DNA from: Patescibacteria group bacterium
GTDB lineage: Bacteria; Patescibacteriota; Gracilibacteria; Peribacterales; Peribacteraceae
Assembly (NCBI GenBank): GCA_038063355.1
Contig: JBBTVH010000090.1
Coordinates: 1-27,352 of the forward strand
Reading direction: 5' to 3'
DNA length: 27,352 nt
Positions 1 through 27,352 of this stretch are shown here, one piece after another. How positions within the stretch are numbered: the stretch's first letter is position 1; the number at the start of each line of letters is the position of its first letter. The notes beneath the pieces were generated by a model. It saw only the letters and a program-made list of their open reading frames with translations, made no database searches and was not told the DNA's origin. The position numbers and the translations under genes were made by a program.

Positions 1-583
<583 letters not shown>

Positions 584-584
<1 letters not shown>

Positions 585-1318
585 CAGGGGAAGAAGAGAA
601 GTTTCATGGCTCCGACGAACATAATGCCATGTTGCAGATTCTCAAACATGGGAACACTGACATAGTGAAGAAGTTTTTTACCGATCCCGACGCTGAACAT
701 CATAAGCGGAAAAAGGAGGATGAGGGCGACGATAAGTTCATGGGACCAAACGATGTGCGGGGCATACGCAGCATTGCGCCCGAGATTCATCATTAGCGCC
801 ACCGCTGTCGATGTGCCGATGAATTCTTCTTTCCGAAGCCCCATGGAAAGCAATGCCGGAGCGCGGATGAGAGACCCATTTCCGACAATGCCTGCTATGA
901 CGCCATTAAAAGCACCTATCACCACGAGAGCCGGTCTTGAGGGCCGGAAGGCGAAGCGTTTCACATGCAAGAAGGGGAGATAAGGATGCAGGGCAAATAG
1001 CAGACATAACAAACCGATCACTATTTCGAGCAAGCGCGGGTACAACAGGAACAACAAGCCGCCGGCTATGAAACTCGTGGGAAGCCCGGGAAGCCCGTAC
1101 CACAAAGTAATATCCCACCGTATCTCGCCACAGAAGAAAAAAATCTTGGCAACTTGTATGGCAAACATTAGCAGCGCCGTGATTGCCAGGTTCTGTTGGA
1201 TGGGAAGAAAGAAACTTCCGAGAACAATCGTCACAATCCCGAGGCCGCCTCCGGCGATTGAGGAAAATACGCCACCCAGGAAGAGTATGGGGACGAAGAG
1301 AAGTAATGGAGGCATCAT
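584..1318 (-). CDS. TauE/SafE (TSUP) family membrane transporter
   Basis: 244 aa, about 8 hydrophobic segments with two-fold repeated glycine motifs (SSIAGGGLG; AGIVGNGSL...L...G...EEFIGTS) typical of TSUP proteins. ATGA overlap with the pyrB stop. Confidence 0.8.
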
Positions 1319-2232
1319 GCTTTTCCAAGAAGCATGGCAAGCAGCGCCATGCGGACGGGGACGCCGCTATGAACCTGGCGGAAGTACGCGGCGTTGGGAA
1401 GAGCGTCGACATCGGTGCTGATTTCGGAAAGGCGGGGAAGGGGATGCATCACCACCGTCTTTTTGCCTTTGAGATGCGCCGCTTTCAGTGTGTAGACGTT
1501 GCGGAGCCGCTCGTATTCGCTCTTGTCGGCAAAACGTTCCTGCTGGATGCGCGTCATGTAGAGCACGTCGCTGTCGAGTGCGGCTTCAAGGTCACTGGCT
1601 TCGGAGAACGTGATGTTTTTCTCTTTGCAGAAACTTGTTACTTTTTCCGGCATCGTGAGTTCTTTGGGTGAGACGAAGGTGAGTTCGATGTTGTCATACA
1701 GCCCAAGGAGGAAACTCAGCGAATGTACGGTGCGGCCGTACCGCAGGTCTCCGACCATCGCGACTTTGAGTCCGTCGATTTTTTTGCATTCTTTTTGGAT
1801 GGTGAAGAGATCCAGTAGCGCCTGCGTGGGATGCTGCCCAGGGCCATCACCGGCGTTAATGAAGGGAACTGGAGAAACCGCTGCCGCGCGGTCGGCGCTC
1901 CCGACTTCCGGATGGCGCATGGCGATGATGTCGCAGTATTGGCCGGCAACAACAATCGTGTCCTCGATGGATTCTCCTTTATAGAGCGAGCTGAACTGGA
2001 TGCCGTCTGCCGTGACCACCTCTCCTCCCAGCCGCTGCATCGCAGACTCAAAGCTGAGTCGCGTACGCGTGCTCGGCTCATAAAAAAGACTCGCGAGGAT
2101 TTTCCCTTTCAGAAGATCGCTGCCGCCTTTTTTCACCACACCCTCCATTTCTTTCGCGACCGCCAAAATAGCATTCGCAGAGCTCCGATTGAGCTGTTTT
2201 GTGGATGTAAGGTGGGTGAAGGGGAGTGGCAT
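1315..2232 (-). CDS. pyrB: Aspartate carbamoyltransferase catalytic subunit
   Basis: FYEPSTRTRLSFE, MRHP, INAGDGPGQHPTQALLD, GDLRYGRTVHS, YMTRIQQERF and MHPLPR motifs. Start moved to ATG 2232 (MPLPF, 305 aa) because the track's extension runs through intergenic repeats. Confidence 0.97.
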   Translation of the reverse strand: MPLPFTHLTSTKQLNRSSANAILAVAKEMEGVVKKGGSDLLKGKILASLFYEPSTRTRLSFESAMQRLGGEVVTADGIQFSSLYKGESIEDTIVVAGQYCDIIAMRHPEVGSADRAAAVSPVPFINAGDGPGQHPTQALLDLFTIQKECKKIDGLKVAMVGDLRYGRTVHSLSFLLGLYDNIELTFVSPKELTMPEKVTSFCKEKNITFSEASDLEAALDSDVLYMTRIQQERFADKSEYERLRNVYTLKAAHLKGKKTVVMHPLPRLSEISTDVDALPNAAYFRQVHSGVPVRMALLAMLLGKA

Positions 2233-2238
2233 CGGTCG

Positions 2239-2337
2239 ATTGTTATATTGCTGTATTGCTGAACTGTTCGCAAGTGAAAGGCAAAAGGGGCAAATGCCCA
2301 CAAGCAATATAGCAATTCAACAATTTAACAATACAAT
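2239..2337. repeat. Inverted-arm octamer-repeat element between divergent pyrB and the flippase gene
   Basis: Left arm ATTGTTAT ATTGCTGT ATTGCTG (2239-2261); right arm AGCAATAT AGCAATTC AACAATTT AACAAT (from 2303). The arms are complementary at 19/22 nt. The spacer holds a small GGGC-AAAT-GCCC hairpin. Confidence 0.85.
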
Positions 2338-2343
2338 CCCACC

Positions 2344-3810
2344 GTGCCTACAAAACAGATCGCTTCGTCAACCCTGTGGCAATTAGCAAGCCAAATCGTG
2401 ATGGCCGCGCTTTCGATCCTCACGGTGAAGTTCGTGGCGATCGGGCTCAGTAAAGAACTCGCGGGAAACTACAACTCCGCATACGGTTTCCTGCAGCTCT
2501 TTGGGATCCTCGCAGACTTTGGGCTCTACGCCGTGGGAGTACGCGAAATGGCACGGGCAAAGGACCGCGCGTCCGTGCTTGGAGCGCTGGTCGTGATCCG
2601 CTCCGTGATTTTGATCCTCTCGCTTGCACTCGCAATCGCTCTTATCTGGATCCTGCCGCAGTGGCGCGGAACGCCGCTGCCGCTTTCGGTGACGTTCGCT
2701 TCACTTGTGCCACTCTTCACTTTGCTCGCGGGAATCCTCAGGACTGTCTTTCAGGTGCATTACCGGATGCAGTTTGTGTTCGTCGCGGAAGTCACGCAGC
2801 GGGTGATCACCACGGGACTCATCGGACTTTTCATTGTTGCAGGTGCGCGCACATCGAGTAACACCGACATCCTCTACGCTTTTCTTTTGATAGGCGGCAT
2901 CGGCGCCTTCGTACTTTTTTTAATTTCCTGGATCGCCGCTGCACGCTTTGAAACGATCCGGCTGCGATCCGACCGGGCGATGATCATTTCGATTCTGCGG
3001 CAGTCGATCCCATTTGGCGCTGCCTTCCTTTGCATGGCGCTCTACCGCCAGCTGGATGTGACGATGATCGCGCTGCTGCGACCAGATTTTGAAATCCAAA
3101 ACGCCGAATATGGCTTCGTACTGCGGATGGTGGAGATGGGGTACATCATTCCGACGTTCCTGCTGAACTCCGTGCTGCCGACATTGAGTGAGCGTGACTC
3201 GCGAGGGGGGGACACGGCGGTGCTCCTTGGAAAAACTTTGATGATCCTGCTGCTTCTCGGAATCACTGCCGCACTTTTCTGTGTTTTCTGGTCGCGGCCG
3301 CTGGTGCAGCTGCTGACAACCGATGCGTACTTGAGCACGCCAATACGGAACGGATCGGACACGGCACTGATGCTCATGGGACTTCCGGTATTGTTGAACG
3401 GACTCGTGCAGTACGGTTTCTACGTTCTGCTTAATCGTGGCAAATCAAAACCGTTGATCTCGATCCTTGGTTGTGGCGCCGCCCTTTCGATCGCGCTCAA
3501 CTACACATTGATCCCGCAATACGGTTACATCGGCGCGACGATTACAAGCAACATCGTGCATATCTTCCTTGCGATTGTCTTGATGACTGCCGCACTGAAG
3601 ACGATGCGCATTTCTATGCCCCTCTCCGGGGTTGGAAAAATCGTTCTCTATGGAATCGCACTCGGCGCCGGGCTGTGGGGGTTTGCCCCGGTCCTTCATA
3701 ATGAAATCGCCTCGGTGATTGGATTGACGGTAGCATCCGTGGGGATGGTTGCGCTCCTCTGGGCGCTCCAAATCCATATGTTATTTTGGCAAGGGAACAG
3801 CCTTAAATAA
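2344..3810 (+). CDS. Polysaccharide/oligosaccharide flippase (Wzx/MurJ-like, MOP superfamily)
   Basis: 488 aa, GTG start, about 14 TM segments. Motifs include G.YNSAYGFLQLF..LADFGL and .F.ALY...DV.M......E.G.Y....R, typical of Polysacc_synt flippases. Confidence 0.85.
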   Translation: MPTKQIASSTLWQLASQIVMAALSILTVKFVAIGLSKELAGNYNSAYGFLQLFGILADFGLYAVGVREMARAKDRASVLGALVVIRSVILILSLALAIALIWILPQWRGTPLPLSVTFASLVPLFTLLAGILRTVFQVHYRMQFVFVAEVTQRVITTGLIGLFIVAGARTSSNTDILYAFLLIGGIGAFVLFLISWIAAARFETIRLRSDRAMIISILRQSIPFGAAFLCMALYRQLDVTMIALLRPDFEIQNAEYGFVLRMVEMGYIIPTFLLNSVLPTLSERDSRGGDTAVLLGKTLMILLLLGITAALFCVFWSRPLVQLLTTDAYLSTPIRNGSDTALMLMGLPVLLNGLVQYGFYVLLNRGKSKPLISILGCGAALSIALNYTLIPQYGYIGATITSNIVHIFLAIVLMTAALKTMRISMPLSGVGKIVLYGIALGAGLWGFAPVLHNEIASVIGLTVASVGMVALLWALQIHMLFWQGNSLK

Positions 3811-3839
3811 GGGATAGGAAAACTTTGGACTAACATCTA

Positions 3840-3875
3840 TTGCATTCTCATTGCATTTGTAATACAATTGCAATG
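3840..3875 (+). promoter_or_regulatory. Sigma70 promoter with overlapping palindromic operator for the relB-like gene
   Basis: TTGCAT (3840-45), 17-nt spacer, TACAAT (3863-68). A 27-bp inverted repeat, CATTGCATTTGTA-A-TACAATTGCAATG (3849-3875, one mismatch), covers the -10. Confidence 0.8.
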
Positions 3876-3899
3876 TTTTAGCATTTTTCATCTCATCGT

Positions 3900-4187
3900 A
3901 TGGCAACTATTCAAGTTCGTGTACCGGATAAGAATAAGAAAAATGTAGAGAAGATTCTCGCGTCCCTTGGGCTCGATGTCACGACGGCGGTGCGCATGTT
4001 TCTTTGCCGCATTGAGATGGATCATGGTTTGCCGTTTTCTGTTACGCAGAAAAAGAATTTGACGGTGAATGGGTTCACTCCGGAGTTTGAGGCGGAGGTG
4101 TTGGAAGCGATGAAGGACACGGAAGACAGTATCAAATTTAATAATTCCGATGAGGCTGTAGCTTTTCTGAGAAAAATGGCAAAATAA
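3900..4187 (+). CDS. Type II toxin-antitoxin RelB/DinJ-family antitoxin (orphan)
   Basis: 95 aa. N-terminal TIQVRV...K......L..LGLD...AVRMFL......GLPF ribbon-helix-helix signature and an acidic C-terminal segment. Confidence 0.88.
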   Translation: MATIQVRVPDKNKKNVEKILASLGLDVTTAVRMFLCRIEMDHGLPFSVTQKKNLTVNGFTPEFEAEVLEAMKDTEDSIKFNNSDEAVAFLRKMAK

Positions 4188-4193
4188 TGCTCA

Positions 4194-4222
4194 TTGCCAC
4201 AAGTAACGTTTTTTGCTACAAT
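4194..4222 (+). promoter_or_regulatory. Sigma70 promoter of the Fn3 surface-protein gene
   Basis: TTGCCA (4194-99), 17-nt spacer ending in TGC (extended -10), TACAAT (4217-22), 19 nt before ATG 4242. Confidence 0.7.
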
Positions 4223-4241
4223 AGTACTGAACATAAAAACC

Positions 4242-5654
4242 ATGTCCCGCCTGCGATCTCTCGCCATAGTGCTTGGATGTTTGATCCCCGTGATCACCTT
4301 TGCCGCGCCTCCGCCGGCGGTGATGGGTCTTTCGGGTACGCAGGAGGCGAATGGCGAAGTGCGCATTGAGTGGCAGCCATCCACGGATAGTTCTGTGGTT
4401 CGGTATCGCCTCTACTACAGCTCGGAATCCATTCTTGAAAGCGGCGGAGTCTATGACGACTTCGAGGAAACACAGGGGATGGAAAACGTCTACGTCTTTG
4501 TGGCGCCGCCTGTGCAGGGATCGCTCTACGTAACAGTGCTTGCGGTGAACAACCTGGGAGAAGAGAGTGAATCCTTTATAGAGGAAGTCCGTATTGATCT
4601 CGCGCAATCTTCTTCGCAGATGCCGAGGCTGGAATCATCTTCAAGCTCCACCGCACCCGCGGCCGCCGTACAGTTCTCGAGCGCGGTTTCTGTGCTCATG
4701 GTGCCCTCTTCTTCGAGTTCTTCTGCGAGCGCTCAGTCCATTCCCATGTATACCGAACCCATGGATGACGGCCGCGTGCATCTGCTTCTTGCCGAAGCTC
4801 TCTCCCCGATCCAGGTAAAGCTCACGTTCTCCAATGCTGTTATGGTGAATCCCAAGGCCGCGCCGCAGGCCTTTATGATCGTCGGCCCGGGCGGAGCTCC
4901 TCTTCCAATTACGCAACTTCTCGTGAGCGATACCATCGTTGTAGCCGACACGCAGACCCAACAGAAAGGCGTTGTCTATAACGTGAAACTCAGTGAGCCT
5001 CTGCAGGGCGCGACGGGCGAACCGCTCGATGCTACAGACCGCTCTGCGTTCTTCACGGGACATGAGCTCGGCTCCGACCAGGCGGCTCCCGCCCAGCCAC
5101 AAGCCCCCGTTGCCACAGACCCGACGAAGCCGGCGGACGTAACGGGCTTCAGCCTGCGCGCCACCCCAGAATCCGGTGGAACATATATGGTTGTGGCGCA
5201 GTGGCAGCCCGATATCACCCGCGGAGACATCGCGCACTACATCGTCCGCCAGAGCCTGGATGGCGGCCGCATGTTCGGCGAACCGCAGATGGTGCCTATG
5301 GACATCGCCGGAGTGGAATTCGCAGGCGTACAGCCCGGAATGTTTGGCATCTCACTCCAAGTGATGAACGTCTACGGAGCGACCTCAGCCGGAGTCTTTG
5401 ACTCTGTTGCGCTTCCCGGAAATGGCGTCGTGCCTACCATGCCTCTTGTTCAGGGTTCCTTGGCAGCCCCGACGTGGCCACCCGTCGGAAGCGTCATCCC
5501 GAATGAGGCAGTCCTCGCGCAGCAGCGTGCGCTCCAGGAGATTCGCTCGCGTAATCTCTCGAATTCCGGATTCGGCCTCTTTGCGGTCGGCTCCTCATGC
5601 ATCGGGGCGTATGCCGGGTGGAGGAAAGGGAAAAAGAGAGAGAAAAAGGATTGA
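4242..5654 (+). CDS. Secreted Fn3/Ig-like domain surface protein with a sortase-like C-terminal sorting signal
   Basis: Start ATG 4242 (470 aa). Signal peptide MSRLRSLAIVLGCLIPVITFA, Fn3-like motifs (IEWQP....YRLYY; VAQWQP....HYIVRQS), Ser-rich linker, Ig-like middle domain (VKLTFS), tail LSNSG + hydrophobic stretch + RKGKKREKK. Confidence 0.75.
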   Translation: MSRLRSLAIVLGCLIPVITFAAPPPAVMGLSGTQEANGEVRIEWQPSTDSSVVRYRLYYSSESILESGGVYDDFEETQGMENVYVFVAPPVQGSLYVTVLAVNNLGEESESFIEEVRIDLAQSSSQMPRLESSSSSTAPAAAVQFSSAVSVLMVPSSSSSSASAQSIPMYTEPMDDGRVHLLLAEALSPIQVKLTFSNAVMVNPKAAPQAFMIVGPGGAPLPITQLLVSDTIVVADTQTQQKGVVYNVKLSEPLQGATGEPLDATDRSAFFTGHELGSDQAAPAQPQAPVATDPTKPADVTGFSLRATPESGGTYMVVAQWQPDITRGDIAHYIVRQSLDGGRMFGEPQMVPMDIAGVEFAGVQPGMFGISLQVMNVYGATSAGVFDSVALPGNGVVPTMPLVQGSLAAPTWPPVGSVIPNEAVLAQQRALQEIRSRNLSNSGFGLFAVGSSCIGAYAGWRKGKKREKKD

Positions 5655-5704
5655 AGGGGAATAAGGGATAATCCCTTACATCCCTTATTCCCCTTATTTC
5701 CCTT
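5654..5704. repeat. Nonamer-repeat hairpin after the Fn3 gene (possible terminator)
   Basis: AAGGGGAATAAGGGAT (5654-69) is the exact reverse complement of ATCCCTTATTCCCCTT (5680-95). It is built from 9-nt units (ATCCCTTAC, ATCCCTTAT, TCCCCTTAT, TTCCCTTC). Confidence 0.8.
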
Positions 5705-5762
5705 CGGGCGGTTGTACGTTTGTACACCTGTTTTTTGGCTTGAAGATGTGTAGTTTGAAACA

Positions 5763-6578
5763 ATGGGTTCACGTCTTTCCTTTGGCTTCCTCGGTTTCCT
5801 TGGTCTCCTGATCCTTACGTACCAGGAGATCCGCACGTGGCCGGATGGTAGTCTGCATACCTACGTTCTCGATGTTGGCCAGGGCGATTCCATCTTTTTG
5901 ATCTCCCCGTCTGGGAAACAGATCCTGATGGATGGAGGACCGGACTTTTCCGCTCTCCAAGGGATTGCCGAACACATGTCCTTTTTCGATCGGACCATCG
6001 ACCTTCTTGTTCTCTCGCATTCGGATCTTGACCATATCGCAGCATTCCCGGAGATCATGGAACGCTACCGTATCGGTGCAATCCTGCTATCCGGAATCGA
6101 TACGCAGCAACCACAGTACCAAAAGCTACTAACGCTGATCGCCGAGAAGAATGTCCCCGTGCTCATCGCGGATTCCGGCAAAGACATTGTGTTTGATGAC
6201 GGGCTTACGCTCGATGTGATCTGGCCATCGGGAGTACTCCCCAAGAAAACCAATGACGCTTCGATAGTGATCCGCGTTCTGTATAAAGAAGCATCAATGC
6301 TGCTTGCGGGCGATATTGAGGAAAAAGCAGAGGCGGGGATTTTGAAAACCGGTGCCGACATACGATCAAGCATCTTGAAGGTGGCGCACCACGGCAGTAA
6401 AACTTCGACATCGACCGGATTTTTGCTGGCGGTGGATCCTGATCTCGCTGTTATTTCCGCAGGTAAGGAGAACCAATTCGGACATCCACACTGGGGAGTA
6501 CTGAACCGCCTTCGGGACGCTGGAATTGCTATCCGCAGAACGGACCAGGAAGGCGAAATTTCGTTGATTCTTGAGTAG
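5763..6578 (+). CDS. ComEC/Rec2 metallo-beta-lactamase-fold nuclease domain protein
   Basis: 271 aa. LDVGQGDSI, LMDGG, LSHSDLDH, NDAS.V, LAGDIE, LKVAHHGS and SAGKENQFGHPH motifs; single N-terminal TM; no competence channel domain. Confidence 0.9.
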   Translation: MGSRLSFGFLGFLGLLILTYQEIRTWPDGSLHTYVLDVGQGDSIFLISPSGKQILMDGGPDFSALQGIAEHMSFFDRTIDLLVLSHSDLDHIAAFPEIMERYRIGAILLSGIDTQQPQYQKLLTLIAEKNVPVLIADSGKDIVFDDGLTLDVIWPSGVLPKKTNDASIVIRVLYKEASMLLAGDIEEKAEAGILKTGADIRSSILKVAHHGSKTSTSTGFLLAVDPDLAVISAGKENQFGHPHWGVLNRLRDAGIAIRRTDQEGEISLILE

Positions 6579-6602
6579 CGGAGAGTCGCGACTCTCCGCT
6601 AC
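6575..6602. repeat. GTAG-headed perfect 28-bp palindrome (REP-like)
   Basis: GTAGCGGAGAGTCGCGACTCTCCGCTAC. The TAG of the GTAG head is the comEC stop codon. Confidence 0.85.
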
Positions 6603-6616
6603 CGTATAGGGGATTC

Positions 6617-7912
6617 ATGCAGGTTTTACTGCTTCTCGCCGGCCGCTCTCGCCGCTTCTGGCCGCTTTCCGAAAAGACGCTGTTCCCGATCTGCGGGAAG
6701 ACGCTTCTTGAGCATCAGATTGATCGATTGCATGATGCGGGACTCAAGAAAATCACACTCGTCGGCGGCGCGCATAATCTCAAAGATGCAAAAAAACTCA
6801 CCGGGCTTCCCGCAATTGAACAGAAAGATCTCGACCTCGGCATGCGCGGTGCGCTTCTTTCCGCGCTCCCAAAGATCAAGAATGAACCGGTGCTTATTGT
6901 CAGCGGGAACGACATCGTCGAAGCTGATGCGTATCGATCTGTCGTCACAAGGGCTGCTCAGGGCGACGGCGCCATCCTCGCAAAGAAGATGAGCGCGTAT
7001 TTCCCCGGCGGCTACCTCACGATGAAAGGAACTTCCGTCGCGGGAATTGTGGAAAAGCCCAAGCCCGGAAAAGAGCCGAGTAAGTTTGTGACGATTGTGG
7101 CGCATGCACATAACGACCCCACTGTTCTGTTGGACGCTCTGCGTGATGTGGATGAGAGCCGCGATGACGGGTACGAGCAGGCGCTCCAGAAACTCTTCCA
7201 TTCGCATCGTTATCTCGCGGCCTCCTATGAAGGCGACTGGCAGGCGGTGAAGTACCCGTGGCATATGATTCCGCTTCTGGAATTGCTCTTAAAAGACGTC
7301 AAAAAGCCCCTGAAAGGCAAAAATGTAACAGTTCACAAAACCGCAGTTGTTGAGGGCCCCGTGGTCCTTGGTGAGGGGGTCCGCGTTCTTGCGCACGCCA
7401 CTATCGTCGGCCCTTGCGTCATCGGCGCACGGACGATCATCGGTAATAACGCGCTCGTGCGTGGAAGCAGTGTCGGCCGCGACTGCGTAGTGGGGTACAA
7501 CACGGAAGTGAAGTCTTCGGTTCTTGCAGACCACGTCTGGACGCATATGACCTACCTCGGGGAAAGTGTGATCGGCAGGAATGTCTCCTTTGGAGGCGGA
7601 TGCATGACGGGGAACCTGCGGCTAGACGAAGGCACCATCCTCTCTACGGTCGGCGAAGAGCGCATCGACACGGGCCTCACCAAGTTCGGCGCAGCCATCG
7701 GCGGCGGTTGCCGGCTGGGGATCCATGTGAGCCTTCACCCGGGAACTAAAATCGGCGCGGGAACATTTATTAATTCTGCGGCAGTCGTTGGGGGGGATAT
7801 TCCAGAAGGGAAATATGTGTCGATGAAGAACGGCGAGATGGACGTGCGCGAAAACCGCACGTCGGCGATGGATCCGGAAGATCGGGGGAAATATAGGAAA
7901 CGATTGGCATGA
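6617..7912 (+). CDS. Bifunctional sugar-1-phosphate nucleotidyltransferase/acetyltransferase (GlmU-like)
   Basis: 431 aa. N-terminal NTP-transferase (LLLAGRSRRFWPL..K.L.PI.GK, GND, EKP) followed by hexapeptide LbH repeats (VVEGPVVLGEGVRV..., YLGESVIG). W...x.YPW linker as in the archaeal-type GlmU group. Confidence 0.8.
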   Translation: MQVLLLLAGRSRRFWPLSEKTLFPICGKTLLEHQIDRLHDAGLKKITLVGGAHNLKDAKKLTGLPAIEQKDLDLGMRGALLSALPKIKNEPVLIVSGNDIVEADAYRSVVTRAAQGDGAILAKKMSAYFPGGYLTMKGTSVAGIVEKPKPGKEPSKFVTIVAHAHNDPTVLLDALRDVDESRDDGYEQALQKLFHSHRYLAASYEGDWQAVKYPWHMIPLLELLLKDVKKPLKGKNVTVHKTAVVEGPVVLGEGVRVLAHATIVGPCVIGARTIIGNNALVRGSSVGRDCVVGYNTEVKSSVLADHVWTHMTYLGESVIGRNVSFGGGCMTGNLRLDEGTILSTVGEERIDTGLTKFGAAIGGGCRLGIHVSLHPGTKIGAGTFINSAAVVGGDIPEGKYVSMKNGEMDVRENRTSAMDPEDRGKYRKRLA

Positions 7913-7937
7913 AATTGGCATCAGAATGCGAAAAGAG

Positions 7938-8192
7938 TTATCCACAACCACTGTGGATATGTCGGGAACCCCACTCTCCACTGGAGAGGCGGGATATCCA
8001 CAGAGAATACTATATTTTGCTTGATGCAAGCCAAAAACAGGAACCCCATGGAGGGGAGTGTCACGGACGTATGGATATCCACGAGTTTTCCACATTCATT
8101 ACACACCCCCATATTCCTAGTCCATCGCGTCCATAAGCCATTTTTATAAATATGACGTCCAACACCTTAAAAGATTATAAGAGATTTCCACA
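7938..8192. promoter_or_regulatory. DnaA-box cluster upstream of dnaN (candidate oriC or DnaA-regulated region)
   Basis: TTATCCACA 7938-46 (perfect), TGTGGATAT 7952-60, ATATCCACA 7994-8002, ATATCCACG 8075-83, TTTTCCACA 8086-94, ATTTCCACA 8184-92, followed by AT-rich tracts, within a 366-bp intergenic gap. Confidence 0.75.
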
Positions 8193-8278
8193 GGATCAGG
8201 CTTTAATTGTGTACTCTTCGGAAGGGGTTACGATTATGACTAATGTATTGAATATCTTATTTCTATTATTATAGAACC

Positions 8279-9454
8279 ATGAAACTTCTGTGCAAAACTA
8301 CCGATCTCCAACAGGCGCTCCATCTGGTGAGTAGGGCAATTAGTAATCAACAAGCACTTCCGATTTTGGGAAATATTCTACTTCATGCGGAAGGAAAACG
8401 GTGTACTGCGAGTGCGACAGATTTGGAGTTAAGTATCGTGACAAGTTTTCCTGCGGAAATTGAAAATGAAGGAGCGATCACCATTCCTGCAAAAGCATTT
8501 TTAAACTTTGCACAATACAACACCGATCATGAAGTTCTTTTGGAGACGAGTGAGGGAACGCAATTGAAGTGCACGTCGAAAAAAGCGAAGACCCTTATTT
8601 CTGGGGAGGCGGCTTCGGAATACCCCACCATCACTCCCATTGAAAAAGAGACAACATTCCTGATTGCCGCTGGACCACTACTAGAAGCCCTGCATACCGT
8701 CACTTTTGCTGCCGCGAAGACCACATTACGCCCGGTGCTTTCTGGCGTTTATGTGCGTTCAGAGAAGGGAAAGCTCGTGTTTGTCGCAACCGACAGCTAC
8801 CGCCTTTCGGAATACACCATCACAGGAGCGAAGGCGGCGGATATCTCCTGCATTATCCCAACGAAGGTATTTGATGAGTTGCAGTCGGTGCTTGGAGCAC
8901 AGAAGGATGATGGAGGGCAGAAGGGGGAGAAAGGGCAGGAGGGTGAAGATGGGGAGAAGAAAAAAATAAAGTCGGAGTCCAGTGTTGATGTCACCCTGAG
9001 CTCGCAACAGATCGAATTGCAGGCCGGATCCACGCAGCTACTCTCCCGTCTTATCGACGGAAAGTTTCCGGATTACCAGCAGATCATTCCAAAATCGCCG
9101 AAGACCACCGTCAAAATTTCTGTGAAGGAATTACTCCCCGCCGTGCGACGCATGCATTACTTCGCGAAGGAGATCAACAACAACCTCACGTTCCACATCG
9201 GCAAGAGCGACATGCGCATCATCACACCGAGTACCCAGGCCGGACGGGACGAGGCAGTGCTCCCCATCGAAATGACCGGATCGGAAAACAAGATCGCCCT
9301 GAGTTCATCCTATCTTCTGGACTTCCTCAGCCGCGTGCCGGGGAAGGAAATTGAGATGCAAATCACCGACAGCCAGCATCCGGCGCTCTTCCGGGTCGCG
9401 GGGATGGATGCCTTGTTGCATTTAATCATGCCGCTTCGTCTCCAGGAAGAGTAG
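8279..9454 (+). CDS. dnaN: DNA polymerase III beta sliding clamp
   Basis: 391 aa. LPILGNILL, ATDLELSI, GAITIPAK, RPVLSGV, VATDSYRL, SRLIDGKFPDY and C-terminal LIMPLR motifs. Confidence 0.98.
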   Translation: MKLLCKTTDLQQALHLVSRAISNQQALPILGNILLHAEGKRCTASATDLELSIVTSFPAEIENEGAITIPAKAFLNFAQYNTDHEVLLETSEGTQLKCTSKKAKTLISGEAASEYPTITPIEKETTFLIAAGPLLEALHTVTFAAAKTTLRPVLSGVYVRSEKGKLVFVATDSYRLSEYTITGAKAADISCIIPTKVFDELQSVLGAQKDDGGQKGEKGQEGEDGEKKKIKSESSVDVTLSSQQIELQAGSTQLLSRLIDGKFPDYQQIIPKSPKTTVKISVKELLPAVRRMHYFAKEINNNLTFHIGKSDMRIITPSTQAGRDEAVLPIEMTGSENKIALSSSYLLDFLSRVPGKEIEMQITDSQHPALFRVAGMDALLHLIMPLRLQEE

Positions 9455-9477
9455 GGGCATTGCGCGCATGCCCCTAC
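9451..9477. repeat. GTAG-headed REP-like hairpin
   Basis: GTAGGGGCAT-TGCGCGC-ATGCCCCTAC with a 10-bp perfect stem. The TAG is the dnaN stop codon. Confidence 0.85.
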
Positions 9478-9680
9478 GGTAATGCGTTAATAGATGTTCT
9501 TGCGCCTACAGGAGGAATAGGGATACAATAGATACAGATTTTGGCTACGGGGAGGGTACAACGGCGTCGTCCCCCTAGCGGATTTTTTTGAAACATCGCG
9601 CTTGGCGCCTGTTCCGATTTTTTGGAAAGGGGCGCCTCCGTATGGATGTTTCGTTCCATCACCATTTATTTTTTCATTCC

Positions 9681-12600
9681 GTGGATCCCCTCATTTTTCT
9701 TGGGTTAAAGACGCATCGCGACCTCGCCGATGCCCTTGCGGCAAAGCACACTCTGACCCTTAGCGGCGCCTCCAACGAAACAGCAAAGGCGCTCCTTCTT
9801 GGTACCATCCTGCGCCACCGCCCGCGGCCGGCGTTTCTGGTCACCGATGACGAGAACCATGCGGAGGCATTGCAGCACTGGTTGCAATTCTTTGATGTTT
9901 CTTCGCGCCAGCTCTATCACACAGAAAACGAGGACGGCGAAATCGTCCCGGATGCTCTGCGGAACTATCTCCTTTCCATGGAAGGAAAAGACATCCCCTG
10001 CACGATTGTTGCCCGCGAGGTCTGGGAGCGGGATTTCCCTGTTTTCTCGGATTTTGCCGACGGCATTCTGGCTCTCAGGAAGGGCAAGGAGATCGCGTTC
10101 ACGCAAGTCATCGAATCCCTCATCGCGATGGGCTACATGCACGGCGACGATCGCTTCCTCCTTCCGGGGCAGTACCGGAGAGTGGGGGACACATTTGATG
10201 TCTGGCCGATCCAAGAAAAGTATCCGCACCGTATCGCTCTGGAATTCGACCGCGTGGAATCCATCGCAGAAACTAATCCCGAAGATCCGGGAAAAGTTAT
10301 CGCCGCCAAAGACAGTGTAGATATTTGCCCGATTGTCTACGAGCGCATGCTGCCGCTTTCGGAGCAACTTCCGGAGTCCCACCTGCTTGTGATCGATGAT
10401 CAGGATGATATCACCGTGCCCGAAGACGCAGACATTCTGCGCTTCACAGCATTCCCGGAAGGAGCGACGACACACGTTCACCTTCGCTATCTCTCCGTGC
10501 TCAAGTTCTATACGCTTACGGATTTCCTGAACGATGTGCGCGATAAGTTGCAGCAGGACTGGACCTTGTTTGTGGTCACCAAGCGTATCGACGAGCTCAA
10601 GGGCATCTGCACTGAGGAGCATGTTCCTTTCACGCACGGGCTCGAGCGCCGCCCAGGAGCCATCACCCTCGTTCCTGCGGGGAGAGATGACCTTCTCCCG
10701 CACTCACTACAAAACCCCGATCTCCGTATCGCGCTGCTCACCGACCGTGAGATCTTCTCCTTGCGTAAAGCGGGCCGTGAACGATCGGTCCAGAAACTCG
10801 CACTCGATTTCATCACTTCCCTCGTTCCGGGCGACTACGTCGTGCACATGGAGCACGGCATCGGGCATTTCGAGGGAATGACGCAGAAGGAGGTGGATGG
10901 AACCGATCGTGAATATCTTGAGCTGACGTATGCCGAGGGTGATAAGCTCTTCGTCCCCGTCGACCAGGCCGATAAGCTGAGCAAATACGTCTACGAAGAG
11001 GGGAACGAACCGGTCCTCACTCGTCTTGGGACGAATGATTGGAAGAAAGTGCAGAGCAAACTTAAAGAAGAGACGGCAAAGATCGCAGGAGAACTTCTGA
11101 AGATCTATGCACTTCGTGCCAAGGCCCGCGGACACGCTTTTGGCGGCGACGGCGCGATGATGAAAAAGTTCGAGGAGGAATTTCCGTACCAGGAAACTCC
11201 GGGGCAGACGAAGGCGATCGAGGACATCAAGAAAGACATGGAAGATGTGCACCCGATGGACCGTCTCGTCTGTGGAGATGTGGGATTCGGAAAGACCGAA
11301 GTGGCGATGCGCGCGGCGTTTAAGGCCGTGCAAGGAGGCAAGCAGGTCGCTGTCCTCGCGCCAATCACCATCCTTGCGCAGCAGCACTACGAAAGCTTCC
11401 GCAAGCGCATGGAAGGCTTCGGCGTCAGAATCGATATGCTCTCTAGGTTCCGGACGGCTGCGGAACAGAAGGTAACACTGGAAAAGGCCCGCAAAGGCGA
11501 TATCGACATCGTTATCGGCACCCACCGGCTTTTGCAGGATGATGTGAAATTTCTCAATCTCGGTCTTCTGGTGATTGATGAAGAGCAGCGTTTCGGCGTG
11601 AAGCAGAAAGAGAAATTCAAAGAGATGCGTGCATCAATCGACATTCTCACACTCACGGCGACGCCGATCCCGCGCACGCTGAATCTCGGTCTCCACAAGC
11701 TCCGCGACATCACGACGATCACGACGCCGCCTCCGGGGCGATTACCGATCATCACCGAGGTCCGCAAATACAGCGACATTCTTATCCGCGAAGCGATCAC
11801 CGCGGAAACGAAGCGGGGTGGACAGATCTACGTCCTGCATAATCGCGTGGAGACCATCGACGCCTTTTGCGACAAGCTCAGGCTTCTGTGCCCCAAGGCA
11901 AAGTTTGTAGTCGGCCACGGGCAACTGAAGCCGGAGGTGCTCGAAGAACGCATCCTCGCCTTCAAGAATGCGGAATTTGATGTGCTCGTAAGCTCGACCA
12001 TCATCGAAAACGGAATTGACCTGCCACGCGCCAACACGCTCATCGTGAACGAAGCCGAACATTTCGGTCTTGCACAGCTCTATCAGCTCCGCGGCCGCGT
12101 CGGCCGGTCGAAATTACAGGCCTATGCGTATTTCTTGTACCACGGCCAGAAACTGCATGAGGATGCCAAAAAACGCCTGCGCGCGATTGTGGAAGCCTGT
12201 GAACTTGGAAGTGGATTCCAGGTGGCCATGCGTGATTTGGAAATCCGCGGCGCCGGAGAAATTCTCGGAGCGGAACAATCAGGAACGATGCAGACCGTCG
12301 GTGTCTCGCACTATCTCCGGATGCTCAAAAGCGCGGTCGAAGAGCTGCAGTCTGGTGGCACGCCCGAAGCGGAGGACGAAGTGGCAGTCGAAATTCTTCT
12401 CCCGGTCCCGGCATTACTTCCGTCGTTCTATATTCCCGACGAAGGGGAGCGTATTTCCGTGTACCAAAAACTTGCGGGCAGCGAGGACGAAGCGATCCTC
12501 AAAGAATTCGAACAGGATCTTCTGGAAGAGTACGGACATCCACCGAAGCAGGCGGAGAATCTCTTCCGTATTCTCCGCCTCAAGCTCGCGTGCCGCCGCA

Positions 12601-12857
12601 GCGGAGTGCAGCGCGTGAAAATGGAAACAGGGACGAAGAATCAGGAAGAAGTCGTCGTCACGCTCAACAAGCGCGTCACTGCAAAAGAAATCATGCAGCT
12701 CGTGGCAAAGTATCCCCAGTGGCGGATTACGGGTGCACAACTCCGTATTCATTTTGATGCGCTGAAAAAAGAGGAGGGGAGTGAAGATGTGCGGTGGCTG
12801 AAGGGGCTGACGGGGCAGGTGGCGTTACTGCAGAAGGAAGGGAAAAAAGGGAAATAG
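9681..12857 (+). CDS. mfd: Transcription-repair coupling factor
   Basis: RID (DYVVHMEHGIG..EG), GDVGFGKT, DEEQRFGV, TATPIPRT, QLRGRVGR and TRG motif (RDLEIRGAG). Start uncertain: GTG 9681 preferred (1058 aa); the track gives TTG 9588. Confidence 0.97.
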   Translation: MDPLIFLGLKTHRDLADALAAKHTLTLSGASNETAKALLLGTILRHRPRPAFLVTDDENHAEALQHWLQFFDVSSRQLYHTENEDGEIVPDALRNYLLSMEGKDIPCTIVAREVWERDFPVFSDFADGILALRKGKEIAFTQVIESLIAMGYMHGDDRFLLPGQYRRVGDTFDVWPIQEKYPHRIALEFDRVESIAETNPEDPGKVIAAKDSVDICPIVYERMLPLSEQLPESHLLVIDDQDDITVPEDADILRFTAFPEGATTHVHLRYLSVLKFYTLTDFLNDVRDKLQQDWTLFVVTKRIDELKGICTEEHVPFTHGLERRPGAITLVPAGRDDLLPHSLQNPDLRIALLTDREIFSLRKAGRERSVQKLALDFITSLVPGDYVVHMEHGIGHFEGMTQKEVDGTDREYLELTYAEGDKLFVPVDQADKLSKYVYEEGNEPVLTRLGTNDWKKVQSKLKEETAKIAGELLKIYALRAKARGHAFGGDGAMMKKFEEEFPYQETPGQTKAIEDIKKDMEDVHPMDRLVCGDVGFGKTEVAMRAAFKAVQGGKQVAVLAPITILAQQHYESFRKRMEGFGVRIDMLSRFRTAAEQKVTLEKARKGDIDIVIGTHRLLQDDVKFLNLGLLVIDEEQRFGVKQKEKFKEMRASIDILTLTATPIPRTLNLGLHKLRDITTITTPPPGRLPIITEVRKYSDILIREAITAETKRGGQIYVLHNRVETIDAFCDKLRLLCPKAKFVVGHGQLKPEVLEERILAFKNAEFDVLVSSTIIENGIDLPRANTLIVNEAEHFGLAQLYQLRGRVGRSKLQAYAYFLYHGQKLHEDAKKRLRAIVEACELGSGFQVAMRDLEIRGAGEILGAEQSGTMQTVGVSHYLRMLKSAVEELQSGGTPEAEDEVAVEILLPVPALLPSFYIPDEGERISVYQKLAGSEDEAILKEFEQDLLEEYGHPPKQAENLFRILRLKLACRRSGVQRVKMETGTKNQEEVVVTLNKRVTAKEIMQLVAKYPQWRITGAQLRIHFDALKKEEGSEDVRWLKGLTGQVALLQKEGKKGK

Positions 12858-12876
12858 GGCAGGAGGGGAAGAAAGG

Positions 12877-13248
12877 TTATGTGCTGTAGGTCGTGCACTG
12901 CCCCGCAGCGATGTCGGATTGGAGGAGATCGAGATATTGCAAGAGACGCTTACGGAACGAAGGGTTTTTGATACTGATGTTTTTACCGATGATGTCACTC
13001 TTGCCTCTATAGAACAGGAAGAACCCCGTTCCCGTCTCGACATCAACAAGGAAGACGATGCGCCGCGCTCCTTCGACGGTAGTCACATACAGTTTTACAA
13101 GTCGCGATCCTTTCGGGAGAGCCTCTCCTTTAATAGGTACCGCTATTCCCTCGGCATAGGAAGTAAGCAATATTTCCAAGTCCCTGGGTCGGATCTCTCC
13201 GCGCCTAAACTCTTTTCTCCTGATGCTGTGCGCGATCACAACGATCAT
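12877..13248 (-). CDS. Putative RelE-like-fold toxin (hypothetical)
   Basis: 123 aa, basic. Beta-rich core KLYV......RRIVFLV......FFLFYRGK resembles the RelE/HigB strand pattern. ATGA overlap with the upstream small gene. Fold call is by eye. Confidence 0.5.
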   Translation of the reverse strand: MIVVIAHSIRRKEFRRGEIRPRDLEILLTSYAEGIAVPIKGEALPKGSRLVKLYVTTVEGARRIVFLVDVETGTGFFLFYRGKSDIIGKNISIKNPSFRKRLLQYLDLLQSDIAAGQCTTYST

Positions 13249-13487
13249 GCAGGCAGCCTATCACGCCACTGACGGACAACGGAGTCCATTTTAGACTGCG
13301 TCCCCTCGTCAACCAGTATCGTTTCTGCCGTCACATCGTGCCCCGTACGCGTGCCGATACTGAGGCGACCCTCGGCATAGTCGGTGAGAAGCACCCGGAC
13401 AACGACGGCCAGCGGCATGCGCTCGGTCTTTGCGCGCTTGGCGGCCCGGTCCCGCGTGACTTTGTCGATGGCAATAGAAGTGTGCAT
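13245..13487 (-). CDS. Putative ribbon-helix-helix antitoxin (hypothetical)
   Basis: 80 aa. N-terminal strand TSIAID, then helix (RDRAAKRAK) and helix (LAVVVRVLLTDYAEG). First gene of a coupled pair with its own promoter and operator. Confidence 0.6.
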   Translation of the reverse strand: MHTSIAIDKVTRDRAAKRAKTERMPLAVVVRVLLTDYAEGRLSIGTRTGHDVTAETILVDEGTQSKMDSVVRQWRDRLPA

Positions 13488-13539
13488 AGGTATAGTGGAA
13501 AACTATAGGTATTATATAGAAATATACTATTCCATGCAA
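13488..13539 (-). promoter_or_regulatory. Sigma70 promoter and operator repeats of the putative TA pair
   Basis: Minus strand TTGCAT (13539-34), 17-nt spacer, TATAAT (13516-11). Downstream is the inverted repeat TATAGT-TTTCC-ACTATA and two TACCTAT direct repeats before the ATG. Confidence 0.8.
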
Positions 13540-13697
13540 ACTGTTTTACAAGAAGAAGTCCCTCTAGGAAAGCACCGTAAGAATGAAGAATACGAAACAT
13601 CATTTCCTGGCTTGGCCGTTTCCTCATCTCCAAGCCACGATTTGGCATAGCCCAAAACCCTGTTTTCCTGTACAATAATGAGATTTCATAAACACCT

Positions 13698-14033
13698 ATG
13701 ACGACTACATCTTCACAGGCCACGGTCACCGTCCCGAATGTCGGGCCGGTCGCCTATGACCAGATTATGAGCGGGATTGATCCGGAGTTGTGCAGTGATC
13801 AGATTCCGCATCTCGCGGAGAAATACAAAGATGAAAGCAAAGAGGATCGTGTGAAGCGGGTAGAGCGCTATAACGAGTCTTTTGCGAAATTCGATGCCAT
13901 GGCAGCGGATTATCTGAAAAGCCTTCATGCGCAGAAGAATGTGCAGCGTAAACAGGCGATGGCTTCCGCTGAAACAGAAGCGCGTGCCGAGGAGCTTGCT
14001 CAGATGCAGCAGATTGAATCCCAATTCTCGTAA
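13698..14033 (+). CDS. Hypothetical alpha-helical protein
   Basis: 111 aa, charged and helical with plausible codon usage, preceded by TACAAT at 13671-76. No recognisable family motif. Confidence 0.75.
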   Translation: MTTTSSQATVTVPNVGPVAYDQIMSGIDPELCSDQIPHLAEKYKDESKEDRVKRVERYNESFAKFDAMAADYLKSLHAQKNVQRKQAMASAETEARAEELAQMQQIESQFS

Positions 14034-14037
14034 AGCT

Positions 14038-16242
14038 ATGCACGCCAAACACATATATTTCCGATGGAACCATGAGGCGCGACTCTGCAATTTTGCAGGA
14101 CCGGACACTCCGAAACCAGTGGACGCACCCCCAGCACCCGAAGCAAAAAACGACGCTCAGATCACTATTGCTCCGGCAGCGGCAGAGACGCCAAGAGATA
14201 CACAGGCTGCAGCAGCCGGGGCAGCGCAAGAGCGAGGCGGAATGCAGCCAGCCGATCGGCGGCGGATCGAAGAAGCTGCCGCGAAAAATAAGGCAGCACG
14301 GGAAGCGGCGGCTGTACCAACCTCAAGTCCAGCATCGGCACCCGCGTCCGCACCGTCTGAACCGGTAGCTCCTCCTGCCGCTCCTACTTCCGCAACCACT
14401 CCAGAAGCATCTGCAACTCCAGGCTCAAGTCCCACAACGACTCCGGAGAGCAATGGAACTCCAGGCTTGGTTGAGCGCCCAGCAACCAAAGAAGAGATGG
14501 ATGCGAGCGTGGCGGCAGAGGTGGCTAAAATGAGTCCCATCAAACAGCAGGCGTTTGAGAAATTCATGAAACTCCCAACAAGCCCCAGCGCAGCACTTAC
14601 AATTGCTTTCTTTGTAGGCAAAATGCCTGAGGGGGCTTTACAGGCTTCAGCCAATGGCACACAACTTTCCCCTCAGGACTTAACCCAAGTCGCAGATGTT
14701 GTGACCTCTCTTACAGGACCAGAGTTTAACTTTTTAAAGACTCTCCCGCTTTTGCCTCTGGATTATGGAACTCCCGAGAATCCAATAGACCTACAGAAAG
14801 CGCAAACCCCCGAAGGTTATGCCAGTCTGTTACGGGAAGCAGCACAAACAGCCGTACCGGAATCCGGTGACCCGAATGCCGATCGCGTGAATAACGCAAT
14901 TACAGATCTGAAGGGCTCTCTGAATGGCAAGGACATGGGCAAATTCCTCTCGGCCCTTGCGGAACTCTTCGCCTCCATCAAAGCAATCTTCAAGCCGGAG
15001 GCAGCGAAGGATCAGGAAAGTAACAGTCCTCAGGGACCGGGGAAGCCGCCGGAGACGGGAGGAAATGCCCCTCCAAACTCCCCGGACGGATCGCCGGATG
15101 CACCGGGATCTCCGCCTGAAGCCGGCGGCGAGAAGCAGTCCGAGAAGCGCGATCGCATTCGCAATGAGGTGCAGGAATCCGGTTCCATCAATCAGTTTAA
15201 AAAGGATAAGGAGGCGAGTCGCGATGCAAAAATGGGCGAGTACGACAGCAAGATTGATGCAGAGCAGGCAGAGAACCAGGCTCTCGACGATACAAATGAC
15301 GGACTCAAGAAGCAGGTTACGGATGCAGAACAGAAACTTTCCAATCCTAAAACTAAGCCCGAAGAGAAGGCGGATTTGGAAAAGCAAATTCGTGATCTCA
15401 ATGTGACGATTAAAGCCAACGATGAGCACACGGAAAACAATCGCAAAGACATCAAGGAAATGACAGATAAGCGGAACAAGCTTTATACCGATACGGAGAA
15501 TGACATCAAGGAAGTGGATTCGATGATCAAGGAAGCGAAGGACAAAGTACAGATCCTTACAAAAGCACTAGAAGACCTTTCCAAGAATCCTGCAGCAAAG
15601 GAATTGGGTGCGGACACACTCCTCTCCGGAGTTACGATTACCGTGGACGAAAACAAAATGGATGTGGTCATTACTCTCAATGAAGACGCCAAGAAAACTC
15701 TGGATGCGCTGAGCGCAAAGGGATTTGACGTGAAGCCGATTATGGATCTTGTAAATGGGAAGCCAATGGATGCGCCGGGTGCATCACCAGCAGCTCCCGC
15801 AGCCAAGCCAGCAGCTGCAGGAGAAAAAACAGTGGAACAAACAGAGCAGCAGCAGGATCAAATACGCGCGACCAAGGGGTTGATGCGCGTCGCTGGGAAA
15901 TTTGGGATCAACCAAACCGCAGTCAACAGTCTTGGCGAAAAAGGCGATACCAAAGCGATTGCCAGCATGATCATCGACGCTCTCAAGACACAGGAGCATC
16001 CCGTTTACATCGACACAGACGGATCTTTGTATGCCAATGAATCCGCGCTTGGAATGGACTGGGTGAATCCCGACACACAGATCGTTAACAGTAACTTTTC
16101 CAATTTCCTCATGACCAATCCCGAGGCCGCAATGAGGGCACTTGGGGAATACGGTAATAAGGCAAAAGCGCTTAATCCAGATACGCGCGGTTTCCTCTAC
16201 GAACTGGCAACAGCGTACGAGCAGGGAGCAAGAACGGCATAA
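14038..16242 (+). CDS. Large hypothetical protein with Pro/Ala-rich linkers and a coiled coil
   Basis: Start ATG 14038, 4 nt after the upstream stop (734 aa). PA/PT-rich 5' region, GP-rich linker, coiled-coil block (SKIDAEQAEN...LEKQIRDLN...), no classical signal peptide. Confidence 0.8.
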   Translation: MHAKHIYFRWNHEARLCNFAGPDTPKPVDAPPAPEAKNDAQITIAPAAAETPRDTQAAAAGAAQERGGMQPADRRRIEEAAAKNKAAREAAAVPTSSPASAPASAPSEPVAPPAAPTSATTPEASATPGSSPTTTPESNGTPGLVERPATKEEMDASVAAEVAKMSPIKQQAFEKFMKLPTSPSAALTIAFFVGKMPEGALQASANGTQLSPQDLTQVADVVTSLTGPEFNFLKTLPLLPLDYGTPENPIDLQKAQTPEGYASLLREAAQTAVPESGDPNADRVNNAITDLKGSLNGKDMGKFLSALAELFASIKAIFKPEAAKDQESNSPQGPGKPPETGGNAPPNSPDGSPDAPGSPPEAGGEKQSEKRDRIRNEVQESGSINQFKKDKEASRDAKMGEYDSKIDAEQAENQALDDTNDGLKKQVTDAEQKLSNPKTKPEEKADLEKQIRDLNVTIKANDEHTENNRKDIKEMTDKRNKLYTDTENDIKEVDSMIKEAKDKVQILTKALEDLSKNPAAKELGADTLLSGVTITVDENKMDVVITLNEDAKKTLDALSAKGFDVKPIMDLVNGKPMDAPGASPAAPAAKPAAAGEKTVEQTEQQQDQIRATKGLMRVAGKFGINQTAVNSLGEKGDTKAIASMIIDALKTQEHPVYIDTDGSLYANESALGMDWVNPDTQIVNSNFSNFLMTNPEAAMRALGEYGNKAKALNPDTRGFLYELATAYEQGARTA

Positions 16243-16284
16243 AGCGGAGGAGAGAGTATAAAAATCACGGTATGATGCAGCCAT

Positions 16285-16370
16285 GCCGAGGTGGCGAAAT
16301 GGCAGACGCACCAGCCTTAGGAGCTGGCGGGAGCAATCCCATGAGAGTTCAAGTCTCTCCCTCGGCACCA
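16285..16370 (+). tRNA. tRNA-Leu (anticodon TAG), CCA encoded
   Basis: Acceptor GCCGAGG/CCTCGGC, anticodon arm CCAGC-CTTAGGA-GCTGG, long variable arm GGGA-GCAA-TCCC, T arm GAGAG-TTCAAGT-CTCTC, 3' ACCA. Confidence 0.97.
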
Positions 16371-16460
16371 CCCGGCTTCGCCTCTGAGGAGGCTTCGCCG
16401 CGGTTTCCTCCATCATTATCTCCGACGGGTGCCACGGCGTAGCTCGCAAGCGGAGCCGGG
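16371..16460. repeat. 90-nt nested hairpin element directly after tRNA-Leu
   Basis: Terminal stem CCCGGCTTCG/CGGAGCCGGG (one G-U). Inner stem GCTTCGCCGCGG (16392-403) with CCACGGCGTAGC (16432-43), 10/12. GGCTTCGCC is directly repeated at 16374 and 16391. Confidence 0.75.
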
Positions 16461-16499
16461 CATTCTTTATCGAACCCAAAATGGATATAATGGCGTGCT

Positions 16500-16736
16500 A
16501 TGCATTATGTTTATGTTCTTGAGTCGGCAGATGCATCGCATTGGTATGTGGGTGTTACAGACAATGTGGAACGACGCCTTGCCGAGCACAATAACGGACA
16601 TAGCCATCATACAAGCAAGTATGGGCTATGGAACTTGAAGTTATACATAGCTTTCCCTGACAGGGTCCGTGCAGAGCAATTTGAAAAATATTTGAAATCA
16701 CATTCAGGACGAGCATTCACAAAAAAGCATTTCTAG
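16500..16736 (+). CDS. Small GIY-YIG nuclease family protein
   Basis: 78 aa. YVYVL......WYVG.T.N..RRL.EHN.G...T......L.....F.....A..FE..LK: GIY-YIG motif with the catalytic Arg and Glu. Confidence 0.92.
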   Translation: MHYVYVLESADASHWYVGVTDNVERRLAEHNNGHSHHTSKYGLWNLKLYIAFPDRVRAEQFEKYLKSHSGRAFTKKHF

Positions 16737-16743
16737 TCAGACG

Positions 16744-17742
16744 CTATTTGATCTCCTCCCCCGTATTCATATCCTTCCGGATCTCCTCAGCGGTTCTCGC
16801 TGCCTGGTCGATTTTGCGTTTCACAGTGCGGTCGGCTTCCGCCTTTTTTTGATGCAGGATGGTTTCGGCCTGTGTTTTATCCTGGCGTTCCCCCGCGCAG
16901 ATGGCGTCGCGCTCACGCTTGGCGCGCTGTGTAATGGCAGAGAGGTCCTTTTGCAGATCCACTTCCACCTGTGTGCTCTTACGCATACAGTCCGCTTCAA
17001 TCTTTTCTTTGCGCTGGCGCTCTTCCCCTGAAAGCCGCATTTCTTCCGCCCGCTGCATCGGCGGGGGGAGGGAACGAATCTGCATGCGAACCTGGGTGAG
17101 CCCCTGCTCCATCATCTGGATGGCCGTGCGCTCCTCGGCGGAGATCTTCGTACGATGCTTGCGCGCCTCTTCATTCGCCTGTTCTTTCTCCAGCCTTTCG
17201 CGGGCATCGATTTCCCCGCGGCGCTTGCGCGAGCTTTCTGCGATTTTCCGGAGTTCGCGGTGCTCCAAAAGCTCCGCCTGCTGCTTATTGCGGAATGCTT
17301 CGGCCTCGGCGGCACTACGCATTTCCCGTTCTGTATCCTCTGATTTTTTCTTGCGTGCTTCCACGCGCAGTTTGAGCACGGAAGCCCTGCGCATGTCTTT
17401 CAGATATTCCTGATGCTGTGCACGCTCTTTTTTCTCCTCTTCCTTCCGTTCAAGCATGTGGGCTTCTTCTGCATGCTTTTTACGCTGATGTTCCTGCACC
17501 TCTTTCTTGCGCTGGTCCTCATTTTTCTTGAAATCCCGCAGGCGGTTTTCATGCTCCTCGGCAAACTTTTCCTCCTGCGCTACGCCACCGCGCACGGTCT
17601 CCTCCGTTTTCTTTATGGCTTCTTCCTGGCGTTTTGATTTCTCTTCCCTGCGTTTTTCGATCGACCTGCGCTCCTTAGTTTTCTTTTCCAGAAATTCATT
17701 CACGTCGTCCTGGGCCTTTTTTGGATCGGGCTGGATGGGCAC
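16744..17742 (-). CDS. Highly charged coiled-coil hypothetical protein
   Basis: GTG start at 17742 (332 aa) preferred; the track's extension crosses a REP and the aspS end. Almost wholly E/K/R/Q/A helical. Confidence 0.75.
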   Translation of the reverse strand: MPIQPDPKKAQDDVNEFLEKKTKERRSIEKRREEKSKRQEEAIKKTEETVRGGVAQEEKFAEEHENRLRDFKKNEDQRKKEVQEHQRKKHAEEAHMLERKEEEKKERAQHQEYLKDMRRASVLKLRVEARKKKSEDTEREMRSAAEAEAFRNKQQAELLEHRELRKIAESSRKRRGEIDARERLEKEQANEEARKHRTKISAEERTAIQMMEQGLTQVRMQIRSLPPPMQRAEEMRLSGEERQRKEKIEADCMRKSTQVEVDLQKDLSAITQRAKRERDAICAGERQDKTQAETILHQKKAEADRTVKRKIDQAARTAEEIRKDMNTGEEIK

Positions 17743-17766
17743 GGGGATAGAATAGGGAATTGGGAG

Positions 17767-17792
17767 GAGACGCACCAACGGTGCGTCTCTAC
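17767..17792 (-). repeat. GTAG-headed REP-like hairpin downstream of aspS
   Basis: Minus strand GTAGAGACGCACC-GTT-GGTGCGTCTC with a 10-bp perfect stem. Confidence 0.8.
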
Positions 17793-17812
17793 GGTGGATG
17801 CTTGCCTGTCTA

Positions 17813-19585
17813 TTAGGATTTATCCTCTTCAACGATCTTAATTCCCAATTCCGCAATCTGTTCCTCCGGCATAGGGCTCGGCGATCCCAGCATCAAATCT
17901 TTTGCCTTTTGGTCCTTTGGATAGGCGATGACTTCGCGGATGTTGGGCTCATTACAGAACAGCATCACGATGCGGTCTACGCCCCAAGCGATGCCGCCAT
18001 GGGGAGGGGCGCCGTACTGGAATGCGCGGAGCAGATGGCCGAAGCGCCGCTCGGCATCCCGTTTGCTGATTTTCAGGATCTCGAAAATTTTCGACTGGAG
18101 ATCGGACTCGTGGATACGGATGGAACCGCCACCGATTTCGGAACCATTGAGCACGATGTCGTAGGCGGCCGCGCGGCATTTCAGGGGATCCGTATCGAGC
18201 AATGCGCGGTCTTCGTTCTTTGGGCGCGTGAACGGATGATGGACGGCAGCAACCGCACACGTGTCTTTGTCCTTTTCAAACATCGGGAAGTCGTTCACCC
18301 AGCAGTAGGCAAAGACCTTGGGGTCTGCGAGGTTCATCCGTTTTGCCAATTCCGTGCGTACGGCGCCGAGGCTGGTACAGGCGGTATCAAACTGATCTGC
18401 GGTGAAAAAGAGGATATCGCCGTTCGCCCCTTTTGCTGCTGTTGCAACCTGCTTCGTTAGGTCATTGCCCAGCTTCTCGACGGGCACCCCTTCATAGCCG
18501 CCGTCATTTACTTTAATCCACGCGAGTCCTTTTGCGCCGTAGATTTTTGCGGTTTCGGTGAGCTCGTCGATCTCTTTGCGCGAGAACTTCGCGCCGCCGG
18601 GAACGCGGAGGCACTTCACCACTCCACCGGAGTCGACGGTCTTGGCGAAGATCCCGAAGCCCGCGCCTTTGCACAGCTCTGAAACATCGGTGAAGGCGAG
18701 ATCGAACCGGAGATCGGGCTTATCGGATCCATACGCGTTCATCGCATCGTGGTAGGTAAAGCGAGGGAAGGGCGTGCGGAGGATCTTCACGTCCGGGCGG
18801 ATTTCTTTCGTAAGCTCGATCAAAGATTCTTCCGTGAGCTTCATCACATCTTCCGGTTCCACAAAGGACATCTCCACGTCCACCTGTGTGAATTCCGGCT
18901 GACGGTCGCCGCGCTGGTCTTCATCGCGGAAACATCGGGCGATCTGCATATAGCGGTCCAGACCCGCGACCATCGTCAATTGCTTCAATTGCTGTGGGGA
19001 CTGCGGAAGCACGTAGAATTCGCCATGGTAGAGACGAGAGGGGACAAGGTACTCACGCGATCCTTCCGGCGTGCCTTTGATCAAAATCGGAGTTTCCACT
19101 TCAAGGAAATCGCGGTCGTAGAAGAACTTCCGGATCGATTGCACGATCTTGTGGCGTGTGATGATGTTCTTGCGCATGCGGTCTTTGCGCAGATCGAGAT
19201 AGCGGTATTCCAGGCGCAGCTCTTCCGAAACATCTTTATCCTGATCAATTTCAAACGGCGGAGTCTTGGCTTCGTTGAGGACGGTAATGTCACTCACGCG
19301 GATTTCAATCGCGCCGGTTGGGTTATCCTCGCGCGCGGCTCCTTCGAGGCGTTTCGTCACGGTTCCTATGATCTGGATGACCCATTCCGGACGGATATGT
19401 TCGGCTTTCGTAAAAAGCGCCTTGTCCTTCGGATCAAACACCACCTGTGTAAAGCCGTAGCGGTCTCTTAGATCGACAAAGATCAATCCGCCGTGGTCAC
19501 GACGGCGGTGTACCCAGCCCGCGAGGGTGACGGACGATTTTGCATCGTTTTCGCGAAGCTGGCCACAAGTATGAGTACGCATCAT
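17813..19585 (-). CDS. aspS: Aspartate--tRNA ligase (probably non-discriminating Asp/Asn)
   Basis: MRTHTCG.L, RRRDHGGLIFVDLRD, LPQSPQQLKQ, ARCFRDED.R.DRQPEFTQ, GAPPHGG motifs and a GAD insertion. His in RRDHGG and Gly in RLEG match the established non-discriminating signature. Start 19585 (590 aa). Confidence 0.98.
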   Translation of the reverse strand: MMRTHTCGQLRENDAKSSVTLAGWVHRRRDHGGLIFVDLRDRYGFTQVVFDPKDKALFTKAEHIRPEWVIQIIGTVTKRLEGAAREDNPTGAIEIRVSDITVLNEAKTPPFEIDQDKDVSEELRLEYRYLDLRKDRMRKNIITRHKIVQSIRKFFYDRDFLEVETPILIKGTPEGSREYLVPSRLYHGEFYVLPQSPQQLKQLTMVAGLDRYMQIARCFRDEDQRGDRQPEFTQVDVEMSFVEPEDVMKLTEESLIELTKEIRPDVKILRTPFPRFTYHDAMNAYGSDKPDLRFDLAFTDVSELCKGAGFGIFAKTVDSGGVVKCLRVPGGAKFSRKEIDELTETAKIYGAKGLAWIKVNDGGYEGVPVEKLGNDLTKQVATAAKGANGDILFFTADQFDTACTSLGAVRTELAKRMNLADPKVFAYCWVNDFPMFEKDKDTCAVAAVHHPFTRPKNEDRALLDTDPLKCRAAAYDIVLNGSEIGGGSIRIHESDLQSKIFEILKISKRDAERRFGHLLRAFQYGAPPHGGIAWGVDRIVMLFCNEPNIREVIAYPKDQKAKDLMLGSPSPMPEEQIAELGIKIVEEDKS

Positions 19586-19590
19586 GGTCG

Positions 19591-19676
19591 TTGTTATATT
19601 GTTGTATTGCTCTATTGCTCGCAAGCGATTGTGAGGCTTGTTCTCAGCAATTCAACAATCCAGCAATTCAACAATT
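19591..19676. repeat. Inverted-arm octamer-repeat element between nrdR and aspS
   Basis: Left arm TTGTTATA TTGTTGTA TTGCTCTA TTGCT (19591-619). Right arm AGCAATTCAACAATCCAGCAATTCAACAA (19646-74). The arms are complementary at 22/29 nt in an 8-nt register. The right arm contains CAGCAATTCAACAAT twice. Confidence 0.85.
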
Positions 19677-19682
19677 TTCTCG

Positions 19683-20129
19683 TTAGCGGAATAACTTTCC
19701 CAGCTCTTCTTTAAATTCCTCCACATCTTTGAATTCGCGATGAACCGATGCAAAGCGGATATAGGCGACTTTATCGATTTTATGGAGCGCCTTCATCACG
19801 TCATTTCCGATCGTTGCGCTTCCTACCTCGCCTTTATTTCCGCCCCATTTCTCCTCGAGCTTATCGAGCAGACTGTCGATATTTTCCTGGGTGACCGGCC
19901 GCTTGGTGCACGCAATCCAGATGCCGCGTTCGATCTTGCTCCGGCTATAAGGCTCGCGCGTCCCATCCCGTTTCACGACAATCAGGTTATTCAGCTCTTG
20001 GCGCTCGAACGTCGTGAACCGATGATTGCATTTCGGGCACTCGCGGCGTCTGCGGATCGCGCGGCCATCTTCGGCGATTCTTGAATCCACGACGGCAGTA
20101 TCTTCGTGCTTGCAGCGGGGACAATCCAT
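19683..20129 (-). CDS. nrdR: Transcriptional repressor NrdR
   Basis: MDCPRC....VVDSR......RRRRECPKC..RFTTFE zinc ribbon, ATP cone (VVKRDG..EP) and AYIRFASV motif. Confidence 0.98.
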   Translation of the reverse strand: MDCPRCKHEDTAVVDSRIAEDGRAIRRRRECPKCNHRFTTFERQELNNLIVVKRDGTREPYSRSKIERGIWIACTKRPVTQENIDSLLDKLEEKWGGNKGEVGSATIGNDVMKALHKIDKVAYIRFASVHREFKDVEEFKEELGKLFR

Positions 20130-20190
20130 ACTTCATGAAAGGAAATGCGGATGCAGGGATTACTGTAGATGCAAACAATACAATGGGCAC

Positions 20191-20219
20191 AAAAAAAGCC
20201 GGACGTTTCCATCCGGCTT
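20191..20219 (-). terminator. Rho-independent terminator
   Basis: Minus strand AAGCCGGA-TGGAAACG-TCCGGCTT stem followed by a run of T's, 16 nt after the small-ORF stop. Confidence 0.85.
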
Positions 20220-20235
20220 CCATAATCCAAGCATA

Positions 20236-20370
20236 CTAGCTACCGATATCCAACTTACCAAGCTCGGCCTTGAGCTCTTCTTCCATTGCCTTCATGTCGA
20301 GGTGAGCGGGCATAGTAGCTTCCGTACCCTCAATAACAGGCATTTCTTTAAAACCTTCGTTACCTGGCAT
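20236..20370 (-). CDS. Small acidic hypothetical protein (44 aa)
   Basis: MPGNEGFKEMPVIEGTEATMPAHLDMKAMEEELKAELGKLDIGS, bracketed by its own promoter and terminator. The track's longer start (20466) overlaps tsaC and the promoter. Confidence 0.55.
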   Translation of the reverse strand: MPGNEGFKEMPVIEGTEATMPAHLDMKAMEEELKAELGKLDIGS

Positions 20371-20398
20371 GGGAATTTGGGGAAAGAATACGATGTCA

Positions 20399-20426
20399 AT
20401 CGTACCATACAATCTTTTCAATGCAA
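20399..20426 (-). promoter_or_regulatory. Sigma70 extended -10 promoter for the small ORF
   Basis: Minus strand TTGCAT (20426-21), 16-nt spacer ending in TGG, TACGAT (20404-20399). Confidence 0.65.
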
Positions 20427-20429
20427 GAA

Positions 20430-21053
20430 TTACGAGCGGAGAATGGTCTCCGAAGTTCCTGTGCAATCTACAATCCGCGAGGTCTTGCGCAAAGGAAGGG
20501 CTCCGAAATCCAGAATCAGGTCCGGTTTCAGAGGCGCATCTTTGTATTGTTCCATGATCTCTTTGATGGAGTATGGACTCGGCTTTCCATGAAGATTGGC
20601 GGAAGTGGTGCTGATGGGGCGACCGAAGCGGGTGACAAGTTCAGAGGCGAGGGGGTGGGAGGAGACACGAACGCCGAGGGTGGGGGATGGTGAGTGGTGA
20701 GTGGTGGGATCGTGAGATCGTGAATCGGGTGTGGGGTAGAGAACGTGGGGAGGATTTTTACTCATCAGGAGGACGATCATAAGCCTTCCAGGGAGAAATT
20801 CCTGCGCCAATTTCTCTGCGCGGTCGTTCCATTCCACATATTTTTTAGCCTCTTCGATGGAAGGGAACAGCGCACTCACGGGTTGCTCGAAAGAGCGCTG
20901 CTTAATCGTGAATAATCGCTCGACTGCTTTGGGATTGCTGAGATCACATGCAAAGCCGTAGCAGGTTTCGGTGGCGTGCATGACAGTTTTCCCGTCGACA
21001 AGTGCTGCGAGAGCGGTTTCAATCCCTTCGGGGGTGGCAGGAAGAATGCGCAT
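20430..21053 (-). CDS. tsaC: L-threonylcarbamoyladenylate synthase (YrdC/TsaC type)
   Basis: TETCYG.ACD, K.R....P, GVRVS, STTSANLHG and SRIVD motifs. Single-domain form, 207 aa. Confidence 0.93.
   Translation of the reverse strand: MRILPATPEGIETALAALVDGKTVMHATETCYGFACDLSNPKAVERLFTIKQRSFEQPVSALFPSIEEAKKYVEWNDRAEKLAQEFLPGRLMIVLLMSKNPPHVLYPTPDSRSHDPTTHHSPSPTLGVRVSSHPLASELVTRFGRPISTTSANLHGKPSPYSIKEIMEQYKDAPLKPDLILDFGALPLRKTSRIVDCTGTSETILRS
20679..20727. repeat. (NTGGTGA)n/GATCGTGA repeat tract inside tsaC
   Basis: GATGGTGA GTGGTGA GTGGTGG GATCGTGA GATCGTGA. Encodes DSRSHDPTTHHSPSPT just before the GVRV motif. Confidence 0.85.
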
Positions 21054-21058
21054 GGGGT

Positions 21059-21610
21059 CTACGGGACATTGTGCTTATTGCGCGAGCGTTCCACCTCTTT
21101 TATATGGAGAACCCGCTCGTATTTCTCCGCGATGCGGGGGGTGAAATGGATTTTGAGGACGGTTTCCTGCGCCTCCAACGTAAGCGTGCCGAATCCAAGC
21201 AGGTTCTGCATGAGACCGTGCTGGCTTTTATGGATGTCTTGGAGCATCTGCAGCTTGATCGTCTGGTGATCGTTGTGCGTGACCAGCGTTCTCTTGATGC
21301 GGTGTACGCGCTGATCGGTGACGACGATGATATAGAGAAAATGCCGATAGATCGACGTGAGAAAGAGAAAATGAGCGAGCATCCATGTCATCGCGAGGAA
21401 TATCAGGGTGATATAGCGAAGAGAGGCGTCCTGTATGCTGAAAATGCCAACAAAGAGCCACAGTGCCATACCTACGAATGCGGACCACGCGATCACACGT
21501 ATAAGCGGCCAGAAGAGCCGGATCCAGTGTTGCCGGAAATAAAAGTGGCACCGCTCATCCAGGTCTTTCCCAAGAAAGACGATATCCGCCGGCGCGTGCG
21601 TATATTTCAC
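21059..21610 (-). CDS. Membrane protein with a bacterial PH domain
   Basis: GTG 21610 overlaps the upstream TGA (GTGA), 183 aa. RQHW motif, two TM helices, then IVVTDQRV......L.......I.L..LQDI.....GL.Q.LLGFG.L.LE, typical of bPH_2-type proteins. Confidence 0.75.
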   Translation of the reverse strand: MKYTHAPADIVFLGKDLDERCHFYFRQHWIRLFWPLIRVIAWSAFVGMALWLFVGIFSIQDASLRYITLIFLAMTWMLAHFLFLTSIYRHFLYIIVVTDQRVHRIKRTLVTHNDHQTIKLQMLQDIHKSQHGLMQNLLGFGTLTLEAQETVLKIHFTPRIAEKYERVLHIKEVERSRNKHNVP

Positions 21611-21825
21611 CACAGTAGCCAGAGAGGGAAGAGTGTCGAGATGAGCAGCAGCATCGCATGGACGATCACCGCGATGTGCATGCGACGTATGGAAAAGAAC
21701 CGGATGCTTGAGCAATCCAGCGATGGAGGGAAATGCATATCCACGATTTTCGTATAGAAGAGGCGCCAGAGGAGCACTTCCCCGACAAGGATCAGAATGC
21801 CGATGCAGATCAGTGTGATAATCAC
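21607..21825 (-). CDS. Small two-TM membrane hypothetical protein
   Basis: GTG start, 72 aa, two hydrophobic helices, translationally coupled to the PH-domain gene. Start codon uncertain. Confidence 0.55.
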   Translation of the reverse strand: MIITLICIGILILVGEVLLWRLFYTKIVDMHFPPSLDCSSIRFFSIRRMHIAVIVHAMLLLISTLFPLWLLW

Positions 21826-21892
21826 TTTGGATATGTCATTTTCCTCTTTGTTGAGGCAGAGGTAAAGGAGATTGCCCGTCCGCCGTGATGTC

Positions 21893-24800
21893 TTAGGCGA
21901 CCATATGCTCCGCGATGGCATCCTCTACTTTCTTCTCCAAAATCGTCGAGGTGGTCACGGTGAGCGGCAAGCCGATTGTCTGTGCGCCGATTTTAAGCTG
22001 CACCTTTTCGCTGCCGGGGAACATCTCGAGGACGCGCTTGAGATCAAGCAGCAGTTTCTTCGGCGCGCGCTCGGGGAGGTCGATGGTGTAGATCCTGATT
22101 GGGGAGTTGGAGGCTGCTTCCTTTACCACAGAGGATTGTTTGTTGGTTTGCTGGTTTGTTGGTTTGCTGGTTGTCGATGTCATTGTAGATCCGGAACCGG
22201 ATGCATCGATCAGTCCCAAAACTGCGAGCTCTTTATCCGTCGGCATACCCTGGAGAATCCACTTGCCGATGGGGCCGAAGAAATCATCTGTGCCATTTTC
22301 TACCACTGTATTTTCGAGTGTCACGACTTCACCGGCGATGACGTTGCCCTCTTCATCCACCACTTCGATGGCTTCTGCTTCTACCTGCGGCCGCACCAGC
22401 CGGATGCCCTGCTTGGCCTCATCCTCATCGAAGAATCCCGCCTCTTTCGCTTTAGTGATCATTGTCGTTATGGAGGCGCGTTTTACGGCGTCTACGCGCA
22501 TCTGGAGCACCCCAGCGCGCACATCCAGAATACCCGCAACTACCAAAACAGTATCAGGCTGCTCCAGAAACGCCGCGGCATCGGCAAACGTACGTGGGAA
22601 GAGTGTTACTTCGATTTTCCCCGTGGGGTCCTCCAAAAACACGATTGCCATCGTCTCGCCTTTCTTCGTAGTGATGCGCTTGACGCCGCCGACGATGCCG
22701 GCGAGGGTGATCTTCTTTCCGGCGTCCTCCCGCGTGAGATTGGCGATGAGCTGCGCCTTCTTACTGATGTATTTCTTCAAACCCGCGAGCGGATGGCTGC
22801 TTACATACATGCCGAGCGTTTCCTTTTCCCATTGTAGTGCTTGCTGCCGGGAGGCGGGCGCTGTCTTGGGGAAGGAGATCCGTGCCTCCTCGATGTTCGC
22901 CGCTCCGAAGAGATCCCCTTGGGAATGGCTCACGCCTCCGGCTGCCTTGGCGTAGTCGACGATCAGATTGTAGTGCTCCACAAGCGTTCCGCGTTCCCCA
23001 AGGGAATCGAGCGCTCCGGATTTGGCGAGCGATTCGAGAAGCTTTTTATTGAGCGCCTTCGTAGGAACACGGCGCGCAAAATCATCCAGACTTTCGAATT
23101 TCTTCTCTCCTCGCGCGGCGATTATCTGCTCCACGGAACTATTGCCGATTCCTTTCACCGCCGAAAGCCCGAAGCGGATGGAGCCGGGAGTGGTGGATGG
23201 TGAATGGTGAGTGGTGAGTGGTGAGCGGGGAGATTGGGAGTCGGAAAGAATCGCGGTGAAGTGCCGCAGGGATTCGTTGATATCGGGTGGAAGCACGGCG
23301 ATACCCATTGCGCGGCATTCCTCGATCTCGATCATCACGCGGTCTGTATCGGCGGCGTCACTACTAAGAAGCGCAGCCATGAACTCCGTCGGGTAGTTCG
23401 CCTTTAAGTACGCGGTCTCGTAGGCGATCTTGGCGTACCCCGCGGCGTGGGACTTGTTGAAGCCGTATCCGGCAAAGGGGGTCACGACATCATCAAAAAT
23501 TTGCTCGGCGAGTTGCCGCTTGTATCCCTTGTTTACGGAGCCTACAAGAAACTTCTCGCGCTGGGAAGAGAGCTCCTCTTTGATCTTCTTTCCGATGGCG
23601 CGGCGCAGAATATCCGCTTCGCCCAAACTGAACCCGGCAAATGTGCGGGCGATCTCCAGAATCTGCTCCTGGTACACACCGATGCCGTAGGTGGGCTCAA
23701 GAATCGTACGAAGATCTTTGTGGAGGTAGCGGATGTCTTCCTGACCGTGCTTGCGTTTGATGTACTGGGGGATCCAATCCATCGGGCCCGGGCGATACAG
23801 GGCCACCATCGCGACGATGTCATTGAATGCGGTCGGTTTGAGCTGCTTGAGATACCGACGCATGCCAGCAGATTCCAACTGGAACACTCCGGTCGTATCG
23901 CCACGCTGCAGCAGCCCAAACGCCCCTGGGTCGTTTCCCGGGATTTTGGTGATATCAATACGGTTCCCCGACAGGCGCTCAATAATCTCCAGCGTCGTCT
24001 GGATGACCGTGAGGTTCATGAGTCCTAGGAAGTCCATCTTCAGAAGACCGAGGGACTCGAGCGGCTTTGCCGCGGTCTGCGTGATGATGATGTTTTCATC
24101 CTTGGGGGCGCGCTGGAGCGCCGTGTAATGCACTGCGGGTTCGGGCGTGATGATCACGCCGCACGCGTGCACCGAAACGTGACGTGCTTTGCCCTCAAGC
24201 TTCCTAGCTGCGTCAAAAATACGGCGATAGATTTCGTTTTCCCGATAGACCGATTGTAATTCCTGCGTATTCAGAGCTTCCTCAAGCGTCGTTCCCGGAC
24301 GATCGGGGATGAGTTTCACGAGCGCGTTCATCTCCAGGAAGGGCACGCCGTACGCGCGGCCAACATCCTTCACTGCGGCACGCGCTGCGAGTGTTCCGAA
24401 CGTGCAAATCTGTACGACGTGGTCCTGGCCGTACTTTTCGCGGACGTATTCCAGCACTTCATCTCTGCGTGTATCGGCGAAGTCGATGTCCACGTCCGGC
24501 ATGGAGATGCGTTCAGGGTTCAAAAAGCGTTCGAAGAGGAGTCCGTGTTCCATCGGGTCCAAGCCTGTGATCCCGAGGCAATACGAGACAATCGACCCCG
24601 CGGCGCTGCCACGCCCCGGGCCCACAGTGATGCCGCGACGCTTCGCTTCGTTCACAAAATCCGCGACAATGAGGAAGTATCCGGAGAAGCCAACCTGCTC
24701 GATGATTTTGAGCTCATAATCCATCCGCTCCTGATGTTCCTGGGTGGGATTGGGATACTTCTTCGCAAATCCCTCCTCTGTTAGCCTGTGGAGCTCCTTA

Positions 24801-25693
24801 GCTTCCGTGGTTCCCTTGGGGACGGGGAAGCGGGGGATGTGATACGAGGAAAATTGCAGTTCGATATTGCACCGGTCTGCAATCACCCGCGTGTTACGTA
24901 AGGCTTCGGGTGCGTGCGCGAACGCTTTTTCCATTTCTTCAAACGGGCGCATTGAATAGTCGGCATCGCGCATGGAGAACCTGCTCGGGTCGCCGACCTG
25001 TGCGTTTTTCTGGATACAGAGAAGCACGTCGTGGGCCTCGGCGTCGCCGGGCCGACAATAGTGTGCGTTGCAGGTGGCCACGATCGGGACGCCGAACTCT
25101 TTGCCCCAGTGGATCAGCTGCTGGTTCACCTCGTTTTGCCCGGGAACCGAGGGCAGATCCATCAATTCGAAGTAAAGGTTGTCCTTGCCGAAGTATCCCC
25201 GGTATTCCGCCACGAGTTCTTTCAGGTGCTCGGCATGTTCCGCGAGCGCCGCCTGCGGGATCGCACCGCTAAGGGGCCCCGAAAGCGCAATCAACCCCTT
25301 CCCATATTGATTGAGAAGTTCTTTATCCACCCGCGGCTTGTAGTACATGCCTTCGATGGCGGCTTTCGTGATCAACTCCAGAAGGTTTTCGTATCCCTCA
25401 TTATTCTCGGCGATCAGATACAGAGGGGAGCGCTTCGTATCCATGCCGCTCTCTTTGTCGTTGCGTGTCCGCGCCGCGACGAAGACTTCTATGCCGAGCA
25501 CGGGCTTGATGCCCTGCGCTTTGCACGCTTTGTAAAATTCCACGAGCCCGTACCCGAATCCCTTGTCGCCGATGCCCGCCGCGCTCTGCCCCAGTTCTTT
25601 TGCGCGCTCCGCGATTTCTTCCGGCGAAGGCAGCGCCTCGAGGAGGGAATAGGTGGAGTGACAGTGGAGATGGACGAAGTCGGAGGGCTTCAT
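21893..25693 (-). CDS. dnaE: DNA polymerase III alpha subunit
   Basis: PHP domain (HLHCHSTYS), GPGRGSAAGS, FERFLNPERISMPDVDIDF, KMDFLGL, GVFQLES, YRPGPM, GYGFNKSHA, OB fold. No intein seen. Confidence 0.99.
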   Translation of the reverse strand: MKPSDFVHLHCHSTYSLLEALPSPEEIAERAKELGQSAAGIGDKGFGYGLVEFYKACKAQGIKPVLGIEVFVAARTRNDKESGMDTKRSPLYLIAENNEGYENLLELITKAAIEGMYYKPRVDKELLNQYGKGLIALSGPLSGAIPQAALAEHAEHLKELVAEYRGYFGKDNLYFELMDLPSVPGQNEVNQQLIHWGKEFGVPIVATCNAHYCRPGDAEAHDVLLCIQKNAQVGDPSRFSMRDADYSMRPFEEMEKAFAHAPEALRNTRVIADRCNIELQFSSYHIPRFPVPKGTTEAKELHRLTEEGFAKKYPNPTQEHQERMDYELKIIEQVGFSGYFLIVADFVNEAKRRGITVGPGRGSAAGSIVSYCLGITGLDPMEHGLLFERFLNPERISMPDVDIDFADTRRDEVLEYVREKYGQDHVVQICTFGTLAARAAVKDVGRAYGVPFLEMNALVKLIPDRPGTTLEEALNTQELQSVYRENEIYRRIFDAARKLEGKARHVSVHACGVIITPEPAVHYTALQRAPKDENIIITQTAAKPLESLGLLKMDFLGLMNLTVIQTTLEIIERLSGNRIDITKIPGNDPGAFGLLQRGDTTGVFQLESAGMRRYLKQLKPTAFNDIVAMVALYRPGPMDWIPQYIKRKHGQEDIRYLHKDLRTILEPTYGIGVYQEQILEIARTFAGFSLGEADILRRAIGKKIKEELSSQREKFLVGSVNKGYKRQLAEQIFDDVVTPFAGYGFNKSHAAGYAKIAYETAYLKANYPTEFMAALLSSDAADTDRVMIEIEECRAMGIAVLPPDINESLRHFTAILSDSQSPRSPLTTHHSPSTTPGSIRFGLSAVKGIGNSSVEQIIAARGEKKFESLDDFARRVPTKALNKKLLESLAKSGALDSLGERGTLVEHYNLIVDYAKAAGGVSHSQGDLFGAANIEEARISFPKTAPASRQQALQWEKETLGMYVSSHPLAGLKKYISKKAQLIANLTREDAGKKITLAGIVGGVKRITTKKGETMAIVFLEDPTGKIEVTLFPRTFADAAAFLEQPDTVLVVAGILDVRAGVLQMRVDAVKRASITTMITKAKEAGFFDEDEAKQGIRLVRPQVEAEAIEVVDEEGNVIAGEVVTLENTVVENGTDDFFGPIGKWILQGMPTDKELAVLGLIDASGSGSTMTSTTSKPTNQQTNKQSSVVKEAASNSPIRIYTIDLPERAPKKLLLDLKRVLEMFPGSEKVQLKIGAQTIGLPLTVTTSTILEKKVEDAIAEHMVA
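22136..22172. repeat. (TGTTGGTT TGCTGGTT)x2 octamer repeat inside dnaE
   Basis: Four 8-nt units forming an exact 16-bp duplication. Encodes TSKPTNQQTNKQ in the C-terminal linker. Confidence 0.9.
23189..23247. repeat. (NTGGTGA)n heptamer repeat inside dnaE
   Basis: ATGGTGA ATGGTGA GTGGTGA GTGGTGA GCGGGGA. Encodes SDSQSPRSPLTTHHSPSTTP between the FT and IRFGL motifs. Confidence 0.9.
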
Positions 25694-25725
25694 GTCGCTG
25701 AAATCTTATCGTGCGGGCGAATGCC

Positions 25726-25761
25726 CGGATAGCCGAATATCCGGATATCCGAATAGCCGAT
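25726..25761. repeat. CG(G/A)ATA(G/T)C octamer repeat between the Cys-rich gene and dnaE
   Basis: CGGATAGC CGAATATC CGGATATC CGAATAGC CGAT. Self-complementary (ATATCCGGATAT palindrome) and starts immediately after the stop at 25762. Confidence 0.85.
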
Positions 25762-27352
25762 CTACGGCTCAATTGTTATTTCCGCATCCTCCTGACACCG
25801 CGTGTGGATGTCGTCGCTTCCAAAATAGGCCCCGCTTGCATAGGGAAAACAGGAATTCTGAAAGACGATCCGGAGCACTTGGTCGAGCTTGGCGTTACAG
25901 GGGCGGTAGATGCAGGAGCGGCGCAGATAGTAGGCGAAGCCTTTTGTAAAAGAACGCACCCCCTGCGCGTGGCTCTGTGTGAGCGCGCGCAGGCGCTGTG
26001 TGACCGCGTTCATCTGCGGCGAGGCCTCCTGTATCTGGAGGATATTGTCTTGGGAAGCCGCCAGCGGGATTGCCTCCTTTTTTCCATGGTAGGTGTTCCA
26101 GGACTGGAAGACTGTGCGCACGTACCAGTCGCGCGCCTTGAAGAGCGTGGGTTTGGCTTCCTCGCGCATCTCGGCGGCGTCGCGTTCGGGTCCCGGCGGG
26201 AATTCCGGCGGGTAACGCAGATCTTTCGCCTGCGGCCGACGCTCACCCCATTGCTGCAGGATCGCCGAGAGTCGAACCATGATCCAGGGTTCGTTTTTGG
26301 GAATGGAGAAAGCGCCCCTAGTTTCCGCAGCTCCCGCGGACACCGCCTGCAGCAGCGACGTTGCACCGATCTGTTGGGCCAGGCTGATGTCCTGCAGGCA
26401 TCCGAACACTTCTTTATGCTCGCGCGATAGCCCTCCTCCGAGTGACGCATAGTCCGGGTTCGCGCCGCTCATCGCGTCGATCTCCTCCGCGAGCGGCGCA
26501 AAGTTCTGCATGCGCGTCACGAACGCATCGCGCTGCAGGATGAGTTCTGCAAGCGCCCCCATCTCCGCTGCGGTCGGTGTATGGCCCGATGCCTCCGCGG
26601 GTAGTGCATCGAGATCGCATCCGTAACCGGAGACCGCGGGGGGGAGGTAATTTGAATGGAACGGGCAGAGCTTGCCTTCGAGCGGATCCTGGGAATCCGG
26701 CAAAAGGCATCCGTACTCCTGGCATGAGCGAGGGGTCGTGAAGGGATTGCCCCCGTCTGCGATGCAGACCGCGTCGTCCGTGAACGTGCAGGTATTTCCC
26801 GGAATGCCAGCTGGGCAGCACCATACAGGATTGGGCGGATCGAATACCTGTCCCTTCGCCCAGGTCGTGTCCTCATACAGCGGGTCCCTAGCTCCCCGCA
26901 TCAGCTGATCCGTACGGGCGTTGAGAAAACGAATGAGCTGCTGCAGGTATGCCACTTTGTACGGCTTCCCGGCGTCGAGGGCGTCGTGCATTTCCTGGCG
27001 CACCTTTTCCACCTTCGATTGCAGGATGACGACATCCAGATGCAGGCACGGCGTGGCCTCTATAAGATCGCGCTGCATGTTCGTAACCTGCATGCGCGTA
27101 TCCACCGTGCTGAGCATCGCGCTTGTGGCGTAGAAGATAAACCACGGCTTGAATGTGTCGAAAATGGGGCCGCCGGATGCGGATAGGGTGCCGGCCTGTG
27201 CCATTCCCGCATTCGCGCGGTCGAGCACGCGCTGCACATAGTGATTCGAGACCGGGGGGATGGCGACGATCTCATCGACCGTCATAGCCCAGGCTGACAT
27301 CGGAAGGAAAAAACAAACAAGAACGATGGAAGATTGCAAATCGCAAATTGCA
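25762..27352 (-). CDS. Cys-rich secreted hypothetical protein (reading frame open to the right edge)
   Basis: At least 525 aa. Signal-peptide-like SIVLVCFFLPMSAWA, paired cysteines (WCCP...C...C...C...C; CPF...GYGC; RSCIYRPC...SCFPY). No upstream stop inside the window, so the true start may lie outside. Confidence 0.75.
   Translation of the reverse strand, partial: AICDLQSSIVLVCFFLPMSAWAMTVDEIVAIPPVSNHYVQRVLDRANAGMAQAGTLSASGGPIFDTFKPWFIFYATSAMLSTVDTRMQVTNMQRDLIEATPCLHLDVVILQSKVEKVRQEMHDALDAGKPYKVAYLQQLIRFLNARTDQLMRGARDPLYEDTTWAKGQVFDPPNPVWCCPAGIPGNTCTFTDDAVCIADGGNPFTTPRSCQEYGCLLPDSQDPLEGKLCPFHSNYLPPAVSGYGCDLDALPAEASGHTPTAAEMGALAELILQRDAFVTRMQNFAPLAEEIDAMSGANPDYASLGGGLSREHKEVFGCLQDISLAQQIGATSLLQAVSAGAAETRGAFSIPKNEPWIMVRLSAILQQWGERRPQAKDLRYPPEFPPGPERDAAEMREEAKPTLFKARDWYVRTVFQSWNTYHGKKEAIPLAASQDNILQIQEASPQMNAVTQRLRALTQSHAQGVRSFTKGFAYYLRRSCIYRPCNAKLDQVLRIVFQNSCFPYASGAYFGSDDIHTRCQEDAEITIEP

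Follow-up and report, generated by a model that had tools for sequence, protein, structure and literature searches.

A hairpin-shaped octamer repeat in the nrdR-aspS gap of a Peribacteria genome: most likely a gene-less copy of a four-helix-bundle cassette

Bacterial MITEs, such as Correia, ERIC and RUP, are short, non-coding and dispersed, carry terminal inverted repeats and expand in lineage-specific bursts. In the REPIN/RAYT system (Bertels and Rainey 2011, PMC3337134), a non-autonomous doublet of inverted repeats surrounds a variable spacer, and a single-copy gene is flanked by its own type of repeat, with several such specific gene-repeat pairs per genome. The S23p intervening sequence (IVS) in the 23S rRNA of Coxiella burnetii holds an open reading frame within a stem whose inverted termini carry short tandem repeats, and is excised by RNase III (PMC4990558). 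Intergenic arrays of heptamers near gene ends, for which no mechanism was given, have been described in Beggiatoaceae (PMC4679880) and in Xanthomonas and Nostoc, those of Xanthomonas including inverted pairs (PMC4692102). Finally, the Avd protein of diversity-generating retroelements forms a pentamer, every subunit of which takes part in gripping an RNA stem-loop (bioRxiv 10.1101/2023.10.23.563531; PMC10053308). Literature searches returned no description of the element analyzed in the following.

The window, that is, the whole stretch of 27,352 nucleotides studied here, is contig C90 of genome G000, an assembly of 1.13 Mb (87% complete) from a very small groundwater bacterium whose closest NrdR relatives are those of Ca. 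Peribacteria. The element, an 86-base hairpin-shaped repeat, occupies positions 19590-19675, in the gap between nrdR (19683..20129, minus strand) and the co-oriented aspS, the aspartate-tRNA ligase gene, downstream of it (17813..19585, minus strand, ATG at 19585). Read along the plus strand, it consists of arm A (19590..19618), which is the arm on the core side and faces the aspS start at a distance of 4-5 nt; a conserved inner core, TCGCAAGCGA, which is a 4-2-4 palindrome (19619..19628); a variable loop (19629..19644), at the position where the four-helix-bundle gene sits in full cassettes; and arm B (19645..19675), inverted relative to arm A. Each arm comprises approximately 3.5 octamer units in about 28-31 nt, and the octamer consensus, read outward, is CAAT-NN-A-R, with six fixed and two free bases. 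Copies in general share this anatomy, namely an arm of 3-4 octamer units, a palindromic core of 9-10 nt, a variable loop and an inverted arm. Since arm B ends 7 nt from the nrdR stop, the aspS element is equally near a stop and a start. The first-pass annotation had suggested that the arms could form a periodic imperfect hairpin, and the minus strand is indeed predicted to fold into one that ends approximately 5 nt before the aspS ATG (-27.2 kcal/mol, z -2.75). A promoter scan found nothing within the element.

The same annotation had taken the element for the second copy of a repeat family first seen beside pyrB, with a nearly identical leader. Both leaders read as quoted, their alignment showing 1 mismatch and 2 single-base gaps, and the notion of one repeat family is borne out, but on a larger scale: the genome holds 56 arms forming 25 outward-facing pairs (0 in a Markov-4 control), with loops mostly of 17-56 nt, and the aspS element is one of these 25. 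The pyrB copy (2239..2336, plus strand; degenerate core at 2268-2276) lies where pyrB and a polysaccharide flippase-like gene diverge, and matches the aspS arm less well (23/28) than five other copies do (24-26/28). Copies are found between divergent genes, between convergent genes and in frame within one gene. The in-frame copy (C57:2803-2888) is complete and adds approximately 29 residues to an O-antigen-ligase-like gene; G003 has an in-frame copy at the corresponding position, and the two loops are equally long. The 11 nt at 19617-27 are, as had been noted, identical to 16442-52 in the hairpin that follows tRNA-Leu, but this 11-mer occurs 20 times in the genome, and the post-tRNA hairpin (16435..16458, plus strand) belongs to a separate family of 3 copies in G000, which has only a 9-nt core in common with the octamer-arm elements. 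The core also trails at least 4 unrelated repeat types in G000.

Several related repeats were observed along the way. Seven GTAG-type REP hairpins (G000 contigs C4, C12, C30, C85, C192 and C196) have the same core of 8-9 nt attached, as do heptamer and nonamer arms, and one core-tagged hairpin of the GTAG type sits after a RAYT-like gene (C196:640-1191). A sister family built of CCAT octamers (C12, C24, C28, C35, C47, C56, C113, C133, C151, C156, C175, C176) has a homologous loop of approximately 51 nt, which diverges much faster than its arms and core. In the window itself, a nonamer-arm element lies at 5645-5704, where G005 has a different, heptamer-arm element and which one strain contig skips; heptamer arrays of other families lie in or near genes at 76-110, 333-381, 20673-20706 and 23183-23230; and the segment 16285-16736 holds tRNA-Leu, palindromic repeats and a small ORF that looks GIY-YIG-like by eye, the same junction being much shorter in G005.

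In our opinion, the aspS element most likely represents selfish DNA, a small cassette copy devoid of its gene, rather than a switch for a neighboring gene. We are highly confident that it is a miniature of the cassette family and not an aspS-specific switch, and we consider it probable that the best overall description is that of a gene-less miniature of a PF05635 cassette, working within a REPIN/RAYT-like system. Namely, on contig C130 of G000 a PF05635/TIGR02436 gene, with PF05635 as the sole match, is bracketed by the same octamer arms, and the other four PF05635 genes of this genome with readable flanks have each its own arm word. The clade of the C130 gene (support 100/100) is found in 26 of the 200 family genomes. 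An automatic call assigns period-8 arms to 26 of its 28 rows, and the remaining two show octamer arms by eye; over the protein tree as a whole, arm period changes 8 times, compared with 21 after shuffling. Genes of this clade occupy approximately 19 different junctions in 27 copies. What is more, the core, exact or with one mismatch, lies inside the 5' arm of 4 of the 27 cassettes, with a variant longer by 1 nt in 4 more, and in the 3' arm of one, so that, with several cassettes of the clade carrying it at the inner arm edge, the core belongs to the cassette end; the C130 cassette of G000 is itself without it. The parent cassette would thus read arm, core, Avd-like four-helix-bundle gene (PF05635/TIGR02436), inverted arm.

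As for the distribution of the miniatures, the 21-nt word made of arm plus core is present in 33 of the 200 family genomes, in bursts of up to 24 copies and with 0 control matches; outside the family it was found in 1 of the 260 genomes searched, and viral contigs gave 0 exact matches. Over 199 family genomes (G000 left out, and kin not being independent), the cognate gene is present in 15 of the 32 with miniatures and 10 of the 167 others, an odds ratio (OR) of 13.9, and a genus-level count of the link gives p of about 1e-3. All 5 genomes with at least 10 miniature copies have the cognate gene. Control PF05635 subfamilies give weaker associations (OR 3.2 and 4.9; 1/5 and 2/5 of the genomes with at least 10 copies), and the link to the cognate gene persists when only genomes carrying other subfamilies are considered (OR 21). 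In 17 of the 32 miniature-bearing genomes no cognate gene is visible, owing to incomplete assemblies or loss. Finally, the free dinucleotide of the miniatures is that of the resident cassette in G045, G195 and G047.

How does this locus compare with the described systems? Like REPINs, it has a variable spacer enclosed by two inverted repeats, exists in many extragenic copies, 25 outward pairs here, and is specifically linked to a single-copy gene that has this repeat on its flanks, control subfamilies being less strongly associated. Unlike in that system, the partner is an Avd-like four-helix-bundle protein without a transposase match, while RAYT is a HUH/Y1 tyrosine transposase; the arms are tandem octamers, while REP units are GTAG-headed palindromes; and the resident gene sits at many junctions. 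The RAYT-like gene of these genomes does not co-occur with the miniatures, and as a partner it was rejected (OR 1.5, p=0.33; 1/5 of burst genomes). No catalytic gene was found within the cassette, nor are Y1 genes directly flanked by these octamer arms; an IS200-like Y1 transposase of G000 (C112:1451-1813) has terminal hairpins of its own. Short length, terminal inverted repeats, dispersal, lack of coding capacity and bursts confined to lineages are shared with MITEs, from which the element differs in its periodic, imperfect arms and in that the gene with the same ends matches PF05635 only, with no cognate DDE transposase. In addition, no target duplication was seen at nrdR-aspS, pyrB or C67, where relatives are strongly diverged; with identity at four-fold sites down to 56% even for the nearest relative, a duplication could have been erased.

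With the Coxiella IVS the cognate cassette shares the protein family located inside an inverted-repeat stem; for the nrdR-aspS copy such a stem is predicted. The difference is that the present elements lie outside rRNA, in gaps between protein genes or, once, in frame within such a gene, and that the nrdR-aspS copy has no ORF, the PF05635 ORF being present in the cognate cassette. Heptamer arrays are also different. Here the units are octamers, arms almost always come in pairs, the core is fixed, a gene clade is linked to the arms, and there is no bias toward start codons, unlike in Beggiatoaceae. As to Avd, the cognate PF05635 protein has a homologous fold and matches PDB 2GSC weakly (E 0.001). 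Unlike in diversity-generating retroelements, no reverse transcriptase was found, with no PF00078 match in the 87%-complete G000, and the loops show no adenine-biased variation: adenine-directed hypermutation was considered and rejected, as loop A columns are no more variable than others. As a separate observation, a palindrome, TG(T/A)AC-N4-GTACA, occurs in 18 copies (window 5713-5726; G000 C26, C72, C83, C123, C130, C196, C206) before comEC-like, ssb-like, comM-like and yraN-like genes, three four-helix-bundle genes and a Y1 transposase, most of these named by eye, and is a candidate operator for competence or DNA damage.

Filled and empty sites in relatives bear on the history of the element. 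In G003, G004 and G005 the nrdR-aspS gap is 17-18 nt long, lacks the element and instead holds a -10 box, placed 7-8 nt ahead of the ATG; since G000 nests among these three congeners, the element was gained on its own branch; the dating of this gain is loose, given the divergence of the nearest relative. At the pyrB site, five congeners have no element, and at other junctions each congener holds a different arm family. A strain that is approximately 95% identical spans the aspS element without a gap, and one strain is tentatively without apparent differences over 2210-2372, near-identical tracts existing elsewhere too. In some orthologous copies, which were selected by the search pattern, arms are approximately 86% identical as against 38% at four-fold sites, and this persistence suggests selection or refreshing. 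At two orthologous sites the core is flipped along with the loop: in G003 the core of loci L031 and L043 lies on the opposite side from that of C192:2403-2476 and C52:511-584 in G000, suggesting inversion between the arms or re-insertion. Some kind of inverted 7-9-mer array is present at 215 of 848 junctions according to a loose detector, and, because about a quarter of junctions hold some arms, we claim no junction hot spot for the miniatures. The orientation of copies relative to replication gave no signal (6:5) in a weak test limited to contigs with usable skew.

In some relatives, the nrdR-aspS junction itself is occupied by cassettes. In particular, a full, co-oriented four-helix-bundle cassette follows nrdR in 8 of 80 relatives scattered over the tree, one of which, that of G089, is of the cognate clade. 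At the seven cassette junctions where the aspS start is visible, the arm lies at or close to the ATG. The TANNNT box, which relatives carry 6-8 nt before the aspS ATG and which G000 lacks, is present at 0 of these 7 junctions versus 38 of 50 others (p=2e-4). Sharing this state, with the arm flush to the start and no -10 box, aspS of G000 is probably read through from upstream, and the loss of its box points to co-transcription with nrdR. At the same gap in G006, G001 and G002 (L234, L235, L236), a single heptamer arm ends in TANNNT 8 nt before the aspS ATG, and may there supply the -10 box.

Taken together with the analogy to REPIN/RAYT, these observations suggest how the element may work. Each arm family would have one resident gene, flanked by its own repeat words, plus gene-less doublets. 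An oligomeric four-helix-bundle protein would read the octamer words, with their six fixed and two free bases, and would help the element in copying or insertion, the cutting or copying being done by a separate enzyme in trans. At the nrdR-aspS gap, where the element was gained, the host's short spacer was lost together with the aspS -10 box, the gene then probably being read from upstream. Whether miniatures are copied as such with the help of the cognate protein is, in our judgment, evenly balanced. More tentatively, and with somewhat less than even confidence, the system may be a selfish one whose resident protein is Avd-like and non-catalytic, each PF05635 clade reading its own arm word of 7, 8 or 9 bases and in this way supporting the spread of cassette and miniatures through an enzyme acting in trans.

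It is possible, though unlikely, that only full cassettes move and that the miniatures are leftovers after deletion of the gene between the arms, never having moved by themselves. Besides the cognate-clade cassette at nrdR-aspS in G089 and the likeness of the G000 aspS start to the seven cassette junctions, one can point to L249, a gene-less locus with nonamer arms and no -10 box, which is sister to the cassette-bearing L306 at this same junction. What is more, the CAAT loops of G000 range from 17 to 56 nt and are barely homologous (-0.41 vs -0.48), and because of this heterogeneity the nrdR-aspS copy in particular may be such an in-place relic. However, up to 24 miniatures accompany a mostly single gene, and in G118, G195 and G045 dispersed copies have loops of the same length and sequence. 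Within-genome loop homology is 0.35 in G118, 0.06 in G195, -0.12 in G045 and -0.19 in G162, compared with about -0.35 to -0.39 after shuffling, and the 12 sister-family copies of G000 likewise share loops equal in length and sequence. Such sharing counts against relics, as independent deletions should not produce it.

Would our conclusion be different if the host made use of the element in RNA processing? One could argue that RNase III cuts the stem as it cuts the 23S rRNA intervening sequence, leaving an aspS 5' end a few bases from the ATG, and that selection keeps the element for this reason. We regard this as improbable in the role of the main explanation, although a processing role can be secondary to the cassette miniature that we favor. 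The enzyme is encoded in G000; the heptamer-armed IVS of Coxiella is excised by it (PMC4990558); cassette junctions are without the aspS box; and orthologous arms are conserved, with the 95%-identical strain spanning the element. In addition, in host genes of G000 TANNNT peaks 6-8 nt before the ATG whereas a Shine-Dalgarno peak is missing, a pattern which, with starts called by our own simple gene finder and hence with some error, points to mostly leaderless genes, and in a leaderless host processing by RNase III would make such insertions tolerable. That said, no signal of use at the RNA level was found. On the sense strand there is no bias of G-U over A-C pairs (25:19 and 53:55), nor is that strand the more stable one (9/25 and 14/39). 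Covariation is absent as well, own-arm complementarity being 0.654 versus 0.652 between copies in G000 (p=0.47), and 0.632 versus 0.650 for arms from different copies in 69 other copies, which suggests that the octamer words are kept as sequence and not as RNA pairs. Finally, copies lie between divergent and convergent genes and, in one instance, in frame inside a gene.

The same null tests argue against a translational switch or regulator-binding leader common to aspS and pyrB, the reading offered by the first-pass annotation, which we find very improbable. It is true that the predicted stem covers the leader up to approximately 5 nt from the ATG, that arms with a terminal TATAA unit tend to be start-facing (a non-significant 10:3 in other genomes), and that a like role has been proposed for Beggiatoaceae heptamers (PMC4679880). 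The element was said to have a defined end next to start codons. In G000, however, the start-facing share of arm ends is 25 of 40, with a background of 55% (p=0.34), and ends within 15 nt number 13 of 24 when facing a start and 12 of 14 when facing a stop. Ten other genomes, with 80 copies between them, give 77 start-facing and 64 stop-facing ends, which is the background rate, and ends within 15 nt are more frequent at stops than at starts (50% vs 30%, p=0.016). The 11-nt leader word, for which a genome-wide test of enrichment near start codons had been suggested, occurs 10 times; all of these lie within the repeat, and 4 have an in-frame start within 10 nt. A cis-regulatory RNA is expected to be conserved upstream of orthologues, yet the element is absent from congeners at both aspS and pyrB. 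Core orientation is unrelated to transcription (12:9 in G000 and 20:19) and flips at orthologous sites, the genes next to the copies have no common function, and Rfam returns only tRNA-Leu and a chance match. Two further candidates were rejected: the core as a CUUG or GNRA tetraloop on mRNA, there being no strand polarity, and the arm as a replacement for the canonical -10 box, for which the outer unit is at the right distance in approximately 5 starts, but TANNNC shows no enrichment ahead of start codons (ratio 1.05 versus 3.4 for TANNNT). On comparison of sequences, the switch reading thus appears largely refuted.

Finally, a local origin of the arms from slippage and template switching, without any mobile element, is hardly credible, for, while arrays at about a quarter of junctions and the loops flipped at two orthologous sites would fit this, it is already contradicted by the shared core, with the same arm-plus-core word in 33 of the 200 family genomes and in no control, by the fixed 3-4 units and by the tie to one gene clade.

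Viewed as a switch of aspS, the element is ordinary and not supported, and leaders of this type should not be read as regulatory. Viewed as a cassette miniature, it touches on the PF05635 'four helix bundle' proteins, which are widespread and without a known function. If each clade of these proteins does read its own word, PF05635 would gain a function, and many families of bacterial heptamer and octamer repeats would be explained. The pairing of one protein clade, one arm word and bursts of miniatures allows a direct test, namely that each protein should bind the word of its own clade but not that of another.
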